DNA of 64,000 nt, from assembly GCA_016191875.1 (NCBI GenBank), contig JACPVG010000004.1, positions 1,832-65,831 on the forward strand. The letters are read 5' to 3'. How positions within the stretch are numbered: position 1 is the stretch's first letter; every line of letters begins with the position of its first letter. Below are positions 1 through 64,000 of the stretch, in pieces. The notes below the pieces were generated by a model. It had not been told where the DNA came from, ran no database searches, and saw only the letters and a program-made list of their open reading frames with translations. This stretch comes from Chloroflexota bacterium (lineage in GTDB: Bacteria; Chloroflexota; Anaerolineae; Anaerolineales; UBA11579). The position numbers and the translations under genes were made by a program.

Positions 1-971
1 ACCTCGCCGAGAGCGCCGCCGCGGCGCGCCGCGAGGCCCTGCACGCCTTCGGCGATGACCGCCTCATCCTCGAGAAATACCTCGCCCACAGCCGCCACAT
101 CGAGTTCCAGATTCTCGCCGACCGGCACGGCAACACCCTGCACCTGTTCGAGCGCGAGTGCTCCATCCAGCGCCGCCACCAGAAGGTCATCGAGGAGACC
201 CCCTCACCCCTGCTGGACGATGCCCTGCGCCGGGCGATGGGCGCGGCCGCCGTGGCCGCCGCCCGCGCCGTGGATTACACCAACGCCGGGACGGTCGAGT
301 TCATCGTCGACCCGGATACGCGCGCCTTCTACTTCCTGGAGATGAACACCCGCCTTCAGGTCGAGCATCCCATCACCGAAGCGGTGACCGGCCTGGACCT
401 GGCCCGCTGGCAAATTCGCATCGCCGCCGGGGAGCCGCTGCCGTTCACCCAGGACAACCTGCACCAGCGCGGCCATGCCATCGAATGCCGCCTGTACGCC
501 GAGGACCCCGCCAGCGGTTTCCTGCCCGCCGCCGGCCGCCTGCTGCACTTCCAGCCGCCCTCCGGCCCCGGCGTGCGCGTGGATAGCGGCGTGCAGACCG
601 GCAGCGAGGTCGGCGTGCACTACGACCCGCTGCTCGCCAAACTCATCGTCCACGCCGAAGACCGCCCGGCCGCCCTCCAGCGCATGCAGACCGCCCTGGC
701 CGAGACCATCGCCCTGGGCCTGGCCACCAACCGCGAGTTCCTCCAGGATGTGCTGGCGCACCCGGTCTTCATCGCCGGGCAGGCCGCCACCCGCTTCATC
801 GAAGACCATCTGCCGGACTGGCGGCCGCAAGAGATTCCCGCCGCGGCGCTCATCGCCGCCGCTCTGGCCGAACTGCATGCGTCCGTGGTTTCCGGGCGCC
901 CACCCGCCGATTCCGACCCGCACTCGCCCTGGGCGCGGCCCAGCAGCTTCCGGCTGGGAGGCGGCCGATGA
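1..971 (+). CDS. Biotin carboxylase domain of a biotin-dependent acyl-CoA carboxylase alpha subunit (5' partial, MCCase/ACCase-like)
   Basis: Frame 3 is open from the window edge. Motifs present: LFERECSIQRRHQKVIEE, NAGTVEFIVD, EMNTRLQVEHPITE. ORF track 237..971 is the M-started tail of this frame. Confidence 0.9.
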   Translation, partial: LAESAAAARREALHAFGDDRLILEKYLAHSRHIEFQILADRHGNTLHLFERECSIQRRHQKVIEETPSPLLDDALRRAMGAAAVAAARAVDYTNAGTVEFIVDPDTRAFYFLEMNTRLQVEHPITEAVTGLDLARWQIRIAAGEPLPFTQDNLHQRGHAIECRLYAEDPASGFLPAAGRLLHFQPPSGPGVRVDSGVQTGSEVGVHYDPLLAKLIVHAEDRPAALQRMQTALAETIALGLATNREFLQDVLAHPVFIAGQAATRFIEDHLPDWRPQEIPAAALIAAALAELHASVVSGRPPADSDPHSPWARPSSFRLGGGR

Positions 972-1450
972 AATTCGCCTACCGCGTCGACGGCCGGGAT
1001 CTGACCCTCACGCTGGAGAAGACCCCCTCCGGCTACCGCGCCCGCCTGGGCGATGCCGTCCATGAGGTCGAGTTCATCGGCGTCGAGGGCGACCAGATTC
1101 ACTTCCGGCTGGACGGCGAAAGCGTACGCGCCCGCGCCGCCGCCGGCCCGGGGGATCGCTGGGTGGCGCTCGGCGGCCGCACCTGGCGCATCGAAAAGGC
1201 TCAGGCCGCCCGCCGCGCCCACGACGCCGGCGCGGGCGGCGGGCAGGTGGCCGCGCCCATGCCCGGCCAGGTGCGCGCCGTGCTGGTGGCCGAGGGCGAC
1301 GAAGTGACCCAGGGCCAGCCCCTGCTGCTGATGGAAGCCATGAAGATGGAAATCCGCATCGCCGCGCCGCGGGCGGGCCGCATCGCCGCCCTGCGCGCCG
1401 CCGAAGGCGCGACGGTGAATAAGGATGATATTCTTGTGGAGATAACGTGA
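968..1450 (+). CDS. Biotinyl carrier (BCCP-like) domain protein, the C-terminal part of the carboxylase alpha subunit encoded as a separate ORF
   Basis: EAMKMEI biotinylation motif near the C-terminus. ATGA start/stop overlap with the upstream ORF. Confidence 0.85.
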   Translation: MKFAYRVDGRDLTLTLEKTPSGYRARLGDAVHEVEFIGVEGDQIHFRLDGESVRARAAAGPGDRWVALGGRTWRIEKAQAARRAHDAGAGGGQVAAPMPGQVRAVLVAEGDEVTQGQPLLLMEAMKMEIRIAAPRAGRIAALRAAEGATVNKDDILVEIT

Positions 1451-1460
1451 ACCGAGAGCC

Positions 1461-1564
1461 GAAATTCGTTATTCGATATTCGAGATGGGGGTGTGGCTCC
1501 TGATGACGGCGCACGGATACTGTGTCCGGAAAACGGTTCACGAATAACTATTCACGATTCACGG
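1461..1564. repeat. Opposed arms of phased 7-nt words (GWWATTC x3 / inverted GTGAATM x3-4) around a ~52-nt spacer
   Basis: 1461-1484 reads GAAATTC GTTATTC GATATTC GAG. The reverse complement of 1537-1564 reads CC GTGAATC GTGAATA GTTATTC GTGAA. Confidence 0.6.
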
Positions 1565-1571
1565 AGTCCCC

Positions 1572-2024
1572 ATGCCCGGCAAAACCTACGATGACCTGCA
1601 CGTCGGAATGAAGATAGCCCACAGCCGAGCGCGCACCGTCACTGAAACGGACAACGTGCTCTTCAACGCCCTGACGATGAACGACCAGCCGCTGCACATC
1701 GACGAGCATTTCGCCGCCCAGACCGAGTTCGGCCGCCGCATTGTCAACGGCATCTTCACGCTCGGACTGGTGGTCGGCATCAGCGTCCCGGACCTCACCG
1801 CCGGCACCATCGTCGCCAACCTGGGCTACGAGAACGTGCGCCACCCCGCGCCGGTCTTCCACGGCGACACCATCTCGGTCGAGACCGAAGTGCTGGAGAT
1901 GCGTGAGAGCCAGTCCAAACCCGACCGCGGCGTCGTGCGCCTGAAACACACCGGCCGTAACCAGGATGGCGTGGTGGTCGTTGAAGTGGAAAGAAGTGTG
2001 TTGTTTCTTAAGAAGTCGACTTAA
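1572..2024 (+). CDS. MaoC-like (R)-specific enoyl-CoA hydratase/dehydratase
   Basis: 150 aa hot-dog fold signature (NALTMNDQPLHIDEHFA, GRRIVNGIF). GGAG RBS upstream. Confidence 0.8.
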   Translation: MPGKTYDDLHVGMKIAHSRARTVTETDNVLFNALTMNDQPLHIDEHFAAQTEFGRRIVNGIFTLGLVVGISVPDLTAGTIVANLGYENVRHPAPVFHGDTISVETEVLEMRESQSKPDRGVVRLKHTGRNQDGVVVVEVERSVLFLKKST

Positions 2025-2027
2025 TAG

Positions 2028-2478
2028 TGTCATTCCGAGCGAAGCGAGGAATCTGGCGATAGGCAGGCACTTTCGCGCACTTCCCTCGCCGGACCCATCA
2101 ACCCTATGAGCAAGCGCAGTTATTTCGTCTACATCATGGCAAGCGCTTCCGGCACGCTTTACACCGGCGTGACCAACAATATCCATCGCCGGGTGCTTGA
2201 ACACCGTGCCGGGAAGAACAACGGTTTTACCAGCCGTTACAACATCACCAAACTCTGGTATCTTGAAGAAACGGACGACATTAGCGCTGCGCTTGAACGC
2301 GAGAAACAGATAAAGGGCTGGCGTAGAAGCAAGAAGATTGAATTGATTCGATCGCTGAACCCCACTCTCAAAGATATGAGCAAAGAGTGGCTTCAAGAAT
2401 AGGATGGTGTTCCGGCGCGGCAGTGATGTGCAGTCAGTCAACTCTTTCGCGAGATTCCTCGCTGCGCTCGGAATGACA
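2028..2478. mobile_element. Compact GIY-YIG cassette bounded by ~34-nt inverted hairpin repeats
   Basis: Left end 2028-2059 is TGTCATTCCGAGCGAAGCGAGGAATCTGGCGA. Right end 2445-2478 is TTTCGCGAGATTCCTCGCTGCGCTCGGAATGACA, its near-perfect reverse complement. The element begins 3 nt after the MaoC stop and ends just before the RBS of the next gene. Confidence 0.55.
2106..2402 (+). CDS. GIY-YIG nuclease family protein (small UPF0213/COG2827-like type)
   Basis: YFVYIMASASGTLYTGVTNNIHRRVLEH followed by REKQIKGWRRSKK, the classic GIY..YxG..R..E layout. 98 aa. Confidence 0.85.
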   Translation: MSKRSYFVYIMASASGTLYTGVTNNIHRRVLEHRAGKNNGFTSRYNITKLWYLEETDDISAALEREKQIKGWRRSKKIELIRSLNPTLKDMSKEWLQE

Positions 2479-2489
2479 TGGAGACTAAG

Positions 2490-3353
2490 ATGACCCACCG
2501 CCCCCGCCGCGCCCTGCTCTACATGCCCGCCACCGACTGGCGCAAAATCGAAAAAGCCGCCACCGAACTGGTGGTCGACAGCGTATGCATCGACCTGGAA
2601 GACGGCGTGGCGCTCAACCGCAAGGAAGAAGCCCGCGTCGCCGTCGTCAAGGCGCTGGGCTCACTGGACTTCGGCCCACGCGAACGCCTGGTGCGCATCA
2701 ACCCGGTCGGTTCCGGCCTGGAAGCCGACGACCTCAAGACCGTCGTCCCCGCCCGGCCGGACGGCATCGTCGTCCCCAAAGTGAACGACGCCGATGAAAT
2801 CCGCTGGGTGAGCAAAACCGTGCGCCGCCTGCAAAACGAACATGGCCTGCCGTCCATCGGCCTCATCGCCATCGTCGAGAGCGCCCGCGGCATCGTCAAC
2901 CTGCGCGAGATCGCCGCGGCGGATGCCCGGCTGGAAGCGCTCATCTTCGGCGCCGAAGATTTCGCCAGCGACATCGGCGCAGTGCGCACGGAAGCCGCCA
3001 TGGAGGTGTTCTACGCCCGCAGCGCGGTCGCCGCGCACGCCGCTGCCTTCGACTTACAGGCCATCGATCTGGTGCGCACCGACTACAAGGACATGGACGC
3101 GCTGGCGCGCGAAGCCCGCCAGGGGCTGGAGATGGGCTTTAGCGGCAAGCAGGTCATCCACCCCGCCCAGGTGCCGGTGGTGCAGGTGGCCTTCACCCCC
3201 ACCGCCGAAGAAGTGGCCTGGGCGCGTAAAGTGGTGGAGGCGCACGCCGAGCACCAGAAGAAGGGCGCCGGCGCGTTCGCCATTGACGGCAGGATGATCG
3301 ATATGCCGGTCGTCAAAGCCGCCGAGCGCGTGCTGGCGCGGGCGAGGCGGTAG
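2490..3353 (+). CDS. HpcH/HpaI aldolase / citrate-lyase beta (CitE)-like acyl-CoA lyase
   Basis: CitE-like sequence (RALLYMPA, IDLEDGVA, FGAEDFASD, GKQVIHPAQV). ATG at 2490 has GGAG 6 nt upstream. The track start at 2478 lies inside the repeat. Confidence 0.8.
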   Translation: MTHRPRRALLYMPATDWRKIEKAATELVVDSVCIDLEDGVALNRKEEARVAVVKALGSLDFGPRERLVRINPVGSGLEADDLKTVVPARPDGIVVPKVNDADEIRWVSKTVRRLQNEHGLPSIGLIAIVESARGIVNLREIAAADARLEALIFGAEDFASDIGAVRTEAAMEVFYARSAVAAHAAAFDLQAIDLVRTDYKDMDALAREARQGLEMGFSGKQVIHPAQVPVVQVAFTPTAEEVAWARKVVEAHAEHQKKGAGAFAIDGRMIDMPVVKAAERVLARARR

Positions 3354-3444
3354 AATCAGCATTAACCACAGAGACGCGGAGGAAACCTTGAACCTCTTTC
3401 TTTGCGTTCTTGGCGTGAGCCGCCTTTGATTTTTCCGCGCCCCA

Positions 3445-4389
3445 GTGACCCACCTATCCCCTGACCCCCTCGGCCCCACTCAGCCCTCTCAGCGGCCCGC
3501 GCCACCGTCAACCCCGCCCGCGCCTGACCCGCTTTCCACCTTCCAGCCCATCCCCGTCGACCGGCGCGGCCGCGGCCGCCAGCGGATGCGCGCCCAGCGC
3601 GGCGGCTGTTTGCTGGCCGGGCTGCTCGTGCTGGCGGCCTACTTCTTCGCCCCCGGCCGCGCCGTCATCCTGGTCCTCGGCATCGACCGCGCCCCGGAGG
3701 GCACCGCCGCCGGCCGCAGCGATACCAATCTGCTCGTCTCCGTGGAGCCGCTCAGCGGCGACCTGCGCCTGTTCTCCATCCCGCGCGACCTGTGGCTCGT
3801 CATCCCCGGCTACGGCGAACAGCGCATCAACGCCGCCCACTACTTCGGCGAACTCAACGAAGCCGGGAGCGGCCCGCAGGTCGCCATCGCCACCATTGAG
3901 CACAACTTTGGCATCACACCGGACCGCTACGTCCGCATCCAGTTGGAGAACTTCCCGCGCGCCATCGACGCGCTGGGCGGCGTGACCGTGAACCTGCCCT
4001 ACAAGATGGGCGGCCTGCCCAAAGGCCGCCACCACCTGAACGGCGACCAGGCGCTGGCCTTCGCCCGCGACCGCAGCATCGACGATTTCGAGCGTACCCA
4101 GCAGGGGCAGGTGCTGGCCGCCGCCGTGCTGCGCAGCCTGTTCAACCCGCTCAAGTGGATTCGCCTGCCGTTCTTCCTTTTCGCCCTCAATGCTGTGGTG
4201 GACACCGACATCCCGCTCTGGCAGTGGCCGCGGCTCGGCCTGGCCCTGGCGCGCGGCGCGCTCGGCAGCCCCGAGTCCTACGCCGTCAAGCGCACCATGG
4301 TCACCCCCAGCGTCACCAGCGACGGCGCACAGATTCTCCTGCCGCGCTGGGAGCTGATTGCGCCGGTGGTGGCGCAGTTCAGCAGGTAG
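3445..4389 (+). CDS. LytR-CpsA-Psr (LCP) family protein
   Basis: GRSDTNLLVSV, SIPRDLWLVIPG and GDQALAFARDR motifs with an N-terminal TM helix. Start is uncertain (GTG 3445 or ATG 3586). Confidence 0.8.
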   Translation: MTHLSPDPLGPTQPSQRPAPPSTPPAPDPLSTFQPIPVDRRGRGRQRMRAQRGGCLLAGLLVLAAYFFAPGRAVILVLGIDRAPEGTAAGRSDTNLLVSVEPLSGDLRLFSIPRDLWLVIPGYGEQRINAAHYFGELNEAGSGPQVAIATIEHNFGITPDRYVRIQLENFPRAIDALGGVTVNLPYKMGGLPKGRHHLNGDQALAFARDRSIDDFERTQQGQVLAAAVLRSLFNPLKWIRLPFFLFALNAVVDTDIPLWQWPRLGLALARGALGSPESYAVKRTMVTPSVTSDGAQILLPRWELIAPVVAQFSR

Positions 4390-4458
4390 CGGATAGTAGG
4401 CAGCAGAGAGCAGAAAGGCAGCTCTTCAATCGTGGAGTCGAGGCTTCAGCCGAAACCA

Positions 4459-4497
4459 AAGCAAACAGGCCGCCCGGCGTAGGCAGCCTGTTTGCTT
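4459..4497 (-). terminator. Hairpin between convergent genes (12-bp stem AAGCAAACAGGC/GCCTGTTTGCTT)
   Basis: Perfect 12-bp stem. A U-rich run follows on the minus strand (TTTGGTTT). Confidence 0.4.
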
Positions 4498-4514
4498 CAT
4501 CAGCATTGTGCGGT

Positions 4515-5507
4515 TCAGTCTCCGGAAACAGGCGTCGCCGGGGCCGGCTTGCCCTCCAGCAGGCGCTTCAGCCAGCGGCCCACCAGCAGCAGCGGCAGCC
4601 CGAAGATGACGACCACCGGCAGCAGGTACACCGTCGCCCAGATGGCGGCCGTCGCCAGCCCCCGCAGCACCTCCAGCAGTTCACGGAAGGCTTCCTGGGC
4701 CACGCCCTGCGGCGTCCACCCGGCAATGGTCACCACCGGCTGCTCCAGCGTGGCCTTGTCGATCAGGTTCAGGCTGATGGCCGAGAACGAGGCGGCTTCC
4801 TCGTAATACTGGATCTGGCCCTTCAGCACTTCGATCTGCTCGGTCACGGCCACCAGTTGGTGGTAGACCTGGAGCACTTCGTCGGTCTTGTGCGCCTCGG
4901 CCATGATGGCCCGCAACTGGCTGGCGGCGTCTTCCAGGTTGCGCAGGCGGGATTGCAGGTCGGTGTAGGCCTGGGTCACGTCCTGGCCGGAGATGTTCTT
5001 GTGCTGCACCTCCACGGCGCTGCCCTCCACCTGCGAGAGCGCCGCCCCAAATTGCGCCGAGGGCACGCGGATGGTGAGCGTGGCATTCTTCACCAGCTTG
5101 CCGTCGTAGGTCTGCACTTCGTAGAGATTGCTGTTGACCACGAAACCGCCCATGCCTTCCGCCATGCGGATGATGGCATCCAGCGAGGCGATCGGGTCGT
5201 TCACCACCACGGCCATGTCGGCAGTCTTCAGCACTAGGCGCTCGCCCGCCACCGGCACGCTGTTGGCCGCTACCGGCTCGCCCGCGCCGCTGCCTGTGAG
5301 CTGGAGTTCAGCCTCGACCGCCGGCGCGCCCAGCGCGACGATGCCCACGCCCTCCGAGGGCGCGGTCGTATCGGTGGCGCCGGCGAACTCCTCCCGGTAG
5401 TCCGGCTCGGCATAGATGGTCGGTTCTTCCTGTACCGCGGCCGCGCCGCAGGCGCTCAGCAGCAAGGAAGCGGCGATGATGAGAGGCAGGGATTTGGGGG
5501 TTTTCAT
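4515..5507 (-). CDS. DUF4349-like lipoprotein with a C-terminal TM anchor
   Basis: Lipobox LLLSACG, central coiled-coil-like region, C-terminal TM helices. GAGGAG RBS lies 7 nt before the ATG at 5507. Confidence 0.55.
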   Translation of the reverse strand: MKTPKSLPLIIAASLLLSACGAAAVQEEPTIYAEPDYREEFAGATDTTAPSEGVGIVALGAPAVEAELQLTGSGAGEPVAANSVPVAGERLVLKTADMAVVVNDPIASLDAIIRMAEGMGGFVVNSNLYEVQTYDGKLVKNATLTIRVPSAQFGAALSQVEGSAVEVQHKNISGQDVTQAYTDLQSRLRNLEDAASQLRAIMAEAHKTDEVLQVYHQLVAVTEQIEVLKGQIQYYEEAASFSAISLNLIDKATLEQPVVTIAGWTPQGVAQEAFRELLEVLRGLATAAIWATVYLLPVVVIFGLPLLLVGRWLKRLLEGKPAPATPVSGD

Positions 5508-5578
5508 CGTTCTTCTCCTCAAGGTACTGGTTTGAGGAGAAGACGCTGAAGGCCGCCATTTGGTTCCCGCTGAAACGG

Positions 5579-6403
5579 CTAGAGTCCGGACAGCTCCGCA
5601 CTCTCCCGCAGAATGCCTGGGAACAGCCGGGCGGCCAGCCGCCAGTCGCGGCGCGCTTGCCAGCGGTCGTCGTAGCGGATGGCCGCATGGCGCTGGCGGT
5701 CGCCCGCCATCGGGTTGCCCCAGAACACGTGGCTGCCGGTGTTGGCGGGCGAAAGCATCCCCGGGTGAAACTCAAGGCCCAAGAAATCGCAGATTCCCCG
5801 TAGGGCGGCCTCCGGCTCCAGGCACAGGCGGTCGTAACTCACCACATAGTGCGCCAGCCCGCCGCGGGCGCAGAAACGGGCGATGGCCCGGTTTCTTAGA
5901 TGCCACTTCCAGAACAGGTAGGCCGGCTGGCGAGTGGTCAACCGGTGGGCGGCGCGCGCCAGGCGGCCGCGCCCGCGCTCTTTTTCCAGCGCGTCGCGCT
6001 GCGAGACGACGAACGACCGCACGTCCTTGATGACGTGCAACACCCGCACCGAAACCCCCGGCGCGTCCAGCCAGCGTTCCAGCGCGGGCAGGTACTTGGA
6101 CGAATCGACCGGCATCGCCTCCGGCCCGAAGACCGCCGCGAAATGCGCCAGCAGCGGCGCGGCGCGCTGCCCGGCAGGCAGGCCGGGCAGCGCGTCGAAC
6201 GCCCCCGCCCAGAAAGCGCATTCGCTCACCGGCCGGCCGCAGGTGCACGGCATCACCCGTTCCTCGGCGTATTGCTCCGGCGTAAAGGCCAGCACCTTGT
6301 CCAGTTCGCCCAGGCCTGTCAGGCGCGGGTGCGCCCCCAGCAATAGATCAAGCAGAGTGGAGCCGGAATGCGACAGCCCGGCGATGAAGACGATTTCCGT
6401 CAC
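5579..6403 (-). CDS. Sulfotransferase family protein
   Basis: N-terminal PAPS-binding loop IAGLSHSGSTLL. Size and layout are typical of bacterial sulfotransferases. Confidence 0.7.
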   Translation of the reverse strand: MTEIVFIAGLSHSGSTLLDLLLGAHPRLTGLGELDKVLAFTPEQYAEERVMPCTCGRPVSECAFWAGAFDALPGLPAGQRAAPLLAHFAAVFGPEAMPVDSSKYLPALERWLDAPGVSVRVLHVIKDVRSFVVSQRDALEKERGRGRLARAAHRLTTRQPAYLFWKWHLRNRAIARFCARGGLAHYVVSYDRLCLEPEAALRGICDFLGLEFHPGMLSPANTGSHVFWGNPMAGDRQRHAAIRYDDRWQARRDWRLAARLFPGILRESAELSGL

Positions 6404-7731
6404 GCGGCCTGCCCCCGGCCGATGATGCGTTGGGTGAACCCGGCCGCCGTCAATTCAGCGGGCGTAAACAGGCCGCGCCCATCCACAAACACCGGCAGGC
6501 GCAACGCGCCCGCCAGCGCCGCCAGGTCGAGCGTTTTGTACTCGCTGTGCTTCACCAGCAGCACGGCTGCGTCGGCCCCCTCGGCCATTTTCAACGCGTC
6601 GCCCTGGTAGCCCTCCACGAATGGGTCGTGGACGCGCGCCGCCGCCCCGGCGGTCTCCAGTGCGGCCAGGAACGCCGCCGTCGGGCTGTTGCGGGTGTCG
6701 TCCGAATCTTCCAGGTAGGCGTAGCCCAGCGCCAGCACGGTCTTGCCCTTCAGGGCTTCGCCGCGTTCGGCCAGCGCCCCGGCCAGCAGGTCGAGGATGT
6801 GGCGCGGCATGGCGTCGTTCACCCGCCGCGCTGATGGAATCAGGCTCAGGTTCAGGTCCGTGCCACGCGCGCCGTAGGCCAGCAGCCAGGGGTCTTTGGG
6901 GATGCAGTGCCCGCCCACGCCCGCGCCGGGCAGCAGCACATTGCGTCCCGGCGATTTGTTGACCAGTTCGCGCACCTTCCACACGTCGCCGCCGGCCGCC
7001 TCGCACACCAGCGCCAGCTCGTTGGCGAAGGCGATCTGCACATCGCGGTAGGCGTTCTCGGCCGTCTTGACGATCTCGGCCGTGATGCAGTCAGCCGGGT
7101 CCAGGTCGGCCTGAACGATGTGGCGGTACAGGGCGATGAGCGCCGCGCTGGTTTCGGGCGTCATCCCGCCGCACACCCGGCTCAGGCCGCGCAGGTTGGC
7201 GAGCAGCTTGCCGGGCATCACCCGCTCCGGGCAGTTCCCGGCGTGGAAGCCTGCGTTCAGCCGCCGCCGGCTGTGTTCTTCCAGTTGGGGGATGACCACG
7301 TCGCGCATCGTGCCGGGCGCGAGGGTCGATTCGACGATGACCAGCGCGCCTTCCTTCAGCACCGGCCCCAGGCTGGTGAGCGCGCTGTACAGGGCGCGGT
7401 AGCGCGGGATGTTGTGCTCGTCCACCGGCGTCTCGACGTCGATGAGAATCACATCCCGGTCGCGCAGGTCTGCGTAGTCAGTGGCGGCCCGCAGCCGCCC
7501 ACCGCCGATGACCTCTCTCAGCAGCTCAGCCAGACCGGGTTCATTCCCCTCGATGGGCGAAACGCCCCGGTTGATTTTTTCCACCCGCTCGGCGAGGATG
7601 TCCACGCCCAGCACATCGAAGCCCGCCCGGGCGAACTCGCACGCCACCGGCAGGCCCACGTAGCCCAGGCCGATGACGGCCAGCCGGGCGGATTTATCTT
7701 CGATTCGTGTGGTCAGTTCTTGCAATGACAT
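6400..7731 (-). CDS. Nucleotide-sugar 6-dehydrogenase (WecC/WbpA-like UDP-N-acetylhexosamine dehydrogenase)
   Basis: LAVIGLGYVGLP Rossmann motif and the catalytic GGHCIPKDP motif. 4-nt overlap with the downstream sulfotransferase gene. Confidence 0.8.
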   Translation of the reverse strand: MSLQELTTRIEDKSARLAVIGLGYVGLPVACEFARAGFDVLGVDILAERVEKINRGVSPIEGNEPGLAELLREVIGGGRLRAATDYADLRDRDVILIDVETPVDEHNIPRYRALYSALTSLGPVLKEGALVIVESTLAPGTMRDVVIPQLEEHSRRRLNAGFHAGNCPERVMPGKLLANLRGLSRVCGGMTPETSAALIALYRHIVQADLDPADCITAEIVKTAENAYRDVQIAFANELALVCEAAGGDVWKVRELVNKSPGRNVLLPGAGVGGHCIPKDPWLLAYGARGTDLNLSLIPSARRVNDAMPRHILDLLAGALAERGEALKGKTVLALGYAYLEDSDDTRNSPTAAFLAALETAGAAARVHDPFVEGYQGDALKMAEGADAAVLLVKHSEYKTLDLAALAGALRLPVFVDGRGLFTPAELTAAGFTQRIIGRGQAA

Positions 7732-7843
7732 AGGTTCTTTTCCCAATCCAATGAAGCGCCGCAGATTGTTGTGGGGGCGCAAGAGTTGCTGTGCAATTCC
7801 GCTGCGCCCCTGCCGCCTGCCGGGTTGCGAGACGCGCCACGGC

Positions 7844-8839
7844 TTATACCGTCACCGCCTCGTTCTTCTGCCCGCTTTCGATGAGCATCAGCGCCAGGCG
7901 CAACGCCTGCAAGCCGTCCTCGCCGCCCACCGGTACGGGCCGGTCGTTCAGCACCGCCTCCACGAACGCCTGCAACTCCAGTTTCAGCGGCTCCTGGCGG
8001 GCGACGGCGTAGCGCACCATCCGGCCCTCGCTTACGCCTTTGATGGCCTGCAGCGCCCCCCACAGGTCGCCTTCGGTCTCGGCGTTCTCGAAGAAATACA
8101 GATCCTGGGTCAGGTCGTCCACCCGGAACATGCCGCGCTCGCCCAACACCAGCACCTCGCGCATCTTGGTGGGCGTGAGCCAGTTGATCTCCAGGTGGCC
8201 GATGACGCCGTTGCCGAAGCGCACCAGCCCCAGCAGCAGGTCTTCGTGGTCGGTGTGCACCCGCCGCTCGATCTCGGCGTACAGCCGGGTCGGCTCGCTG
8301 CCGGTCAGGAAGCGCATCACGTCCAGGTCGTGCGGGGCCAGGTCCACCACCACGCCCACATCGCGGATGCGGGCCGGGAACGGGCCGGAACGACGGCAGA
8401 CGATCTGGAAGATGCGCCCCAGTTCGCCCGCCTCCAGTTTCTGTTTGAGCATCTGCAGGGCCGGGTTGAAACGCACGATGTGCCCGACCATCAGTTTGCG
8501 CTCGCGCTCGGCTGCCATGGCGATCAGCCGTTCGCCCTGTTCCAGCGTGGCGGCGATGGGCTTTTCCACCAGCACGTGCGCGCCGGCTTCCAGGGCCATC
8601 CGGGCGGCCTCTTCGTGCAGGGCGGTCGGCACAGCGATGCTCACCGCCTCCGGCCTGGTCTCTTCAAGTAGATCGCGGATGTCCGTAAAGGCGGGAACGC
8701 CGAACTTCTGCCCCACCGCCTCGGCGGCGGGCGGGCTGGCATCCGCCACGCCCACCAGGCTCACGTTCGGCATCTCGGCATACACACGCACGTGGTTGCG
8801 CCCCATCGCGCCCACGCCGATCACAGCGGTTTTCAGCAT
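7844..8839 (-). CDS. Gfo/Idh/MocA family oxidoreductase (WbpB-like sugar-nucleotide dehydrogenase)
   Basis: MLKTAVIGVGAMGRNH N-terminus. GGAGG RBS lies 5 nt upstream of the ATG at 8839. Confidence 0.75.
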   Translation of the reverse strand: MLKTAVIGVGAMGRNHVRVYAEMPNVSLVGVADASPPAAEAVGQKFGVPAFTDIRDLLEETRPEAVSIAVPTALHEEAARMALEAGAHVLVEKPIAATLEQGERLIAMAAERERKLMVGHIVRFNPALQMLKQKLEAGELGRIFQIVCRRSGPFPARIRDVGVVVDLAPHDLDVMRFLTGSEPTRLYAEIERRVHTDHEDLLLGLVRFGNGVIGHLEINWLTPTKMREVLVLGERGMFRVDDLTQDLYFFENAETEGDLWGALQAIKGVSEGRMVRYAVARQEPLKLELQAFVEAVLNDRPVPVGGEDGLQALRLALMLIESGQKNEAVTV

Positions 8840-8893
8840 TCGGCCTCCAAGAGTATTATGGTGCATAGCCCCTTGCGGGCGTGTAACACGGCG

Positions 8894-9544
8894 CTAGTCC
8901 TCTTCGCAGCAGTCGTCTTCCATCCCTTCAGCCTTCTCAAAGGCTTCCTTCCCCTCGCTGACCGAGAAATAGATCAGGCCGACTGCGCCGAGGCTGTCCA
9001 CAAAGCCGAAGCCGGTGAACTGGTAGATGAGGCTCGATGCCAGCAATACGACGGACATATAGATGCACACCATCGTGCAGTTGGCATCCGCCAGGATGGG
9101 CGCCGAATTGAGGGCGCCGCCCACCTTACGCTTGCCCGCCACCAACGCCCACATCACCGCGATGGAGATTAACGAAATGACCAGCCCCGGCAGGGTGGTT
9201 GCGGGCTTGTGGCCGGTGAGCAGGTTGTAGATGGCCGTCGCGGCCAGCCCGGCGGCCAGCAGGTAGAAGGCTCTGCCGGTAATGCGCAGGGCGGCGCGCT
9301 CGAACTGCGAACGCGGCGTATCCGGGTTGTGCCGGATGCGCAGCACCATGGCCAGAATGCCGATGCCGGACATGACCTCGATGAACGAGTCGATGCCAAA
9401 GCCAAACAGCGTCAGCGCCTCGTCTTCCACGCCGAAATAAATTGAGATGATGCCCTCAGCGAAGTTGTAGAAGATGGTGAACAGCGCCAGCCACAGGGCG
9501 GCCTGCCAGTATTTGCTTGCGGATTCCTGCGCCAACGTCGTCAC
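8894..9544 (-). CDS. Cation-efflux-like polytopic membrane protein with an acidic Cys-rich tail
   Basis: Six predicted TM helices, CDF-like TM region, C-terminal EDDCCEED. GTG start. Confidence 0.5.
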   Translation of the reverse strand: MTTLAQESASKYWQAALWLALFTIFYNFAEGIISIYFGVEDEALTLFGFGIDSFIEVMSGIGILAMVLRIRHNPDTPRSQFERAALRITGRAFYLLAAGLAATAIYNLLTGHKPATTLPGLVISLISIAVMWALVAGKRKVGGALNSAPILADANCTMVCIYMSVVLLASSLIYQFTGFGFVDSLGAVGLIYFSVSEGKEAFEKAEGMEDDCCEED

Positions 9545-9599
9545 GGCGCGGCCATTATAGCCGATGGCGCCGCGGAGATTCCCACGCGCCGCTCGAAAT

Positions 9600-10166
9600 T
9601 CAGATGTACCGCTTCACCCGCCTGCAATAGTCCAGGTATTCCTGGCCGTAGTGCTGCTTCAGATAATCTTCTTCCCGCAAGACCTGGCGGTGGAACAGCC
9701 ACACCGCGCCGGCGAGGTACACAAGGAGGATCCAGTTCGGGAAGATGAGGAACTGGCCCAGGAGGACAAGAGCGAAGGCCACGTAGATGGGGTTGCGGCT
9801 GAACGCAAAGACGCCGGTTGTAATAAGTTTGTCGGGATGCTCGGTGTCGATGCCCACGCGAAAACTCTGCCCGAACGAAACCAGGCTCCACAGAAGCAGC
9901 GACAGCCCCGCCAGGCAGAACAGCACGCCGGCCCAGGCGACGCCCTCGGAATCGAAGAACTGTTGGGCGCTGACGGTGGGCAGGCCGAAGGCATGGGCGA
10001 AGATCAGGTAGAACAGGAAGAGGGCGAACGGCGGAATCAGGAAGTCGGTCTTGTCCAGTTTGCCGAAGTGCAGGGCGTCCACGCCTTTCCTTCTCAGCAA
10101 GAACACGCGGGTAATGACCATCCCCATCAGGAGAACGATAGTGAGGGCGGCAAGGGTTTTGGGCAT
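9600..10166 (-). CDS. ICMT/PEMT-family membrane methyltransferase
   Basis: TTGVFAFSRNPIYVAF and REEDYLKQHYGQEYLDY motifs. The start lies 4 nt after the kinase stop. Confidence 0.7.
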   Translation of the reverse strand: MPKTLAALTIVLLMGMVITRVFLLRRKGVDALHFGKLDKTDFLIPPFALFLFYLIFAHAFGLPTVSAQQFFDSEGVAWAGVLFCLAGLSLLLWSLVSFGQSFRVGIDTEHPDKLITTGVFAFSRNPIYVAFALVLLGQFLIFPNWILLVYLAGAVWLFHRQVLREEDYLKQHYGQEYLDYCRRVKRYI

Positions 10167-10170
10167 GTTG

Positions 10171-12126
10171 TTATCCCAGCGCGGCAACAAACTCGGTTGC
10201 AGAGTCAAACCGGTCGGCGCGTTCCTTGGCCATGGCGCGCTGGATGGCGCGAGCGGCGGCTGCGGGGCAATCCGGGGCGTGGTCGCGGGCATTCGGCGGC
10301 GGCTGGGTGAGATGGGCCATCAGCAACGCCCCGGCATGGCCGGGCTTGAACGGCAGTTCACCGATGAGCATCTGATAAGTCATCACGCCCAGCGCGTAGA
10401 TATCGGCGCGGGCGTCAATATCCGCCGCGGCGCGGATTTGCTCAGGGGCCACGTAGTCCAGCGTGCCGAGGAAACCGGAGCGCGTCATGCTCGTGAGGCC
10501 GTCCAGAATCTTGGCAATCCCGAAGTCCATCAGCACCGGGCGCATCTGGGCCGGGCGGTCATCCAGCATGATGTTGGAGGGCTTGATGTCGCGGTGGATG
10601 ATGCCGCGGCTGTGCGCCAGGTCCAGCGCCGCGGCAATGGGCTGCAGGATGGACAATGCATCGGCGAGCGGCAGGCGGCCCACCCGCCGCAGGTGTTCGG
10701 CCAGGTCGTGGCCGGGGATGTATTCCATCAGGATGAAAGGCTGGCCATTGTGCTCGCCGGTTTCGTGGATGCGGACGATGTGGGGGTGCTGGAGGGCCAT
10801 CACGGTGTCGGCTTCACGCCGGAAGCGGCCGCGGAAAGCCGGGTCATCGGCGGCGGCGCGCGGCAGCACTTTGAGCGCCAGGGGTTCGCTGCTGCCGGGG
10901 CGGACCGCGCGGTACACCTCCGCCATGCCGCCGCGGCCGATGAGTTGAAGGTCGCGAAACTCGCCGAAGGCGGTTTGCCCGGCCGCGGGTTCCGGGCGCG
11001 GCGGCGCGGGCGTGCGCTGGTAGTCAATCTCGATGCCGTAGAAGCGCCGGTCCACAAAGCGCTGGATGTTGCGGCGCAGGGGTTGGAAGGCCGCGCCAAA
11101 CACGCCTGCCGAAAGCACCCCGGCCATCAGCATGCGGTTGTCGTTCATCTGCAATACCTGTGTGATGAACAGCAGGATGCCGCCAAAGGTGGCGGCCAGC
11201 AGCAGGGTGAGGGCGGCGTACACACTGCCGCGCTGGATGACGAGGTCAATGTTCCACAGTTTGTAACGCAGGATGGAAAATGTCAGGCTGACGGCCAGCA
11301 GCAGGCCGGAGAGGTAGAACGCGGGTATGAAAAACATCCTGAAGTTCAATTCCGGCAGGCCGGGTTCAATGGTGGCGAGGACCACGCGCACGATGGCGAC
11401 CATGAGTCCGGTAAAGGCGACGCTGACCAGCACCCAGCGGATTTGCTGGCGTTCCTGCAACCCGGAATGTTTGCGGTAGCGGTCCAGCAGCGAACCAAGC
11501 ATGACAAAGATCATTGAAATGCCGACCGCGTTGGAAGTCTGCACCGGCCAGCTCCAGAAATCCAGCGGTGAGCCGGGGAAGAAATGGGCGATGAAGGTGA
11601 GCGCCAGCCAGAGGCCCGCACCCCACTTCGCCCACGGCTGGAGGATGCGCCCCGTTGGAAATGCCAGCCACACCACCACCAGCGACTGCCCGACCCAGCT
11701 CATCAGGTTTTCCAGCCATTCCAGCCCCGGGAACGCGTACAGGAATGAGCCGAGGATTCCGGAGTCCAGCGCCGTGATGCCCAGGGTGACCAGCATGCTG
11801 GCGAATATCACTTCATAGGCGTTGTGGCGCCGCTGCCAGAACACAAATGCCCCGGCGATGATGAGCGGCAGGATTTCGATGGTGATGCCGATGGGTAGGG
11901 TGATGGCATTGAAGCGGTTGGTGAGGCCGTAGGTGTTGAAGGCTTCTTCCGTGGCCTGACAGTAGGCGTTTTCGCCGCAAGGCGTACTCCAGCCCACATA
12001 CAGGCCGGCGGCGGCGCCCACCAGCACGAAGAGCGAGGCGGCAAACAAAAAAACCCACCCGATTTGCAGGGCGCGCAAAAGGAGTGGGTAGGTTGCAGGC
12101 TGTGATTTATCCGTGGTTGACGGCAT
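10171..12126 (-). CDS. Hanks-type Ser/Thr protein kinase with an N-terminal ~10-TM sensor-like module
   Basis: C-terminal kinase domain (GRGGMAEVY, ALKVL, HRDIKPSNIML, DFGIAK, APE). The N-terminal polytopic region ends in LRYKLWNIDLVIQR...PLRRNIQRFVDRRFYG. An alternative TTG start lies at 12132. Confidence 0.85.
   Translation of the reverse strand: MPSTTDKSQPATYPLLLRALQIGWVFLFAASLFVLVGAAAGLYVGWSTPCGENAYCQATEEAFNTYGLTNRFNAITLPIGITIEILPLIIAGAFVFWQRRHNAYEVIFASMLVTLGITALDSGILGSFLYAFPGLEWLENLMSWVGQSLVVVWLAFPTGRILQPWAKWGAGLWLALTFIAHFFPGSPLDFWSWPVQTSNAVGISMIFVMLGSLLDRYRKHSGLQERQQIRWVLVSVAFTGLMVAIVRVVLATIEPGLPELNFRMFFIPAFYLSGLLLAVSLTFSILRYKLWNIDLVIQRGSVYAALTLLLAATFGGILLFITQVLQMNDNRMLMAGVLSAGVFGAAFQPLRRNIQRFVDRRFYGIEIDYQRTPAPPRPEPAAGQTAFGEFRDLQLIGRGGMAEVYRAVRPGSSEPLALKVLPRAAADDPAFRGRFRREADTVMALQHPHIVRIHETGEHNGQPFILMEYIPGHDLAEHLRRVGRLPLADALSILQPIAAALDLAHSRGIIHRDIKPSNIMLDDRPAQMRPVLMDFGIAKILDGLTSMTRSGFLGTLDYVAPEQIRAAADIDARADIYALGVMTYQMLIGELPFKPGHAGALLMAHLTQPPPNARDHAPDCPAAAARAIQRAMAKERADRFDSATEFVAALG
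10176..10259. repeat. 84-bp direct repeat, copy A (3' end of the kinase gene)
   Basis: 82/84 identical to 16288-16371, same orientation. Confidence 0.9.
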
Positions 12127-12151
12127 GCCCAATTTTACATGATTTGCCGGG

Positions 12152-12358
12152 TCACGCGGTTTCCGGCGGCACGTTCTGGTTCAGCCGGAACAGGTTATCC
12201 GGGTCGTATTTTGCTTTGATGGCCGTCAACCGTTCCCAATGCGCCGGCGGGTAGGCATCCCGCACTCGGGCCGGGCCTTCGTCGTTGATAAAGTTCACGT
12301 AGGCGCTGGCATCGCCCTGGTCCAACGCCGCGGCAAAGTCTTTGATCCATGCCGCCCT
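12152..12358 (-). pseudogene. C-terminal (BBE-type) fragment of an FAD-linked oxidase
   Basis: The minus-strand frame reads AAWIKDFAAALDQGDASAYVNFINDEGPARVRDAYPPAHWERLTAIKAKYDPDNLFRLNQNVPPETA*. This frame is closed by a stop just upstream (~12381). Confidence 0.6.
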
Positions 12359-12359
12359 T

Positions 12360-12482
12360 GTCGGTGTGGATGCTCAACAACAGGGAGCCATCACCGGCTT
12401 TGACTCCGGCGCTGAGGCCGCCCTGGGCGGGATTGTGATACACCTCGTTCGACTGACACTTGGGACAGGTTCCGCTGCGCAT
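12360..12482 (-). pseudogene. 5' fragment of a zinc-ribbon ORF running out of frame into the oxidase fragment
   Basis: MRSGTCPKCQSNEVYHNPAQGG... has one CxxC only and no second metal-binding pair. Track ORF 12195..12599 is the resulting chimera. Confidence 0.35.
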
Positions 12483-12652
12483 GAATTCTCTCCGATTGGG
12501 GGCCCGGCCAGCTGGCTGGTGGGGGGATACAAGGCCGCGAATTGCTGCAACCCAGCGCGGCTCTCGCGAACATGCGGCATACTTCACAAACTTGCCCATG
12601 CCGTTTTCTAATCACTCTGCCGTATAATGAATCTTATTAAGAGAAACGTCAG

Positions 12653-15600
12653 ATGCTTGCTGAACTGAATCCCGGTGACATCATCAATGAACGCTATCGC
12701 CTCGATGTGCTGATAGGCCGCGGCGGAATGGGGGTGGTTTACCGCGGCCACGACATTCTGTTGGAGCGTGAAATCGCTCTGAAGCTGATGGCATACACCA
12801 GTATGGGGGATGACGTTCGACAACGCATGCTGCGGGAAGCGCAGCTCGCCGCCCAACTCACACACCCGAATATTGTCGCCGTCCACGATGCCGGCCAGGT
12901 GAACGGAACGCCATACATCGTCATGGAACTGGTGGAAGGTCACACCCTCAGGCAGTTTAAAGGCGAGTCGCTGGACCAGGTCATCGCGGTAGCCGAGCAA
13001 ATCTGTCTTGCACTGTCCCATGCCCACCAACATGGCGTGGTGCATCGCGACCTCAAGCCGGAGAACATCATCATCGGCTCCAACGGCAACGCCAAATTGA
13101 TGGACTTTGGCCTGGCCCATTTGCATGCCAGTAACCTGACCACCACCGGCGTCATGCTCGGCACCGTCAACTACATGGCCCCCGAGCAAATTCGCGGCGA
13201 TAAGCTCGACCCGCGCACGGACCTCTATGCGCTGGGCGTGATGCTGTATGAAATGTTGACGGGTTCCGTGCCCTTTGAGGCCGATACAGCGCTTGCCGTT
13301 ATCACTCAGCATCTCTATGCGCCGCCCGTGCCGGTCTGTGCCCGGAATGCTCAAATTCCCGCCATGTTGGATGGGCTGATCAGCCAGTTGTTAAGCAAAG
13401 AGCCGGATGAGCGCCCCAACTCAGCCGAAGTGGTGCGTGCTGCGTTGCTGGCTTCGATTTCCGCCCCCTCGCAAGAGCAACCCGCGGACGTGCCAGCCCT
13501 GGAACGCATCGCCCGCGGTCGGTTGATTGGCCGCCGGGAGGAAGTGCAGCAGGTTCGCGCCCATCTGCGTCAGGCAATAGGTAGCAAAGGCAGCCTGGTA
13601 CTGATCAGCGGCGAGCCGGGCATTGGCAAGTCCAGGCTGGCACAGGAAGTGATGGCGGAAGCGGACGCAAGCGGCGGGTACGTACTCAGGGCGTTGTGCT
13701 TTGAAGAAGGCGGCGGCCCCTATGATGTCTTCGCCCAACTTCTGCGCAAAGTCCTCCTGGAGGATAAGGCCCTCCCGGAACTGCCCGAGTTCGTCCTAAG
13801 CGACCTGCTCACCATCGCCCCGGACCTGCAACCTGCTTTTCCAAACCACCTGCCCCAGCCGGTTGGAGACAGCCAGTTTCAACAGCAGCGACTTTTGCAA
13901 AGCGTGAATACTTTTTTTCAAAAACTTGCTGCCCAACGACCGCTGGTGGTTGTCATCGAAGACCTGCACTGGGCCGATGCAAGTACCCTGATTCAAATTG
14001 GGCACCTGGCGCGCCATCTTGTCCACTGGCCGCTGTTGCTCTTAGCGACCTATCGTGAGGTGGAACTAACGTACAACCCGGCGTTCCAACGTCTGCTCGC
14101 TGGGTTTAACCGCGAACGAGTAGGGACGCGCATAAAAATCGCGCGACTTGGTCTCGATGAAACCCGAACCCTGCTGGCAAGCATGTTTGCCGAGGAAATC
14201 ACCGATGATTTTCTGGAAGGCATCTATAAGGAGACCGAGGGCAATCCTTTCTTTATAGAAGAGATTTGCAAAGCGCTTCTGGAGAGCGGCCGGCTTTACT
14301 ACCAGGAAGGGCAGTGGCACCGTCCGAGCATCGCAGAGCTGCGTATCCCTCAGGGAATCCGGGTCGCCATAGAAGAACGCGTGGGCAAACTTCCCGACGA
14401 ATGCCAGGAAGTGCTCAACATGGCAGCGATATTCGGCCAACGGTTTTACTATGACGCCCTGCAATTGGCTTCCGGAATGGAAGATGAGCAGGTATTGCTG
14501 GCGCTGGAACAGGCGGAAGACGCGCAGTTGATTCATGGTTCCAGCGATAATTACGGCGTCTCGTTCACGTTTGCACATGCGCTCATCCCTTCTTCACTGG
14601 CGGAAAATCTGAATATCCTTCGCCGCCAGCGAATGCATGCTCGCGCCGCCGAGGCGCTTCTCCAGGTGCGTCCTGATGACTTCGAGACATTGGCTCACCA
14701 CTTCTCATCCGCCGGAAATCTGGACCGGGCCATTGAATACTATCGGATGGCCGCAGCGCGAAGCCGGAGCGTATACGCTTATGCCCTGGCTCTTGAACAG
14801 ATTCAGACCGTCATTGACCTGGTCAAAATGGATTCACAGTCGGCCATCCGGGTGGATGTTTACGAAGAGCTGGCCGATGTGCAAACCATCTATGGGCAGG
14901 CCGATTTAGCTATCGAGAACTACCGCCATGCCCTTGATTTGCTGGCCAGCGCGAAAGACCCCGACAGGTTGACAGTTATTCGCCTTCATCGCAAGTTGAT
15001 CGACTCGTTGACGCGTGTGCTGTGGTTTGAGGATTTGGCCCGCGTTCAGCATCTGGTCGATCGCAGCCTGCGCGAGGCCCCTCCGCTGGCGGAGGAAGTG
15101 CCACCCCACGCTGAAGTTGTGTTTCTCTATCAGGCACTGGGGTCAACCATCGGGCGAGACCCGGTGCTTGCAACGAAATCAATTGAAGAATATTCCCAAA
15201 AAGCCCTGGAGATTGCCCAACAGCTTGGCGAGCCAAGAGTTAAATCGGCCGCTCTTGGCGCCATGGCAGTCATGCAGTTGGTTATGGGAAATCCACAGTT
15301 AAGCCGCGGCTATTCCGAACAACGCCTGGCGCTGATTGAAGAACATTTGCCGGATGATCTGGTTGAGCGAATTGATGTCTTGCGACTGCTCACGCAAAGC
15401 CTGATGCAGATGGGCGAATTTCCGCGCGCCATGGAACTGTCGCGCGAGGCGTACCAACTTGCCAGCCGTGTTCATCATGTCAACCTGATGTTGTTTTCCC
15501 TCGTCCGCCAATCGGTATGCGAGTTTTCAATGGACCGTTGGGACAACGTGCTTGCTTTGGAGAAAAACATCATATCGCTTGAACGCGAGTACGAAACTAT

Positions 15601-15766
15601 CTTTGAAGGTCAGCGCGCTTCCTGTTTCCACATCGGACTGATGGCCGCAATTCATATATTTCGAGGAGACGCGGAAAAAGCTGGTGAGCTGACCAGACGG
15701 TCCCGTGAAATCATGATGAGCATCAATGGTCCTGAGGAACATTGGGATCGCTCCAGCCGGTATTGA
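12653..15766 (+). CDS. Ser/Thr kinase - AAA/STAND ATPase - TPR multidomain regulator (PknK-like architecture), ending at an in-frame TGA
   Basis: N-terminal kinase (GRGGMGVVY, HRDLKPENII, DFGLA). Walker A GEPGIGKSRL, followed by long helical-repeat/TPR-like sequence. Confidence 0.85.
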   Translation: MLAELNPGDIINERYRLDVLIGRGGMGVVYRGHDILLEREIALKLMAYTSMGDDVRQRMLREAQLAAQLTHPNIVAVHDAGQVNGTPYIVMELVEGHTLRQFKGESLDQVIAVAEQICLALSHAHQHGVVHRDLKPENIIIGSNGNAKLMDFGLAHLHASNLTTTGVMLGTVNYMAPEQIRGDKLDPRTDLYALGVMLYEMLTGSVPFEADTALAVITQHLYAPPVPVCARNAQIPAMLDGLISQLLSKEPDERPNSAEVVRAALLASISAPSQEQPADVPALERIARGRLIGRREEVQQVRAHLRQAIGSKGSLVLISGEPGIGKSRLAQEVMAEADASGGYVLRALCFEEGGGPYDVFAQLLRKVLLEDKALPELPEFVLSDLLTIAPDLQPAFPNHLPQPVGDSQFQQQRLLQSVNTFFQKLAAQRPLVVVIEDLHWADASTLIQIGHLARHLVHWPLLLLATYREVELTYNPAFQRLLAGFNRERVGTRIKIARLGLDETRTLLASMFAEEITDDFLEGIYKETEGNPFFIEEICKALLESGRLYYQEGQWHRPSIAELRIPQGIRVAIEERVGKLPDECQEVLNMAAIFGQRFYYDALQLASGMEDEQVLLALEQAEDAQLIHGSSDNYGVSFTFAHALIPSSLAENLNILRRQRMHARAAEALLQVRPDDFETLAHHFSSAGNLDRAIEYYRMAAARSRSVYAYALALEQIQTVIDLVKMDSQSAIRVDVYEELADVQTIYGQADLAIENYRHALDLLASAKDPDRLTVIRLHRKLIDSLTRVLWFEDLARVQHLVDRSLREAPPLAEEVPPHAEVVFLYQALGSTIGRDPVLATKSIEEYSQKALEIAQQLGEPRVKSAALGAMAVMQLVMGNPQLSRGYSEQRLALIEEHLPDDLVERIDVLRLLTQSLMQMGEFPRAMELSREAYQLASRVHHVNLMLFSLVRQSVCEFSMDRWDNVLALEKNIISLEREYETIFEGQRASCFHIGLMAAIHIFRGDAEKAGELTRRSREIMMSINGPEEHWDRSSRY

Positions 15767-16249
15767 ATATGCCAGCCGCTTAAAGCACAGGGCGAGTTCG
15801 CTCTGGTCAAGGAACACATCGTGAAAGCCCTGCAAGTGCCCTCTTCCCTATTCTTTGAATTGGAGCTCATCGGCCTGCTGGTGGATGCGGCGGCTGAAGC
15901 CCAGAACAGGGAGGTATTACAGGAATATCTCGCCAGAGTTGAGGCGCTGGCGCAGGGCTTGAACAATCATCTATATTTGGGAATCGCCCATCGAGGTTTT
16001 GCGGCACTACTATCCCTGGATGGAAATTTTGCCGCCGCTCTGGAGCGCCTTGACCAGGCCATTGAAAGTTTTACTTTTCTTGGCCTTGCTTACCAGCTTG
16101 GCAGGAGCCATGCCCAGCGAGCAAGTGTGCTGGCGATGCTTGGCCGGAACGAGGATGCCCAACAGGCTCTTCATCAGTCGCTTGATTATTACAATCGTCT
16201 TGGAGCAACCCTCGCCATCGAGAAGACCAGACACATGCTCGACATGTGA
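15767..16249 (+). CDS. TPR-like C-terminal segment in the same frame as 12653..15766 (a continuation, or a separate GTG-started ORF at 15821)
   Basis: (15821-12653) is divisible by 3. There is no stop between 15767 and 16249. The helical-repeat sequence continues the upstream domain. Confidence 0.5.
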   Translation: MCQPLKAQGEFALVKEHIVKALQVPSSLFFELELIGLLVDAAAEAQNREVLQEYLARVEALAQGLNNHLYLGIAHRGFAALLSLDGNFAAALERLDQAIESFTFLGLAYQLGRSHAQRASVLAMLGRNEDAQQALHQSLDYYNRLGATLAIEKTRHMLDM

Positions 16250-16279
16250 AGACTTGCACGGCTGGGTGCTGAGTCTGGA

Positions 16280-16555
16280 TTAATTCTCCAGCGCGGCAAC
16301 AAACTCGGTTGCAGAGTCAAACCGGTCGGCGCGTTCTTTGGCCATGGCGCGCTGGATGGCGCGGGCGGCGGTGAGGCCGGTTTCGCGCGCCACGTCTGCC
16401 GCGCCCGCAGGGCGCAGGATGAGGGCCGGGCGGCGGTCGATATCGCCCAGGAAAACGGTGCGGGTGGTCTCATAATCGACGTGGTCGGGGGTGAGGATGC
16501 GGCCGGTGAAGGCGGGGCGCAGGGCGGCGAGCGCATCGGACAGGGTGGTAGACAT
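16280..16555 (-). pseudogene. Chimeric remnant: N-terminal ~61 aa of an FAD-linked oxidase fused to the duplicated kinase C-terminal tail
   Basis: MSTTLSDALAALRPAFTGRILTPDHVDYETTRTVFLGDIDRRPALILRPAGAADVARETGLT (FAD_binding-type N-terminus) is followed by AARAIQRAMAKERADRFDSATEFVAAL, identical to the end of the 10171..12126 kinase. Confidence 0.6.
16288..16371. repeat. 84-bp direct repeat, copy B
   Basis: 82/84 identical to 10176-10259. Confidence 0.9.
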
Positions 16556-16702
16556 TAAGGACTCTCCTTGGTGTGAATTAGAACAAATGTGCGATAAGAG
16601 TATACTGCGGTTGGGGAAATCTGGGTAGGATTTGGGGGAATTGGGCAATGGAATTTTTCACGCAGTTTCGTGATACACTTAATTACGTGAAAGGGCACCC
16701 GT

Positions 16703-16945
16703 ATGAAGACTCAAAACATTACGCTGGCGATTGACCGAGAATTGCTCAAGAAGGCGAAGCTCTTGGCGGTGCGCAAGGATACCTCGCTCTCCGGCCTGCT
16801 GGCGCGGACGCTGGAAGCGATTGTGACCCAGGAAGAGGGCTTTGAAAGCGCCCGCCAGCGCAGCCTGGTGCAACTGGCGCGCGGGCTGAACCTGCAAACC
16901 AAAGGGCGCATTCGCTGGGGGCGCGAAAGTCTGCATGAGCGTTGA
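16703..16945 (+). CDS. vapB: VapB-like antitoxin (ribbon-helix-helix type)
   Basis: 80 aa. N-terminal ITLAIDRELLKKAKLLAVRKDTSLSGLL. Overlaps the downstream PIN gene by 11 nt. Confidence 0.6.
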   Translation: MKTQNITLAIDRELLKKAKLLAVRKDTSLSGLLARTLEAIVTQEEGFESARQRSLVQLARGLNLQTKGRIRWGRESLHER

Positions 16946-17369
16946 AACCATTCAGTTTGAATTTGTGGACACCAATATCCTCGTCTATGCGTTTGATAAC
17001 AGCGCAGGAAAGAAACGGGATGCAGCGCGGGCGTTGGTGGAGACTTTATGGCAGGAGCAGCGCGGCGCGCTGAGCGTGCAGGTTTTGCAGGAGTTCTATG
17101 TGACGCTGACCCGCAAACTGCCCCAACCGCTGCGCCCGGAGCAGGCCCGGCCGCTGATCGCTGACTTTGCTACCTGGAAGATCTACAGCCCAACGGCCGA
17201 AGATGTGCTGGCGGCGATTGACGTGCAGCAGGCGCATGGCGTCTCATTCTGGGATGCGATGATTTTGCAGGGCGCGCAGGCGTTGGGCTGCACGCAGGTG
17301 TGGTCAGAAGACCTGGCGCATGGGGAGATGTACGCCGGGGTGCAGGTGCTCAACCCGTTTGCGGGTTAG
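16935..17369 (+). CDS. vapC: PIN-domain ribonuclease toxin VapC
   Basis: FVDTNILVYA (first acidic residue), VLQEFY and FWDAMIL motifs. 144 aa. Confidence 0.8.
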   Translation: MSVETIQFEFVDTNILVYAFDNSAGKKRDAARALVETLWQEQRGALSVQVLQEFYVTLTRKLPQPLRPEQARPLIADFATWKIYSPTAEDVLAAIDVQQAHGVSFWDAMILQGAQALGCTQVWSEDLAHGEMYAGVQVLNPFAG

Positions 17370-17379
17370 AATCGCACCC

Positions 17380-18807
17380 ATGTCCGACTTGTTTGACTAT
17401 TCCATGAAGCAAAGCCTGAAGACCGAAGCGCCGCTCGCCGCGCGCATGCGGCCGCGCAACCTGGGCGAGTACATCGGCCAGGAGGAGATTCTGGGCGAGG
17501 GGCGGCTGCTGCGCCGCGCCATCGAGGCCGACCGGCTGTTCTCGTCCATCATCCTCTGGGGGCCGCCGGGGACAGGCAAAACCACGCTGGCCATGGTCAT
17601 CGCCGCGCACACCGAAAGCCACTTCGAGACCCTCTCTGCCGTGCTGGACGGCGTGGCGCGCCTGCGGGATGTGGTGAACGATGCCCTCGAACGCCGCAAA
17701 CTGTACACCAAGCGCACCATCCTGTTCGTGGACGAGGTGCATCGCTGGAACAAGGCCCAGCAGGACGCGCTGCTGCCGCACGTGGAGAACGGCACGGTCA
17801 CGCTCATCGGCGCGACGACCGAGAACCCCTACTTCGAAGTCAACAGCGCGCTGGTGTCGCGCTCGCGCGTCTTCCAACTGCGCCCCCTGCTGGATGCCGA
17901 CGTGGCCAAAATCCTCGCACAGGCCCTGGCGGATAAAGAGCGCGGGCTGGGTGGGTATACCGTGAACCTGCACAAGGATGCGGAGGAGCACCTGATTCAC
18001 GTGGCGGGCGGCGATGCCCGCAACGCGCTGAACGCCCTGGAACTGGCGGTGCTGTCCACCCCGCCGGACAAAGACGGCGTGGTGCAGGTGACGCTGACGG
18101 TGGCGCAGGAGAGCATCCAACGGCGGGCGGTGCTGTACGACAAGGACGGCGACGCCCACTACGACACGATTTCGGCGTTCATCAAGAGCGTGCGCGGCTC
18201 CGACCCGGATGCGGCCCTGTACTGGCTGGCGAAGATGCTGTACGCAGGGGAAGACCCGCGCTTCATCCTGCGCCGCCTCATCATCCTCGCCGGCGAGGAT
18301 ATCGGCCTCGGCGACCCGCTCGGCATGGTGGTGGCTTCGGCCGCCGCGCAGGCCTTTGACTATGTCGGCCTGCCGGAGGGCATCTACCCCCTGGTGCATG
18401 CCACCCTGTACCTGAGCACCGCGCCGAAGTCCAACACCGCCAGCGCCTATTTCAAGGCCTTCGAGAAAATCGAGAAAGACGGCTTGGTCGAAGTGCCCGA
18501 CCATTTGAAGGACGGCAACCGCGACGCCCGCGCCCTCGGCCACGGCGAAGGCTACGACTACCCGCACGCCTTCGAGGGCCACTACACCCCCCAGCAGTAC
18601 CTGCCCGACGAACTGCGCGGCACGTATTTCTATTTGCCGAGCGATCAGGGCTACGAGCAGCAAGTGACCGAGCGCCTAGAACGCTGGCGACGCGCCCAGC
18701 GGGCGGCCCTGGGCATCACGGAGACGGCCGAAATCCCCGACTTGAGCGAAGATGAGATCAAAGACATCAAGCAGCGCCACAAGCCGACCGGCGGCAAGGG
18801 CGGGTAG
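17380..18807 (+). CDS. rarA: Replication-associated recombination protein A (MgsA/RarA AAA+ ATPase)
   Basis: LAARMRPRNLGEYIGQEEILG, GPPGTGKTTLA, LFVDEVHRWNKAQQDALLP, GATTENPYFE. Confidence 0.9.
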   Translation: MSDLFDYSMKQSLKTEAPLAARMRPRNLGEYIGQEEILGEGRLLRRAIEADRLFSSIILWGPPGTGKTTLAMVIAAHTESHFETLSAVLDGVARLRDVVNDALERRKLYTKRTILFVDEVHRWNKAQQDALLPHVENGTVTLIGATTENPYFEVNSALVSRSRVFQLRPLLDADVAKILAQALADKERGLGGYTVNLHKDAEEHLIHVAGGDARNALNALELAVLSTPPDKDGVVQVTLTVAQESIQRRAVLYDKDGDAHYDTISAFIKSVRGSDPDAALYWLAKMLYAGEDPRFILRRLIILAGEDIGLGDPLGMVVASAAAQAFDYVGLPEGIYPLVHATLYLSTAPKSNTASAYFKAFEKIEKDGLVEVPDHLKDGNRDARALGHGEGYDYPHAFEGHYTPQQYLPDELRGTYFYLPSDQGYEQQVTERLERWRRAQRAALGITETAEIPDLSEDEIKDIKQRHKPTGGKGG

Positions 18808-18874
18808 AGATAGGAGTCGCACGAAAAAAGCCCAACCAGGGGTTCTAAGGGATACTTCGACTTGAAAATAATCC

Positions 18875-18928
18875 TGTCATTCCGAGCAAACCGACGCTGC
18901 GAAGCAGCGTTCGGTCAAGCGAGGAATC
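18875..18928. repeat. Solo copy of the 34-nt hairpin-repeat family with an extra hairpin inserted in its loop
   Basis: TGTCATTCCGAGC [AAACCGACGCTGCGAAGCAGCGTTCGGTC] AAGCGAGGAATC. Confidence 0.7.
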
Positions 18929-18993
18929 CCGTTCTACACCCTTCTTTCAGACCGGCCCACTGGTAATCGACCCCGACTCGCGACCCTTCGCTG

Positions 18994-19060
18994 GCAAATG
19001 CCGGAGGCATTTGCTTAGAGTTGGGGAAAGCCCAACTCCATTCGCTCAGGGTGACAAGCC
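18994..19060. repeat. Two-hairpin repeat element, copy 1
   Basis: GCAAATGCC-GGA-GGCATTTGC, then TAGAGTTGGG-GAAAG-CCCAACTCCAT. The homologous copy is at 40362-40410. Confidence 0.7.
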
Positions 19061-19104
19061 CTCAAATATCGGCATCCTTGCAGCAGAGCATGATGGAATA
19101 GCCT

Positions 19105-19536
19105 ATGGATTTTGAAGAATACAAACGCCGTTACTACGCCGACCCGCAACCCGCGCCGCGCTTCGCGTTTGAGGGCATCGCCGGCGTGGCGATCTATATA
19201 GAAGACTACGTTGCCGCCGTCCGCTTCTATACCGAAGTGCTCGGCCCACCTGCGTATATAGAAGGAGACAACACGCACGGCTGGCGCATCGGCGATGCCT
19301 GGTTGACCGTGTTCCCGGCCAGGGCCGGCGCGCCCGCCAACGTGGATGTCACCTTGATGATGCACTCGCCCGCCGCGGCGGAGGCGTTGCAGGCCGCTTT
19401 CCTCGCCGCCGGTGCCACCGGCCAGCCGCCCAGCAACCAGCTGATGTATGAACCCTTGCGCTATTGCGGCGTCACCGACCCCTTCGGCACCCAGATTCTC
19501 ATCGTAGCGCGTCTGGGGAATCAGTCAACGAGTTGA
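19105..19536 (+). CDS. VOC (glyoxalase/bleomycin-resistance) family protein
   Basis: 143 aa with paired beta-alpha-beta-beta-beta style sequence (GVAIYIEDYVAAVRFYTEVLG ... DPFGTQILIV). Confidence 0.7.
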   Translation: MDFEEYKRRYYADPQPAPRFAFEGIAGVAIYIEDYVAAVRFYTEVLGPPAYIEGDNTHGWRIGDAWLTVFPARAGAPANVDVTLMMHSPAAAEALQAAFLAAGATGQPPSNQLMYEPLRYCGVTDPFGTQILIVARLGNQSTS

Positions 19537-19590
19537 CGAGGCATGCGGCAACGCGGAATACTGACTTCAATAGCGCCGCTTCGACACCCA

Positions 19591-19622
19591 CAGACCACAA
19601 GACCACCCGACTTCAAGACTTC
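19591..19622. repeat. Phased 8-nt word tract (CAGACCAC AAGACCAC CCGACTTC AAGACTTC)
   Basis: Exact 8-nt register. Overlaps the stop codon of the ABM gene. Confidence 0.6.
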
Positions 19623-19951
19623 TCTTGCTTGTGCCCGTAGGCGCGCTCCACCCGCGCCACGCGGATTTCGTAATGCGAATACCATTCCTCGCGCCCGCGC
19701 TGCTGGGCTTCGCGGTGCTCGGCCACTTTCTTCCAGGCCCGCGCCGCCTCATCATCCACCCAGTAGGAGACCGTGATTTCCAACCCATCCGCCTGCTCCG
19801 CGGATTCATGTCCAAGGTAACCGGGCTGCTGCATCGCCAGCGCCACCATCGCGTCAGCGGTTGCGTCGTAACCCTGGTATTTCTTCGAACGGCGGGCGGT
19901 GAAAATCACCGCCGTGTAGGGCGGCTCCGGCAACTTCGCGATTCCATCCAT
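19613..19951 (-). CDS. Antibiotic-biosynthesis-monooxygenase (ABM) domain protein
   Basis: YTAVIFTARRS...GYLGHES...ITVSYWVDDEAARAWK pattern. AGGAG RBS. Confidence 0.75.
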   Translation of the reverse strand: MDGIAKLPEPPYTAVIFTARRSKKYQGYDATADAMVALAMQQPGYLGHESAEQADGLEITVSYWVDDEAARAWKKVAEHREAQQRGREEWYSHYEIRVARVERAYGHKQEKS

Positions 19952-20080
19952 TGAAATCTCCTGTTCTCGCCATCTTTCTCTACGCTTGACAGTATTCTAT
20001 TGCCTTTCTTTGCGCTCTTGGCAAGGCTATTCTTATCGCCCACTTTGCGTAAGATGTTTTCTTCCCCCCACTGATACAAT

Positions 20081-20120
20081 CCGACCACAAGACCACAAGA
20101 CCATTAGACTCCGGGACTCC
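20081..20120. repeat. Phased 8-nt word tract (CCGACCAC AAGACCAC AAGACCAT TAGACTCC GGGACTCC) abutting the start codon at 20121
   Basis: Five words in exact 8-nt register. Same word family as 19591-19622. Confidence 0.6.
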
Positions 20121-20741
20121 ATGACAACGCTCTACCTCGTTCGCCACGGTGAAAACGACTACGTCAAAAAGGGCAAACTGGCCGGCCGCCTGCCCGGCAT
20201 CCACCTCAACGACAAAGGCCGCGCCCAGGCCGCCGCGCTGGCCGCCTGGTTCAAGGAGAAACCGGTGAAGGCGGTGTACGCCAGCCCGCTGGAGCGCACC
20301 CTCGAGACCGCCGCGCCCATCGCCGCCGCGCTCGGCCTGAAGATCATCGAACGCCCCGGCCTGCTGGAGATGGAGATCGGCGACTGGACCGACAAGAGCC
20401 TCAAGCGCCTCGCCCTGCGCAAGGACTGGCGCATCGTCCAGCGCCACCCGTCGCGCTTCCAGTTCCCCAACGGCGAAACCTTCGCCGGCGCGCAGGCGCG
20501 CATCGCCGCAGAAATCGAATCGCTGGCCGCGCGTTACAAGAACCCCAAACATGCCATCGTCTGCGTCTTCCACAGCGACCCGATCAAGCTGGCGCTCTCG
20601 CACTTCCTCGGCCAGCCGCTCGACCTCTTCCAGCGCATCATCGTCGCCCCCGGTTCGGTCAGCGCCATCCATCTGGGGCCGGGCGGCGGGGCAGCGGTCT
20701 CGGCCGTGAACTTCGTCCCCCCGCCGGTCCCCGACGCGTGA
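20121..20741 (+). CDS. Histidine phosphatase superfamily protein (MSMEG_4193-type putative phosphomutase)
   Basis: LYLVRHGEN catalytic motif, followed by SPLERTLETA. Confidence 0.8.
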   Translation: MTTLYLVRHGENDYVKKGKLAGRLPGIHLNDKGRAQAAALAAWFKEKPVKAVYASPLERTLETAAPIAAALGLKIIERPGLLEMEIGDWTDKSLKRLALRKDWRIVQRHPSRFQFPNGETFAGAQARIAAEIESLAARYKNPKHAIVCVFHSDPIKLALSHFLGQPLDLFQRIIVAPGSVSAIHLGPGGGAAVSAVNFVPPPVPDA

Positions 20742-20763
20742 GCCTGTACCGCGCATCCTCCCT

Positions 20764-20791
20764 ATCACGTCTCACGTATCACGCATCCCAC
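20764..20791. repeat. Phased 7-nt word tract (TATCACG TCTCACG TATCACG CATCCCA)
   Basis: Lies in the spacer between the phosphomutase and DUF3090 genes. Confidence 0.5.
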
Positions 20792-20836
20792 AGGGGCCTT
20801 CCAGCCCGCCAGACCCCGAATGGTATACTCCCCCTG

Positions 20837-21394
20837 ATGGAGCAGCCGGTCGAGATTACCTTCAAGCCCGTCACGCATCTGACGGCCGACGCCATCGGCC
20901 CGCCCGGCCAGCGCGTCTTCTACCTCCAGGGCTGGAAAGGTGACCGCTCCGCCACCCTCATCATCGAGAAGTTCCAACTGCAGCAACTCGCCATCGGCGT
21001 CGAGCAGTTCCTGGCAGAGTTGAGCCAGCGCCTGCCCATGCTGGCGGGCGCCAGCAACGACTACCAAGAAGAGCGCATGCGCATCCACCCGCCGGTGGAG
21101 CCGCTCTTCCGCGTGGCCGAGTTCGGCCTGGCCTACGACCCGGAAGAAGACCTGATGGGCCTGATCGCCCGTGAGACCCCCAGCGCCACCCTGCTCGACC
21201 CCGAAGCCCAGCCCGAGACCGAAGAGCCCCCCGGCGGCGTCGTGCGCTTCTGGGGCACCCGCCACCAACTGCGCGCCCTCGTCCATTGGGGCATCGAACT
21301 CACCCAGCGCGGCCGCCCGCTGTGCGAACAGTGCGGCCAGCCCATGGACCCGGAAGGCCATTTCTGCGCCCGCAAGAACGGCCACCGGCGCTGA
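20837..21394 (+). CDS. DUF3090 family protein
   Basis: TADAIGPPGQRVFYLQG, FGLAYDPEEDL and a C-terminal CEQCGQPMDPEGHFCARKNGH zinc-knuckle-like tail. Confidence 0.7.
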   Translation: MEQPVEITFKPVTHLTADAIGPPGQRVFYLQGWKGDRSATLIIEKFQLQQLAIGVEQFLAELSQRLPMLAGASNDYQEERMRIHPPVEPLFRVAEFGLAYDPEEDLMGLIARETPSATLLDPEAQPETEEPPGGVVRFWGTRHQLRALVHWGIELTQRGRPLCEQCGQPMDPEGHFCARKNGHRR

Positions 21395-21410
21395 CCCACG
21401 GACTGCCGCC

Positions 21411-22148
21411 ATGCAGCCCGACGACCCCATCCTCCACCCCGAAACCCTGGCCGCCCTGCAAACCGGCGAGTTCACGGTGCAGGGTCAGTTCATGTGGGGC
21501 TCCAACCACACCTTCCTGGCCGATGTGGCCTGCGCGGGCCGCGCGCTCAAAGCCGTTTACAAACCCACCCTGGGCGAGCGGCCGCTGTGGGATTTCCCGG
21601 TCGAATCGCTGGCGGGGCGCGAGGTGGCCGCCTACCTGGTGAGCGAGGCGGGCGGCTGGCACATGGTGCCGCCCACCGTCTTCCGCGCCGACGGCCCGGC
21701 CGGGCGCGGGTCGCTCCAGCTCTACGTCGAGCATGACCCCGAACTGCACTACTTCAACTTCACGCCCGAGCAGCGCGCCCGCCTCATGCCGGTGGCGCTG
21801 TTCGACGCCGTAGTCAACAATACCGACCGCAAGGGCGGCCACGTGCTGGTGGGGCCGGACGAACGCTTCTGGCTCATTGACCACGGTATCTGCTTCCACG
21901 TCCAGCCCAAATTGCGCACCGTCATCTGGGACTTCGCCGGGCAGGCCATCCCGGAGGACGAGATCGAGCGCCTGAAAGCCCTGCGCACCCAGCTGGCCGG
22001 CGAGGCGAGCCTGCGCCGGGACCTGGAACCGCACCTCTCTGAAGCCGAGGTTGGCGCCACTCTGGCGCGCATCGACGCCTTGCTTGCCGCCCGCCGCTTC
22101 CCGCGCCCCACCAACGACCGCTACTCCTACCCCTGGCCGCCCGTATGA
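21411..22148 (+). CDS. SCO1664 family protein (PI3/PI4-kinase-like fold)
   Basis: GSNHTFLA, AVYKPTLGERPLWDFP, NNTDRKGGHVL, WLIDHGICFH. Confidence 0.7.
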   Translation: MQPDDPILHPETLAALQTGEFTVQGQFMWGSNHTFLADVACAGRALKAVYKPTLGERPLWDFPVESLAGREVAAYLVSEAGGWHMVPPTVFRADGPAGRGSLQLYVEHDPELHYFNFTPEQRARLMPVALFDAVVNNTDRKGGHVLVGPDERFWLIDHGICFHVQPKLRTVIWDFAGQAIPEDEIERLKALRTQLAGEASLRRDLEPHLSEAEVGATLARIDALLAARRFPRPTNDRYSYPWPPV

Positions 22149-22237
22149 AGAAAGTTCTGAGGTGTGGAAGTGCTGAAGCGCTACTTCTCCCCGTCGCCTC
22201 ATCCACTCGTTGACCCATTGACCCTTATAATCCCTTC

Positions 22238-23257
22238 ATGACCCACTACAAACTCGCCTTCATCGGCTTCGGCAACGTCGGCAAAGCGCTGGCGCGGCTG
22301 CTATTAGACAAGCAGGCCGAGATTCAGGAGAAGTACGGCATCACCTGGTCGGCGGTCGGCATCGCCACCGGCCGGCACGGCATGGCTCTCGACCCGGACG
22401 GCATCGACCTGGAAGCCGCCATCGCCGCCGCCGACCTGGGCGCTCTCTCGGCCCGTCCCGCCCCGGCCGGCATCCGCAACTTCATCAAGACCTGCAACGC
22501 AGACGTGCTGTTCGAGAACTCGCCGGTCTCCTACGCCGATGGCGAACCGGCTCTCGACCATTTGCGCGCCGCGCTGAGCGCCGGCATGCACGCCTTCACC
22601 GCCAACAAGGGGCCTGTGGTGCACGGCTACCACGAACTGCGCGCCCTGGCCGAAGAGAACGGCGTGCGCTTCTACCACGAATCGACCGTCATGGATGGAG
22701 CGCCGCTCTTCAGCACTTTCCGCGCCGCCCTGCCCGCCGCCCGTCTGCTGGCCTTCACCGGGGTCCTCAACTCCACCACCAACCTGATTCTCAGCCGCAT
22801 GGAGAACGGCGAATCGTTCGACGCTGCCGTGGCCTACGCCCAGCGCATCGGCATCGCCGAGACTGATCCGAGCGGCGACGTGGACGGCTGGGACGCGGCC
22901 ATCAAGGTCTCGGCGCTCGCCACCGTGCTGATGGATATCCCCCTCAAGCCGCAGGACGTGGAGCGGGCAGGCATCCGCGCCATCACCCCGGAACAGATCG
23001 CCGCCGCCCGCGTCGAAGGCAAACGCTGGAAACTGCTCTGCCGCGCCGAGCGCACGGCGGATGGGGTGAAAGCGAAGGTCGCCCCGGAAATGGTCGGCCC
23101 GGAAACGCCTTTCTACAACATCGAAGGCACCACCAGCATCGTCCAGTTCGAGACCGACGTGCTCGGCCTACTCTCCATCATCGAGGAGAACCCCGGCCCG
23201 CACACCACCGCCTACGGCCTGCTCGCCGATTTCCTCAATGCTGTGAGAGAAAAATAA
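22238..23257 (+). CDS. hom: Homoserine dehydrogenase family protein (no ACT domain)
   Basis: KLAFIGFGNVGKAL Rossmann N-terminus. Sequence is homoserine-dehydrogenase-like throughout. Confidence 0.65.
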   Translation: MTHYKLAFIGFGNVGKALARLLLDKQAEIQEKYGITWSAVGIATGRHGMALDPDGIDLEAAIAAADLGALSARPAPAGIRNFIKTCNADVLFENSPVSYADGEPALDHLRAALSAGMHAFTANKGPVVHGYHELRALAEENGVRFYHESTVMDGAPLFSTFRAALPAARLLAFTGVLNSTTNLILSRMENGESFDAAVAYAQRIGIAETDPSGDVDGWDAAIKVSALATVLMDIPLKPQDVERAGIRAITPEQIAAARVEGKRWKLLCRAERTADGVKAKVAPEMVGPETPFYNIEGTTSIVQFETDVLGLLSIIEENPGPHTTAYGLLADFLNAVREK

Positions 23258-23312
23258 AGGCCAACGCGTTCCAGTAGTCCTCGTAGCGGGCGATGGCCTT
23301 ATCCAGCACCCC
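23258..23312 (-). pseudogene. Short relic homologous to the interior of the M16 peptidase gene
   Basis: 50/55 nt identity to 39500-39554, including a 31-nt exact run (23282-23312 = 39524-39554). The minus-strand reading GVLDKAIARYEDYWNALAF compares with GVLDKAIARYGGYWNAMTY. Confidence 0.5.
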
Positions 23313-23351
23313 CGACTTCCCGACTTCCAGACCTCAAGACTTCCAAACTTG
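23312..23351. repeat. Phased 8-nt word tract (CCGACTTC CCGACTTC CAGACCTC AAGACTTC CAAACTTG)
   Basis: Exact 8-nt register. Same GACTTC word as at 19607-19622. Confidence 0.6.
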
Positions 23352-23353
23352 CC

Positions 23354-24766
23354 CTACGGCAGCCACTGCGGGCTGTAGGCGTTGCTCACCAGTTGCAGCA
23401 CCTCCCCCGTCCCGGGCTGGATCAGCACGATCTCCGGCGGCAGGGTCAGCGCCGCGGCATTGAAACGCACCGCCGCCAGCCAGGTTCCCTCCGGGTGCCA
23501 GACCAGCGCCGCGTGGCGGTTCTCCGGCGAGTTGGTCAGCGCTCGCAGTTCGCTGCCGTCCGGCCGCATCAGCCACACCTGGCGGCCGGTGGTAAAGCGG
23601 TCCTCGTCCAGGTAGCGGCGGGCGAAGGCCAGCCACAGGCCGTCGGGCGACCAGGCCGGGGCGGTATCTTCCAACACATCGGCCAGGGTCAGGTCACGGT
23701 ACGCGCCGCCATCGGCCGGGTAGCGCAGCAGGTGGCTGGTGAGCACCTGCACCCGGTCTTCGTTCTCCGGGTCGTCCGGCTGGTTGGCGAGTTCGCCGAT
23801 CGGCCCCTGCAGCGTCTCGGTCAATTGCACGAACAGTTCCGGCGCCACGAAGAACTCGCCCTCCGGCGACCAGGCGCCCTGTTCGCCTGTGCCGTTCGGG
23901 AAGCGCGCCAGCGCCGCGCCGTCCGTACCCATCAGTTGATAAGCCAGGTCGTCGGCGTCGTAGTACAGTAGGCCGCCCAGCGGTGACCATTGCGGCAGGC
24001 GGGCGCGGCCGTCCTCCGGGCTGATGCGCTGCGTCTCGCCGCTGTTCAGATCCAGCAGCCAGACCTCCAGCGCCTCCGAACTCAGGCCGCCGCGGTCAAG
24101 CAGGCGAGTGTAAGCCAGCCAGCCGCCGTCGGGCGACACCTGTACGCCCGCACACAGGTCGGCCCCGCAGTCCAGCAGCATTGCTGAACTCTCAGTCGCG
24201 CGCTGAACCACGTACAGGTCCGCGCCGCCCCGGCCGTTGCGCGCCGCATAATAGATGTGCTCCCCATCCGCCGCCGCATCGAAATCCAGCACCGCGGACC
24301 CGGCGGTCAACTGGCGCACGTTCCCGCTCTCCATGTCCAGCGCATACACCTGCGCCGGGCCGTCGGCCGGCCACAGGTAGGCCAGCTGTACCCGGCGGAT
24401 GGTGAATTGCCAGGAGTAGCCATCGCCCAGCCTCAGGCCGAGCGTTGAACGCGCCCCGGCCGCCAGGCGGATGGTCACCTGCGTGCCGCGCGGCCACGGG
24501 CTGGCGGGCGTAAAGGTCAGCCGCCGCTCGTCCGTCCACTCGAGTTCGCCGGAGACTTCCGGGCTGGCGCTGAAACGCTCTTCCACGCTGCCGGGTTCCA
24601 TCGGCTGGCTGAATTCCAGCGCCACCGCCGTCTGCGGGGCCAGGTCGGCCGCCCCGGCCTCGGGCGCAAAGGCGGCCAGGCGCGGGGCCAGGCGGGCATA
24701 CCCGGCCGCCAGGGCGACGGCCAGCAACAGGGGCAGGGCGAGTAACAGCCAGCGGCGGTTGCGCAT
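23354..24766 (-). CDS. Membrane-anchored TolB-like beta-propeller (PD40 repeat) protein with an N-terminal Ig-like domain
   Basis: N-terminal TM helix (RRWLLLALPLLLAVALAA). Repeated W/PD40-like segments (WSPDG, YVVQRA, SPDGGWLAY). Confidence 0.6.
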   Translation of the reverse strand: MRNRRWLLLALPLLLAVALAAGYARLAPRLAAFAPEAGAADLAPQTAVALEFSQPMEPGSVEERFSASPEVSGELEWTDERRLTFTPASPWPRGTQVTIRLAAGARSTLGLRLGDGYSWQFTIRRVQLAYLWPADGPAQVYALDMESGNVRQLTAGSAVLDFDAAADGEHIYYAARNGRGGADLYVVQRATESSAMLLDCGADLCAGVQVSPDGGWLAYTRLLDRGGLSSEALEVWLLDLNSGETQRISPEDGRARLPQWSPLGGLLYYDADDLAYQLMGTDGAALARFPNGTGEQGAWSPEGEFFVAPELFVQLTETLQGPIGELANQPDDPENEDRVQVLTSHLLRYPADGGAYRDLTLADVLEDTAPAWSPDGLWLAFARRYLDEDRFTTGRQVWLMRPDGSELRALTNSPENRHAALVWHPEGTWLAAVRFNAAALTLPPEIVLIQPGTGEVLQLVSNAYSPQWLP

Positions 24767-25033
24767 ACGCGCATTATACGCCGCCGTTGGTGAAAACCCT
24801 GACCAGTGGTAAGCATAGGTGAACCGGGGTTTTGTCTTACTCAGACTACTGCAGGCCCCCGATCCATTCATCAGCCGCGGCTGTGTCTCCGGACCGGTTC
24901 ATCTGCCATCTGTGCGCATCCGTGTCCATCTGTGGTTTGCTTTTGGCTTTCTCCATGCCTCCGTGTGGAATTCGCTTTCCTCATAGATTCTATGATTGCC
25001 CCTTACTGGCTCCGCCGGTACAGTTAATGGCTG

Positions 25034-27841
<2,808 letters not shown>

Positions 27842-28210
27842 TACAATTCCTGCACTCTGTCGGTGCAATCCGGCAGCCCTGGAGCGCTCCGGCCCGTATT
27901 TGGGCGTGCCTGAGTAGCCCACCGAAAGTTTTTTTGCAGAGGCGTCCGACCTTCCAGCGCGAATCCCCTCGCAAGATGCCTTTGGGCTACTTCAATAGTT
28001 GGCCGCAAGAGTTTTGAACTCCGTCGGAGAGGAACAGCGGCCAACTGCCCAGCCCCGCACCCGGCCGCATAGCAGCCGCCGGAGTTCCGGTTTCCAACCA
28101 CATTTTCGTTCATCGCCATCCTGCGTGCACCGGCGCTAGGATAGTGCGGTGCATCCAGCAGAGAGCCAGAGGCGCCTGTGCACGGCCTGCCTGCGTGAAA
28201 AGGAGACAAC

Positions 28211-29557
28211 ATGCTGACAAAACCCAGACCCATCCAACGGCTGACGACTCCCTTTCAGGAATTCTTCCATGCCGAAACCTCCAGCGGCATCCTGCTCATC
28301 GCCGTCACTTTCCTGGCTCTCATTTGGGCAAATTCGGCCTGGGCCGATTCTTACACCGCCCTCTGGCAAACCCGACTCACCTTCGCCATCGGCGGGTTCG
28401 AGATATCCAAGGCCCTGCTGCTGTGGGTCAACGACGGCCTGATGGCGGTGTTCTTTTTCGTGGTCGGCCTCGAGATCAAGCGCGAGATCAAGGTCGGCGA
28501 GCTTTCCACGCCGCGCCAGGCCTTCCTGCCCATCGCCGCCGCCCTGGGCGGCATGCTGATGCCGGCATTGTTCTATACCCTGCTCAACGCCGGCGGCCCG
28601 GCGGCCGCCGGTTGGGGCGTACCGATGGCGACCGACATCGCCTTTGCCCTCGGCTTGCTCGCCCTGCTCGGCCGCCGCGCCCCACTTGGCCTCAAGGTGT
28701 TCCTCACCGCCGTTGCCATCGTGGACGACATCGGCGCGGTGCTGGTCATCGCCTTCTTCTACACCGAGCAGATCCTGTGGAACTGGCTGCTGCTGGGCGC
28801 GCTGGTGCTGGCGCTGCTCTTCGTGTTCAACCGCCTGGGCGTGCGCGGCCCGCTGCCGTACAGCCTGTTGGGCATTCTCCTGTGGGTGGCGTTCCTCAAA
28901 TCCGGCGTGCACGCCACCATCGCCGGGGTGCTGCTGGCGCTTACCATCCCGGCCCGCGTGCTCATCGATGCCGACGGCTTCGTCAGGCGCAACCGCGAAT
29001 TTCTGGAACGATTCGAGAAGGCTGCCCGGCCGGGCGGGGGGATCCTGCCCAACCGCGGCCAGCGCGGCGCCCTGCAGGCCCTGGAAAACGCCGTCCACGC
29101 CGCTCAGGCCCCCCTGCAGCGTCTGGAACACATGCTCCACCCCTGGGTGGCATTCTGCATCATGCCGATATTCGCTCTTGCCAACGCCGGGGTGCCCCTC
29201 ACCGTCGATCTCGGCAATCTCCTGACCCAGCCGCTGGCCCTTGGCATTTTGCTGGGGTTGGTGTTTGGCAAACAACTGGGTATCTTTGCCTTCGCCTGGC
29301 TGGCGACCAGGACCGGCCTGGCCGCCCTGCCGCGCGGCGTGTCCTGGGCGCACGTGTATGGCGCCGCCGCCCTGGGCGGCATCGGCTTCACCATGGCTCT
29401 GTTCATCGCCAACCTGGCCTTCCCTGCGCCGGAAATGCTGGAAACCGCCAAGATCGGCATCCTGGCCGCCTCTCTGGCCGCGGCGCTGTTCGGCTGGGCC
29501 ATTCTCAGCCTTGCCGGCCGTCGCACGCCCAGGCCGGCCCCCGGCTCTCAAGTGTAG
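28211..29557 (+). CDS. nhaA: Na+/H+ antiporter NhaA
   Basis: FFHAETSSGILL, NDGLMAVFFFVVGLEIKRE, PMATDIAFALG. AAGGAG RBS. Confidence 0.9.
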   Translation: MLTKPRPIQRLTTPFQEFFHAETSSGILLIAVTFLALIWANSAWADSYTALWQTRLTFAIGGFEISKALLLWVNDGLMAVFFFVVGLEIKREIKVGELSTPRQAFLPIAAALGGMLMPALFYTLLNAGGPAAAGWGVPMATDIAFALGLLALLGRRAPLGLKVFLTAVAIVDDIGAVLVIAFFYTEQILWNWLLLGALVLALLFVFNRLGVRGPLPYSLLGILLWVAFLKSGVHATIAGVLLALTIPARVLIDADGFVRRNREFLERFEKAARPGGGILPNRGQRGALQALENAVHAAQAPLQRLEHMLHPWVAFCIMPIFALANAGVPLTVDLGNLLTQPLALGILLGLVFGKQLGIFAFAWLATRTGLAALPRGVSWAHVYGAAALGGIGFTMALFIANLAFPAPEMLETAKIGILAASLAAALFGWAILSLAGRRTPRPAPGSQV

Positions 29558-29619
29558 TGGCCCGCCAGTCCTCGATCACCCACCTGCAACATGCCCCTTG
29601 CGGGCGTATCGGGCACAAC

Positions 29620-29650
29620 AAAAAACGGCCCGGCGACGAATGCCGGGCCG
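29620..29650 (-). terminator. Intrinsic terminator for the GAF gene
   Basis: 9-bp GC stem CGGCCCGGC/GCCGGGCCG with a 7-nt loop, followed on the minus strand by TTTTTT. Confidence 0.6.
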
Positions 29651-29675
29651 CAGAATGAAAGGGAATGAATAGGGC

Positions 29676-30284
29676 CTACTGGCCCTGCGCTCGTTCAGCC
29701 GCCACGATGGCCATCGAAGCCAGCTTGCCCACCAGCGTCATTAATTCCAGGTCGGCCTGGCCGAACGGCCGGCCGCTGCGGGTGTTCACCACTTCCAGCG
29801 TGCCCAGCGGGCGCTGGCCGTCCAGCAGCGGCACGCAGATCAGCGAGTTGGTTTGCAGGCCGGTCATCTTGTCCACCTGGGGGGAAAAAGCCTGTTCTTT
29901 GCGGCTGTCTTCCACCATGCGCGGCTTGCGGTTCACCACGCACCAGCCTGCCACGCCCTGGTTGGCGGGCATGCGGAAATTGAGCAGTTTGTCGCGTGCC
30001 GTGCCGATGACTTCCACGAACACCAGCTGCTTGCTCTCCTCGTCCAGCAGCGCCAGCGAACCGTCCTCCGATTCGACCGCCGCCAGCGCCGCTTTGAGGA
30101 TGGTTTGGATAAGTTCGAACACGTTGGTGTCCGAACGGATGATATCCAGCTGGTGCTGCAGGGCCGTCAGCGCCCGGATGGCGTTCTGCAGGCGCGCCAC
30201 ATAATCCTTCAACGAGTTGTTCTCGGCGCGCAGGCGGATGTTCTCTTGCTGCAAATGGCGGATGGTATTGGTATCTGCAGTCAT
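29676..30284 (-). CDS. GAF domain protein with an N-terminal coiled coil
   Basis: GAF-like core (GVAGWCVVNRKPRMVED ... LICVPLL). GGAGGAG RBS. Confidence 0.7.
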   Translation of the reverse strand: MTADTNTIRHLQQENIRLRAENNSLKDYVARLQNAIRALTALQHQLDIIRSDTNVFELIQTILKAALAAVESEDGSLALLDEESKQLVFVEVIGTARDKLLNFRMPANQGVAGWCVVNRKPRMVEDSRKEQAFSPQVDKMTGLQTNSLICVPLLDGQRPLGTLEVVNTRSGRPFGQADLELMTLVGKLASMAIVAAERAQGQ

Positions 30285-30424
30285 GCGGATTTACTCCTCC
30301 AACCAGACCTTGCAAAAACCTTGCAATGGACTAATTATACAGGTTTTTGGCGCACGGACGCGCTCTCAGACTATGAGGGGAGTATACCGGGGCCCTCCGC
30401 CGGGGCTGGTAAAATGGTGCGATT

Positions 30425-31774
30425 ATGCCTGAGACGAACCTGAAACCGGCTCGCGTGGCCGCCCTGGTGGCCGTCGCCGCGCTGCTGCTGGCCGCCTGCG
30501 GCCCCGCCCCGGCGCCCACCCCGCCGGCCCTCCCCACCCTCGCCGGCGAAGAGTCGCTCGGCCCGGGGCCGGCTTCATGCACCGCCGTCAGCCAGGCCGG
30601 CGAACGTCCGGCCAATCCGTTGATGGAGCCCCAACCCGGCGATTGGAGTCTGGGGCCGGAGGAGGCCGTCCTCACCATCATTGAATACGCCGACTTCCAG
30701 TGCCCCTATTGCGCCGCCCTGGCCCCCACCCTGGCGCAGATTCAGCAGGAACACCCCGAAGACATCCGCATCGTCTACCGCAACTTCCCGCTCATCGGCA
30801 CGCCGGATGAGCCGCTCTACGACAAGGCCGCCCTGGCGATGCAGGCCGCCGAGGCCGCCGGCCGGCAGGGCAGGTTCTGGGAAATGCACGACCTGCTCTA
30901 TGGCCGCTTCGCCGAATGGGCCCCGTCCTCCGCCGGGCTCAACCCGGAGACCTTCACTGCCTGGCTGGTGGAACGCGCCGCCGAGCTTGGCCTGGATGCC
31001 GCCCGCTTCCAGGCCGACCTGACCGACCCCGCCCTGGCCGCCCAGTCCCAGGCCGCCTGGGAAAACGGCGTGGCGCTTGGCCTGCCGAATACCCCCTTCG
31101 TCGTCCTCAACGGCCAGACCCTCAACCTCGGCGAGCAGATGGATATCCTCCTCGACCAATATTACGGCAACAACCAGGCCGGCTTCACCTCCGCCCAGGT
31201 GTCGGCCTTGTTCTACCTCATCCTTGATTACACCGTGCGCCTCGGCCTGCTGGAGCCGCGCCAGTTCCACGAATGCCCGACGATCACCGTGAATCCGGCC
31301 GCCACCTATCTGGCGACCATCCGCACCGAAAAGGGCGACGTCGTCCTGCGCCTGTTCCCCGACCTGGCGCCCCTGACTGTCAGCAGTTTCGTCTTCCTGG
31401 CCCGCAACGGCTGGTACGACGACATCACCTTCCACCGCGTGCTGCCCGGCTACATTGCCCAGGCCGGGGACCCGAGCGGCACCGGGGCGGGCCACCCCGG
31501 CTACTTCTTCAGCCTGGAGACCAGCCCGGGCGTGACCTTCGACCGGCCCGGCCTCCTGGCGATGGCCCATCAGCCCCACGACCCCAACACCAACGGCAGC
31601 CAGTTCTTCATCACTCTTGCGCCCGCCGAGAGCCTCAACGGCCAGTACACCATTTTTGGCGAAGTGCTCGAGGGTCTGGAGATTCTGATGGCGCTCACCC
31701 CGCGCGACCCGGCCGGCAACCCGGCCGCCCCGCCCGGCGACCGTATTCTGACCATCACGGTGACTGAAGAATGA
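30425..31774 (+). CDS. Lipoprotein fusing a DsbA-like thioredoxin domain to a cyclophilin-type peptidyl-prolyl isomerase
   Basis: Lipobox LLLAACG. The CPYC active site sits in a DsbA-like half. C-terminal FHRVLPGYIAQAGDP...TNGSQFFIT...GQYTIFGEV. Confidence 0.8.
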   Translation: MPETNLKPARVAALVAVAALLLAACGPAPAPTPPALPTLAGEESLGPGPASCTAVSQAGERPANPLMEPQPGDWSLGPEEAVLTIIEYADFQCPYCAALAPTLAQIQQEHPEDIRIVYRNFPLIGTPDEPLYDKAALAMQAAEAAGRQGRFWEMHDLLYGRFAEWAPSSAGLNPETFTAWLVERAAELGLDAARFQADLTDPALAAQSQAAWENGVALGLPNTPFVVLNGQTLNLGEQMDILLDQYYGNNQAGFTSAQVSALFYLILDYTVRLGLLEPRQFHECPTITVNPAATYLATIRTEKGDVVLRLFPDLAPLTVSSFVFLARNGWYDDITFHRVLPGYIAQAGDPSGTGAGHPGYFFSLETSPGVTFDRPGLLAMAHQPHDPNTNGSQFFITLAPAESLNGQYTIFGEVLEGLEILMALTPRDPAGNPAAPPGDRILTITVTEE

Positions 31775-33042
31775 CCGCGCCTGCCGCGGCTCAGCCACCC
31801 GGGGCGCACCTGCCCAGCGCGCTGCAATTGGCCCTCAGCGGGCTGGCCGTGGCGTCGCTGGCCGGCACATCCCTGGCCTTGCTGTTCCTCGCTATCGTGC
31901 AGGCCCTCGAGCCTTCCGCCGGACCGGAACTGGCCGTCTCGACCCTGTTGAACGCCGCCGGGCTGTTCCTGGCCGCCCTGTTGGTGGCCCCTTCCGCGGT
32001 CTTCGCCCTGCTGCGCCTGCTCGGCCGCCGCGTCGCGCCGCCCGCCGAAGGCTCGCTCTGGCATCGGCTCTACCGGCCCGGGTTGTGGCTGCTCCTGCTG
32101 CCGGTTGTGCTCGGGTTGGGCTACGCCGCCAGCCTGGTCCCGTGGGCCGCCTTGCTCGTGCTGCCGCCCCTGCACCTGCTGGGGATGAGCCTGCCGGTCT
32201 TCTGGCTGGCCTGGCTGGCGCGCCGCCGCCTGGTGAATGAAGCCCCCCAGCGCTTCTGGGGCGTGCTGGCCGCCAGCCTCACGCTCGGCCCGCTGCTCAT
32301 CCTCATTCTGGAGATCGCCGCGCTGGCAGCCCTGGTGGCCGCCGCCACTTTCTACGTGCTCAGCAACCCGGGCCTCATGAGGCATGTGCTGGCCCTCAGC
32401 CAGGCCGCCGAGCGCGGCAGGGTGCTCGACCCCCAACAGTCCCTGGACCTGCTGGCGCCCTTCTTCGCCGATGGCGGCCTGGTGTTCCTGCTCTTTCTTG
32501 CCCTCACAGTCGTCACCCCGCTCATCGAAGAGGCGCTCAAGCCCATCGGGGTGTGGCTGCTGGCTGGCCGCCGTCTGACCGGAGCCGAAGGCTTCGCCGC
32601 CGGCGCGCTCAGCGGAGCCGGTTTTGCCCTGTTTGAAAACGTGACCCGCGGCGTTCCGGCCGAAGGCTGGGCGTTCCTGGTCACCGCTCGCGCCGGCACG
32701 GCCCTGCTGCATGTGCTCACCAGCGGCCTGGTGGGCTACGCCCTGGCGCTGGCCTGGCGCGAAGGCCGCTGGCTGCGGCTGGCCGCCGCGTACCTGGCGG
32801 CTGTGGCCCTGCACGGCTTGTGGAATGGCGCCGTCATCGCTGTTTCCCTGGTCGCCCTTCAGGCAGAAACAGGCATCCAACTCCCCCTGCCCGCCTTCTG
32901 GCTGGTCATCGGCGCCGGCCTGGTGCTGATCCTCTCGATAGGCTTTCTCGCCATCCTGCTGGCCGGCAACCGCCGCCTGCAAGCCCTCCCTGGGCGCGGT
33001 CGCAGGGCCGCCCCAGGAGCCCCATCCCCTCAAGAGGAGTAA
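31771..33042 (+). CDS. PrsW-family intramembrane protease
   Basis: Polytopic, with IEEALKP and ALHGLWNG motifs. 4-nt overlap with the upstream gene. Confidence 0.7.
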   Translation: MTAPAAAQPPGAHLPSALQLALSGLAVASLAGTSLALLFLAIVQALEPSAGPELAVSTLLNAAGLFLAALLVAPSAVFALLRLLGRRVAPPAEGSLWHRLYRPGLWLLLLPVVLGLGYAASLVPWAALLVLPPLHLLGMSLPVFWLAWLARRRLVNEAPQRFWGVLAASLTLGPLLILILEIAALAALVAAATFYVLSNPGLMRHVLALSQAAERGRVLDPQQSLDLLAPFFADGGLVFLLFLALTVVTPLIEEALKPIGVWLLAGRRLTGAEGFAAGALSGAGFALFENVTRGVPAEGWAFLVTARAGTALLHVLTSGLVGYALALAWREGRWLRLAAAYLAAVALHGLWNGAVIAVSLVALQAETGIQLPLPAFWLVIGAGLVLILSIGFLAILLAGNRRLQALPGRGRRAAPGAPSPQEE

Positions 33043-33051
33043 CCCAAACTG

Positions 33052-33708
33052 ATGGAGTTCATCAAGTTCCTGATCGATTTCATTCTGAACATCGACGAGC
33101 ACCTGGCGGTGCTGATCGCCAGTTACGGCGTCTGGACCTACGGCATCCTGTTCCTGATCGTCTTTGCCGAGACCGGCCTGGTGGTGACCCCCTTCCTGCC
33201 CGGCGATTCGCTCATCTTCGCTGCCGCCACCTTCGCCGCCCGCGAGGTGCTTGACCCCTGGCTGCTGTTCGCGGTCATGGCGGCCGCCGGCATCATCGGC
33301 GACGGCGTGAACTACGCCGTGGGCCATTACATCGGCCCGCGCGTCTTCCGCGAGGGCGAGCAGATTCGCTTCCTCAAGCGCGAATACCTGGATAAGGCCC
33401 ATGCCTTCTTCGAGAAGCACGGCGGCAAGGCGGTCATCCTGGCGCGCTTCGTGCCCATCGTGCGCACCTTCATCCCCTTCGTCGCCGGGGCCGGGTCGAT
33501 GACCTACCCCAAGTTCGCCGTGTACAACGTGACCGGCGCGCTCTTGTGGGTGGGGCTGTTCACCTTCCTGGGCTACAACTTCGGCAACATCCCGGCTGTC
33601 GAGGAGAACTTCACCCTGGTGATTCTGGGCATCATCTTTCTCTCCATTCTGCCGCCCATCATCGAGTGGTGGCGCGAACGGCAGAAGATGAAACGCGAGG
33701 CAGCCTGA
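33052..33708 (+). CDS. DedA family membrane protein
   Basis: VTPFLPGDSLIF and KAVILARFVPIVRTF motifs. Confidence 0.85.
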   Translation: MEFIKFLIDFILNIDEHLAVLIASYGVWTYGILFLIVFAETGLVVTPFLPGDSLIFAAATFAAREVLDPWLLFAVMAAAGIIGDGVNYAVGHYIGPRVFREGEQIRFLKREYLDKAHAFFEKHGGKAVILARFVPIVRTFIPFVAGAGSMTYPKFAVYNVTGALLWVGLFTFLGYNFGNIPAVEENFTLVILGIIFLSILPPIIEWWRERQKMKREAA

Positions 33709-33728
33709 GAAACTGCATGCAACGTAAA

Positions 33729-33754
33729 AGCGAGGCTCATCGCCTCGCTTTTTG
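33729..33754 (+). terminator. Intrinsic terminator after the DedA gene
   Basis: AAGCGAGGC-TCATC-GCCTCGCTT followed by TTT. Confidence 0.65.
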
Positions 33755-33770
33755 ATTCGTCACGGCGCGC

Positions 33771-36296
33771 TCACGGCACCAGCTGCAAATGCCCTTCGCT
33801 CACGCCCTGGATGGTGCTCAGGTCCCATTGCAGCGGCAGATATTGCAGGCTGGCCCACAGCGGCGCCAGGTCGATGTAATGCGGGTGGCCGGGATGCCCC
33901 GACTGGCCGGTGGGGTGCGCGAACCACGAATTGGTCAGCTCGCTCAGGTCGTACACCGCCCGGAACGACGGCGACGAACCCGACACGCCGAAATGGTCGT
34001 TGCCGGTGTTCCAGTTCGTGGCGTTGACGAGGTCCGTCCCGCCCGAAACTGCGAACGGCCCGGCGTTGAACAGGCTGTTGATGAGCGGGAAACTGTCCAT
34101 CACCTGATGCTTGAACGCGATGGTGTGCAGGCTGCCCCATGCCCAGCGCGCCGGGTCCTTGCCCAGCCGGTCTTCCAGTTCGGCCACGGCCGCGGCAAAG
34201 GCTCGGTTGAAGATCTGGTCGCGGGTTTCGGCTTCCGGCGTGCCGCGGTCATCCCACCAGAAGTTGGTCTCGTCGGCCAGGATGTTGCCCACCACAGTGG
34301 ACCAGCGGTCGCCGCCGCCCGGGGCAAAACCTTCCGGCAGGTTGTCTATGAAGGTCTCAAGCAGCAGGTGTTTCCAGAACGCCGCGTACAACGCCGCGCC
34401 GGCGCTGTCCTGGTCAAAGCGGTAGTCCCAGTTCGCCAGCGCCTGGGCGCGCACCGATTCGAGGTGCTCGTTCTCCAGCGCCACACCCAGCAGGACCGGA
34501 GTGAACCGCTCGGCGTTCAGGCTGAACGTATCGCCCTGCATCTCCTGTAGGTAGACCACGTCGATCGGCCTGCCCGCGGTCAGGATGAGGTCTTCGATGC
34601 GTTGGGCGCGGCTGCCGTAGGCCCACGTATCGGCGATCGGGTAGCCGTAGGCCGCTTCGTCCACCACGGCGTTGTTGGCGGTCACGATGTAACCTTCCGG
34701 CGGGTTGTAGGCCCACGGCAGTTCCTCGAAGGGGATGAACCCCTCCCAGTCATATTCGCCCGTCCAGCCCGGCACGGGGTAGCGCCCGTCCGCCCCGCCG
34801 CCGCGCACCGGGATCAGCCCCGGCATCTGGTAACCGATGTTGCCCTCCACGTCGGCGTACAGCAGGTTCTGGGCCGGCACGGCGAACAAACGCGCCGCTT
34901 CCCGGAACTCCTCGAAGTTCTGGGCGCGCGTGAACGCGAACACCGCCCGCCAGGTCTCGGTGGGTTGTAGCGCCGTCCAGGCCAGGGCCAGGCCATAGTT
35001 CTCCGGCAGGTCCAGCGGCGTATCCTCGTGGAAGGTGTCCAGGCCGTACAGGTCGTTGATCAGCACGCCGTGATGGGTCTCGCGCACTTCCACTTCCACC
35101 GGTTCGCCGCCCGCCACCAGGATGGTCTCGGTGACCACATTCATATCGACCCACTCGCCCTGGAACTCATATTGATACGGGTTGTCCGGGTTGATCTTTT
35201 CGATGAACAGGTCCATCACATCCGGTCCGACGTTGGTAAAACCCCAGGCGATGCGGTCGTTGTGGCCCAGGATGATTGCCGGTACGCCGGGGAAGGAAAA
35301 GCCAACCATATCCACGGCGCAGTCCGGCCCTTTGGGGCGGCAGTGCAGGCCCACCTGGTACCAGATGTGCGGGATGTTGGCATCCAGGTGCGGGTCGTTG
35401 GCCAGCAGCGGCAGGCCGCTGGCGGTGCGCGACCCCGCCACCGCCCACGAGTTGGAACCCACGCTCTCATCCGGCAGCCCGCCCAGCAGGCCATCCAGCG
35501 CGCCGGACTGCGCCCGCGCCGCCCGCAAAGCCGGGGCCAGCGCGGTTTGCAGCGCCGGGTTCAATTCGGCAGCCAGCAGCCCGCCCGACGTGTTGAAGGG
35601 CGTCAGGTCGTTGACGATGAAAGGCCGGTCGGCCGGGTAGGGCGGGTACAGTTCGGCGATTCGTTCCGGCGTGAGCATCGCCAGCAGCAGCGCCCGGTCG
35701 ATCTCGGTATCCATGTTGTCGCGCAGGTCCCAGGCCATCGCCTTGGCCCAGGTGAGCGTGTTGAGCGGCTCCCACGGCGGGGGTACATAACCGGCGTTCA
35801 GCAGGTTGAGGAACAGGTATTCCAGCCCCAATTGCGCCCCCCTGCGGCCGCTCATGTAGGCGTTCACACCTTCGGAATAGGCATCCAGCACGGCCCGCGT
35901 CTGCGGGTCGAGCAGCGCCAGCTCCTGGCGCGAGACGCGTTCCCAGCCCAGTGTGCGCAGGAAGATGTCGGTATCGACCGTATTGCCGCCCAGCAGTTCG
36001 GAGAGACGCCCGGCGCTGGTGTGGCGCTGGAAGTCCATCTGCCAGAAGCGGTCCTGGGCATGCACGAAACCCTGCGCCATGAACAGGTCATGCTCGGTGC
36101 TGGCGTAGATGTGCGGCACGCCGTTGGCGTCCCGGTACACATCCACGGGCCCGTCCAGCCCCGGCAGGCTGATGCTGCCTTCGATCTGCGGGAAGGATGC
36201 CTTGCGCATCTGTCCCAGCCAGTACGCGCCGACCAGAGCCAGCGCGAGGATAACCCCCACGGTTCCAATGAGTATGCGACGAAGTCTAGGGGACAT
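33771..36296 (-). CDS. Penicillin/acyl-homoserine-lactone acylase family (Ntn hydrolase)
   Basis: The GSNSWAV nucleophile site, N-terminal TM/signal and overall family similarity. AGGAGAAAGG RBS before the ATG at 36296. Confidence 0.85.
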   Translation of the reverse strand: MSPRLRRILIGTVGVILALALVGAYWLGQMRKASFPQIEGSISLPGLDGPVDVYRDANGVPHIYASTEHDLFMAQGFVHAQDRFWQMDFQRHTSAGRLSELLGGNTVDTDIFLRTLGWERVSRQELALLDPQTRAVLDAYSEGVNAYMSGRRGAQLGLEYLFLNLLNAGYVPPPWEPLNTLTWAKAMAWDLRDNMDTEIDRALLLAMLTPERIAELYPPYPADRPFIVNDLTPFNTSGGLLAAELNPALQTALAPALRAARAQSGALDGLLGGLPDESVGSNSWAVAGSRTASGLPLLANDPHLDANIPHIWYQVGLHCRPKGPDCAVDMVGFSFPGVPAIILGHNDRIAWGFTNVGPDVMDLFIEKINPDNPYQYEFQGEWVDMNVVTETILVAGGEPVEVEVRETHHGVLINDLYGLDTFHEDTPLDLPENYGLALAWTALQPTETWRAVFAFTRAQNFEEFREAARLFAVPAQNLLYADVEGNIGYQMPGLIPVRGGGADGRYPVPGWTGEYDWEGFIPFEELPWAYNPPEGYIVTANNAVVDEAAYGYPIADTWAYGSRAQRIEDLILTAGRPIDVVYLQEMQGDTFSLNAERFTPVLLGVALENEHLESVRAQALANWDYRFDQDSAGAALYAAFWKHLLLETFIDNLPEGFAPGGGDRWSTVVGNILADETNFWWDDRGTPEAETRDQIFNRAFAAAVAELEDRLGKDPARWAWGSLHTIAFKHQVMDSFPLINSLFNAGPFAVSGGTDLVNATNWNTGNDHFGVSGSSPSFRAVYDLSELTNSWFAHPTGQSGHPGHPHYIDLAPLWASLQYLPLQWDLSTIQGVSEGHLQLVP

Positions 36297-36420
36297 AGGG
36301 TTGTACCTTTCTCCTATCCAATTGCGCAGGATTATACAACTCAACTTCCCACAGCCTCTTGAAATTCCTAGAACTCTATTTCGAACTTGTTCTGTTGCAA
36401 GGGCGCACAAGGGCAGGAGT

Positions 36421-36747
36421 TGTCATTCCGAGGAAGCGGTCAGCCCGGCTTTGAACCTGCGCTCAACCCACCCCGCGACCGAGGAATCTCGCGAACGACT
36501 CCACGGTGGCGGCAATGAATCAGCGGAAAAGAGACATGGCGGTCAAGATTCTCTTCAGCTTCGCTCAAGACAAGCTCTCAGTCGGGTTGGAAGAAGAGTA
36601 TGAAGTAGAGTGAGATTGACCCTCCTTCTTGCTCAATCAACGCCGCACCCGATTGAAGAATCTCGCATAGGTGGCACTGCACCGGCGAGATTGATGCCGC
36701 AGCGCCGATCGCCTTTCGCGAGATTTCTGGCTGCGCTCGGAATGACA
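36421..36747. mobile_element. ORF-less 327-bp element bounded by the same inverted hairpin repeats as the GIY-YIG cassette (MITE-like derivative)
   Basis: Left end is TGTCATTCCGAG[49-nt insert]CGAGGAATCTCGCGAA (36421-36495). Right end is TTTCGCGAGATTTCTGGCTGCGCTCGGAATGACA (36714-36747). Confidence 0.5.
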
Positions 36748-36788
36748 ATTCGTGATCAACTTTCGCTGAAACCCATGCGTGGCGCGGC

Positions 36789-37154
36789 TCAACCCTTCTG
36801 CGCCACCACAAAGGCGATAGCGTGGGCATGGGTGTGGCTGATACTCAGCGACCAGGCCGTCAGCCCCTTCTGCTCGGCCAGCGCCTTCGCCTTGCCGTGC
36901 AGCGTGAGCAGCGGCTCCTTGCTCGGCCCGCGCAGGATCTCGATCTCCAGCCATTCCACCTCGCCGATGCCTGTCCCCAATGCCTTGGCGACCGCCTCTT
37001 TGGCCGCCCAGCGCGCCGCCAGCGAGCCAACGTTCTCGCCGAACAATTCGATTTCGCGCGGCGTGAAGATGCGGCGGGTGAAATGCTCGCCGTGCCGGTC
37101 AATGGCTTCGGCGATGCGCACGACTTCGATGAGGTCTACACCGGTGCACAGCAT
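36789..37154 (-). CDS. acpS: Holo-[acyl-carrier-protein] synthase
   Basis: GVDLIEVVRI, FTPREIE and AAKEAVAKALGTG motifs. 121 aa. Confidence 0.85.
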   Translation of the reverse strand: MLCTGVDLIEVVRIAEAIDRHGEHFTRRIFTPREIELFGENVGSLAARWAAKEAVAKALGTGIGEVEWLEIEILRGPSKEPLLTLHGKAKALAEQKGLTAWSLSISHTHAHAIAFVVAQKG

Positions 37155-37176
37155 GGAGCTATTATGCCACGAAGCC

Positions 37177-38448
37177 TCAACGCGGCGGCCCGGCGGCGGC
37201 GATGGCCAGCCGTTCCGGGTCCAGGTAACGCCGCGCCGCCGCTAGGGCGTCTTCGCGCGTCACCGCCCGCACCACGGCCGGGTAGCGCTCATAGTAATCC
37301 AGACCCAGGCCGTGTTTTTCGATGTTCACCAGCGCCCCGGCCACCCCGCCGTTCGACTCCATCGAAAGCGGCAGCCGGCCGATGGCCGCTTCCTGGCTGT
37401 CGCTCAACTCCTCGGTGCTCACCGGCTCCTCCACCAGCCGCCGGATCTCCGCCAGCATCAGGTCGATGACCTTCTCTTCGTTCTTCGGGTCCACCCCGGC
37501 CGCGGCCGACCACGGGCCGGGGCCCAGGCTGCCGCCCAGGCTGCTGCCGGCGTAGTAGGCCAGCCCGGCCTTCTCGCGCACCGCCTCGCCCAGCCGCCCC
37601 ATCATCCCGAAACCGCCCAGTACGTCGTTGGCGAGCGCCGCGGCCATGTAATCCGGCGAACTGCGCGCCGGGCCGGGCGCGCCCAGCACCACGTCGCTCT
37701 GCGATTTGCCCGCCACCTCGACGCGGGCGCGCCGTTCGGCCGCGGCCGGTTCCAGCGGCGGCAGGGCGGCCGGTTCCGGCTGCTCCGGGTTGTCCCAGTC
37801 CCCCAGCGCGGCCCGCACCGCCGCGATGGCCGCCTGCGGTTCGACCCCGCCCACCACGGCGATGATCAGCCCGCGCGGCCCGTAGTGCCGGGCGTGGAAG
37901 TCGGCCAGGTCCCGGCGGGTGATGGTGCGCACCGTCTCCGGCTGGCCCTCGTCCGGCAGGCGGTAGGGGTGGCCGGGGTACGCCAGTTCGTCGAACAGCA
38001 TACCGGCCCGGTCGCCGGTGTCCTGGTCGCGCAAGGCCAGGCCGGTCAGGATCTGGGCGCGCAGTTTTTCGATTTGCTCGGCCGGGAAGGCAGGCTGGCG
38101 CAGCACTTCGACCAGCAGGCCCAGCAGCAACGGCAGGTCTTCAACCAGGCTCTTGCCGTGGAAGCCGGTGGTGTGCGTGCCGCCGCTCACGCCCAGGCTG
38201 GCGCCGGCGCTCTCCAGCGCGTCGTACAGCGCCGTCATGCCGCGCGCCTGCGTGCCGCGCATCAGCGCCGCGGCGGTGAAGTCCGCCAGACCCAGTACGC
38301 CGGGTGGGTTGGCCAGCGCGCCCACGGCCAGGCTGCCCGTGAGGGTCACCGACGGGCTGGCCGGGTTGGCGCGCGCCAGCGCCACAATGCCGTTGGGCAG
38401 TTCGGCGCGCAGGGTGTCGTCCGGGCCGGGGATGGCGGTGCGGCTCAT
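37177..38448 (-). CDS. M16 family peptidase, non-catalytic-type subunit
   Basis: Pitrilysin-family sequence without HxxEH. 4-nt overlap with the upstream partner. Confidence 0.8.
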   Translation of the reverse strand: MSRTAIPGPDDTLRAELPNGIVALARANPASPSVTLTGSLAVGALANPPGVLGLADFTAAALMRGTQARGMTALYDALESAGASLGVSGGTHTTGFHGKSLVEDLPLLLGLLVEVLRQPAFPAEQIEKLRAQILTGLALRDQDTGDRAGMLFDELAYPGHPYRLPDEGQPETVRTITRRDLADFHARHYGPRGLIIAVVGGVEPQAAIAAVRAALGDWDNPEQPEPAALPPLEPAAAERRARVEVAGKSQSDVVLGAPGPARSSPDYMAAALANDVLGGFGMMGRLGEAVREKAGLAYYAGSSLGGSLGPGPWSAAAGVDPKNEEKVIDLMLAEIRRLVEEPVSTEELSDSQEAAIGRLPLSMESNGGVAGALVNIEKHGLGLDYYERYPAVVRAVTREDALAAARRYLDPERLAIAAAGPPR

Positions 38449-39740
38449 TCGGGCGGCTCCTCCGGCAGCGGCTCGCCGGTGGGCAGGTACACGCCCAGCA
38501 CGCGCCGCTCCGGGGCCAGGTACTCGGCCGCCACGCGCTGCACGTCTTCCGGCGTCACCGCCGCCAGACGCTCCAGATAATCCTCGAACCAGCCGTAGCC
38601 GCCCAGCCGTTCGGCGAACCCCAGCCAGAAGGCCTGGTTGGTGATGCTCTCGCTGCCGTAGGCGAACAGCGCCCGCGCCTGCTTCACCGCCCGCGCCAGT
38701 TCGGCCGCCTCCGGCGCACGGGCGCGCGCCCGGGCGATCTGCTCGTCCAGCGCGGCCTCGGCCTCGGCCGGGTCCCGCTCCGGGTGCAGCGTAAGGTGGA
38801 GGGTGTACAGGTAGGGGTCGAGCGTGGCCTGCAACCCGCCAGCGATGTTCACGGCGATGTCGCCCTCGATGAGCGTCTGGTACAGGCGGCTGGTCTTGTT
38901 GGAGATGCCGCCGCCGAAGAAGTTGAGGTTGCTCGGGCCGGTGAGCAGGCTGTCCAGCGCCATGAAGGCATGGAAGTCCGGGCTGTCTGCCGCCGGGGCG
39001 CGGTAGGAGGCATGCAGGAAGGTGGTCTCGCCCGGCCCTTCCACCGTCAGGCGGCGCTCGGCGCTCGGCGGCGGTTCCGGCCGCACGGGCCGGGGCGGCG
39101 GCGGCCCGGCCGGGATGCCCTCGTAGAGCGGCCGCAGCCGCGCCAGCATCTCGTCCGGGTCGAAGTCGCCTGCCAGCGCCAGCACGGCGTTGCCCGGCGC
39201 ATAGTAGGCCCGGTAATGCTCGTAGAGATCGGCGCGCGTCATGCGCTCCAGGTCGGCCATATCGCCGATGACCTCGTGGTGGTAGCCATGCACCTCGAAG
39301 GCCGCGTTCTGGATGGCCTCATCCAGCAGGAAGAGCGGGCTGTTCTCGTTGCCCTGCCGCTCGGAGATGATGACCGTGCGCTCGGAGTCGACGTCCTGCG
39401 GCGCGAAGGCCGCGTTCTGCAGGCGGTCGGCCTCCAGTTCCAGCGCCAGGCCGATGTGCTCGGCGGGCATCGTCTCGTAATAGGCGGTCCAGTCGATGTA
39501 GGTCATCGCGTTCCAGTAGCCGCCGTAGCGGGCGATGGCCTTATCCAGCACCCCGGCCGGGAAGCGCGGCGTGCCTTTGAATAGCATGTGCTCCACCCAG
39601 TGGCTGGCCCCGGTGCGGCCGCCGGGTTCGTCCCGCGAGCCTACCCCCACCCACAGCCACTGGCTGATGAGCGGGGCGGTGCGCATCTCCTTCAGCAGGA
39701 TGCGCAGACCGTTGTCGAGCGTGGCACGGGTGAGGCTCAT
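38445..39740 (-). CDS. M16 family zinc peptidase (pitrilysin-like)
   Basis: The HWVEHMLFKGT inverted zinc motif (HxxEH). Confidence 0.85.
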   Translation of the reverse strand: MSLTRATLDNGLRILLKEMRTAPLISQWLWVGVGSRDEPGGRTGASHWVEHMLFKGTPRFPAGVLDKAIARYGGYWNAMTYIDWTAYYETMPAEHIGLALELEADRLQNAAFAPQDVDSERTVIISERQGNENSPLFLLDEAIQNAAFEVHGYHHEVIGDMADLERMTRADLYEHYRAYYAPGNAVLALAGDFDPDEMLARLRPLYEGIPAGPPPPRPVRPEPPPSAERRLTVEGPGETTFLHASYRAPAADSPDFHAFMALDSLLTGPSNLNFFGGGISNKTSRLYQTLIEGDIAVNIAGGLQATLDPYLYTLHLTLHPERDPAEAEAALDEQIARARARAPEAAELARAVKQARALFAYGSESITNQAFWLGFAERLGGYGWFEDYLERLAAVTPEDVQRVAAEYLAPERRVLGVYLPTGEPLPEEPPE

Positions 39741-39790
39741 GGTGGGCGATTGTACCGCGCCACGGATTGTTGATTGAAGATTGGAGATAG

Positions 39791-39818
39791 TTGATTTGCC
39801 CGTTCGCGCCGCTATAAT
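39791..39818 (+). promoter_or_regulatory. Sigma-70-like promoter TTGATT-16-TATAAT at the edge of the AT-richer island
   Basis: -35 at 39791-39796 and -10 at 39813-39818. An ATG lies 6 nt after the -10. Confidence 0.45.
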
Positions 39819-39824
39819 GGAACC

Positions 39825-39890
39825 ATGCGGCCGGGCGATTTTACAGAGCGTTTACAGGTGCAGGAAAAAGTGCGCCAAGAAAGCATCTAG
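39825..39890 (+). CDS. Possible leaderless 21-aa micro-ORF (MRPGDFTERLQVQEKVRQESI)
   Basis: The ATG sits exactly where the transcription start of the 39791-39818 promoter is expected. There is no other support. Confidence 0.2.
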   Translation: MRPGDFTERLQVQEKVRQESI

Positions 39891-39902
39891 ACCATAGAGT
39901 TT

Positions 39903-40238
39903 GTGCTAATGAATATCAGTGTCGTATTGTCTGGTGCTTTGATAGTAATCACTATGCTAGCGGGTCTAGCAGGTTATTATGATAGAAGGAAACGAAAACT
40001 CTCATTGCTCTCGTTGTTTCTGGGCGGTTTTCTCATTTCGCTGTTCAACTATGATTCTAATCAATCCTTTGTGATATTAAGGGCTTTAGAGTATGGCGTC
40101 ATCGGAACAATTACTGGTTTGATTTTCGTGTTCGCCGGTACTGCAACCTTTGCTGCACTCAAGTGGCAGGTTCCTGTAATCAGCGGCCCGAGGAATTTCA
40201 TCAGATCGGTTTTACAAAGGATTCGACGCGAAAAGTAA
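39903..40238 (+). CDS. Small AT-rich hypothetical membrane protein (3-4 TM)
   Basis: 111-aa ORF whose codon third positions are mostly A/T, unlike every neighbouring gene. Hydrophobic segments and a basic C-terminus. No clear RBS. Confidence 0.4.
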   Translation: MLMNISVVLSGALIVITMLAGLAGYYDRRKRKLSLLSLFLGGFLISLFNYDSNQSFVILRALEYGVIGTITGLIFVFAGTATFAALKWQVPVISGPRNFIRSVLQRIRREK

Positions 40239-40361
40239 GCCCGCATCTGAGTAGGAAAGCCCGTAAAATCCCGTTTACATAGATTTACACGGGTTTTACA
40301 CGCGGGTGATTCGGGACGAACAAGCGAGGGGCAAGATAGGGCTGGCGCCCCCTGCAAGACG

Positions 40362-40410
40362 GGCGAATGCCTTTGGCATTCGCCTAGAGTTGGGCAAAGC
40401 CCAACTCCAT
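40362..40410. repeat. Two-hairpin repeat element, copy 2
   Basis: GGCGAATGCC-TTT-GGCATTCGCC, then TAGAGTTGGG-CAAAG-CCCAACTCCAT. Confidence 0.7.
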
Positions 40411-40765
40411 CGTACAGCATCTGGCGGCCGTGTGGCGAGCCTTTGCTTGTTGCCGTGACCGCGTGATTTAGGTTGCAGCGCAGGGTTACCGCGCCAAAAA
40501 TGGGGGTTCCAGCCAGGGAAAGTCCATTCACCATCAGCGGTAATCGCCCACCAGGGCGTCTTTCCACCTGCTTGTACATTGACATTTGCCCTCTCTCGCT
40601 TTCCCTCCCCGCCTCCCGGTGGTATCCTCCCCATCCGGGGGCTTCCCATCCATGTCTATCTGTGTTCATCTGTGGTTATATTCTCTCCTCCGCCCACCAG
40701 CCCGCTCATCCTGCGCAATCTGCGCCTTCTGCGCAATCTGTGATTCCGCGCCCAGCAGGGCAGGC

Positions 40766-41039
40766 GAATGCTACACGAATGCTACACGATGGGGACAGAT
40801 GCTACACGGATGCTACATGGATGTGACATACATACGACACGGATGTGACATGGATATGACAGAAATGTTAACAGGTGTGTCGCGCCATGTCACATTGTCA
40901 CATCCGGAGCCACCAGGGACATTCACACCGGCTCAAGCCCCGCTCAGGGACATGAAAGGACATCAAAGGGACATGCGAGGGACATGGAAAGGACAGAATT
41001 GTTAACAGGTGTGTCGCGCAATGTCCCTTTGTCCCATCC
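40766..41039. repeat. Two tandem modules: phased ~11-nt word arrays plus a bulged hairpin with a conserved 24-nt loop
   Basis: See the first finding. The identical 20-mer TGTTAACAGGTGTGTCGCGC occurs at 40866-40885 and 41000-41019. Confidence 0.75.
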
Positions 41040-41195
41040 CAAAAGACAGCCGCCCTCTCCCGTGGACGGCCAGGACATCTTGAAGACGCACCGAAGACAC
41101 CTTCAGGACGGGGGGTATCTTGTCCCCAAATCCTTCGCCGCCCACCCGGCCATGGGCAACGGACGAATCAGACCATTCAGACGATGGAGACGAAC

Positions 41196-42350
41196 TTACA
41201 ACGCCCCCGCCAGCGCCGTGCACACAGCCGCCGCCTGCCCCTCCGTCATCACGCTGCTGAACGGCAGCGCCAGGCCGCGCGCCCCCAGGTCCTCGGTCAC
41301 CGGGAAATCGCCCGCCCGGTAGCCGAAGCGTTCGACCATGAACGGCTGCAAATGGATCGGCGCGAAATACGGCCGGGTCGGGATGCCCTCCGCCTCCAGG
41401 CGTTTCATCACGCCATCGCGGTCGCTGCCCTTCGGCAGGCGCACCACATACACGAACCACGACATGCGCGTCGTGCTGGCCGCAATGAACGGCTGCTCGA
41501 TCTCCGGCAGGCCCTCCAGGTGCGTGGCATACCAGTTGGCGACCCGCTGGCGTTTGGCCAGCAACTCCTCCAGGCGGCCCATCTGCGCCCGGCCCAACGC
41601 CGCGCTCAGTTCATCCAGCCGATAGTTGTAGCCCAGGTAGGTGTGCTCCAGCCAGGTATCGCCGGGGGCCCGCCCCTGGTTGCGCAGGGCGCGCATGAAG
41701 TCCGCCGCCGCGTCATCATCCGTCACGATCAGCCCGCCCTCGCCGGTGGTGATCTGCTTGTTCGGGTAGAAAGCGAACACGCCGTAGTCCCCCAGCGTGC
41801 CCGCCGGTCGCTCCTGGTAGGCCGCGCCCAGCGATTCGCACGAATCCTCGATGACCTTCAGGCCATGCGCCCGGGCGGTCTCCAGCAGCGGGTCGTAATC
41901 GGCGGGCTGTCCGAACACATCCACCGCCAGCAGCGCCTTCAACGCCGCAGAGCCGGATGCGCCGCGCCGCGGTAGCCAGCGCCGGGCTGCCGCCCCGCCG
42001 CTCGCCAGGTCGGCCGCCGCCTGCGCCGCCAGCTCCGGGTCGATGTTGCCCGTCTGCGGCTCCACATCCACGAACACCGGCACGGCCTGCTCGTAGAGCA
42101 GCACGTTGCTGGAGGCCATGAACGAGAACGGCGTCGTCAGGGCCAGGTCGCCCGGCCCCAGCCCGGCAGCCCGCACGCACAGGTGCAAGCCGGCCGTGCC
42201 GGAATTTACCGCGATGGCGTGCCGTGCGCCGGTCAGTTCGGCGATGGCCCGCTCGAAGGCCAGCGTCTGCGGGCCGAAACTCAGCTGCGGCGTGTGCAGC
42301 ACCGCCTGCACCGCGGCGCGTTCGGCGTCCGTCAGGTCCGGCGCGGACAT
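41196..42350 (-). CDS. DegT/DnrJ/EryC1/StrS family PLP-dependent sugar aminotransferase
   Basis: AIAVNSGTAGLHL, FSFMASSN and FYPNKQITTGEGG motifs. Confidence 0.85.
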   Translation of the reverse strand: MSAPDLTDAERAAVQAVLHTPQLSFGPQTLAFERAIAELTGARHAIAVNSGTAGLHLCVRAAGLGPGDLALTTPFSFMASSNVLLYEQAVPVFVDVEPQTGNIDPELAAQAAADLASGGAAARRWLPRRGASGSAALKALLAVDVFGQPADYDPLLETARAHGLKVIEDSCESLGAAYQERPAGTLGDYGVFAFYPNKQITTGEGGLIVTDDDAAADFMRALRNQGRAPGDTWLEHTYLGYNYRLDELSAALGRAQMGRLEELLAKRQRVANWYATHLEGLPEIEQPFIAASTTRMSWFVYVVRLPKGSDRDGVMKRLEAEGIPTRPYFAPIHLQPFMVERFGYRAGDFPVTEDLGARGLALPFSSVMTEGQAAAVCTALAGAL

Positions 42351-42453
42351 GGGGATAAGAGGCTCAGGCAAGGGATGTCCTTTCAACTCAATGCAGGCGA
42401 GAACAACTGGCAATGATACCGAGAAGGCGGCTTTCGCTCAAGCCGCTTCCACC

Positions 42454-43557
42454 TCACCCCCCGCCCGGCGCGCCCTTCCCCGCCCCGGCGTCGTCCGCAT
42501 CCTCGCGCCAGTGGTGCACCACCCGCTGCGGGAACGGGATGCTGATGCCCTCGCGCTGCAAGGCGTTGTAAATGGCCGTGTTCACCCGGTCGTAGAGGAT
42601 GCGCGTGTCGATGAAATGCTTCACCCACCAACGCACCCTGAAATCCAGGCTCGACTCGCCGAACGCCAGCAGCAGCGCCTGCACCGGGTGCTCTGGCATC
42701 ACGCCCTCCACAGCCTGCACCGCTTCGATCAGCGTCTGGCGCACGCGCTCCAGGTCGCTGCCGTAGGCCACGCCGATGTCGGTCTGCAAACGGTAGGAAG
42801 CGTCCGGGTACGAATGGTTGACGATCAGGCTCTTGCCGATCAGCGAATTGGGGATGACCACCATGCGGTTGTCGCGCGTCTGAATGCGCGAACTGCGCAG
42901 ACCGATGTCGATCACGTCGCCCCAGGTATCCAGGTCCAGCAGTTCGATGCGGTCGCCGATGCGGAACGGCCGGTCCACCATGATGACGAACCCGCTGATG
43001 GTATCGGCCAGCACCGCCTGGGCCGCCAGGGCGATGGCCAGCGAACCGATGCCCAGCGTGGTCACCAGCGCGCTGACCTCCACGCCGAAATGGTCCAGCA
43101 GGATGATGAGCGCCACCGCCGCCAGCAGCAGCAGGCTCACCCGCCGGGTGAACGGCAGCACCTGGGCGTCCAGCAGCCCCTGGGCGCGGGTTGTCGTCGC
43201 CCGGCTGTACCACAGCGAGAAATGGTTCACCAGCCGCCAGAGCGCCAGGAAACCCAGAACCACGAATGATACAAAAAATAGATTGTCGATGCTGAACGAC
43301 AGCGTCAGCGGCACAAAATCCAGCCGCCGCACCGCCGCCTGCACGCCCAGCAGCGCCACCAGCCCCGCCAGCGGCGGGCGCACCGCCTGGATGAACAGGT
43401 CGTCCGTCTGGGTGCGGGTCAGCCCGGCGACCCTTGCCAGCACGCCCGTGAGGATGAAATTGACCAGCGGGCGCGCCAGCAGCAAAGCCAGCGCCGCCAT
43501 CCCTGCCGATATCCCCAGATCCAGCCATTGCTGCGAGGTCAATTCCAGGAAGGCCAT
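42454..43557 (-). CDS. Mechanosensitive ion channel (MscS) family protein
   Basis: MVDRPFRIGDRIEL... motif with N-terminal TM helices. AAAGGAGGAGG RBS. Confidence 0.85.
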   Translation of the reverse strand: MAFLELTSQQWLDLGISAGMAALALLLARPLVNFILTGVLARVAGLTRTQTDDLFIQAVRPPLAGLVALLGVQAAVRRLDFVPLTLSFSIDNLFFVSFVVLGFLALWRLVNHFSLWYSRATTTRAQGLLDAQVLPFTRRVSLLLLAAVALIILLDHFGVEVSALVTTLGIGSLAIALAAQAVLADTISGFVIMVDRPFRIGDRIELLDLDTWGDVIDIGLRSSRIQTRDNRMVVIPNSLIGKSLIVNHSYPDASYRLQTDIGVAYGSDLERVRQTLIEAVQAVEGVMPEHPVQALLLAFGESSLDFRVRWWVKHFIDTRILYDRVNTAIYNALQREGISIPFPQRVVHHWREDADDAGAGKGAPGGG

Positions 43558-43719
43558 GGCCTCCTCCTTTTGGATGAATTCGCCTGCCGCCCAACTGCCC
43601 GGATTATACCGGCAGGCGCGGATGTTATAATCCCGCCACTGGCGCACGGGCCCCGCCCGGCTGTTCCGGGCCCGCCTCCGCAGCTGTCTGGCGCCGCCTT
43701 CACCGTGGAGCAAGAACGC

Positions 43720-44529
43720 ATGAAAAAGGCATTTTCTCTGCTGGGGTGCGCCCTGCTGGCCGCGCTGGCGTTGGCCTGGGTCGGGCAGCCCCCGGCGGCC
43801 CTGGCCGGCTACCAGCTCACGCCCTTCCCCACGCCCACCCCCGGCGACGACGGCCGCATCCTTTATGTCGTCCAGCCCGGCGACACCTGCTGGCGCATCT
43901 CGGCCGTTGCTGGCGTCAGCCTCGACCAGCTGCGTGCGCTCAACAACATCGGCGCCGACTGCGTTCTGCAGGAAGGCCAGACCATCCTGCTCGGCCTGGC
44001 CGGGCCGGCCCAGGCCACACAGGCTCCCGTGGAGACCGCCCCGGCGGCCGGATTCACGCCCTCCCCCACACCCGGCCAGAATTCAGGCACGCTCTGCGTG
44101 CTGCTCTACAACGACCTGAACGGCGACGGCATCCGCCAGGAAGAAGAACTCCCCATCTCCGGCGGCGAGGCCAGCGTCACCGAACGCGCTGCGCTCTACT
44201 CCGGCACGCAGAACACCACCGTCCTCCTGCCGGACGGCACGGAAAGTTTCCCTTGCTTTGCGGACATCCCGGTGGGCAACTACAATATCACGGTCGCCAT
44301 CCCGGATGGTTACAACGCCACCACCGCCCTCAACGTCGGCATCGAACTGCTCCCCGGCGATACCACCCAGCTGAATTTTGGAGCCCAGTTGGGCAGCCAG
44401 GCCGCCGCTCAGATCCTGCCGCCCGCCGAAGGCGGCCGCTCGCCGGTGCTGGGTCTCCTGGGAATTGCCCTGCTGGTGGTGGGCATCGGCGTCGGCGTCT
44501 ACAGCCTGCGCCTCGGCCGCGGCGGCTGA
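43720..44529 (+). CDS. Secreted LysM-domain protein with an SdrD-B/Cna-B-like domain and a C-terminal TM anchor
   Basis: Signal peptide. LysM (YVVQPGDTCWRISAVAGVSLDQLRALNNI), LYNDLNGDGIRQEEE, and a C-terminal hydrophobic tail. Confidence 0.7.
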   Translation: MKKAFSLLGCALLAALALAWVGQPPAALAGYQLTPFPTPTPGDDGRILYVVQPGDTCWRISAVAGVSLDQLRALNNIGADCVLQEGQTILLGLAGPAQATQAPVETAPAAGFTPSPTPGQNSGTLCVLLYNDLNGDGIRQEEELPISGGEASVTERAALYSGTQNTTVLLPDGTESFPCFADIPVGNYNITVAIPDGYNATTALNVGIELLPGDTTQLNFGAQLGSQAAAQILPPAEGGRSPVLGLLGIALLVVGIGVGVYSLRLGRGG

Positions 44530-44734
44530 CGCCTCGCAACCGAACAGTCTTGCCCCTCCTTGCGCTAGCCCGCCGCGACTCATCATCCCCACCACTGCCT
44601 GAGAGTTGGGAGTGTCCAGGTCTGGTGGGGTGGGAGTCGACGCTTTAGCGGAGAGCTCGCCAATCACTCGGCTAAAGCCTCGACGCCGATGCAATACCCA
44701 CGCGAAGGTGGACACTGCCCGAGAGTTTTTTGCT

Positions 44735-44763
44735 TTGACTTCCCGCCGCATCTGTGATAAGAT
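44735..44763 (+). promoter_or_regulatory. Sigma-70-like promoter TTGACT-17-TAAGAT upstream of RNase J
   Basis: -35 at 44735-44740 and -10 at 44758-44763. Implies a ~195-nt leader. Confidence 0.5.
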
Positions 44764-44966
44764 GCACGGGTTGAACGATGATTGAACCTGGCCCCCTGGC
44801 CGTTGAAGGAACTCTGGACGTATTGATCTGTTTCCCGCACAGCATACGCACGTAGAACTCAGCAGCCCCGGCCGTCATTTTCACGCCGGGGTTGCACGTT
44901 TAATCTTCTGAACCCAACAGGCACAGCCTGTTAAATATAGTAAGCGTTTGAAAGGAAAAACTGAAT

Positions 44967-46607
44967 ATGCCGAAACTAAGAATTGTTCCCCTGGGGGGGC
45001 TCGGGGAAATCGGTAAGAACATGATGGTCTACGAATATGGTGATGACATCATCATCGTTGACGCTGGCATCATGTTCCCCGAAAACGACATGCTGGGAAT
45101 CGATTACATCATCCCCGATTTCCAGTACCTGAAAGACAAGACCCACAAAGTGCGCGGCATCATCATCACGCACGGCCACGAAGACCACATCGGGGCCGTC
45201 CGCCACGTGCTGGAAGAGATCAACGCGCCAGTCTACGCCACGCCGCTCACGCTTGGTTTCATCGAGGGCAAACTGGCGCGCGACGGCAACCTGGATACCG
45301 CCCAGCTGGTCACCATCAATGCCGGCGACACGTTCCAGGTCGGGCCGTTCAAGATCGAGTTCGCCCACGTCTCTCACTCCATCCCGGACTGTGTGGCCCT
45401 GGGCATCGAAACGCCCGAGGGCCTCATCGTCCACACCGGCGACTACAAGTTCGACCACACGCCGGTGGATGGCTGGCCGACCGACTACGCCAAGCTGGCG
45501 GAATGGTCATCGCGCGGCGTGCTCGCCATGCTGGGCGATAGCACGAATGCCGACAAGAAGGGCTGGACGCCCTCTGAGCGCGTCATCGACGACGCCTTCG
45601 ATAAGGTCTTCCGCGACGCCCCCGGCCGCATCATCGTGGCCTCGTTCGCCTCGCTGGTCTCGCGCATGCAGCAAGCTGCCGAAGCCGCTAGGCGCTACGG
45701 GCGCAAAATGGCTTTCGCCGGCACCAGCATGCGCGAGAACGCCAAGATCGCCATCCGCCTCGGCTACCTGGATCTGGACGAAACGCTCATGATCCCCATC
45801 GAAGAAGCCCTGAAGCTGAAGCCCAACAAAGTGGTGTTGATGGCGACGGGCACCCAGGGCGAACCTTCGTCCATTGTCGGCCGCCTTTCGGTCGGCACCA
45901 ATCGCGCCTTCGACATCAAGGAGGGCGACACAGTGGTGCTCTCCTCCCATCCCATCCCCGGCAATGAGGAGATGGTCTCGCGCACCATCAACCGTCTGTT
46001 CCAGCGCGGCGCCAACGTAATCTACGACCCGATCGCGCCGGTGCACGTCTCCGGCCACGCCGCCCAGGAAGAGATGAAACTCATGCTGCACCTGGTCAAG
46101 CCCAAATACCTGATCCCGGTGCACGGCGAACTGCGCCACCTGCGTCAGCACGCCTGCCTGGCCGAGGAACTGGGCATCCCGCGCGCGAACATCGCCGTGG
46201 TGGAAAACGGGCGCGTCATCGAGTTCGAAAAGGGCAAAATGAAACTGGCCGAGCGCGTGCCGGGCGGTTACGTCTTCGTGGATGGCACCCGCGTCGGCGA
46301 GGTGAGTTCGGCGGTGGTGCGCGAGCGCGAGCAACTCTCGCGGGATGGCGTCGTGTTCGTCAACCTGGTGGTGAGCCACAAAGACCGCCGCCTAATGGAA
46401 GAACCGGAGATCATCACGCGCGGCTTCATCCACGCCGAAGACAGCGAATCGGCCGAAATGCTCAGCCGGGCGCGCCAGCACATCACCGACCGGGTGGCCT
46501 CCGCCAACGGCGACCTGCGCAGCGGATTGGAAACCAGCCTGGCTTCGTACCTGCACCAGCAGACCCGCCGCCGCCCGATGGTGTTCGTGGTGGTCAACGA
46601 GGTCTAG
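44967..46607 (+). CDS. rnj: Ribonuclease J
   Basis: LGGLGEIGKNM, ITHGHEDHIGA, beta-CASP region, HVSGHA. Confidence 0.9.
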   Translation: MPKLRIVPLGGLGEIGKNMMVYEYGDDIIIVDAGIMFPENDMLGIDYIIPDFQYLKDKTHKVRGIIITHGHEDHIGAVRHVLEEINAPVYATPLTLGFIEGKLARDGNLDTAQLVTINAGDTFQVGPFKIEFAHVSHSIPDCVALGIETPEGLIVHTGDYKFDHTPVDGWPTDYAKLAEWSSRGVLAMLGDSTNADKKGWTPSERVIDDAFDKVFRDAPGRIIVASFASLVSRMQQAAEAARRYGRKMAFAGTSMRENAKIAIRLGYLDLDETLMIPIEEALKLKPNKVVLMATGTQGEPSSIVGRLSVGTNRAFDIKEGDTVVLSSHPIPGNEEMVSRTINRLFQRGANVIYDPIAPVHVSGHAAQEEMKLMLHLVKPKYLIPVHGELRHLRQHACLAEELGIPRANIAVVENGRVIEFEKGKMKLAERVPGGYVFVDGTRVGEVSSAVVREREQLSRDGVVFVNLVVSHKDRRLMEEPEIITRGFIHAEDSESAEMLSRARQHITDRVASANGDLRSGLETSLASYLHQQTRRRPMVFVVVNEV

Positions 46608-46630
46608 GATCTCCTCCCAAGCACGCGAAG

Positions 46631-46655
46631 GGCCGGCAGACATTGCCGGCCTTTT
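46631..46655 (+). terminator. Intrinsic terminator after rnj
   Basis: GGCCGGC-AGACATT-GCCGGCC followed by TTTT. Confidence 0.6.
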
Positions 46656-46722
46656 ACGATTCACCGGGTCCATTGACCGAAATCCGGTTTACCGTTATTA
46701 AGTACCCAGAAGGAGAACCATC

Positions 46723-47145
46723 ATGGCCGAACTGAAAACCAAACGAAACGATGCCAGCGTTGAGGAGTTCCTCAACCGCGTGAAGGATGAACGCAAGCAC
46801 GCCGATTGTTTTGAAATCCTGCGCCTGATGGAAGAAGCCACTGGCGCGCCGGCCGAGATGTGGGGCGCCAGCATCGTCGGTTTCGGCAAGTATCACTACA
46901 AGTACGCCAGCGGCCGTGAAGGCGATTGGATGCTCACCGGGTTCTCGCCGCGCGCCCAGAACATCACCCTCTACATCCTGGCCGGTTTCGACGGCTACGG
47001 CGACCTGTTGAAACAGTTGGGCAAGCACAGCACCGGCAAGTCGTGCCTGTATATCAAGAAACTCGCCGATGTGGACACGAAGGTGCTCAAGAAACTGGTG
47101 AAGCAGTCCGTGGCGCATATGAAGAAGACCAACCCGACCCCGTAA
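46723..47145 (+). CDS. DUF1801 (YdhG-like) domain protein
   Basis: SVEEFLNRV...MWGASIVGFGKYHYKYASGREGDW pattern. GAAGGAG RBS. Confidence 0.75.
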   Translation: MAELKTKRNDASVEEFLNRVKDERKHADCFEILRLMEEATGAPAEMWGASIVGFGKYHYKYASGREGDWMLTGFSPRAQNITLYILAGFDGYGDLLKQLGKHSTGKSCLYIKKLADVDTKVLKKLVKQSVAHMKKTNPTP

Positions 47146-47158
47146 ATACCGGATAACG

Positions 47159-47191
47159 AAGACCCCGACTTCTTGCAGAAATCGGGGTCTT
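47159..47191 (+). terminator. Hairpin terminator candidate between convergent genes
   Basis: 10-bp stem AAGACCCCGA/TCGGGGTCTT followed by GTTTC. Confidence 0.45.
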
Positions 47192-47211
47192 GTTTCAAAC
47201 GGGATTTATGC

Positions 47212-47982
47212 CTACGGCGTTGGCGTGGCGCTCGGCCCGGAAGGCACAGGCGTTATCGTGCTGCCCGAAACCGGAGAAGGCGTGGCCGATTGGAGCGGCA
47301 CAGGGGTCGGCGTGACCAGGCGGATGGGCACGCGCAGCTGTTGTCCAACAAAGATGGCGTTGGGGTCATCCAGGTCATTCTCGCGGATGATGGCATCCTC
47401 GGTGCTCAGGAACTTCTCCGCAATGCTGCGCACCGTGTCGCCGGGAAGTACCAGATACAGGATGACCGTCCCGGCGGGCAGGTTGGCCGGAATAGGCGTG
47501 GGCGAGGGCAGGCCGGTGTTGGGGTCAGGGATGATCAACTGCTGGCCGACGAACAGGACGCTGTCATTGTTCAGGTTATTCAACACCATGATGATCAGCA
47601 CATCCTGGACGGCGAACTTCTCGGTGATGCCGTAGAGCGTGTCGCCGGCTTCAACGATATAGATGAACGGCGCCGCGGCGGTGGGCGTATCTACCGGCAC
47701 GGTGGCGCTCGGCTCAACGGTATCGGTCGGTGAGCCGGTGGGTTCCGGCGTGTTGGTGGCCGTGCCGGTGCTGGTTGGGGTGGGCGTGTCCGTGCTCAGG
47801 AACGGAAGTGAGAAGTGTGCATCCTGAAGCCACAGGTAGACCAGCAGCAATCCAACGGCCACCAACAGAACGGCCAGTCCGCCGGTCAGCAGCATGCTCA
47901 TCCGCTGGCGGCGAGCCATGGCCTCTCTGGCTTTCTGATAGGAAGAGGGTTCCATAGTCATATTTGGGCACTCATCTGTCAT
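47212..47982 (-). CDS. Membrane-anchored protein with two LysM domains
   Basis: Single TM helix followed by a Thr/Pro-rich linker. Two LysM repeats (YIVEAGDTLYGITEKF..., YLVLPGDTVRSIAEKF...). Start is uncertain (47982/47961/47955). Confidence 0.7.
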   Translation of the reverse strand: MTDECPNMTMEPSSYQKAREAMARRQRMSMLLTGGLAVLLVAVGLLLVYLWLQDAHFSLPFLSTDTPTPTSTGTATNTPEPTGSPTDTVEPSATVPVDTPTAAAPFIYIVEAGDTLYGITEKFAVQDVLIIMVLNNLNNDSVLFVGQQLIIPDPNTGLPSPTPIPANLPAGTVILYLVLPGDTVRSIAEKFLSTEDAIIRENDLDDPNAIFVGQQLRVPIRLVTPTPVPLQSATPSPVSGSTITPVPSGPSATPTP

Positions 47983-48126
47983 TCCCCCGTTTATTTACCG
48001 GTAAGGGGGCACTCCGATTCTACCTGATTTTGATGCTCTCAGAAAATACCAGAGTTTCAGCATCCTTTCCTCCCTCGAAAGTATGGAATATCTGTTCCGG
48101 TTGGCGATGCAGACGACCGAGATCCT

Positions 48127-49038
48127 TTATCCGCTCTCAAACTGGGCGTAGAGTTCTTCCAGGCGCTGGCTGCTCAGAAAGCCCTCCGAGGCGGAGCGCG
48201 CCCCTACCTTGTAACCCGCGAACACCAGGCTGCGCTTGAGCGCCGCGTGGGGGTCCTGGCTTGCAAAATAGTAATGCACGAAAGCCGAGAACAGCGCGTC
48301 TCCGCCCCCGATGGAGTTGACCACCGGCCGCACATCCACCGCCGGATAGGTGTAGGATTGCTCGTCGTCCCGCAGGCGCATCAGGGCGCCCTGTTTGCCC
48401 AACCCGACAACCAGCACGCGCGGTTTGTAGCGCTTCATCACCTCTGCGGTGAACTCCCTTGGCGGCGCCGGCAGCAATTCGTGCGACATGAAGAGGATAT
48501 CGGCGGCCGCCATGAAATCGCGGTCGTACTCGTTTTCCAAGTCGGAAATCGTGTGCACGTCGGTGGCGATGGGTTTGCCGGCCTTCGCCGCGGCCGAAAG
48601 CATGGGCCGCGAGAAGTTGATGTTGCACAGGACCGCCAGGTCGGCGCTGGGGATGGTGCGCTCGAAGATATCCATCGGATAGCGCTGTTCCTGCATGTCC
48701 TTCAGGTCCACCAGGATCTTGCGGCGGCCTTCCTTGTCGAAGAAGATCACCGAGCGGGCGGTCTGGGCGGCGACCTCCAGCACATATTCATCGCTGAGAT
48801 AATTGGCGGCAAACTCTGCTCGAACTGAAGCCACAGCCAGATCGCGGCCGATGACGGAGAGGAAAGACACCCGGTCACCCAGGCGGGTGAGCGCCTTGCT
48901 CACGTTGTAGCCCACGCCGGAGACGGTGGCATCCACGCCAAAAAAGTTGTACTCCACCGGCGAGTAGGGGATGGGGAACTCTTCCACCCCCACGGTGGTC
49001 TCGATGTTAATCAATCCGGATACCAGTATGTTGACCAT
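48127..49038 (-). CDS. PfkB-family carbohydrate/nucleoside kinase
   Basis: C-terminal NSIGGGDALFSAF motif and ribokinase-like sequence. The track ORF is extended upstream; the ATG at 49038 fits. Confidence 0.75.
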   Translation of the reverse strand: MVNILVSGLINIETTVGVEEFPIPYSPVEYNFFGVDATVSGVGYNVSKALTRLGDRVSFLSVIGRDLAVASVRAEFAANYLSDEYVLEVAAQTARSVIFFDKEGRRKILVDLKDMQEQRYPMDIFERTIPSADLAVLCNINFSRPMLSAAAKAGKPIATDVHTISDLENEYDRDFMAAADILFMSHELLPAPPREFTAEVMKRYKPRVLVVGLGKQGALMRLRDDEQSYTYPAVDVRPVVNSIGGGDALFSAFVHYYFASQDPHAALKRSLVFAGYKVGARSASEGFLSSQRLEELYAQFESG

Positions 49039-49131
49039 GAACAGCACGCTCCAATGACGGTACAATCGGCGGCATCCAGGCCGAAGGCCTGCCGCCCGAT
49101 TCAACACCTCGATTATACAAAGGACACGCCC

Positions 49132-49932
49132 GTGCCCGCACACCCGCTCTCCCGCCAGGCCCTGCTGGATGCGCTGCTGACAGCCCTCGCGCCCCTCCCC
49201 TACGTGCATGCCGCCTGGCAGGGCGGCGCGGCTGCCTTTGGCCGCGCCGACGAGTACTCCGATATTGATCTGCACGTCATCGCTGGCGACGAGCGCGTCG
49301 AAGACGTCTTTGAAGCCGCCGAAGCCGCGCTGACCGGGCTTTCACCCATCCGGCACAAATACCGCCTGCCGGAACCAGCCTGGCACGGCATGTCACAGAC
49401 CTTTTACATCCTAGAAGCGGCCGGGCCGTACCGGATGGTGGACCTGGTAGTGGGCAAGTTCAACAGCGCCGGCCCGCGCTTCTGGGAGCCAGAGGTACAC
49501 GGCCATGCTATCGTCCACATCAACAAAGACAACACCTTCAAACCCCAGCTGCTGGATGCCGCCGCGCACCTCGAGACGTTGAAGGGAAAGGTCGAAGGGC
49601 TGCGAGCTTCCTTCCTCATCTTCCAGCCGCTGGTGGAAAAGGAAATCCTGCGCCGCCAGCCGATGGACGCCCTGCACTTTTACCTCGGGCGGACGCTGCG
49701 ACCCCTGATACAACTCCTGCGCACCCTCTATGCGCCCTGGCATTACGACTGGGGCGGCCGCTACCTCTACCGCGAACTGCCGCCGGAGCACGCCGCCCGG
49801 CTGGAGACGTTGAGCTTTGTGTGCGACGTGGACGACCTGCACACCAAACACGAGGAGTCGGTGGCCTGGTTCAACGAACTGGCGGAAAGCCTGGATTGGG
49901 GAGAAGTGGCGGCGCGGCTGGAGAAGAAATAA
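49132..49932 (+). CDS. Nucleotidyltransferase-domain protein
   Basis: GGAAAFGRADEYSDIDLHV (GS/G...DxD NTase motif). Start is uncertain. GTG at 49132 is preferred over ATG at 49054, which sits 15 nt from the divergent gene and upstream of a TACAAT box at 49061. Confidence 0.55.
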   Translation: MPAHPLSRQALLDALLTALAPLPYVHAAWQGGAAAFGRADEYSDIDLHVIAGDERVEDVFEAAEAALTGLSPIRHKYRLPEPAWHGMSQTFYILEAAGPYRMVDLVVGKFNSAGPRFWEPEVHGHAIVHINKDNTFKPQLLDAAAHLETLKGKVEGLRASFLIFQPLVEKEILRRQPMDALHFYLGRTLRPLIQLLRTLYAPWHYDWGGRYLYRELPPEHAARLETLSFVCDVDDLHTKHEESVAWFNELAESLDWGEVAARLEKK

Positions 49933-50188
49933 ATGCACCTTCTGACCTGAGGGGGGCAGGCCAGAAGATGCGCTTATAGTATAACCGGAATCTTGCCGAA
50001 TCGAAAGAAACGCAACCACCAGTGATCCCCTCGACTGGTGGCTGCCGGGAATGAGCGTAAGTAGGTACGTTGTTGTTTATAGCCAATCCGGCGGCGCACG
50101 TGAATAGACAATCGTCTTGTATTATCTATGCGCATTTTTCTTTGCGCCGCTTTGGTGTATCCTCTTCCTAAGCCCCCTCGGAGGTGCC

Positions 50189-50887
50189 ATGAACGCCGCC
50201 ATCACCGTCGCTATCCTGGATGATCATCAGATCGCCGTGGATGGCAGCCTGTTCCGCCTCAGCCATTCCCCTAACATCCGCGTCGTCAAGACCGCCGCGT
50301 TCTGGAGCGAGATGGATGCCTTCCTTCAGGAAGAGGATGTGGATGTGCTCATCCTGGATGTGGGCGTGCCGTCCTCGGCGGAAGACCCCACCTACTATCC
50401 GATTCGAAACGTGGTGACCGACCTGCTGGCGGCCAAACCGGAGATGGCGATTCTGGTCATCTCGATGTATGCTCAGCGGCCGCTCATCCAGGCCGTGATG
50501 CAGGCCGGGGCCAGCGGCTACCTGCTCAAGGACGACGTGGACGCCATCCTGAACCTGGCCAGCATCGTCGAGACCATCGCCGGGAAAGACGTCTATTACT
50601 CGCCCAAGACGCTGGAAGTCCTGCGCAAGAAACAGGGCGATGACGTGAAATTGACCAACAGTGAGCAGGAGGTCTTGTTCAGTCTGGCTTCGCACCCCAA
50701 CCTGACGACGAGCCAACTCGCCAAACTGCGCAACATCGCGCCTTCCACGTTCCGCAACCACCTTTCAGCCGCCTATGTGAAACTGAACGTGAACAACCGC
50801 GTGGCGGCCATCGAGCGCGCCCGCCAGCTGGGGCTGCTGCCCAAAGACATGCCTCCGCCGAAGGTGGACGAGGGCGAAGACGAGTAA
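50189..50887 (+). CDS. NarL/LuxR-family response regulator
   Basis: Receiver domain (VAILDDH, LILDVGVP) plus a C-terminal LuxR HTH (LTNSEQEVL...). GGAGG RBS. Confidence 0.85.
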   Translation: MNAAITVAILDDHQIAVDGSLFRLSHSPNIRVVKTAAFWSEMDAFLQEEDVDVLILDVGVPSSAEDPTYYPIRNVVTDLLAAKPEMAILVISMYAQRPLIQAVMQAGASGYLLKDDVDAILNLASIVETIAGKDVYYSPKTLEVLRKKQGDDVKLTNSEQEVLFSLASHPNLTTSQLAKLRNIAPSTFRNHLSAAYVKLNVNNRVAAIERARQLGLLPKDMPPPKVDEGEDE

Positions 50888-50897
50888 GGCCAGCGAC

Positions 50898-51869
50898 TTA
50901 TCCAGCGCCGCCCGCTGCCAGCACTGCGGCCACCTCGGCCTCCGGCGCGCCGGTCAGTTGCAGCAGGGTCTGCACCGGGCGGGCGGTGTTATCCAGCATC
51001 TCGGCCAGCCTCTCCGGGCGCGCCAGCGGGATGTCTGTCAGAAGCGCGCGCGCGGCTTCGTAACGCTTCCAGATTTCGCTCAGGCAATAACTCACCGCGC
51101 CGCACTCCAGCAGGATGCGCTGGGCTTCCTCCAACGCGGCGGGGTCGTGCGGCCGCTTGCGCAGCACCTCGAAGCGCGCCTGCTGCGGGTGGCGAACCTG
51201 GCTGGCGAACAGAATCGGCAGCGGCAGGCGGCCCAGCAGCCAATCCGGCTCGACGGGCGAGGCCAGGCAGTCTTTCAGGTCGTCGTGAATCTGGATGATG
51301 ACCCCGTACTGGCCCCACAGGCGGCGCAGGGCCTCGGCGGTCCCCGCCGACGCGCCACCCAGACGCGCCCCGAGGTAAAAGGTTTCTCCGTAAAACGTGG
51401 CGCTCTTGCGCGCCACCATCTGCCAGTAGGCCGCCTCGTCGGAGGGATTCTGAGCATCCAGGAACTGCCCATGCGCCGTGCCGCCCAGCAACCGGGCGTA
51501 ACTGGCCTGGAGGTCGCGCGTCGTTTCTGCGTCTTCGCCGCCCTCTGCCAGCATCTGGCCGCCCAGGGCCTGGAAGGCCGAGGCCAGGTTGGCGGCCGAG
51601 CCTGCGCCGACCTCGTGGTGCAGGCCGTGGGGGTCTTCGTCCAGCAGGTCGTCGATGAGCGTGATGGCGATCTGGGCGCAGGCCGCCGCGCCCACGGCGG
51701 ACAGCACGCCTTCCAGGTCTGCGCCAACCGCCTGAGCAGCCTGGAGTGGCAGTTTCCACACCTGCGGCCCGCCGGCCGCCACCCGGCGCAACGTGACCGC
51801 CAGTTCCGGCCATTCCCGGATGGCGTCTTGGGCCTCAAAGTAGGTCACTACGTAGTCATGGAATTCCAT
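50898..51869 (-). CDS. Polyprenyl (isoprenyl) diphosphate synthase family protein
   Basis: Two Asp-rich motifs (IDDLLDED and IHDDLKD). AAGGAG RBS. Confidence 0.8.
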   Translation of the reverse strand: MEFHDYVVTYFEAQDAIREWPELAVTLRRVAAGGPQVWKLPLQAAQAVGADLEGVLSAVGAAACAQIAITLIDDLLDEDPHGLHHEVGAGSAANLASAFQALGGQMLAEGGEDAETTRDLQASYARLLGGTAHGQFLDAQNPSDEAAYWQMVARKSATFYGETFYLGARLGGASAGTAEALRRLWGQYGVIIQIHDDLKDCLASPVEPDWLLGRLPLPILFASQVRHPQQARFEVLRKRPHDPAALEEAQRILLECGAVSYCLSEIWKRYEAARALLTDIPLARPERLAEMLDNTARPVQTLLQLTGAPEAEVAAVLAAGGAG

Positions 51870-51923
51870 GTCCGGCTCCTTAATCACGAACCGGCCGGCA
51901 GATGCCGGCCGGTCCTGGTGGTC

Positions 51924-52076
51924 TCAGTCCTGCTTTTCGACCCACCAGGATTGCCAGTCGGCCAGGTCGCCCTCCAGGGCGCGGGCCTGCTCCAGCGAGA
52001 GTCCGGCAGCCTGAAGCGGCCAGGCAGGGGCCTCTTCATCCGGGTTGGCGATCAGAGTGTCGTAGAAGGTCTGCAT
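51924..52076 (-). CDS. Unlisted 50-aa ORF (MQTFYDTLIANPDEEAPAWPLQAAGLSLEQARALEGDLADWQSWWVEKQD) directly upstream of the polyprenyl synthase gene
   Basis: ATG is preceded by AAAGGAAACGAC. It is below the track length cutoff. Codon usage is GC3-rich like its neighbours. Confidence 0.3.
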   Translation of the reverse strand: MQTFYDTLIANPDEEAPAWPLQAAGLSLEQARALEGDLADWQSWWVEKQD

Positions 52077-52177
52077 GTCGTTTCCTTTCTAGTTCGTACG
52101 GGTTGGTAAAATATGATGGAGACACTTTCTGGTACTATCAGACAGGCAATCACCTCCTTTCAACGAGTAGGTGCACT

Positions 52178-54433
52178 ATGAACGTTCGCAGGCTGGCCGG
52201 GCTCCGGCCATTCGAACACTTGGCCTTGTGGGGCACGTTGGCCATGCTGGTCTTCTACAGTTACGGCTTTCTGTTCTACACCCCTTACGCCGGCTTCAAC
52301 TTCGAAAACGCCGACGGCACGGTCACCCGGCTGTATCTCTCCGGCGGCCAATTAGGCGACCTACAGGTAGGCGACCGCCTGATTCAGGTGGGAGACGTGG
52401 ATATGGCCGAGTTCACCCGCGACATCACCCTGCCGATCTTCGTCGGCGCACAGGCGGGCGACGAAATAGACGTGCTGGTGGAACGCAACGGGCAGACCAT
52501 GGATATCGCCTACATTTATCCGGGCCGAACGCGGGTCGAGTTCCTGGAACGCCTTCCCAGCCAGTGGTGGCTGGCGTTCGCCTTCTGGCTGTGGGGGGCG
52601 CTCACGATGGTGTGGGTGCGCCCGCACGACGCCCGCTGGCGGCTGATGCTGGCCTTCAACTTCGTAATGGCTCTGTTCTGGGCCGCCGGCAATGGCTCCG
52701 GCCACTGGCATTATGGGTATTCGGCATACCTCGTGCGCGGCCTGATCTGGCTGGTGCCGCTGGTCTACCTGCACCTCAATTGGGAATTCCCGACCCCGCT
52801 ATATAAGTTGCCCAAAACGTTATGGACAGGCTTGTATGGGCTGGTCGCGCTGTTCATGCTGGCCCAGATTCTAGATTGGCTGCCCTTCACCGCCGCCTTG
52901 CTGGCGCTGCTTGCCGGGCTGGCAGGCAGCGTAGCCTTTGTCTTCCTGCATATTCGCCGCCACACCGGCTCGGCCCGGACAAGCGCCCGGCTGCTGGGCT
53001 ATGTTTCGTTCCTGGCGGTCCTGCCGGCGGTGCTGGCCGGCGTGGGCGTGGCGATGGACGCTTTGCCCAGCAACGCCTTCGCCGGCGGTCTGCTGGCCCT
53101 GCCGCTGCTGCCGGGGGTGTACTTCTACGCGCTGGCGCGCTCGCGCCTGGGCGGCCTGGAACTGCGCGCCACCCAGGTGGTGGTCTCCATCACCTATCTC
53201 ACCCTCACGCTGGCGGGCGCGGTGCTGCTGGCGCTGGCCGCCGCGCTGCTCGGCCTGGGCAGCCCCGGCCTGGCGGCCATCTTCTTCGCGTTCTTCGGCG
53301 CGCTGGCGGCGCTGGCGCTCTACCCGCGCTACGAACGCTGGTTCCAGGCCCGCTACCTGGGCATGCCCCTGCCCCCGGAAGGGCTGGAACGCCAGTACGC
53401 CGCCCAGATCACCACCAGCCTGGATATCCCCGCCCTGCTCGATACCCTGTGCGGGAAAGTGCTGCCCTCTCTGCTCATCCGCCAATCCGCCCTGCTGCGG
53501 CGCACCCCGGAAGGCCACTGGCGGCCTATCTACAACGAAGGCGTCCCGCCGGAGGATCTAGCACTCACCGACCCGGACGCCCACCTGTCGCCGTTGGGCG
53601 CGTTCCGCCCGAAGGACCCGGATACGCCCGACGCCCCGCTCGGCTGGGTGCGGCTGGCCCTGCCCCTGCGGATCGGCGGCGAACTGACCGGCCTGTGGCT
53701 GCTGGGCCGCCGCGATCCGGACGACCACTACCACCCCCTGGAACTGGATTTCTTCCAGCATCTGGCCGACCAGACCGCCCTCGCCCTGGTTAACATCGAT
53801 CAGTCCGCCCAACTGCGGGCTTTGTACCAGGCCAACGTGGACAACCACGAGCGTGAACGCGAACGGCTGGCCCACGACCTGCACGACGACATCCTCAACC
53901 GACTGGCGCTCCTGCTGCCAGAAGCGCATGACCCCGGACTGGTGGAGGAATTGCAGGGCCTCATCGCCAGCCTGCGCCAGACCGTCACCGGCCTGCGCCC
54001 GGCTATGCTCACTTACGGCCTCCAGACCGCCCTGGATGAATTGACCGACATCCTTGAGGACCGCCCCGGCCTGGCCACGCGCATCGAATTCGACATCCCA
54101 CCAACTTCTGCGCGTTTTGACCCGGCTGTGGAACTGCATTTCTTCCGCATCGTCCAGCAGGCCTGTGAAAACGCCCTGCGGCATGCCCAGGCGAACACCC
54201 TGGGCATCCGCGGCCGAATCGAGGCTGAGCAGGTGGAACTGTACGTGGAGGATGATGGGCGCGGCTTCGTGCCGGAGAAGAGCCTCAACCTGGTGGAGTT
54301 GCTGCAGGGCGGCCACTTTGGCCTGGCCGGGATGCTGGAACGCGCCGGGCTGGTAGGCGCCGACCTGCAGATCCATTCGGCCCCCGGCGCAGGCACGCGC
54401 ATTTCAATCCTGTGGGAGCCGAAACCGTCATAG
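52178..54433 (+). CDS. Polytopic sensor histidine kinase (HisKA_3/NarX-type) with PDZ-like and GAF-like regions
   Basis: ERERLAHDLHDDILNRL H-box and a C-terminal HATPase (GRGF...GLAGMLERA). N-terminal multi-TM region. The start was moved from the track's 51902 to the ATG at 52178. Confidence 0.8.
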   Translation: MNVRRLAGLRPFEHLALWGTLAMLVFYSYGFLFYTPYAGFNFENADGTVTRLYLSGGQLGDLQVGDRLIQVGDVDMAEFTRDITLPIFVGAQAGDEIDVLVERNGQTMDIAYIYPGRTRVEFLERLPSQWWLAFAFWLWGALTMVWVRPHDARWRLMLAFNFVMALFWAAGNGSGHWHYGYSAYLVRGLIWLVPLVYLHLNWEFPTPLYKLPKTLWTGLYGLVALFMLAQILDWLPFTAALLALLAGLAGSVAFVFLHIRRHTGSARTSARLLGYVSFLAVLPAVLAGVGVAMDALPSNAFAGGLLALPLLPGVYFYALARSRLGGLELRATQVVVSITYLTLTLAGAVLLALAAALLGLGSPGLAAIFFAFFGALAALALYPRYERWFQARYLGMPLPPEGLERQYAAQITTSLDIPALLDTLCGKVLPSLLIRQSALLRRTPEGHWRPIYNEGVPPEDLALTDPDAHLSPLGAFRPKDPDTPDAPLGWVRLALPLRIGGELTGLWLLGRRDPDDHYHPLELDFFQHLADQTALALVNIDQSAQLRALYQANVDNHERERERLAHDLHDDILNRLALLLPEAHDPGLVEELQGLIASLRQTVTGLRPAMLTYGLQTALDELTDILEDRPGLATRIEFDIPPTSARFDPAVELHFFRIVQQACENALRHAQANTLGIRGRIEAEQVELYVEDDGRGFVPEKSLNLVELLQGGHFGLAGMLERAGLVGADLQIHSAPGAGTRISILWEPKPS

Positions 54434-54694
54434 TCTCCGCTGGCGTTGTGCTGCCGCCGCACGATATTCACAACTATTCAATTGTTAATGTACAGATACA
54501 CATGCCTCCAACGTACAACGCGACGGAGGCGCCAACGTGGCGTCTCCGTGCGATTCTGTGCGCGGCGCGGGCGGCAGTCCGCCGGCCGGGCGACCTAAAC
54601 GTTTTGAAAGCTTTCTGCATTGTTAGGTCGCAGCCGGGCGCGGCCCACTATAATTTGGTCAGTTGAATGGCCTTTTTTGATTGGAGAAACAACC

Positions 54695-54847
54695 ATGGCA
54701 TATCATTTACTGAACCTGGAATCCAAGCCGATTAAAGCGGTTCAGGAACCGCATACAAAACCGGCCGCCAAAGAAGGCGTCAGTTCGCAGTTAATTGCCA
54801 AGATCCTGGCCGGGCAGACAGAAACGCAGCCGGGACGAACGAGCTGA
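54695..54847 (+). CDS. Small hypothetical ORF (50 aa) with a good RBS
   Basis: GGAG lies 8 nt before the ATG. The region is AT-richer than its surroundings. No recognisable motif. Confidence 0.3.
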   Translation: MAYHLLNLESKPIKAVQEPHTKPAAKEGVSSQLIAKILAGQTETQPGRTS

Positions 54848-54876
54848 CCAGCCAACCCGGACACGTTAGACACTAC

Positions 54877-54912
54877 AGCGACAAACGGCGGCGCCCCCCG
54901 CCGTTTGTCGCT
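54877..54912. terminator. Perfect 15-bp hairpin between convergent genes
   Basis: AGCGACAAACGGCGG-CGCCCC-CCGCCGTTTGTCGCT. There is no U-tract on either strand. Confidence 0.5.
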
Positions 54913-54973
54913 TAAATCAACGAGCGCTCCCTGGTCAGGGGCCGCTCGTTGCATCAGATTACAGGCCGTCCGT

Positions 54974-56524
54974 CTAGGGCGTGGACCAATAGGCGATCTC
55001 TTCAAGATAAACGGTGAAGTTCTTCGTATCCTGAGCGGCGATGAACGGACCAAACCGGCCGCCGCCATAGATGGGCTTGGCCTTGTCTGTGACGGTGGCC
55101 TGCAACTGGCCGTTGACGAAGAGGCTCAACGTATTGCCCGACATCACCACCACGACATGGTTGGTCTGATCGGGCCCGGTATTGATGCCCACCCCGAGGG
55201 TCCAGGGGGCCAGCATTTCCCATTTTCTCCCGTTCCATTGGCGGATGGAGAAATAGCCGTTGCACGAGATTCCCAGGAAGTAGCCGGTGTTGATCGTCTC
55301 CGAGCGCACGATCAGCCCGTAGCGGTCGTAGCCTGAGCAAGCCGGGCCGGTGGTAAAGATCGCCTCGATGGTGGCGTCGCCCAGGGTGCCGGCGGTGACC
55401 GTCCAGGAGTCAAACCCGATGGTTTCTTTGCTGGTGAGCGTGATGTGGCCGCCTTCCAGCGTCATCGCCGCATGCTTGTCTTCAAACAGGTTCCAGCGGT
55501 CGTCCGCGTCCAGCGTGTCGCGCAGGGTGGGGGCGCCCAGCGCCGCGCTGGTGAGCAGTTCCGGGATGACGCGGATGCTCAGGGTCAGGGCGATGTTGGA
55601 TTGCTCCCCGGCCCCAAAGGTGAAACCGCGTTCGTTACGCAGCAGCCACACGCCGCTGTGTTCGCCCGGCTCGGCCGGGCTGGTAAGCGCCAGAGCCAGG
55701 TCGACCTCTTCGCCCGGGGCCACGCTGCGGCCAAGCAGGATGCTGGTGGTTTCAGTCATCGCTTCGCCATCGGCGTGTACCAGGGCATAGTCCGGCCCCC
55801 AGGTACACTCGCCGGCGTTCTTCAACCGCCAGACGCGGGTGAATTCAACGCCCGCTCCCATACTCCAGCCGTCCGGGGTGCGCGGGACCTCCACCACTTC
55901 CAGGCGGTCAATACAGTCTTTGGCCGAAGAGGGCAGCAGGTCGTAATCCCAGCCGAAGTTCACGTCGCCAATGTGCTGGCCTTCCTGCAGGCCGAGCGTG
56001 GCCTGACCGCCGCGCGGCACACTGAATCGGCCGGGCAGCATGGCGGGCTCCAGGCCGGCGTTGGCAGTCGGGTCGACCGTCACACAATAGATGCCGCTGG
56101 CGAGTTCCGCAAAGGCGTAGAAGCCCTGGTCGTTGGTGGTCGTCTCTGCCAGACCGAAGGCCGGGCACGCCCCCGCGCCCAGGAAGACGCGCACACCCGC
56201 CAGCGGTTCATCCTGTTCGGTGAACTGGCCGTCCGCCGCGCCGTCCACACAGCCGGCCCCGCCTGTCTCCAGGTTGGCGCACACATCGTGGAACACCAGG
56301 CCGATGATCGCGCCAGTAGGCGGCACGGTAGCGGAAGGCTCCGGCGCGGGGGCGGTCGTCGGGCTTTCGGTGGGCGGGGGTTCGGGCGTCGCGGTCGGTT
56401 CGGCAGGCACAGGCGAAGGCAGCGCCGCTTCCGTGGGAGTCGGCTCGGGCTGAACGCGGGCGCCGAGTTCACAGCCGCTTAGAATCAGGGTGGAAAGCGC
56501 CAAAAGCAGCCAGATCTTTTTCAT
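54974..56524 (-). CDS. Secreted lipoprotein with SdrD-B-like, NBR1-Ig-like and LamG/concanavalin-like regions
   Basis: Lipobox LILSGC with a Pro/Thr linker. VWRLKNAGECTWGPDYALV is an NBR1-like segment. Confidence 0.6.
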   Translation of the reverse strand: MKKIWLLLALSTLILSGCELGARVQPEPTPTEAALPSPVPAEPTATPEPPPTESPTTAPAPEPSATVPPTGAIIGLVFHDVCANLETGGAGCVDGAADGQFTEQDEPLAGVRVFLGAGACPAFGLAETTTNDQGFYAFAELASGIYCVTVDPTANAGLEPAMLPGRFSVPRGGQATLGLQEGQHIGDVNFGWDYDLLPSSAKDCIDRLEVVEVPRTPDGWSMGAGVEFTRVWRLKNAGECTWGPDYALVHADGEAMTETTSILLGRSVAPGEEVDLALALTSPAEPGEHSGVWLLRNERGFTFGAGEQSNIALTLSIRVIPELLTSAALGAPTLRDTLDADDRWNLFEDKHAAMTLEGGHITLTSKETIGFDSWTVTAGTLGDATIEAIFTTGPACSGYDRYGLIVRSETINTGYFLGISCNGYFSIRQWNGRKWEMLAPWTLGVGINTGPDQTNHVVVVMSGNTLSLFVNGQLQATVTDKAKPIYGGGRFGPFIAAQDTKNFTVYLEEIAYWSTP

Positions 56525-56607
56525 CAGGTTGTCCCTTAAAACGCAGTGGTCAGGCATTCGACCTGACCACTATTATAGATGAGCCGGGCGGGATGCGCCC
56601 GTTCCGG

Positions 56608-57810
56608 TCACGCCATATTCAGCACATCGCGGATGCTGGGCAGCGCCCAGTCGATCGTTTCTTTGTCGATGACCAGCGGCGGCGCAAAGCGGATGACGTT
56701 GTCATGGGTCTCTTTGCACAGGATGCCCTTGATCTTCATGGCTTCGCAGAAACGCCGCGCCCCGCCGGCTTCCGGCTTGAGTTCCACGCCGATCAACAGT
56801 CCCTTGCCGCGCACTTCCTTCACGTGCGGGCTGGGGATCTCGGCCAGTTGCTCCATGAAATACTCGCCCAATTCGGCCGAACGCTGAACAAGATTCTCGT
56901 CGCGGATGACGGCCAGCGCCGCCCGCGCCACGGCCGCGCCCAGCGGGTTGCCGCCGAACGTGCTGCCATGCTCGCCGGGCTGGAACAGTCCCAGAATCGG
57001 CTTGTCGGCCAGCACGGCCGAGACCGGGTAGAACCCGCCCGCCAGCGCCTTACCGATGATGACCACATCGGCGCGTACGCCTTCGTGTTCCATGGCGAAC
57101 ATTCGCCCGGTGCGGCCGAGGCCGGTCTGGATCTCATCGGCCATGAACAACACGTTGTGCTTCGTGCACAGCTCGCGCACCGCCTTCAGGTAACCGGCGG
57201 ACGGCACGATGACTCCGCCCTCGCCCTGAATCGGCTCGACCATCACCGCCGCCGTGTTGGGCGTGATGGCGTCTTCGATGGCTTTAGCGTCACCATAGGC
57301 CACGACTTTGAAACCGGGCGTGAACGGCCCGAAGTCGTCGCGGTAGAGCGGCTCGGTGCTGAAGGTGATGATGCTGATGGTGCGCCCGTGGAAATTCCCG
57401 GCGCAGACGATGATCTCGGCCTCTTGGCGCGGCACGCCCTTGACACGGTAGGCCCACTTGCGCGCCAGTTTGAGCGCCGTCTCAACCGCTTCGGCGCCGC
57501 TGTTCATCGGCAGGCTCATGTCGTAGCCGGTCATCTCGCTCAGTTCCTTGTAGAACAGCGGCAACTGGTCGTTGCGGAAGGCGCGCGAAGTCAGGGTGAC
57601 CTTTTTGGCCTGCTCGATGAGCGCGTCCACAATGCGCGGGTGGACATGCCCCTGGTTCAACGCGGAGTAGGCGCTCAGGCAGTCGAGGTATTTGTTGCCT
57701 TCTGCATCCCACACCCACACGCCTTCGGCCTTCGTCACCACCACATCCAGCGGATGGTAGTTGTGCGCGCCGTATTTTTCTTCGAGTGCAATGTATTCTT
57801 GTGTGTTCAT
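56608..57810 (-). CDS. rocD: Ornithine--oxo-acid aminotransferase
   Basis: YGAHNYHPL, LSAYSALNQGH, TLTSRAF.ND and MNSGAEAVE closely follow the RocD pattern. Confidence 0.85.
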   Translation of the reverse strand: MNTQEYIALEEKYGAHNYHPLDVVVTKAEGVWVWDAEGNKYLDCLSAYSALNQGHVHPRIVDALIEQAKKVTLTSRAFRNDQLPLFYKELSEMTGYDMSLPMNSGAEAVETALKLARKWAYRVKGVPRQEAEIIVCAGNFHGRTISIITFSTEPLYRDDFGPFTPGFKVVAYGDAKAIEDAITPNTAAVMVEPIQGEGGVIVPSAGYLKAVRELCTKHNVLFMADEIQTGLGRTGRMFAMEHEGVRADVVIIGKALAGGFYPVSAVLADKPILGLFQPGEHGSTFGGNPLGAAVARAALAVIRDENLVQRSAELGEYFMEQLAEIPSPHVKEVRGKGLLIGVELKPEAGGARRFCEAMKIKGILCKETHDNVIRFAPPLVIDKETIDWALPSIRDVLNMA

Positions 57811-57815
57811 CGAAT

Positions 57816-57915
57816 AGTCCTTAGTCCCTGGTCCAGTGTCCAGTGTCCAAGTCCATCATGCTTCGCCAGATGATTGCACCTGCAATCAGGACAGAGGACA
57901 GTGGACAATGGACTG
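57816..57915. repeat. Opposed arms of phased 7-nt words in the argF-rocD spacer
   Basis: 57816-57857 reads AGTCCTT AGTCCCT GGTCCAG TGTCCAG TGTCCAA GTCCATC. 57888-57915 reads AGGACAG AGGACAG TGGACAA TGGACTG. A small GATTGCA/TGCAATC hairpin lies between them. Confidence 0.65.
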
Positions 57916-57926
57916 TAGTTCTTCGG

Positions 57927-58844
57927 CTATCCCAGCAACTTCACCAGAATCGCCTTCTGGGCGTGCAGGCGGTTGTGCGCCTGGGGGAAGAGCCGTGAAT
58001 GCGGGCCATCCGCCACCTCGTCGGTGATCTCCTGGCCGCGGTGCGCCGGCAGGCAGTGCAGCACGATGGCGCGTTTGCTGGCTTCGCTCACCAGTTGGGG
58101 ATTCACCTGGTAGGGCGGGAAGACCGCCTCGCGCTTCCTGGCTTCTTCTTCCTGGCCCATGCTGGTCCAGGTGTCAGTGTAGATCACGTCGACATTCTTC
58201 ACCGCCGCGTGCGGGTCTTCGATGAAGGTCAGGGCGCTGCCGCTCTCGGCGGCGAACTGCTTCGCCAGGTCTACCGCCCCCGGCACGATGGCATAGCCCG
58301 CCGGGTTGGCAATGGTGAAATTCGCCCCCAGTTTGGCGCAAATGTGCATCAGTGAGACGGCCACGTTGTTGCCGTCGCCGATGTAAGTCACGTTGATGCC
58401 TTTGAGCGCGCCAAACTCTTCCTGGATGGTTAGCGCGTCGGCCATGCCCTGGCACGGGTGGTTGTAGTCACTCAAGCCATTGATGACCGGCACGCCGGCC
58501 CACTCGGCCAGTTGCAGCACGTGGGCGTGGTCGAACACGCGTGCCATGATGGCATCCACGTAGCCGGAGAGCACGCGCGCCACATCGGCAATCGATTCGC
58601 GCTGGCCCAGCCCGATCTCGGCCGGCGAGAGGTATAGGGCATCGCCGCCCAGATGGCGCATCGCCATATCAAAGGAAACACGCGTGCGCAGGCTCGGCTT
58701 CTGGAACACCATCGCCAGGGTCTTTCCCTGTAACCGGGGCTTGTTGCCGCCTGCCTGATGTTCTTTCTTTAGTTCGACCGCCAGATCGAGCATGGCCTGA
58801 AGGTCAGCGGGAGAATGGTCGGCAATGCCAATGAAGTCCTTCAT
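57927..58844 (-). CDS. argF: Ornithine carbamoyltransferase
   Basis: [16 protein letters not shown] and HCLPA motifs. AAGGAG RBS. Confidence 0.9.
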
Positions 58845-58973
58845 GGGGGCAGCGCGCTCCTTGATAGACGTCGCCCGAAGCGGGCGCAGGCGCGAGTATA
58901 ACATCACCGGCGAAGCGCCCAAAGAAACAAAAAACGCCCCGGTTGCCCGGGGCGTTCGCTTACATGCTCGTGA

Positions 58974-59144
58974 CTACATGCCCTTGACCAGGATGCCGAG
59001 AAGTAGCAGCACCCAGGCAACGATCAGCAGCCAACTGGCGAACGCAGCCAGGGCCGGGACAATGCCGAACGTGCCGAGCACGCCGAGCACGCCGACCACG
59101 ACGCTGATCCAGAACGTGAGCATGGTGGGGGAACTGAGTTTCAT
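58974..59144 (-). CDS. Unlisted 56-aa two-TM membrane protein (MKLSSPTMLTFWISVVVGVLGVLGTFGIVPALAAFASWLLIVAWVLLLLGILVKGM)
   Basis: GGAGAGAAGCA precedes the ATG. Two clear hydrophobic helices. Below the track cutoff. Confidence 0.45.
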   Translation of the reverse strand: MKLSSPTMLTFWISVVVGVLGVLGTFGIVPALAAFASWLLIVAWVLLLLGILVKGM

Positions 59145-59243
59145 TGCTTCTCTCCTTATACGGTGATGGACAGCTTGCTAACCTATTAAACACCCGTTCT
59201 GGGAAATAGTTGCCGTTTTGGCAGGGCAGTTCTCATGCGGGTT

Positions 59244-60281
59244 CTACGGAGCAGGCACTTCCACCGGTTCGGGCGTCGCGTCGGTGATCTCCACCGTCAC
59301 GACGTCGCTTTCCAGGCGCGGGTTGAAGGTCACGCTGTATACCTCCCACAGGCCCGGCCCGGCCGGGATATTGAAGGCGCCCTCGGCGCCGGTCACGCCA
59401 TAACTGAGTGCGCCGTCGTCGCGCACCGCCTGCACCTGGATCCCAACCACCGGCTTGCCGTTGCCGTCCACCACCGTGCCACTGATCTCGGTCGTGGCGA
59501 CCTCGTACTGGAGGAGCAAGGGCGCGCGCTGAGGAATGAGCACGAAACTGCGCCAGGCCAGCTGGAAGTAGCCGCGCATCTCACAATCCACATCCATCAC
59601 CGGGCTGGTGCATTCGTGGCCCACGATCTGGACGTCCAGCGTGCCAAGCAGGTCCGGCGGCAGGTAGGTCACCGCCACCCCCTGGTCGGTGGAAATCGAG
59701 TTGTTGCGCAATTCATCCGTACCATCGCGGTAGATGAAGGCCACCACCACGCCGGGGATAGGGTTGCCTTCAGTGTCCTGCACCGTAGCACGCACCTGCT
59801 GGTCGAGTGGAAAGGCCACGACAGGCAAGAAGTTTGGGTCGCCCTGAAACTGGATGAACACCGAAGCGAACCAGCCCAGGGTCTTCTCTTCGTCCTCCTG
59901 CTCCCCGGGGATTTCCACCTGCACCCACTCACCGGATTCATCGCGGCCGGTGGCGAGCAGTTGTGTGCCCTCGGGAAACGACTCCAACACCTCGAAGAAG
60001 GTGCTGGGCCCGGCGCGCAGATTCAGCGCCGCCACAAACACCGTGCCGGTGACCGGCCCGCTGGGGGTGGCCGTGGCGGTGGGGGCCAGGGTGCGGGTGG
60101 GCTCCGGCGTGTTGGTCTGGGTCGGCGGCACAAAGGTGTTGGTGGCCGTTGGGCGGGCCGCCTCGGTCTGGGCGATGGCGGTCTGAATGTCTTCGACGCG
60201 CGGCGTGGGCGGCGCCTGCCGCCCGGCGCAGGCCGCCAGCAGCAGGGTCAGCATCAGGATTAGGGAAATCGTTCGCATCAT
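59244..60281 (-). CDS. Lipoprotein with a bacterial SH3 domain and carboxypeptidase-regulatory-like beta-sandwich regions
   Basis: Lipobox LLLAACAG. SH3b-like LNLRAGPSTFFEVLESFPEGTQLLATGRDESGEWVQV. Confidence 0.6.
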   Translation of the reverse strand: MMRTISLILMLTLLLAACAGRQAPPTPRVEDIQTAIAQTEAARPTATNTFVPPTQTNTPEPTRTLAPTATATPSGPVTGTVFVAALNLRAGPSTFFEVLESFPEGTQLLATGRDESGEWVQVEIPGEQEDEEKTLGWFASVFIQFQGDPNFLPVVAFPLDQQVRATVQDTEGNPIPGVVVAFIYRDGTDELRNNSISTDQGVAVTYLPPDLLGTLDVQIVGHECTSPVMDVDCEMRGYFQLAWRSFVLIPQRAPLLLQYEVATTEISGTVVDGNGKPVVGIQVQAVRDDGALSYGVTGAEGAFNIPAGPGLWEVYSVTFNPRLESDVVTVEITDATPEPVEVPAP

Positions 60282-60390
60282 GGGTGTCTGCCTTTACACG
60301 CGGGTTGGCGCCTCCATTATAGCGTCCAACCGGCCTGCGCGGCCGTCGCGGTATAATCGCTTCAGCCCACACCATCATTGAGGAGTACGC

Positions 60391-60798
60391 ATGGCAGAGC
60401 AAAAAATCCGGGTCATCGTCGCCAAGCCCGGCCTGGATGGCCACGACCGCGGCGCGAAGGTTGTTGCCCGCGCCCTGCGGGACGCCGGCATGGAAGTCAT
60501 CTACACCGGCTTGCGCCAGACTCCTGAAATGATCGCCGAGGCCGCCCTGCAGGAAGACGCCCACGCCGTGGGCCTCTCCATCCTTTCGGGCGCCCACATG
60601 GAACTGGCCCCGCGCATCCTGGAACTACTGAAAGCCAACGGCCAGGAGAACGTCAAGGTGTTCATCGGCGGCATCATCCCGGACGAGGATGTGCCGCGCC
60701 TGCTGGAACTGGGCGTGGCGGGCGTATATGGCCCCGGCACGCCCACCGACCAGATCGTGAAAGAGATGCGCGCGGCCGTGGCCGGCGCGCAGGGTTGA
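60391..60798 (+). CDS. Cobalamin-binding small subunit of a split acyl-CoA (methylmalonyl-CoA-type) mutase
   Basis: [18 protein letters not shown] (DxHxxG B12 motif). 135 aa. GAGGAG RBS. Confidence 0.85.
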
Positions 60799-60807
60799 CC
60801 CTGGCGC

Positions 60808-61812
60808 ATGCTCGACCTGCACGCCGTGTTGGACGGCCAGCGCCTGGCGCTCACCCGCCTGCTCACCCAGATCGAAAACCAGACCGAAGCCGGGCAGCAC
60901 GCCCTGGCTGAACTCTTCCCCCACACCGGCCGTGCCCACCTCATCGGCGTCACCGGCGCGCCGGGAACCGGCAAATCCTCGCTCGTCAATCAGCTTGCCC
61001 TGGGCTACCGCAAAACGGAAGCGCCAAAAAAGGTTGCCATCCTGGCGGTGGACCCCAGCAGCCCCTTCACCGGCGGGGCGGTGCTGGGTGACCGCATCCG
61101 CATGGCGGCCCTCAGCGGCGACGCGGGCGTGTTCATCCGCAGTATGGCGACGCGCGGCTCGCTGGGCGGGCTGGCGCACGCCACCGCCGGGATGGTGCAG
61201 GCCTTCGACGCCGCTGGCTACGAGATCATCCTCATCGAGACCGTGGGCGCGGGGCAGTCCGAAGTGGATATCGCCCGTCTGGCGCACACCACCCTGGTGG
61301 TGGAAGCACCCGGCCTGGGCGACGACATCCAGGCCATCAAGGCCGGCATCCTGGAGATCGCCGACATCCTGGTGGTGAACAAGGCCGACCGGCCGGGCGT
61401 GGAAACCACCGAGCGCGCCCTGCGCAGCATGCTGCAACTGGCGCATCCGGTGGCGCACGTCTTCCGCCATCACGGCCAGGCGCTGGATGTTCAGGCCACC
61501 GCGCCGGAAAGCGAGGCCCTGTGGCTGCCGCCCATCCAGCGCACAGTGGCCGCCGACGGCCAGGGCGTGCCCGAACTGCTGGCGTATATCGCCGCCCACC
61601 GCGTCCACCTGGAAGCCAGCGGCGACCTGGCGCGCCGGGAGCGCGCCCGCCTGGCCGCCGAACTGGACCAGCGCCTGCAGGATGCCCTGGTGGAACACTG
61701 GCGGGCTGGCGCGCAAGCCGGCGAGCTTGAGCAGGCCCTGGACGCCCTGCTGGCGCGCCAACTCAGCCCGCAGGAGGCCGTCCAGCGTCTGTTGAACGGC
61801 AGAAAGGGTTAG
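60808..61812 (+). CDS. meaB: Methylmalonyl-CoA mutase-associated G3E GTPase MeaB
   Basis: GVTGAPGTGKSSL P-loop, ETVGAGQSE and NKADR motifs. Confidence 0.85.
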   Translation: MLDLHAVLDGQRLALTRLLTQIENQTEAGQHALAELFPHTGRAHLIGVTGAPGTGKSSLVNQLALGYRKTEAPKKVAILAVDPSSPFTGGAVLGDRIRMAALSGDAGVFIRSMATRGSLGGLAHATAGMVQAFDAAGYEIILIETVGAGQSEVDIARLAHTTLVVEAPGLGDDIQAIKAGILEIADILVVNKADRPGVETTERALRSMLQLAHPVAHVFRHHGQALDVQATAPESEALWLPPIQRTVAADGQGVPELLAYIAAHRVHLEASGDLARRERARLAAELDQRLQDALVEHWRAGAQAGELEQALDALLARQLSPQEAVQRLLNGRKG

Positions 61813-61815
61813 CCC

Positions 61816-62358
61816 ATGTACGTCGCCGAACGTGTGCGCCTGCGGCGGGTGGAAAAAGACGACCTGCCGCGCTACGTGGAATGGCTGAACGACGCCGAGG
61901 TGCGCCGCGGGCTGATGATCTTCCTGCCCCTTTCGAACGTCGAAGAGGAGCAGTGGTTCGAGGAGATGAACAAGCGCCCGCCACTGGAACGGCCCTTCGC
62001 TGTGGACGCCAACTCGTCCAATGGCTGGCAGCACATCGGCTCGGCTGGCCTGTTCGATTTCGACCACGTAGCGCGCCACGCCGAATTGGGCATCGTCCTG
62101 GGCGACAAGGAATTCTGGGACAAGGGCTACGGTAGCGATACGATGCGCCTGCTGCTCAAGGTGGGTTTTGAAACGCTCAACCTCGACCGCATCCACCTGC
62201 GCGTGTACGGCAACAACCCACGCGCCCTGCACGTCTACGAGAAAGTGGGCTTCAGCCTGGAAGGCACGCTGCGCCAACACGTCTATCGCGAAGGCAGGTA
62301 TTACGATGTGCACGTCATGGGCGTGCTGCGCGCCGAGTGGCAGAAGAATCAGAAATGA
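61816..62358 (+). CDS. GNAT family N-acetyltransferase (RimJ/RimL-like)
   Basis: Acetyltransferase core (GDKEFWDKGYGSDTMRLLL, NPRALHVYEKVGF). Confidence 0.8.
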   Translation: MYVAERVRLRRVEKDDLPRYVEWLNDAEVRRGLMIFLPLSNVEEEQWFEEMNKRPPLERPFAVDANSSNGWQHIGSAGLFDFDHVARHAELGIVLGDKEFWDKGYGSDTMRLLLKVGFETLNLDRIHLRVYGNNPRALHVYEKVGFSLEGTLRQHVYREGRYYDVHVMGVLRAEWQKNQK

Positions 62359-62391
62359 TGTAAGTTAACGTTGGACGAGGAGCGACCTGGC

Positions 62392-63390
62392 ATGGCACGA
62401 GGCATCCGGCGCGGCCGGAACATCAAGATCTACGGCGACATCAAGCTCTATGCCTGCTCCGGCAACCCGGAACTGGCAGGGGCGATCGCCCGCTACCTGA
62501 AGCAGCCCCTGGCGGGGCGCGACATCCTGCACTACCCCAACGACAACATCGGGGTGCGCCTGCACGACAGCGCCCGCGGCCAGGATGTATACGTCATCCA
62601 GTCCACCTCCCGGCCGGTCCACTACAACATCTTCGAACTGCTCATCCTGTTGCAGACTCTGCGGCTCGATTCGGCCGGGCGCATCACGGCCGTACTGCCT
62701 TACCTGGCCTATGGCCGCTCCGACAAGAAAGACCAGCCGCGCGTGCCCATCGCAGCGCGGCTGATGGCCGACATGATCGAAGTGGCCGGGGCCGATCGTT
62801 ACATGACGCTCGACCTGCACGCCGGACAGTTGCAGGGCTTCTTCTCCATCCCCGGCGACGTGCTGACTGCCTTTCACATCATCGTGAACCACGTCAAAGA
62901 GCGGCTCAAGAAGATGACCGACCCCGTGGTAGTGACCACCGACCTCGGATTTGCCAAGCGTGGCCGCAACTTCGCCGAGCAGATCGGCACGCCGCTGGCG
63001 CTGATCGAGAAACGCCGCCAGATCAAAACCGGCGTGGGCACCGAGGCGCTCAACCTGGTGGGTGAGGTGAAGGGCCGGGACGTGCTGCTGTTGGACGACG
63101 AGGTGGATACCGCCGGCTCGGTGAGTGAAGCCGTCAACCTGCTCAAGGCCGAAGGCGCCAACAGCATCACCCTGGTTTTCGTCCACGCCGTACTGTCCGA
63201 CCCGGCCGCCGACCGCCTCTCCAGCCTGCCGCTGAAAGAGATCATCACCACCGACACAATCGCGATCCCCGAAGAAAAGCGCACCAGGCTGGGCAGCAAA
63301 CTCACCGTGCTCTCTGTCGCCCCCCTGCTGGGCGAGGTCATCCTGCGCGCCCACGAGGGCCGCAGCGTAGGCCAGATGTTCAATGAGTAG
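62392..63390 (+). CDS. prs: Ribose-phosphate pyrophosphokinase
   Basis: YLAYGRSDKKD, DLHAGQLQGFF and LLDDEVDTAGS motifs. GAGGAG RBS before the ATG at 62392. Confidence 0.9.
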   Translation: MARGIRRGRNIKIYGDIKLYACSGNPELAGAIARYLKQPLAGRDILHYPNDNIGVRLHDSARGQDVYVIQSTSRPVHYNIFELLILLQTLRLDSAGRITAVLPYLAYGRSDKKDQPRVPIAARLMADMIEVAGADRYMTLDLHAGQLQGFFSIPGDVLTAFHIIVNHVKERLKKMTDPVVVTTDLGFAKRGRNFAEQIGTPLALIEKRRQIKTGVGTEALNLVGEVKGRDVLLLDDEVDTAGSVSEAVNLLKAEGANSITLVFVHAVLSDPAADRLSSLPLKEIITTDTIAIPEEKRTRLGSKLTVLSVAPLLGEVILRAHEGRSVGQMFNE

Positions 63391-63511
63391 GTAGCAGGGA
63401 GCAGACAAAAGGAAGCAGAGAGCAGTAAGCGGCAACTGGTAATTGCCCTGTCGCCTACATCCTCATCAAGCCATCCCGGCCCAAGCGGGGAAGCTGGCAA
63501 CCGACGGCAAT

Positions 63512-64000
63512 TCAGGAGCGCAGAAGGTAGAACGAATCGCCGGGGGCGAACTTCTCTTTTACCAGCGTGTAATACAACAGGCGGCCTTCTTCCAACGGCT
63601 CTTCCCGTTCAAGGCTAAAGCCAAGCTTGTCAAGCACACGGCTTGAAGCCGTGTTGGCATCCACCACCCGGGCAGTGAGGCGCGGCACGCCGGCGCCCTC
63701 GAAGGCGTAGCGCACCGCCGCCCGCACGGCCTCGGTGGTGTAGCCTTTGCCCCAGGCGCGCGAGATGAGGCCGTACCCGATTTCGAGTTCGTGGGTGTCA
63801 TCCAAAGGCTCAATGTTGATCGCGCCGAGAAACATAGGATTGGCCTTGTGCGCAATCACCCAGCCGCCGATGCTGCGAGCGGCCCATGTCGCGCGCGCCA
63901 CTTGCAGGGCGCGTTCGGCGCGCTGCATCGGCGTGAGCGGCCGCTTGGAGATGTAGCGCGCCACCTGCGTATCAGCAAAAAACTCCTGCGCCCAGGCCGG
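63512..64000 (-). CDS. GNAT family N-acetyltransferase (5' end beyond the window)
   Basis: The frame stays open to position 64000. WGKGYTTEAVRAAVRYAF and NTASSRVLDKLGF motifs. Confidence 0.75.
   Translation of the reverse strand, partial: PAWAQEFFADTQVARYISKRPLTPMQRAERALQVARATWAARSIGGWVIAHKANPMFLGAINIEPLDDTHELEIGYGLISRAWGKGYTTEAVRAAVRYAFEGAGVPRLTARVVDANTASSRVLDKLGFSLEREEPLEEGRLLYYTLVKEKFAPGDSFYLLRS

Follow-up and report, generated by a model that had tools for sequence, protein, structure and literature searches.

The cassette and the operon it interrupts

Within the 64,000-nucleotide stretch of Chloroflexota DNA analyzed here, which we call the window, a unit of 451 bp, consisting of a small nuclease gene between two structured hairpin repeats, is inserted between two genes of an operon. 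Its parts, and the host genes that mark the site, are these:

1572–2024, + strand: upstream host gene, a MaoC-like (R)-hydratase (Pfam MaoC_dehydratas, E=1.7e-28), outside the element and marking the insertion site
2028–2062, + strand: left inverted arm (covariance model, 46.5 bits, E=4.7e-7)
2106–2402, + strand: stand-alone GIY-YIG gene of 98 aa, Slx1/UPF0213-like (Pfam PF01541, E=1e-15)
2444–2478, − strand: right inverted arm (covariance model, 45.7 bits, E=6.5e-7)
2490–3353, + strand: downstream host gene, HpcH/HpaI aldolase/citrate-lyase-beta-like, here CitE-like (Pfam HpcH_HpaI, E=1.1e-50), outside the element

The arms are 35 nt each, inverted and 91% complementary, and their 25-nt cores differ at a single loop base (A versus C). 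A first-pass annotation, made from the sequence, had rightly seen near-perfect inverted repeats with a core identical at 24 of 25 positions, and had made the arms 34 nt long. A 21-nt core occurs three times in the 64-kb window and not once in 100 shuffles. The left hairpin proper (2028–2054) has a TGTC tail, a 5-bp stem (ATTCC/GGAAT), tandem G.A/A.G pairs and a GC-GAA-GC tip, and it is followed on its 3' side by an 8-nt element-specific extension; the right hairpin proper is 2452–2478 on the − strand (TGTCATTCCGAGCGCAGCGAGGAATCT).

Pfam and the covariance model bear out the annotation’s placement of the ORF between inverted hairpin arms, exactly in the MaoC–CitE spacer, and its first edge is also as described: the MaoC stop codon TAA occupies 2022–2024, and the element starts 3 nt past it, at 2028. 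The other edge needs correction. The GGAG ribosome-binding site of the CitE-like gene, placed by the annotation at 2481–2484 and 2 nt from the element, lies at 2480–2483, with T2479 alone between it and the element end. The gene starts with ATGACCCACCGC at 2490, a start common to the relatives; the ATG at 2478, given as its start in the list of ORFs, spans the junction of element and host.

The sole ORF in the cassette is the GIY-YIG gene; there is no transposase gene, and we found neither a promoter-like site nor an intrinsic terminator within the cassette. Because the ORF looks promoterless and shares the orientation of the upstream host gene, it is probably expressed by read-through from the MaoC operon. 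A search of the entire window against Rfam reached the gathering score for no family, and one of 1950–2550 gave nothing relevant at E≤10.

How do we know that something arrived here? In seven relatives with the same operon (MaoC identity 78–94%), the MaoC orthologue directly adjoins the CitE-like gene in every case, across a junction of 0–95 nt from which the cassette is absent. Comparison of empty and filled junctions thus agrees with the annotation that the cassette is an insertion here, missing from relatives. At the identical position, directly after the same TAG, relative L082 has TGTCATTCCGAGCGCAGCGAGGAATGACA, a single palindrome of 29 bp. Relative L085 carries CGGAATGAC. The GIY-YIG ORF is also compositionally foreign, with a GC content of 49% (64% for the window) and a GC3 of 63% (83–87% in the neighboring genes). 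Presence/absence polymorphism between conserved operon genes is seen at MaoC–CitE, at sufB–sufC and in a DISARM operon.

Doublets, and the shape of the repeat

The window holds six hairpins in total, all of them in doublets (three, each +/−), and one GIY-YIG gene. The four hairpins outside the cassette are as follows:

18875–18929, + strand: left hairpin of the gene-less doublet 18875–19056, with an ATTCC/GGAAT base, an extended distal stem and a GAA loop
18983–19056, − strand: right hairpin of the same doublet, with the stem variant ACCCT/AGGGT and a 54-nt loop
36421–36489, + strand: left hairpin of the gene-less doublet 36421–36747, with a 47-nt loop insertion
36721–36747, − strand: right hairpin of that doublet, degenerate, with two broken pairs (covariance model, 24.7 bits, E=0.008)

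The sequence at 18875–18928, formerly taken for a solo copy of the repeat, is thus the left hairpin of an inverted doublet of 182 bp. As single-stranded DNA, this hairpin (18875–18929) folds at −14.9 kcal/mol (z=−3.0); its partner terminates in ...CAGGGTGACA on the + strand, and the ACCCT stem variant of that partner is the usual doublet partner in other genomes too. The 327-bp element at 36421–36747 was correctly described as ORF-less, and it has no GIY-YIG similarity; its right hairpin shares a ...ATCTCGCGAAAG extension with the cassette right arm and is identical to 2444–2478 at 33 of 35 positions by blastn. The gene-less doublets of the window have about 35 nt in common with the cassette. 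We considered whether 36421–36747 might be a decayed GIY-YIG cassette and rejected the idea, tblastn and blastn matching its terminal repeats only. A tblastn match at 18553–18765 (E=0.03), in the C-terminus of a 495-aa ORF (17320–18807), we put down to chance.

Read along one strand, the repeat has a TGTC tail at its 5' end; a stem of 5 bp comes next, then sheared G.A pairs in tandem, and last a distal stem that is short and variable, most often with a GC-GNA-GC cap. Near the gene, the motif is TGTCAT-YCY-GAG...CGA-RGR-ATC. Two such hairpins in inverted orientation form a doublet with TGTCA...TGACA ends. Among 464 hairpins there are 120 adjacent +/− doublets with a modal length of 80–100 nt (about 85 nt is typical). 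Most are gene-less and measure 60–120 nt, as against 300–500 nt for the gene-bearing minority, in which the nuclease ORF takes up about 290 nt. Arrays of hairpins occur in L002, L010, L026 and L074. The hairpins are mostly intergenic, with 40% inside long ORFs compared with 83% of random positions. No target-site duplication was found at any of the three window doublets, and the test over 120 doublets gave 1 at k=3 and 0 at k≥5.

Two pairs that the search pattern left free speak for the fold. The outer Y/R pair is C-G in 66 cases, T-A in 74 and nothing else (Fisher 1e-41), and the inner one is C-G in 50, T-A in 87 and C.A in 3 (Fisher 8e-35). The inner 2-bp stem, outside the search constraint, covaries as well (GC54/AU9; CG45/UA8/UG6). 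These counts indicate selection to keep the hairpin paired. The compact hairpin has a nearest-neighbor energy of −4.2 kcal/mol (z=−0.46), no advantage over shuffles, by parameters that give no credit to G.A pairs or GNA loops; thermodynamic support is not significant, and the argument therefore rests on covariation.

A very small GIY-YIG protein

The Pfam match (PF01541) scores 58.2 bits, where the cut-off is 22.6, and covers residues 6–77 of 98, and Pfam found no second domain or DNA-binding module besides the catalytic domain. In an alignment of 20 homologues, Y9, Y19, G21, R29, H33 and E66 are invariant, and the catalytic residues of the superfamily (the Tyr of GIY, the Tyr of YIG, Arg and Glu) are all present. 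N85-P86 is invariant too; a C-terminal Asn is typical of the UvrC/HEase lineage and absent from the Slx1-type stand-alone branch (PMC1564403). For the AF2 model (pLDDT 90.4), Foldseek ranks 1–9 are 1zg2, 1ywl and then Slx1, with UvrC first appearing at rank 46; hmmsearch finds 1zg2 at E=3.7e-8 (weak, about 25% identity) and 1ywl at E=1.3e-4. Judged by its modeled fold, the protein belongs to the minimal Slx1/UPF0213-type stand-alone GIY-YIG branch and is a predicted nuclease. NCBIfam and PADLOC gave no match. Stand-alone proteins of this type fall into about 14,000 clusters at 50% identity, and their assigned function so far stops at “predicted repair”; a link to hairpins would be a lead for this orphan family.

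The family does not descend tidily. Mean protein identity is 63.9% within phyla and 61.5% between them, Chloroflexota and Planktothrix homologues are up to 81% identical, and the closest pairs (83–93% aa) have no flanking homology and lie in unrelated contexts. From these comparisons, the gene looks phylogenetically scrambled, as a mobile or horizontally transferred gene would be. It is low-copy, with one to a few divergent copies per genome (L037 and L079 are 66% identical), and its upstream neighbor is co-oriented with it in 62 of 72 loci (p=3e-10). One identical protein (P0115) is found on 24 contigs, with the same PBP-GIY-DinB neighbors throughout; recent transposition was rejected, the context being the same on every contig read. 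Plasmids or phages as the vehicle were rejected as well: 39 of 72,556 plasmid records match (43 places), mostly chromids or mislabeled chromosomes, and phage matches to the protein are all below 41% identity.

Gene and hairpins across bacteria

The 80 homologous loci that we collected span at least 15 phyla; being the best tblastn matches to one query, they sample the family with a bias. The strict motif lies within 300 nt of the gene in 64 of the 80, and the 16 loci without it carry stem variants, so that the idea that GIY-YIG homologues elsewhere would also be flanked by the repeat holds for nearly all of them when variants are counted. Up to 250 nt from the gene, the motif occurs at 3.7/kb; beyond 1 kb it falls to roughly 0.03/kb, a difference of about 100-fold. 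Across phyla, then, gene and hairpins appear to travel together. In unbiased clustering of the ORFs near 120 hairpin loci, GIY-YIG ranks first among the families, and no transposase, recombinase or other recurrent family emerged from it.

The converse is quite different. When loci were selected by hairpin (at least 120 from metagenomes and at least 120 from predicted viral contigs), the gene was found at 5 of 120 metagenome and 0 of 120 viral loci among the matches listed; 235 of the 240 (about 98%) have no such gene nearby. At these loci, the repeats overwhelmingly occur without the gene, an outcome that the first-pass annotation had itself named as one that would count against it. The same imbalance led us to reject an RNA element that regulates the GIY-YIG mRNA.

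The loci have their own grammar. Where hairpins lie on both sides of the gene, they point outward (+/−) in 27 of 53 loci, and the others are −/+ (14), +/+ (10) or −/− (2); often, the gene has complete doublets on both sides or is part of an array (L007, L010 and L017), and element ends show “stutter” duplications of half a hairpin. Within one cassette, the two ends share 8.1 of 14 nt inside the core, compared with 4.85 of 14 between loci, and a match of at least 10/14 is reached by 32% of same-cassette pairs versus 0.55% between loci: the ends of one cassette are alike beyond the universal core. Loci with the same stem type also have higher protein identity (64.5 versus 61.3%, 0/1000 permutations). 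Homologues at 41–51% identity have different hairpin interiors (dRS3 in Neisseria; CCCGCG in Aeromonas, Photobacterium and Azospirillum; variants in Shinella and S. meliloti).

What kind of element is it?

The first-pass annotation had proposed a mobile element with autonomous, non-autonomous and solo forms. What stands is a mobile, hairpin-associated nuclease cassette with gene-bearing and gene-less doublets; what falls, given outward orientation in 27 of 53, absent target-site duplications and a low-copy, stable locus, is the strict terminal-inverted-repeat (TIR) transposon. The solo form falls too, that copy being the end of a doublet. Since the hairpins are overwhelmingly gene-less, a REP/RAYT-type relation fits better than an insertion sequence with MITEs. 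A full-text search of openly accessible papers found no published account of a GIY-YIG/hairpin-repeat element, in keeping with the annotation’s remark that it knew of no IS family defined by a small stand-alone GIY-YIG protein; the pairing of gene and repeat across many phyla seems to resemble REP/RAYT with a different enzyme.

We lean, with a little more belief than doubt, toward the view that the cassette is the gene-bearing member of a hairpin-doublet family that works like REPIN/RAYT, the enzyme being a minimal Slx1/UPF0213-type GIY-YIG nuclease. The nuclease would recognize the folded hairpin, in single-stranded or extruded DNA, as Slx1 does branched DNA, and would nick it either where the tail meets the stem or at the tip; the doublets might then be copied or relocated by host replication or repair, with gene-less doublets served in trans and the gene’s own cassette in cis. 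A hydrolytic nuclease cannot rejoin DNA itself, so that the host would have to supply the joining step; a GIY-YIG hydrolase, which forms no covalent intermediate, cannot transpose DNA on its own. The action on hairpins is one that we infer by analogy; we know of no activity of any family member on them. Two observations sit uneasily with the REPIN/RAYT-like reading, namely the mixed orientation of the hairpins around the gene and the lack of any sign of recent movement. A further one is that 235 of 240 listed hairpin loci are gene-less, the 120 on predicted viral contigs included.

Suppose instead that the hairpins spread by other means and that a free-standing GIY-YIG homing endonuclease merely cuts gene-less hairpins or doublets, its gene being copied into the cut site by repair from a gene-bearing copy, with the repeat as short flanking homology. 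This would suit the gene’s position inside a doublet in 27 of 53 two-sided loci, the single palindrome at the same site in L082, the polymorphic presence at MaoC–CitE, sufB–sufC and the DISARM operon, the vast excess of hairpins over genes and the “stutter” duplications at element ends. We nevertheless think it rather unlikely. At 98 aa, the protein has no DNA-binding domain of the kind that homing GIY-YIG enzymes carry, homing that worked efficiently on hundreds of targets should leave many near-identical copies where we see one to few divergent ones, and the gene-less doublets of the window match the cassette over only about 35 nt. A little less likely again is a nuclease in the service of the host, kept nearby because it removes or resolves repeat hairpins or cruciforms (or processes repeat RNA) while another activity moves the repeats, for example an IS110-type recombinase of the sort known to target dRS3. 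An Slx1-like fold, a single stable locus within species, the repair role and vertical descent predicted for stand-alone Slx1-like proteins (PMC1564403) and the phage recombinase that targets dRS3 (PMC1797815) all speak for it. Yet a housekeeping gene should hardly be missing at the site in seven close relatives and compositionally foreign; neither its phylogenetic scrambling nor its wedging into conserved operons such as sufB–sufC would be expected, and the neighborhoods of the hairpins show no recurrent recombinase family.

The classical picture, in which the 451-bp unit transposes whole, with GIY-YIG as its transposase and MITE derivatives around it, we regard as improbable. The 35-nt, element-specific inverted ends, the gene-bearing and gene-less size classes and the polymorphic insertion are what such a transposon would show, but it should also leave target-site duplications (1/120 at k=3), fix the orientation of its hairpins, not place its gene between complete doublets or in arrays and be found as multi-copy identical elements, and strand-transfer chemistry is not known for GIY-YIG enzymes. 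Coincidence, finally, would have gene and hairpins as unrelated selfish or neutral sequences that gather in permissive intergenic spacers; the hairpins are indeed mostly intergenic and usually gene-less. We give this very little credence in view of the local enrichment of roughly 100-fold right beside the gene, seen in at least 15 phyla, the way in which hairpin type follows protein clade, the matching ends within one cassette and a 64-kb window in which one of just three doublets holds the sole GIY-YIG gene. A DDE transposon with TG...CA ends was rejected for want of target-site duplication and transposase, and for an analogy with integron cassettes, which pair a promoterless ORF with a folded attC recombination site, we saw neither integrase nor ORF array in the loci examined.

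If the REPIN/RAYT-like reading is right, it would account for many small ORFs that are spurious and for GIY-YIG genes called with too long an N-terminus, and it would flag cassettes within operons (sufBC, DISARM and MaoC–CitE). A small structure-specific nuclease with a compact, defined DNA hairpin as substrate might also make a tool. More speculatively, and here our doubts outweigh our belief, there may be a pan-bacterial class of mobile DNA, hairpin doublets propagated by a shape-reading GIY-YIG nuclease with host joining, that takes in dRS3/NIMEs and the proteobacterial “GTCAT...ATC” palindromes. That would identify the enzyme partner of NIME arrays, which have had none assigned since 2000 and would gain a candidate, and it would give orphan stand-alone GIY-YIG genes a function. 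Were the nuclease the partner of such a hairpin-repeat superfamily, a REPIN/RAYT-type relation would have been invented independently with different chemistry.

Comparison with known systems

REP sequences and RAYT genes, reportedly treated by Nunvar in 2010, are the nearest likeness. Both systems have short extragenic palindromes whose 5' tail is conserved and single-stranded, most of them in inverted doublets foldable as one long hairpin; both pair hundreds of gene-less copies with one or few enzyme genes, each flanked by its own repeat type, without target-site duplication and with its closest relatives in different genomes (for REP/REPIN sequences and RAYT genes, Bertels & Rainey 2011, PMC3116915). 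They differ in the enzyme, here a GIY-YIG hydrolase of about 95 aa and there an IS200/IS605-like HUH/Y1 tyrosine transposase, so that no covalent DNA–protein intermediate is expected here; in the tail (TGTC here, GTAG there) and the conserved tandem G.A mismatches found here; and in their spread, which here takes in Chloroflexota, Cyanobacteria, CPR, Planctomycetota and others and for REP/RAYT is mainly Proteobacteria. With GIY-YIG as the associated gene and no other family recurrent, the system would work like REPIN/RAYT and not be a member of it. IS200/IS605 elements themselves have sub-terminal imperfect hairpins read as single-stranded DNA and lack target-site duplications and classical terminal inverted repeats; they require HUH TnpA, absent here, and the two hairpins at their ends are unlike each other and stand in direct rather than inverted orientation.

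The dRS3/NIME arrays of Neisseria, said to go back to Parkhill in 2000, share the outer sequence GTCATTCC...GGAATC and the habit of intergenic inverted hairpin pairs with 50–150-nt spacers and arrays, and an N. gonorrhoeae homologue of the window’s GIY-YIG protein (45% identity) lies inside one. The dRS3 repeat, ATTCCC-N8-GGGAAT, is paired throughout its interior, whereas that of the window is ATTCC-N11-GGAAT with G.A pairs. NIMEs have been described as Neisseria-specific, tied to an unknown recombinase or a phage IS110-like enzyme and not to a GIY-YIG gene, and their arrays influence recombination around surface-antigen genes (Bentley 2007, PMC1797815).

Phage homing GIY-YIG enzymes such as T4 Seg share the catalytic domain, the wedging between conserved, co-oriented genes and the presence/absence polymorphism. 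T4 Seg proteins are 200–300 aa long, with DNA-binding modules and long asymmetric duplex sites, and they are not known to have flanking hairpin repeats or gene-less derivatives. Eukaryotic Slx1 is structure-specific for branched DNA, and E. coli YhbQ is a stand-alone bacterial Slx1-like/UPF0213 GIY-YIG protein. This stand-alone group has been treated as vertically inherited repair proteins, repeats unmentioned (PMC1564403). Its members BH0048 (1zg2) and EF2693 (1ywl) share the minimal GIY-YIG domain and are the best matches in sequence and fold; the family of the window differs from them in a conserved C-terminal K-G-W-x-R-x-K-K ... N-P motif.

Results

How did a GIY-YIG gene come to lie between two inverted hairpins in the spacer of a MaoC-CitE operon? 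In the contigs that hold the seven closest MaoC homologues (94, 91, 88, 83, 81, 80 and 78% identical), the gene order biotin-carboxyl-carrier, MaoC, HpcH/CitE is kept in every case, and the GIY-YIG gene is absent from all seven MaoC-CitE junctions. The insertion proposed in the first-pass annotation, with boundaries drawn correctly to within one base, is borne out by this comparison of empty and filled sites, which marks the cassette as an insertion. It begins 3 nt beyond the MaoC stop (TAA, 2022-2024) and ends 1 nt before the GGAG (2480-2483) of the HpcH/CitE-like gene, whose true start is 2490, the relatives using the equivalent ATG. (The ATG at 2478 in a mechanical ORF list of that gene arises across the element/host junction.) The GIY-YIG ORF has 49% GC and a GC3 of 63%, in a window of 64% GC and among neighbouring genes with a GC3 of 83-87%.

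Features of the cassette and of related hairpins in the window
2028-2478, doublet with gene, ends TGTCA...TGACA
2028-2062, + strand, left arm, 35 nt, 91% reverse-complementary to right arm; covariance model 46.5 bits
2106-2402, + strand, GIY-YIG ORF, 98 codons; Pfam GIY-YIG, 58 bits, E=1e-15
2444-2478, - strand, right arm, 35 nt, 91% reverse-complementary to left arm; covariance model 45.7 bits
18875-19056, doublet, 182 bp, ends TGTCA...TGACA
18876-18927, + strand, long-loop hairpin copy; pairing-aware pattern search
18983-19055, - strand, long-loop hairpin copy; pairing-aware pattern search
36421-36747, doublet without gene, 327 bp, ends TGTCA...TGACA
36422-36487, + strand, long-loop hairpin copy; pairing-aware pattern search
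36721-36747, - strand, compact hairpin copy of the gene-less doublet; the only further compact find of the covariance model in the window

MaoC and CitE overlap in two relatives (L084, L223), and elsewhere the spacer measures 13 nt (L085), 17 nt (L220), 40 nt (L082), 81 nt (L083) or 61-95 nt (L221, where the CitE start is uncertain). In L082, TGTCATTCCGAGCGCAGCGAGGAATGACA, a single 29-bp closed palindrome, lies exactly at the cassette position, directly after the stop TAG and before the RBS; it is either an insertion target or else a deletion scar, which would have formed by slippage from the GGAAT of the left hairpin to that of the right. In L085 (MaoC 91% identical; 1660-1690) the MaoC frame closes with ...CCGGAATGA, followed by CGAGGAG, and the junction contains CGGAATGAC, 9 nt identical to the right end of the cassette. 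This match could be accidental, or else what is left of a right end, perhaps an excision scar from which MaoC now takes its stop codon.

At its outer end each arm bears TGTCATTCCGAGCG(A/C)AGCGAGGAATCT, readable as a tail of 4 nt and a 5-bp stem (ATTCC/GGAAT), followed by a pair of G.A/A.G oppositions and, at the tip, GC-GNA-GC. The covariance model was trained on 63 unrelated hairpin copies. What had earlier been read as a "solo" repeat copy is actually the left end of the 182-bp doublet, and no further GIY-YIG remnants were found in the 64-kb window.

A metagenome scan in which the Y and R classes were fixed and the pairing between them left free gave 140 distinct matches. Their outer free pair is C-G in 66, T-A in 74 and never anything else; the inner is C-G in 50, T-A in 87, C.A in 3 and T.G in none. 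Wobble pairs (0/280 in the outer stem) are seen only in the tip pair. In the 63-sequence alignment, whose outer five pairs are circular because the choice of sequences demanded them, the two tip pairs, which that choice left free, are GC 54/AU 9 and CG 45/UA 8/UG 6/GU 1/other 3. The loop base varies among the 140 matches (A 65, C 53, T 18, G 4); the G.A/A.G oppositions are invariant. By this pattern the hairpin is a selected structure and, since the oppositions are confined to the TGTC strand (the complement would give T.C/C.T), one folded strand is the functional form. Tandem sheared G.A pairs favor the context 5'-Y-GA-R-3', and d(GCGNAGC) is a DNA mini-hairpin of unusual stability; the Y-GA-R context and the GNA tip are consistent with single-stranded DNA, with RNA as a further possibility. 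Compared with shuffles under ViennaRNA DNA parameters, the compact hairpin has no energy advantage; the extended copy at 18875 has an edge (z=-3.0).

Is the partnership of gene and hairpin peculiar to this genome? For the window protein, word-index matches exceed 7,000 and clusters at 50% identity number about 14,000; the closest non-self relative of the protein is only 66% identical. Scanning one genome per species with one query gave 579 loci, and the best 80 came from Chloroflexota (38), Acidobacteriota, Cyanobacteria, Planctomycetota, Proteobacteria, Bacteroidota, CPR, Gemmatimonadota, Nitrospirota, Deinococcota and others. In 64 of these 80, the strict motif (TGTCAT-YCY-GAG...CGA-RGR-ATC), its stem paired, sits no more than 300 nt from the gene, at a density of 3.7/kb within 250 nt either side and about 0.03/kb past 1 kb, and in none of the 80 does it lie inside the gene; the other 16 have stem variants such as ATGCT/AGCAT, ACCCT/AGGGT, GTCGTCCTGAG and TCCGAACGCAGTGAGGA. 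Distant homologues in annotated records likewise sit among hairpins, but with different interiors: GTCATYCCCGCGNAGGCGGGRATCC in Aeromonas, Photobacterium and Azospirillum, GTCATCCTCGGGCTTGACCCGAGGATCC in Shinella, CTCATCCCTGTGCTCGTCACAGGGATC in S. meliloti and, in N. gonorrhoeae, GTCATTCCCGCGCAGGCGGGAATC, the dRS3 repeat of NIME arrays. Across the loci covered, the link is general. In S. meliloti CP090106.1 (labelled pSymB yet 3.7 Mb, and so probably the chromosome), the gene lies downstream of hfq-hflX (L213, 1830-2930) amid at least three copies of a ~240-nt repeat unit, each with two inverted hairpins CTCATYCCTGTG...CACAGGRATC.

All loci together hold 464 hairpins, including 120 adjacent +/- pairs of bimodal length, 60-120 nt (~82 pairs, median near 85) and 300-500 nt (~20, the gene-bearing ones). 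Among these 120, target-site duplications were not found (k=3: 1/120), nor was a consensus in the flanks. Around the gene, the closest hairpins are arranged +/- in 27 loci, with the gene inside the doublet as in the window, -/+ in 14, with the gene amid complete doublets or arrays, +/+ in 10 and -/- in 2. Over the 14 nt inside the hairpins of +/- cassettes, ends of the same cassette match at 8.1 positions versus 4.85 across loci, and the two ends of one unit are therefore copies of one another. Several loci have 2-4 tandem copies of a segment made up of the outer half-hairpin and the 10-16 nt next to it, which may record successive rounds of breakage (and repair) close to the tip of the hairpin; such stutter is seen at L212 18543-18590 and 19310-19400 and in the flanks of L036, L050, L021, L055 and L068. 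In L044 (~2340-2500) and L066 (1-133), a second, truncated copy of the 5' part of the GIY-YIG ORF (ATGCGCGAGT.TCACGTCTACATCATGTCGAACCGATCG...) lies upstream of the hairpin preceding the intact gene.

Mean protein identity is 63.9% within and 61.5% between phyla, and the nearest neighbor comes from the same phylum for only 33 of 81 proteins; a Planktothrix protein is up to 81% identical to Anaerolineae proteins. The eleven closest pairs (83-93% amino acid identity) share, within 5 kb, only gene and hairpins. On all 24 contigs, from many samples, where one identical protein was seen, its neighbors are the same. There is usually one copy per replicon (43 places in 39 records), and the two copies of one MAG are 66% identical with different hairpin types. 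Protein identity is higher between loci whose flanking hairpins have a stem type in common (64.5 vs 61.3%; 0/1000 permutations). The gene, then, appears horizontally mobile yet low-copy. It is co-oriented with its upstream neighbor in 62/72 loci and with the downstream one in 46/74, and it lies inside operons in Azospirillum (sufB-GIY-sufC), Planktothrix (MmeI-type gene-GIY-drmA, DISARM) and Spirosoma (GH43-GIY-GH127). Since no promoter-like site was found inside the cassette, read-through expression is the simplest reading. In the same DISARM operon (L212, Planktothrix agardhii plasmid NZ_LR882964.1, 13000-13880), drmD and the MmeI-type gene are separated by a gene for a "four helix bundle protein", with heptamer tandem repeats (CCCCAAT, CGTAAAT/GATTTAC) on both sides: a second, different small-gene insertion in an operon spacer.

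Discussion

What might such a protein do? Its catalytic residues are invariant in the homologue alignment and its AlphaFold model is confident (pLDDT 90.4). By sequence, the only solved relatives are the UPF0213 proteins BH0048 and EF2693, which also lead the fold ranking, followed by the Slx1 nuclease domain, with UvrC far below. Slx1 is a structure-specific endonuclease that acts on branched DNA. Dunin-Horkawicz et al. 2006 (PMC1564403) put stand-alone proteins of this type in the Slx1 family and predicted repair roles and mostly vertical descent; repeats go unmentioned there. Many family members in databases (P0241-P0389, P0034, P0072, P0095) have 120-180 aa, with 30-45 extra, non-aligning N- or C-terminal residues, most likely gene calls running through the flanking hairpins, and repeat-derived peptides would thus pollute annotations.

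From the hairpin side, the link of gene and repeat breaks down: a GIY-YIG homologue lies within ~400 nt in 5 of the 120 hairpin-selected metagenome loci listed and in none of the 120 IMG/VR loci listed (L224-L343), and among the 64 metagenome loci whose sequence extends 600 nt or more in each direction it is within 400 nt in one and at 426 nt in another. Predicted viral contigs (IMG/VR) with the exact pattern number at least 120. The main rival is that the gene homes into hairpins already present, which we consider unlikely. Unbiased clustering of ORFs within 1.5 kb of the metagenome hairpins made GIY-YIG the most recurrent family (5 loci), with no transposase or recombinase family recurrent among them. 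By crude stop-to-stop ORFs, 40% of hairpins versus 83% of random positions fall inside a long ORF, and 44% of hairpins have a converging stop codon within 100 nt.

For dRS3, defined as ATTCCC-N8-GGGAAT, a site-specific recombinase was hypothesised and not identified in PMC1797815, where a phage-encoded transposase that integrates into dRS3 is a plausible candidate, no NIME arrays had been found outside Neisseria and a GIY-YIG gene is not mentioned. We file the hairpin repeats of the GIY-YIG system as a putative superfamily, dRS3/NIME included. Copying could start when the folded strand is nicked, at its tip or where tail and stem join, and host repair, template switching or recombination could then complete it.

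The known system that comes closest is REPIN/RAYT (defining features in PMC3116915). Both have palindromic extragenic repeats with an inverted doublet as the unit, and an enzyme gene that lies among repeats of its own type, is present once or in low copy and has its closest relatives in other genomes; the enzyme class of the GIY-YIG system, however, is not that of REPIN/RAYT. As the pattern matches and the enzyme class does not, we lean, by a little, toward a unit that works like REPIN/RAYT with a GIY-YIG enzyme, without being one of its members.

Follow-up and report, generated by a model that had tools for sequence, protein, structure and literature searches.

A broken FAD oxidase gene beside two kinase genes in an uncultured Anaerolineae bacterium: a probable scar of local copying and loss

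The template-switching model (FoSTeS / MMBIR) is based mainly on eukaryotes and on stress-induced amplification in E. coli. Homology-facilitated illegitimate recombination in natural transformation was reportedly described by de Vries and Wackernagel, and its defining trait is said to be a one-sided homologous anchor that is continuous with the recipient copy. In a chemostat survey of Salmonella, the junctions of spontaneous deletions and duplications typically had microhomologies of 8-27 bp (PMC3411829), and a bacterial tandem duplication by illegitimate recombination has been documented with a 9-bp microhomology (PMC11111574). For gene-order changes in animal mitochondrial genomes, tandem duplication and random loss (TDRL) is the standard model (PMC5745709, PMC4223735). 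Here I analysed a window, the whole 64,000-nucleotide stretch at positions 1,832 to 65,831 of contig JACPVG010000004.1 (GCA_016191875.1), in which an oxidase gene lies in pieces around a two-kinase locus. The locus is probably the scar of a local illegitimate rearrangement, copying followed by loss, of an ancestral run of four genes. It would then be a clean natural case, from an uncultured member of the Anaerolineae, of a gene order changed by local copy-and-loss with collateral gene death. It is an ordinary though well-resolved illegitimate-recombination scar and points to no new mechanism.

What is left of the N-terminus of the FAD-linked (BBE-type) oxidase, oxN, occupies positions 16372 to 16555 of the minus strand (61 codons). 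It has 87% nucleotide identity over 151 nt with the 5′ end of an intact 471-aa FAD_binding_4+BBE oxidase gene in the related contig L168, it can also be aligned to the 457-aa oxidase of another relative, L085, and tblastn matched it to residues 16-74 of the L168 protein (E 2e-22). An 18-bp in-frame deletion sets it apart from the orthologs. Pfam gave no match for oxN because the remnant, which ends at residue 80 of the L168 oxidase, stops about 25 residues into the FAD_binding_4 domain (residues 56-190). Judged by these alignments, oxN is a genuine oxidase N-terminus. The C-terminal (BBE) remnant, oxC, lies at 12152 to 12364 on the same strand (about 68 codons and a stop). The translation of 12152-12358 matched Pfam BBE (PF08031; E 3.2e-12; 46.7 bits, the cutoff being 20.6), and the nucleotide identity of oxC with oxidase 3′ ends is 91% for the relative L004 and 85% for L168. 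The first-pass annotation of this DNA had noted the absence of the oxidase centre, and only its size, given as about 330 codons, needs adjustment: residues 81-404 of the L168 oxidase, or 324 codons, are missing. The intact oxidase that it proposed to seek in relatives does exist at the same position, as a 457-aa ortholog between vapB and the kinase gene in L085 and a 471-aa ortholog beside rarA in L168.

Next to oxN lies a piece of a kinase gene. The membrane Ser/Thr kinase gene itself (10171 to 12126, minus strand; Pfam Pkinase) is intact and encodes 651 aa; its orthologs have 650-653 aa and 65-66% identity. Its last 84 coding bp, with the final codon excluded (K3′ copy 1, 10176-10259, minus strand), recur as a direct repeat at 16288 to 16371 (K3′ copy 2, minus strand), where a duplicate of the last 28 kinase codons is joined in frame to oxN. 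The two copies are identical at 82 of the 84 nucleotides, as first described, and both differences are synonymous. This is the sole pair in the window with three or fewer mismatches, and none of 100 shuffles gave such a pair. The copies are spaced 6112 bp apart, so that 10176-16371 comprises one unit plus 84 bp. The resulting chimeric ORF (16280-16555, minus strand) encodes 91 aa, MSTT...AADVARETGL followed by TAARAIQRAMAKERADRFDSATEFVAALEN and a stop, the last 28 residues being the C-terminus of the membrane kinase. It retains the start codon and the ribosome-binding site of the oxidase. It fell into a cluster of one, with no homolog but itself, and a Pfam search gave no match; the "hypothetical protein" HYU84_18415 annotated here is the product of a chimeric pseudogene.

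The identity to the kinase stops sharply at both edges of the 84-bp copy, with oxidase sequence from 16372 and a spacer on the side of the STAND kinase gene (see below) from 16287. This 38-nt spacer (16250 to 16287) holds the last two codons and the stop of the fusion ORF and then intergenic sequence. It is presumed to be a leftover of the original intergenic region between the kinase and STAND genes, and no equivalent exists in L168; there, a 5′ remnant of a methyltransferase gene (PEMT) adjoins the stop codon of the STAND tail. A longer stretch of kinase homology was considered and rejected: the 28 identical residues plus chance-level matches account for a tblastn match that covers 68 aa at 53%. 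By its boundaries, the 84-bp copy is the remainder of a second kinase copy, cut at the oxN junction. Since it is nowhere continuous with kinase sequence, it was not a crossover substrate, and the earlier suggestion that homology to the kinase 3′ end mediated the event does not hold.

Between the two oxidase remnants lies a Ser/Thr kinase-AAA_16(STAND)-TPR gene, hereafter STAND. The first-pass annotation treated 12653-16249 as one gene; instead, Pfam domains and homologs resolve it into a 1037-aa STAND kinase (12653 to 15766, plus strand) and a separate tail ORF of 142 aa (15821 to 16249, plus strand; Pfam TPR_12) with a GTG start and AAGGA upstream. The tail aligns to the C-terminus of homologs of 1181-1186 aa, and both ORFs are kept in L168. 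STAND ends with TGA at 15764-15766, and the nearest homologs all terminate at residue 1037. By these comparisons, the gene is a split one, and this TGA is where it naturally ends. A pseudogene broken by an in-frame TGA was rejected, with the stop conserved in L168, the natural end in every near homolog, and a dN/dS between the window and L168 of 0.11 for STAND; for the tail, this ratio is 0.16. Continuing purifying selection on STAND is apparent. Selenocysteine insertion or readthrough at TGA 15764 was also rejected, for no stable RNA structure lies just downstream: the fold of 15758-15850 (-22.2 kcal/mol) has a z of 0.44 against shuffles, and no Rfam match was found.

Is this block a recent arrival? 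In composition, which the first-pass annotation proposed to compare, STAND is atypical, with a GC3 of 0.64 versus 0.74-0.88. The history is another matter: dS between the window and L168 is 0.41 for STAND, 0.53 for rarA, and 0.48 for oxC, with a range of 0.41-0.49 for STAND and the adjoining zinc-ribbon remnant and of 0.48-0.67 for the flanking genes. Because its dS is near the flank values and its dN/dS is 0.11, STAND was probably inherited together with its flanks. Thus, STAND is rearranged relative to its neighbours, as had been proposed, but its acquisition was not recent. The low GC3 and the absence of STAND from L085 and from a further relative, L087, point to an older acquisition. Beyond STAND, a divergent intergenic region (12483 to 12652) has 130 of 170 positions identical with L168, and over its last 21 nt it shows homology to L087, just where that contig leads up to its zinc-ribbon gene (ZnR). 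It is followed by ZnR′ (12349 to 12482, minus strand), a 5′ remnant of 44 codons of a 90/91-aa zinc-ribbon gene that then runs out of frame into oxC. The truncation and the start at 12482 had been seen before; the earlier length of 41 codons becomes 44 by homology to the full-length genes of L087 and L168, which extends from 12482 to about 12349. A 134-aa ORF at 12195-12599 is an artefact of reading the ZnR remnant into the oxidase remnant. The oxidase and ZnR are pseudogene remnants here; both functions are lost, while both kinases are retained.

Two remnants are therefore all that is left of the oxidase, and the two junctions hold four gene fragments, as first reported and as the homologies of oxN, the K3′ copy, ZnR′, and oxC now establish. 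At the ZnR′-oxC junction (zone 12349-12364), ZnR codon 44 meets oxidase codon ~404. The two parents share GGCGGC, with 8 of 9 in-register matches just 5′ of the crossover, and a 1-nt offset causes the frameshift. At the oxN-K3′ junction, the parents share about 4 nt in register and an offset string, CCGCTCGC; the microhomology here is weak. The ancestral bases at both oxidase junctions were inferred from relatives that are 12-15% diverged. Such joins are illegitimate, any microhomology in them being short and imperfect. Nothing marks the block as a mobile element: no transposase or integrase Pfam domain and no bracketing inverted-repeat pair was found in it, and no tRNA or Rfam match in the window. 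Two further contigs are 100% identical to parts of the window: L001, from Logan, matches 10579-16317 and covers the ZnR′-oxC junction, and L002, from NCBI (GCA_016183455.1), matches 14254-17241 and covers the entire 84-bp copy with both its junctions. Thus, two of the three junctions are reproduced by other assemblies, and the third, between the kinase and PEMT genes, occurs in the window's own assembly only. Exact-protein look-ups with the membrane kinase from its TTG start, the 188-aa and 230-aa forms of PEMT, and the Gfo/Idh gene returned no second assembly.

On the far side of the membrane kinase lies PEMT, a PEMT/ICMT-family methyltransferase gene (9600 to 10166, minus strand; Pfam PEMT), whose start was set by alignment to L004 and whose ATG is 4 nt past the kinase stop. 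The kinase-PEMT contact is a synteny breakpoint relative to L085 and L168, and no AI-2E transporter gene is present within the window. In L085 and L087, the oxidase and kinase genes adjoin in the same collinear order, and the alignment of oxC and the kinase gene to both contigs is unbroken through the intergenic spacer. Re-import of the window's kinase from a distant lineage was rejected, as oxC, which is contiguous with it, has the same dS against L168 as rarA. On the side of oxN, vapB (DUF6364) and vapC (PIN) lie divergent from the oxidase (16703 to 17369, plus strand; Pfam). The order rarA-vapC-vapB-oxidase is also found in L085, with amino acid identities of 78% for vapB and 73% for vapC, and there vapBC sits beside an intact oxidase without STAND. 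From this synteny, vapBC are evidently ancestral neighbours outside the rearranged block, and not the possible acquisitions that they had been taken for.

The relatives show where the fragments came from. L085 has rarA-vapC-vapB, the oxidase (457 aa), the kinase, and AI-2E, in this order; L087 has the oxidase, the kinase, ZnR (91 aa), and AI-2E; and L168/L167 have rarA, the oxidase (471 aa), and then, farther on, the tail and STAND in reverse, ZnR (90 aa), an esterase gene, and AI-2E. L168/L167 are 88.4% identical in nucleotides to window 12349-16249. Since L087 has oxidase-kinase-ZnR and L168 has STAND-ZnR, STAND still lies between its native flanks in the window, with a kinase 3′ end (the 84-bp piece) on one side and a ZnR 5′ end on the other, both oriented as in the ancestor. 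The window order, oxN, K3′-STAND-ZnR′, oxC-kinase, permutes oxidase-kinase-STAND-ZnR cyclically, the period being 6112 bp and the overlap 84 bp. The insert, which had been read as recently acquired or rearranged, is accordingly not foreign to the lineage. Tracing the fragments to their native neighbours, for which three or four related contigs suffice, overturns the reading of a foreign insertion by homology.

The intact, contiguous order oxidase-kinase-STAND-ZnR was not found in any recovered locus, and no intermediate with two full copies occurred among the loci recovered, in which the close relatives sampled are L004 and L168 only. L168, the sole close relative with STAND, lacks the kinase and has a PEMT 5′ remnant in its place. 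PEMT touches the kinase in the window, lies 139 nt from the oxidase in L004, and in L168 lies, as a remnant, between the oxidase (85 nt away) and STAND. The oxidase-PEMT spacers of L004 and L168 are homologous neither to each other nor to window sequence. The same interface has thus been rearranged differently in three related genomes, and no parsimonious single ancestral order was found that also accounts for the PEMT positions in L004 and L168. The window arrangement was absent from every relative examined. A metagenome scan with the oxidase C-terminus gave 80 loci, none above 62% identity being syntenic, and a genome scan with a kinase alignment, in a collection without the window's genome, gave only L088 (the same as L085) and L089 (the same as L087) as syntenic relatives.

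These fragments, homologies, and adjacencies, and the purifying selection that still acts on STAND, are shown by the sequences compared; how many events there were, in which order, and whether they took place in cis or through DNA from a sister strain is inferred. The ancestor, read in the sense of the oxidase, would have had vapBC, the oxidase, the membrane kinase, STAND and its tail on the opposite strand, and ZnR. A 6.1-kb segment from oxidase codon ~404 to ZnR codon 44 would have been copied, either by tandem duplication, with ZnR′-oxC as the join point, or by a replicative template switch. The oxN-K3′ junction may stem from a deletion in the upstream copy that began at oxidase codon ~81 and reached to within 84 bp of the kinase stop. 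PEMT and its neighbours may have taken the place of STAND-ZnR and all that followed in the downstream copy, which would give the kinase-PEMT junction. The outcome would be the order oxN, K3′-STAND-ZnR′, oxC-kinase, PEMT, with one working kinase, one working STAND, pseudogene remnants of the oxidase and ZnR, and the 91-aa chimeric ORF as a by-product. Between the K3′ copies, 2 of about 22 synonymous sites have changed, while the dS between the window and L168 is 0.4-0.5; therefore, the duplication probably followed the split of the two lineages. In L168, the oxidase and ZnR are still intact. The model in cis requires at least two or three events. It offers no explanation for the three different contacts of PEMT.

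A one-step import of kinase 3′-STAND-ZnR 5′ from a sister strain fits the two oxidase junctions equally well, and of what the first-pass annotation proposed it is the nearest form that survives. Here, a linear kinase-STAND-ZnR fragment, with one end at ZnR codon 44 and the other 84 bp short of the kinase stop, would have been integrated into the oxidase of an oxidase-kinase-PEMT recipient by two illegitimate joins, replacing 324 codons. A single event in the recipient would then account for both oxidase junctions, the 2/84 difference of the K3′ copies could be divergence between strains, and the atypical GC3 of STAND agrees with such an origin. PEMT beside the oxidase locus is common in the clade (L004 and L168), so the kinase-PEMT contact could predate the insertion. 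However, the dS ranges of block and flanks given above bear no sign of a separate history for the block, no homologous anchor was used, so that homology-facilitated recombination is not what took place, and the lack of ZnR and AI-2E downstream of the recipient's kinase is left unexplained. Double illegitimate integration of a fragment of about 4 kb is rare. I consider such an import rather unlikely, and local copying followed by loss remains the preferred reading.

Could the arrangement be an assembly artefact or a population mix at the 84-bp repeat? The sample would then hold a chromosome with oxN-K3′-PEMT together with STAND-ZnR′-oxC-kinase on a 6112-bp circle or in a tandem array, or a mixture of forms. 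At k=31, the Logan unitigs break off precisely where the repeat has its 48-nt core: the end of L001 is at 16317, and by coordinate arithmetic L003 would start at about 16307. By itself, the k-mer graph permits either pairing (the k=31 assembly graph of SRR12113421 fits the linear and the circular one alike), and the kinase-PEMT junction has the window contig as its one witness. Against this, the window contig and L002, which were deposited separately, both join the STAND side through the variant bases of copy 2 to oxN; the distinguishing bases are 49 nt from unique flank, within one short read; and neither oxN-K3′ nor ZnR′-oxC has a repeat long enough to mislead an assembler. The oxidase stays broken even with the alternative pairing. 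An artefact or mixture is highly improbable. It is also scarcely credible that the arrangement was selected, as an amplifiable or excisable two-kinase cassette between 84-bp direct repeats or as an expressed 91-aa chimeric gene. The retained oxidase signals of the chimeric ORF, the two intact kinases, and the purifying selection on STAND would suit that idea, and a direct repeat of 84 bp (98% identity) has the length that RecA-dependent recombination needs; on the other hand, the ORF is without homologs or a Pfam match, the arrangement recurs in no relative, excision does not restore the oxidase, and the repeat is indistinguishable from a passive leftover. There is little reason to expect that the 6112-bp unit (STAND with its tail, ZnR′-oxC, and the membrane kinase) is still dynamic in the population, excised as a circle or amplified in tandem by RecA-dependent recombination between its bounding 84-bp repeats; if it were, the contig would be a snapshot of an ongoing duplication-loss cycle altering the dosage of two signalling kinases.

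Compared with the described systems, the locus shares with homology-facilitated illegitimate recombination the combination of insertion, deletion, and an illegitimate junction, with related-strain DNA a possible source; it differs in having no anchor, as the 84-bp piece is joined to kinase sequence on neither side. As in FoSTeS / MMBIR, a deletion and a nearby templated duplication occur in one locus, in direct orientation and with short microhomology at the joins, and by sequence alone this process is indistinguishable from duplication plus deletion. Like spontaneous bacterial duplications and deletions, the locus has GC-rich, short or imperfect microhomology, no mobile-element genes, and a segment of kilobase scale, but it is fixed in a natural population, later losses have been added, and oxN-K3′ has only about 4 nt in register. 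The present case is unlike TDRL in lying on a bacterial chromosome, in having boundaries inside genes, so that the bystanders oxidase and ZnR were destroyed, in having no observed two-copy intermediate, and in a last junction, that with PEMT, which is also a larger synteny break. The likeness to TDRL lies in a derived order that is a cyclic permutation, in fragments that mark the duplication join and the deletion ends, and in one working copy for each duplicated gene.

The FAD oxidase gene survives in the window as two minus-strand remnants, and every element that the first-pass annotation had listed (the repeat, the fusion, the BBE remnant, and the zinc-ribbon fragment) was found in the sequence. 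The last 84 nt of the membrane kinase gene (10171-12126) form a direct repeat with two mismatches, at 10176-10259 and 16288-16371. No second such pair was found in the window, and shuffled sequences gave matches in 0 of 100 cases. The second copy, K3′, lies in a minus-strand ORF (16280-16555, annotated as HYU84_18415) with a good ribosome-binding site and an ATG, which encodes 61 oxidase-like residues (oxN) followed in frame by TAARAIQRAMAKERADRFDSATEFVAALEN and a stop codon; the kinase itself ends in AAARAIQRAMAKERADRFDSATEFVAALG and a stop codon. The C-terminal remnant oxC is a BBE domain (12152-12358, minus strand; Pfam E 3e-12), while the fragment ZnR′ (12482 to ~12349, minus strand) is the first 44 codons of a gene for a small zinc-ribbon protein. 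The claimed loss of about 330 central codons amounts to 324 codons against intact orthologs (residues 81-404 of the L168 protein). A further 18 bp is gone from oxN (window 16372-16390, minus strand; GIALAR in L168, LGIQLA in L085) and is flanked by GCGCGC-like short repeats. It arose either by slippage, as decay of the inactivated gene, or as a component of a complex junction. Apart from it, decay is slight (oxN pN/pS ~0.4, oxC dN/dS 0.22, from few sites each).

Two clear orthologs of the membrane kinase were found (65-66% amino acid identity). In L085 (Anaerolineales MAG GCA_024710875.1), the order is rarA-vapC-vapB, an intact oxidase (457 aa), the kinase, and a reversed AI-2E transporter gene; L087 (GCA_964514335.1) has the oxidase, the kinase, a full-length ZnR (91 aa), and the reversed AI-2E gene. 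The comparison with relatives proposed earlier finds an oxidase upstream of the kinase in both, intact in L085. These orders indicate that the ZnR fragment of the window is the 5′ end of a gene natively following the kinase, and that VapBC-rarA is the native upstream flank and not a possible part of an acquired block, since vapC-vapB precedes the intact oxidase in L085. ZnR is present in L087 (2931-3292) and missing from L085 (5796-5858), the two loci being otherwise 93-95% identical. The AI-2E cluster was not found within the window.

The kinase-STAND-TPR gene (STAND) has one close relative (91% amino acid identity), in L167 and L168 of the same organism (GCA_004297445.1). L168 has rarA, a 200-aa gene, an intact oxidase (471 aa), an 85-nt spacer, a 5′ remnant of the methyltransferase gene PEMT without a start codon, the reversed tail and STAND, a full-length ZnR (90 aa), an esterase gene, a reversed AI-2E gene, and three genes common to L085; the membrane kinase is absent. 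Homology to L168 covers window 12349-16249 (88.4% nucleotide identity); one end of this interval is ZnR codon 44, and the other is precisely the STAND-tail stop codon. Window 17373-21411 is collinear with the right flank of L168, which comprises rarA and the glyoxalase-like, ABM, and His_Phos genes. The PEMT remnant of L168 (13601-13775, equal to L167 13592-13766) spans ~27 codons between the intact oxidase and the STAND-tail stop. In L168, the position of vapBC in the window and L085 is taken by the 200-aa gene (15300-15902), which encodes a membrane protein; small genes around the cluster, ZnR included, differ from relative to relative.

STAND (12653-16249, plus strand), previously read as a single gene, consists of two same-frame ORFs of 1037 aa and 142 aa (the TPR tail) parted by a TGA at 15764-15766. 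Its near homologs (42-46% identity, 1015-1052 aa) all terminate exactly at query residue 1037, as do two longer ones with N-terminal additions, while more distant homologs (1181-1186 aa) align without a break across the tail as well. L168 keeps both the TGA and the linker of 54 nt, the latter 53/54 identical against 88% overall; folding revealed no unusual RNA structure in the linker. The tail has its own start (GTG 15821) with an upstream AAGGA ribosome-binding site. The homolog ends, the conserved TGA, and this start rule out a pseudogene; STAND is a naturally split gene. Low dN/dS against L168 (STAND 0.11, tail 0.16) indicates that both parts are functional.

Is the arrangement an assembly artefact? 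The window lies within a contig of 131 kb from a Chloroflexota MAG. In the Logan assembly of SRR12113421, one contig is identical to window 10579-16317 and crosses the ZnR′-oxC junction; in a second deposited MAG (GCA_016183455.1), a 2988-bp contig identical to 14254-17241 covers the entire 84-bp copy and both its junctions. No repeats able to mislead an assembler were found at the two novel junctions, oxN-K3′ and ZnR′-oxC. The Logan k=31 unitigs break off precisely at the repeat's 48-nt core (L001 ends at window 16317; L003 starts at ~16307 by coordinate arithmetic, not alignment), so that the k=31 graph alone would also accommodate an oxN-K3′-PEMT chromosome plus a 6112-bp circle. The two longer-k assemblies, the sole deciders, both match the flank pairing of the window and favour it over the circle. 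The kinase-PEMT junction (10167-10175) was seen in the window assembly only, look-ups elsewhere giving no match.

The oxidase N-terminus, middle, and C-terminus were designated a-b-c, the kinase body and its last 84 bp d-e, the spacer, reversed STAND, intergenic sequence, and ZnR codons 1-44 f, and the rest of ZnR g. The ancestral order was probably a-b-c-d-e-f-g, which is supported piecewise: a-b-c-d-e and e-ZnR by L085 and L087, STAND-ZnR by L168 and the window, and e-f by the window itself. The window reads a, e-f, c-d-e, PEMT, and 10176-16371 equals one 6112-bp turn (c-d-e-f) plus an 84-bp overlap. This pattern is expected from a tandem duplication of c-d-e-f, in which the end of f (ZnR codon 44) would have been joined to the start of c (oxidase codon ~404); the first copy would then have lost b-c-d (joining a to e) and the second f-g (joining e to PEMT). 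Alternatively, a replicative template switch may have copied e-f into the oxidase, with loss of the original f-g and the same outcome. Under copy-and-loss, the 84 bp is the leftover of a second kinase copy. It was not a recombination substrate, as had been proposed, since it has no continuous homologous anchor.

At ZnR′-oxC, the L168 parents read CCGACAAGGGCGGCAT/CTTC (ZnR) and CCGCCAAGG-CGGCGT/GGGTCAAAGAC (oxidase), and the window reads CCGACAAGGGCGGCAT/GGATCAAAGAC (slash, crossover). The parents have GGCGGC in common and 8/9 in-register matches just 5′ of the crossover. A one-base length difference here puts the remnants in different frames and results in a spurious 134-aa ORF (12195-12599, minus strand), an artefact without a Pfam match that runs from upstream non-coding sequence through ZnR′ into oxC read out of frame. 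At oxN-K3′, the oxidase parent is ACCGGGCTG/CCGCTCGCCATCC, the kinase parent CCCGCAG/CCGCCGCTCGCGCCATCC, and the window ACCGGCCTC/ACCGCCGCCCGCGCCATCC; the in-register match is only ~4 nt, and both parents contain CCGCTCGC with an offset of a few bases. Both are illegitimate joins with short GC-rich homology and fall within what has been described for spontaneous deletions and duplications in bacteria (PMC3411829; PMC11111574). The microhomology is suggestive and not proof, because the ancestral bases had to be reconstructed from relatives that have diverged.

The dS values between the window and L168 (STAND 0.41, tail 0.39, ZnR′ 0.49, oxC 0.48, rarA 0.53, next two genes 0.64-0.67) indicate that STAND has travelled with its flanks since the split. 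The K3′ copies differ at 2 of ~22 synonymous sites, so the duplication is several-fold younger than that split, which fits the intact oxidase and ZnR of L168. GC3 is atypically low in STAND (0.64) and its tail (0.56) compared with the neighbours (0.74-0.88), and neither L085 nor L087 has either part. Horizontal acquisition of STAND at an older date is plausible. Of the earlier reading as recently acquired or rearranged, rearrangement stands, but recent acquisition does not agree with the flank-like dS.

PEMT (9600-10166) adjoins the locus in three ways in the window, L004, and L168, with unrelated spacers, so this interface has undergone different rearrangements in three related genomes. L004 has no kinase; its oxidase 3′ end, which matches the window at 91% of nucleotides, is separated from the following PEMT by 139 nt (483-621). 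Synteny of the window with L085 and L168 breaks at the kinase-PEMT junction. I sought one ancestral order fitting all three PEMT arrangements and found none. Two readings are offered: breakage recurs at this interface, where the oxidase, kinase, and STAND genes have their 3′ ends, or strains have exchanged DNA. A single import of a sister-strain kinase 3′-STAND-ZnR 5′ fragment into an oxidase-kinase-PEMT recipient would explain both oxidase junctions equally well as copy-and-loss in cis, and it is held to be rather improbable. The longest PEMT ORF (9600-10292, minus strand) overlaps the kinase 3′ end and the 84-bp repeat in another frame; its ATG at 10292 was rejected, since in the alignment with L004 the true start is ATG 10166, 4 nt past the kinase stop.

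The broken oxidase is thus confirmed, while its first interpretation is partly supported: homology mediation, recent acquisition, and VapBC in the block fall away. A mobile element was rejected, the block having no recombinase or terminal inverted repeats and the window no tRNA. Homology-facilitated illegitimate recombination was also rejected, because its defining continuous homologous anchor is missing. The locus resembles tandem duplication and random loss, best known from mitochondrial genomes (PMC5745709; PMC4223735), and bacterial short-homology illegitimate recombination (PMC3411829; PMC11111574); it is a fresh example of an already known phenomenon.

Follow-up and report, generated by a model that had tools for sequence, protein, structure and literature searches.

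A lineage-specific AT-rich island in an Anaerolineae genome that probably joins a decayed polymorphic-toxin cassette to non-coding repeat DNA

In a 64,000-nt stretch of DNA from an uncultured Anaerolineae (Chloroflexota) metagenome-assembled genome (MAG), hereafter the window, the M16 peptidase operon and the DegT gene are separated by an island (positions 39741-41195) that is compositionally foreign and nearly gene-free. Its GC content is 0.527, compared with 0.644 for the whole window, which makes it the GC minimum among all 1,455-nt segments (0.08th percentile). Windowed GC thus bears out the AT-richer composition reported in the first-pass annotation. The codon-usage check proposed there was also run. 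By codon-position statistics, native codon bias is absent from every island ORF, including those of the right-hand stretch, while the flanking genes have GC3 values of 0.88 to 0.93. The right-hand stretch (~950 bp), in which no credible ORF had been seen, contains ORFs of up to 202 aa; all are flat in GC over codon positions, and none has a match in Pfam, PHROG, or PADLOC. A known noncoding RNA (ncRNA) family does not account for the stretch either: Rfam 15 at gathering thresholds gave no match over the whole window, and the sole match at E ≤ 10 (MIR5285, 16 bits against a gathering score of 88.5) is due to chance.

Both ends of the island carry features that appear native. On the left, a −10 box (TACAAT, 39749..39754, minus strand) lies 8 nt before the ATG of M16a in a leaderless-type arrangement. 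TACAAT-N7/8-ATG is kept upstream of M16a in three related loci (L001, L002, and L004) and in the window, and the box marks the native left edge. The right edge is probably a terminator-like hairpin with a T-run (41047..41072, minus strand; 9 pairs, 6 of them G-C; tail TCTTTTGGGA), which sits 124 nt past the DegT stop. In a relative with 75% identity (L004), DegT neighbors M16 across a spacer of only ~290 nt; thus, the island is lineage specific. The island interior has no similarity to that spacer, and only 12 nt at the M16 promoter align. Among 80 Anaerolineae loci long enough to judge, most keep the order M16a-M16b-ACPS, and none has DegT upstream of it; the DNA upstream of M16 in relatives spans 10 to 290 nt and leads to differing neighbors. 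The synteny comparison suggested earlier therefore finds the island not conserved. The view that it does not look like a classical genomic island was likewise upheld. There are no tRNA genes anywhere in the window, no integrase or transposase among the genes within ~10 kb on each side (the neighbors are housekeeping genes), and no convincing terminal repeats around the island. A classical genomic island or integrative element was rejected on these grounds.

The left part of the island opens with a promoter, TTGATT-16-TATAAT (39791..39818, plus strand), that matches the consensus at 10 of 12 positions, as had been proposed; its −10 block is kept at a paralogous locus. The ATG of a 21-codon micro-ORF (MRPGDFTERLQVQEKVRQESI*, 39825..39890, plus strand) follows 6 nt after the −10 box. 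The micro-ORF had been described as possibly leaderless, and its position agrees with that description; N-terminal homology, though, identifies it as a stub left from the 5′ end of a short polymorphic-toxin gene of the RHS type. The stub peptide opens three longer proteins, P0126, P0127, and P0128 (328 to 349 aa each), two of which are from the same MAG. In tblastn searches, residues 7 to 33 of P0127 aligned to 39807-39887 with 78% identity (E = 3.7e-8), and residues 1 to 21 of P0126 and P0128 aligned to the stub with 71% identity. Where the paralogues have Tyr (TAC), the stub carries TAG. The promoter DNA aligns as well, so that the 5′ region is conserved with the toxin family: CGCGCCGCTATAAT-N6-ATG is shared with one relative (L141), the block CGCGCCGCTATAATGG-N4-ATG is common to the window and the short RHS-CT gene of L141, and the stretch from CGCGCCGCTATAAT through CAAGAAAGCATCTA gives a close DNA alignment with both L141 and a second related locus, L140.

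The short toxin genes (328 to 349 aa) begin just before the tip of the RHS core. In P0126 (L140:1-951), TIGR03696, the model for the RHS repeat-associated core, scores 43.4 bits (cutoff, 32.5; E = 3.5e-11); this domain ends at residue 52, and ~264 variable residues come after it. The 21 codons that survive in the island precede the core tip, and the core with its DPxG end is absent from the window. No other segment of the toxin gene was found in the window by tblastn, and neither the three toxins nor their immunity partners gave any other tblastn match in the whole 64 kb. Because only 21 precore codons remain and no further toxin segment is present, the window holds a relic rather than an intact toxin. 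A conserved TATAAT-N6-ATG promoter precedes the short toxin gene in the window and in L141, and for this reason the short RHS-CT genes look like self-contained transcription units. At the locus of the paralogue described below, the toxin C-terminal domain has no Pfam or PDB match, and NCBIfam matches the RHS core tip only.

ORF111 (39909..40238, plus strand) starts 18 nt past the stub stop codon. It encodes three hydrophobic segments in 109 aa when read from the ATG at 39909, or in 111 aa from the GTG at 39903, and has no Shine-Dalgarno sequence, as in the earlier description of an AT-rich membrane ORF of ~111 aa lacking a ribosome-binding site. Searches of Pfam, PHROGs, PADLOC, NCBIfam, and PDB returned nothing for ORF111, and its sole homologue among billions of proteins was P0123 (HYZ26_06430), which is encoded in the same MAG (31% identity over 86 aa, E = 3e-12). 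The two proteins are of equal length, place their three hydrophobic segments at matching positions, and have the motifs GYYxR..KLS..SLF..GFL and AT[FY]A..KW in common. In L140, P0125, a close relative of P0123, begins at the toxin stop (tgATGg), and the gene that it overlaps there is an RHS-core gene with a variable C terminus. The L140 toxin and immunity genes have GC contents of 0.46 to 0.54, compared with 0.65 to 0.70 in their flanks. From this position and paralogy, we infer that ORF111 encodes an orphan immunity protein.

Directly downstream lies a 3′ junction (40239..40312, plus strand) composed of GCCCGCATCT followed by inverted and direct TTTACA words that are predicted to fold as a hairpin (~40262-40301). 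Three TTTACAY words at ~11-nt spacing, which had been picked out previously, are located at 40274, 40284, and 40295; they form part of a motif present in the 3′ flanks of both paralogues, and GCCCGCATCT and AGATTTACACGGRTTTTACA are common to the 3′ flanks of ORF111 and the L140 paralogue. The first 32 nt of the junction (40239-40270) resemble an inverted copy of toxin 5′ DNA, with a score reached by none of 300 shuffles.

The right-hand stretch is dominated by repeats, which proved as odd as the first-pass annotation had said. A two-hairpin, REP-like interspersed repeat (40362..40410, plus strand) has its second copy at 18994-19041. The copies are equal at 43 of 49 positions, and a G-C to A-T change in hairpin 1 is compensated, in keeping with the earlier call of a repeat copy at this site. 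Assignment of this repeat to the TGTCATTCCGAG terminal-inverted-repeat (TIR) element was dropped, as the alignment was unconvincing. It is followed by a C/T-rich tract (40585..40745) with a CATCYRTG array (40644-40680) and 3.3 tandem copies of CTGCGCAAT (40711-40740). Of the two word repeats previously reported at 40650-40745, the CTGCGCAAT array stands, while CATCTGTG occurs exactly only once and otherwise as variants; the looser form CAYRGATG occurs five times in the island. Elsewhere in the window, a CATCTG/CATCCGTGT array ending in CATCTGTGGTT (24900-24937) is similar to the C/T-rich tract; a divergent promoter region there, at 24.9 kb, has a CAYRGATG array related to that of the island.

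The reported double hairpin module (40766-41039) was recovered as two 81-nt copies, 79% alike, that have one 19-mer in common, GTTAACAGGTGTGTCGCGC, which occurs at no other place in the window. Module A (40765..40906, plus strand) consists of about nine tandem 11-nt units grading from GAATGCTACAC to GGATGTGACAT, the core GACAGAAATGTTAACAGGTGTGTCGCGC, and two inverted units (CCATGTCACATTGTCACATCC). Module B (40946..41039, plus strand) has five tandem units (AGGGACATGNA), the core of module A, and two inverted units (AATGTCCCTTTGTCCCATCC). Among the 24 consensus pairs compared between A and B, three are changed on both sides, one is changed on one side, and none is broken. Each core also contains a promoter-like site on the minus strand with its −35 element within an inverted unit (GTGACA or GGGACA, 17 nt, TGtTAACAT or TAACAA). 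The module A site (GTGACA-17-TGtTAACAT, 40893-40865) was found by promoter search, and that of module B was read from the sequence.

No homologue of the module core was found in viral, genome, or metagenome collections, and none was detected for the right-hand 0.9 kb as such. A covariance model of A and B retrieved only those two copies in 216 kb (the window plus 15 related loci). A core 15-mer gave 50 matches in IMG/VR, all in unrelated coding DNA, and the 19-mer gave no match in GTDB genomes and four chance matches in metagenomes, none with repeats; two of these four are IS21-like helix-turn-helix sequences coding for LTGVSRN. The island also gave nothing by blastn against plasmids. Several known element types were considered and rejected: integron attC sites, as GTTAACA occupies the loop and not the ends, misfits GTTRRRY, and has no integrase; an invertible promoter, as only ~31 nt separate the module arms; and retrons, riboswitches, and transposon ends, for which the required partner genes or geometry are missing. 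The proposal that the cores are copies of toxin 5′ DNA or its promoter was not significant (p = 0.04 to 0.2), and a resemblance to the L141 promoter was dropped because it involves the end of a TIR element.

Taken together, the island is probably a lineage-specific insertion between DegT and M16, with the decayed remains of a polymorphic-toxin cassette first and non-coding repeat DNA after them. The left part (39791-40312) is best read as an orphan immunity cassette from which the toxin has been deleted. The first-pass annotation was right that the island is foreign, nearly gene-free, nonclassical, not conserved, and not a known ncRNA; it had not identified the left 550 bp, which are recognizable as the remnant of a toxin cassette because of the stub, the paralogy of ORF111, and the shared 3′ motif. 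The position of the paralogue after an RHS core, the shared promoter, the low GC content, and the absence of the island in relatives were likewise observed. On this reading, three pieces of the cassette survive in the left part: its sigma-70-type promoter, which leads into a leaderless ATG; the first 21 toxin codons, now closed by TAG; and an intact small gene, whose paralogue stands behind such a toxin at another place in the genome. The toxin body (the RHS core tip and the variable C-terminal domain, ~300 codons) may have been lost by internal deletion; no convincing alignment was obtained across the exact deletion junction. The immunity gene would then still be transcribed from the toxin promoter, and its membrane product could shield the cell from the matching toxin when kin or competitors deliver it. 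The right part (40313-41195) is most likely non-coding cassette or junction DNA with no dedicated function, which may have grown by local duplication, slippage, and palindrome-making template switching.

Other explanations concern mainly the repeats. It is possible, though we consider it doubtful, that the arrays and modules are iteron-like DNA sites bound cooperatively on one helix face by a sequence-specific protein. Candidates would include a replication or partition protein from a plasmid or phage, a regulator of the RHH or OmpR/PhoB type, and a repressor acting on the module promoter-like site; the inverted units would close a loop or form an operator. The 11-nt phase is strong (lag-11 self-identity of 0.418 in the island, the window maximum, compared with 0.26 ± 0.03 window-wide), and the layout of at least five direct units, a core, and two inverted units, with a minus-strand promoter-like site in each core and its −35 in an inverted unit, suits such sites, as does the CAYRGATG array in the divergent promoter region at 24.9 kb. 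In blastn searches of the island against phages, the only match was the AGGGACAT array of cluster K mycobacteriophages, which have four to six direct copies of AGGGACAT and then three inverted copies of ATGTCCCT just 3′ of the primase gene; a direct-then-inverted layout is seen in many viral contigs. However, a scrambled 7-mer control array gave 90 matches in IMG/VR, compared with at least 120 each for GGGACAT and GTGACAT. Because the control is about as frequent, the phage match may be chance and homology is not claimed. Despite the 11-nt phasing expected of an iteron origin or partition site, the island and the ~10 kb around it contain no gene for a Rep, Par, or DNA-binding protein, and no further module copy occurs in the 216 kb searched. 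Moreover, modules A and B use different words, so a single binding protein would need loose specificity.

There is a small chance that the modules and 11-nt arrays make up a functional element that is new, specific to the lineage, and linked to toxin/immunity cassettes, either as a GGA-rich decoy RNA in the immunity 3′ untranslated region (UTR) or as phased sites for protein binding or recombination that control how the cassette is expressed or exchanged. If the modules are such an element, the arm sequence could vary freely provided that pairing and the GTTAACAGGTGTGTCGCGC core were preserved. Several observations speak against the preferred reading of the right part: all four arm differences keep pairing and the cores are identical, which hints at constraint rather than junk; GGA is strongly enriched on the plus strand; and a related CAYRGATG array is found in another promoter region.

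Still less probable is that the plus strand of 40760-41115 is an ncRNA or part of one, perhaps a long 3′ UTR of the ORF111 transcript, whose GGA-containing units (ACAYGGAUG, AGGGACAU) and two stable hairpins would make it act as a decoy, sponging up an RNA-binding protein in the way that CsrB and RsmZ sponge up CsrA. These 356 nt contain 16 GGA on the plus strand against 5 on the minus strand (reached in 3 of 2,000 shuffles) and 11 A-N-GGA against 1. The ACAYGGAUG units resemble RUACARGGAUGU, the CsrA SELEX consensus; the plus strand folds better than its shuffles (z = −3.0, compared with −1.7 for the minus strand), and the compensating changes keep the hairpin pairs. Nevertheless, GGA richness follows automatically from repetition of one unit, the GGA units lie mostly outside the hairpin loops, and the region has neither an Rfam match nor a clear terminator, with its nearest plus-strand promoter at 39791.

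We give little credence to the idea that ORF111 arose by chance as an open frame in AT-rich DNA, with the island as a whole being non-coding debris. The gene has a GC content of 0.43 and a GC3 of 0.45, the latter far from that of the flanking genes. In favor of a chance ORF are the flat GC by codon position (0.44/0.39/0.45), the missing Shine-Dalgarno sequence, and a single homologue among billions of proteins. Against this, a stop-free run as long as that of ORF111 (112 codons) arose in only 76 of 5,000 shuffles, P0123 matches it in length, hydrophobic layout, and motifs, and the paralogue is itself low in GC and directly follows a toxin gene. On this evidence, ORF111 is very probably a real gene. 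Finally, the stretch could be read as ordinary regulatory DNA between genes, serving the M16 operon or DegT and conserved among relatives. The M16 promoter (TACAAT-N8-ATG) and the DegT terminator-like hairpin at the two edges would suit this reading, but it is very improbable given the short and differently flanked spacers of relatives, the mere 12 nt alignable with L004, and a composition and toxin/immunity homology that point to foreign cassette DNA.

With the toxin-cassette reading preferred, an anonymous AT-rich island becomes a readable piece of the history of interbacterial conflict in uncultured Anaerolineae. The genome would have a family of short, self-promoted RHS-tip toxin genes, one copy of which has been stripped to its immunity gene. 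Such orphans influence which cells can kill which others in microbial communities and are little documented in Chloroflexota. The stub also suggests that micro-ORFs beside odd small genes can be remnants of toxins, and the repeat tail, with its identical cores, compensating arms, and strict 11-nt phase, is a well-defined puzzle.

The repeats invite comparison with three known systems. Plasmid R1 parC has 11-bp iterons around a promoter core. Like such iteron arrays, including that of the mycobacteriophage AGGGACAT word, each module places at least five direct units about one helical turn apart beside a promoter-like core, with inverted units opposite. Unlike them, the modules have no nearby gene for a cognate binding protein, use different words, and have arms able to pair as a hairpin; the word match with the mycobacteriophage array is within what a control array gives. 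As in the CsrB and RsmZ sponge RNAs, GGA density in the module region (16 in 356 nt) arises from short imperfect repeats, but the region has no Rfam match and no dedicated promoter or terminator, and its GGA lie mostly outside loops. The unit at 40362-40410 resembles REP/BIME palindromes in that a second intergenic region contains it, with a stem change that is compensated. In contrast to REP/BIME, only two copies are visible, no RAYT-type transposase was seen, and the family has not been described.

For the cassette, the closest systems are the Rhs and CDI orphan modules of Salmonella and Escherichia coli and orphan immunity genes (PMC3150448, PMC3967940, PMC10539506, and PMC12247911). Orphan rhs-CT/immunity modules and internal promoters before rhs-CT have been described in Salmonella (PMC3967940 and PMC7043789), where the internal promoters drive short Rhs-CT and immunity proteins as toxin-antitoxin-like units (PMC7043789). 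The island differs from these orphans in several respects. Its host is an uncultured Anaerolineae MAG, and its cassette is isolated, with no full-length rhs or secretion genes among the genes examined from 30.4 to 47.1 kb. What is left of its toxin is a 21-codon 5′ piece instead of a C-terminal fragment, its immunity-type protein has three hydrophobic segments and belongs to no known family, and ~0.9 kb of tandem and hairpin repeats follow the cassette. The promoter sequences are unrelated to those in Salmonella, and the predicted start in the window is a leaderless ATG instead of the Salmonella CTG (PMC7043789). Nonetheless, like the Rhs-CT units that internal promoters drive in Salmonella (PMC7043789), the short genes of the window and L141 look self-contained: they begin just before the RHS core tip and have a conserved promoter in front of them. 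As in orphan rhs-CT/immunity modules, the 5′ piece of the island is conserved with RHS-tip genes of the same genome, its small gene is a paralogue of one that comes straight after the C-terminal domain of a toxin, and it combines GC content below that of the host with a lineage-specific location. As in described cases of orphan immunity genes (PMC10539506 and PMC12247911), the island appears to have lost its toxin and kept the putative immunity gene.

GC content from the M16a start (39740) to the DegT stop (41196) is 0.527, compared with 0.644 window-wide, the lowest among all 1455-nt windows of the 64-kb window. GC3 is 0.88 to 0.93 in the native genes flanking this island (39741-41195) on both sides, while GC is flat across codon positions in every ORF within it. 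The compositional distinctness proposed by the first-pass annotation is thus borne out, as is its doubt about a classical genomic island. Both that option and a known noncoding RNA were rejected: no tRNA was found in the window, the genes within ~10 kb are housekeeping genes (two M16 peptidases, ACPS, penicillin amidase, DegT, MscS, and RNase J), and Rfam gave no match at gathering thresholds and just one chance miRNA match at E ≤ 10. A second lower-GC stretch (12653-16249; GC about 0.54 to 0.56) is not mobile DNA; it contains a Ser/Thr kinase-AAA_16-TPR (STAND-like) gene and a TPR ORF.

The sequence comes from an uncultured Chloroflexota/Anaerolineae MAG, and its M16a shows 100% identity to a MAG protein at NCBI. 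Most of the 80 sufficiently long Anaerolineae loci retain M16a-M16b-ACPS, with variable content upstream of it. In a 75% identical relative (L004), M16 is immediately preceded by DegT on the same strand, at a distance of ~290 nt; the 89% relative (L001) instead has a histidine kinase gene 10 nt upstream, and a third locus (L002) has a permease there. The sole upstream feature common to relatives is the M16 promoter (TACAAT, 7 to 8 nt, ATG; a leaderless-type layout), and the island interior does not align with the L004 DegT-M16 spacer. The island is therefore an insertion specific to this lineage, at a site where DegT and M16 were ancestrally joined. A conserved regulatory spacer was rejected because the interior does not align with the L004 spacer and the upstream neighbors differ. 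Elsewhere in the window (23258-23350), a 55-nt copy of M16a coding DNA (of 39500-39554; 50/55 identical, same orientation) lies directly 3' of the homoserine dehydrogenase stop, with an 8-nt tandem repeat (GACTTCCA x 4.6) on its 3' side.

The left third of the island can be explained with good confidence. ORF111 (HYZ26_01925; 39909-40238, plus strand), earlier called a membrane ORF (39903-40238), does encode three hydrophobic segments. It had no match in a family search and only a self-match among 5.8 billion proteins. When 1.8 billion representatives were scanned in full with HMMER, a single further convincing relative emerged: P0123 (HYZ26_06430; 103 aa), from the same MAG, which is 31% identical across 86 residues (BLASTP E 3e-12) and has three hydrophobic segments in the same positions. 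The start of P0125, the cluster mate of P0123 at over 90% identity, overlaps the stop of the upstream gene on contig L140 (tgATGg). Residues 9 to 52 of that gene's product match the end of the RHS repeat-associated core domain (TIGR03696; E 3.5e-11, a score that passes the curated cutoff), and the ~264 residues that follow are without a family match. This pair (GC 0.46 to 0.54 versus 0.65 to 0.70 in the flanks) has the standard polymorphic toxin/immunity layout, and ORF111 is a paralogue of its gene in the immunity position.

The L140 toxin (P0126, HYZ26_06435) is only 328 aa long. Two relatives have the same short form: P0127 (349 aa), which shares its source metagenome with L001, and P0128 (HYZ26_06145, 334 aa). 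The three N-termini read MRPGDFTGSLHVREKPGQESIY (P0126), MKPGDFTGRLQVREKVLQDSIY (P0127), and MSLADFTERLQVREKRLQESIY (P0128). A consensus scan recovered the annotated TTGATT-16-TATAAT promoter (39791-39818; 10/12 positions), and the annotated 21-codon micro-ORF (39825-39890, plus strand) translates as MRPGDFTERLQVQEKVRQESI-stop. By tblastn, P0127 residues 7 to 33 match window positions 39807-39887 at 78% identity (E 3.7e-8), and no segment of the short toxins beyond this stub was found anywhere in the window. The window also shares with L141 the DNA block CGCGCCGCTATAATGG-N4-ATG...GATTTTACAG.GCGTTTACA.GTGC.GGAAAAAGTGC..CAAGA.AGCATCTA, in which the micro-ORF stop TAG takes the place of the Tyr codon (TAC). 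The annotated promoter thus belongs to a short RHS-tip toxin gene, the micro-ORF is a stub of that gene, and ORF111 is the immunity-position gene, identities that the first-pass annotation had not assigned. A deletion seems to have removed the toxin body, leaving the stub and the immunity-position gene; the exact deletion junction gave no confident alignment.

Short RHS-tip toxin genes (328 to 349 aa; L140 1-1283, L141 5893-6942) form a family with at least three copies in the lineage and, in L141 and the window, their own leaderless-type TATAAT-N6-ATG promoter. Their C-terminal domains had no match in Pfam, nor did that of P0126, rich in Gly and hydrophobic residues, in the PDB. Elements with inverted ends TGTCATTCCGAG ... 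CTCGGAATGACA occur in the window (2028-2478, 36421-36747, and 18875) and at L141 5880-5900, where the element end serves as the -35 (ATGACA) in the promoter of that locus's short RHS-CT gene. The 2.0-kb copy, which causes the GC dip there, has a ~95-aa ORF that is GIY-YIG-like by eye only.

Directly after the ORF111 stop come GCCCGCATCT and AGATTTACACGGGTTTTACA, both of which are also found 3' of the L140 paralogue (19/20 positions for the AGATTTACACGGGTTTTACA block), although the two proteins share just ~31% of residues. Positions 40239-40270 resemble an inverted copy of toxin-gene 5' DNA (score reached by 0/300 shuffles), and the L140 3' flank holds, as read from the sequence, an exact 14-mer of the toxin 5' end (ATTTTACAGGGCGT). 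The TTTACAY words, annotated at ~11-nt spacing, occur three times at 10- to 11-nt spacing; we infer that they are relics of neighboring cassette starts, junction DNA from what was once an array of cassettes.

All annotated repeats of the right-hand 0.9 kb are present. This part holds a two-hairpin repeat (second copy at 18994-19041), a C/T-rich tract, a CATCYRTG word array (40644-40680), 3.3 tandem copies of CTGCGCAAT, and 11-nt arrays (40765-40861 and 40946-40995). The double module comprises two 81-nt copies, 79% alike, each with the same 19-mer, which is absent elsewhere in the window; lag-11 self-identity in 40760-41045 (0.418) is the window maximum (window-wide, 0.26 ± 0.03). Modules A (40765-40906) and B (40946-41039) have identical cores and are predicted to fold as long hairpins, with 24 predicted pairs in the two-sequence consensus (three changed on both sides, one on one side, none broken). 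No further copies were found in the window, relatives, or viral, genome, or metagenome collections. An array at 24900-24937 (CATCTGC-CATCTGTG-CG-CATCCGTGT-C-CATCTGTGGTT) resembles the CATCYRTG array and, when inverted, also the ACAYGGATG units of module A; it precedes a minus-strand Big_5/PD40 protein gene by 30 to 66 nt and lies opposite a P-type ATPase gene. Only eight arrays with at least four copies of a 5-mer at 9- to 13-nt spacing were counted in 0.97 Mb, so such arrays are rare. Other Anaerolineae loci, too, have short tandem repeats upstream of genes; thus, the island arrays are not unique of their kind. Tandem repeats of 8 to 12 nt in 4 to 10 copies (e.g., AGGAGCAG x 9.6 and TGAAGAACA x 6.4) lie just upstream of M16 genes or their neighbors in other genomes of this class (L112 5871-5985, L136 3399-3456, L133 3457-3640, and L124 3191-3262).

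We prefer to read the right part as junction DNA that is prone to palindromes, was amplified locally, and serves no dedicated role, because homologues and a partner gene are lacking, many differing unit words stand in a row, and the cassette is decaying. Phased protein-binding sites are a less favored candidate; the 11-nt phase, the combination of direct and inverted units, and the minus-strand promoter-like site within each core would fit them. A GGA-rich plus-strand RNA, also less favored than junction DNA, would fit the GGA counts (16 on the plus strand versus 5 on the minus) and folding z scores (-3.0 versus -1.7). The sole outside similarity of these repeats is AGGGACAT, repeated directly and then inverted beside the primase gene of cluster K mycobacteriophages. 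The layout is like that of the modules, but arrays of a control word were about as numerous in IMG/VR; thus, the phage array is an analogy, and kinship is not claimed. In Mycobacterium phage Reptar3000 (46354-46560; L139 2500-2710), GGGACAT direct repeats precede ATGTCCC inverted repeats. Such intergenic arrays, also in many IMG/VR contigs (L142-L261), are often beside a small HTH-like gene or primase gene and look like iteron or operator regions.

Overall, the original observation holds and its interpretation is supported in part; the repeat tail is real and unusual. Orphan rhs-CT/immunity modules, orphan immunity genes, and rhs-internal promoters driving short toxin-plus-immunity units have been described in Proteobacteria and Bacteroidales (PMC3150448, PMC3967940, PMC7043789, PMC10539506, PMC12247911). 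The island cassette fits this kind, but its host belongs to the Chloroflexota, its putative immunity family, with three hydrophobic segments, is undescribed, and its toxin is cut to a 21-codon stub.
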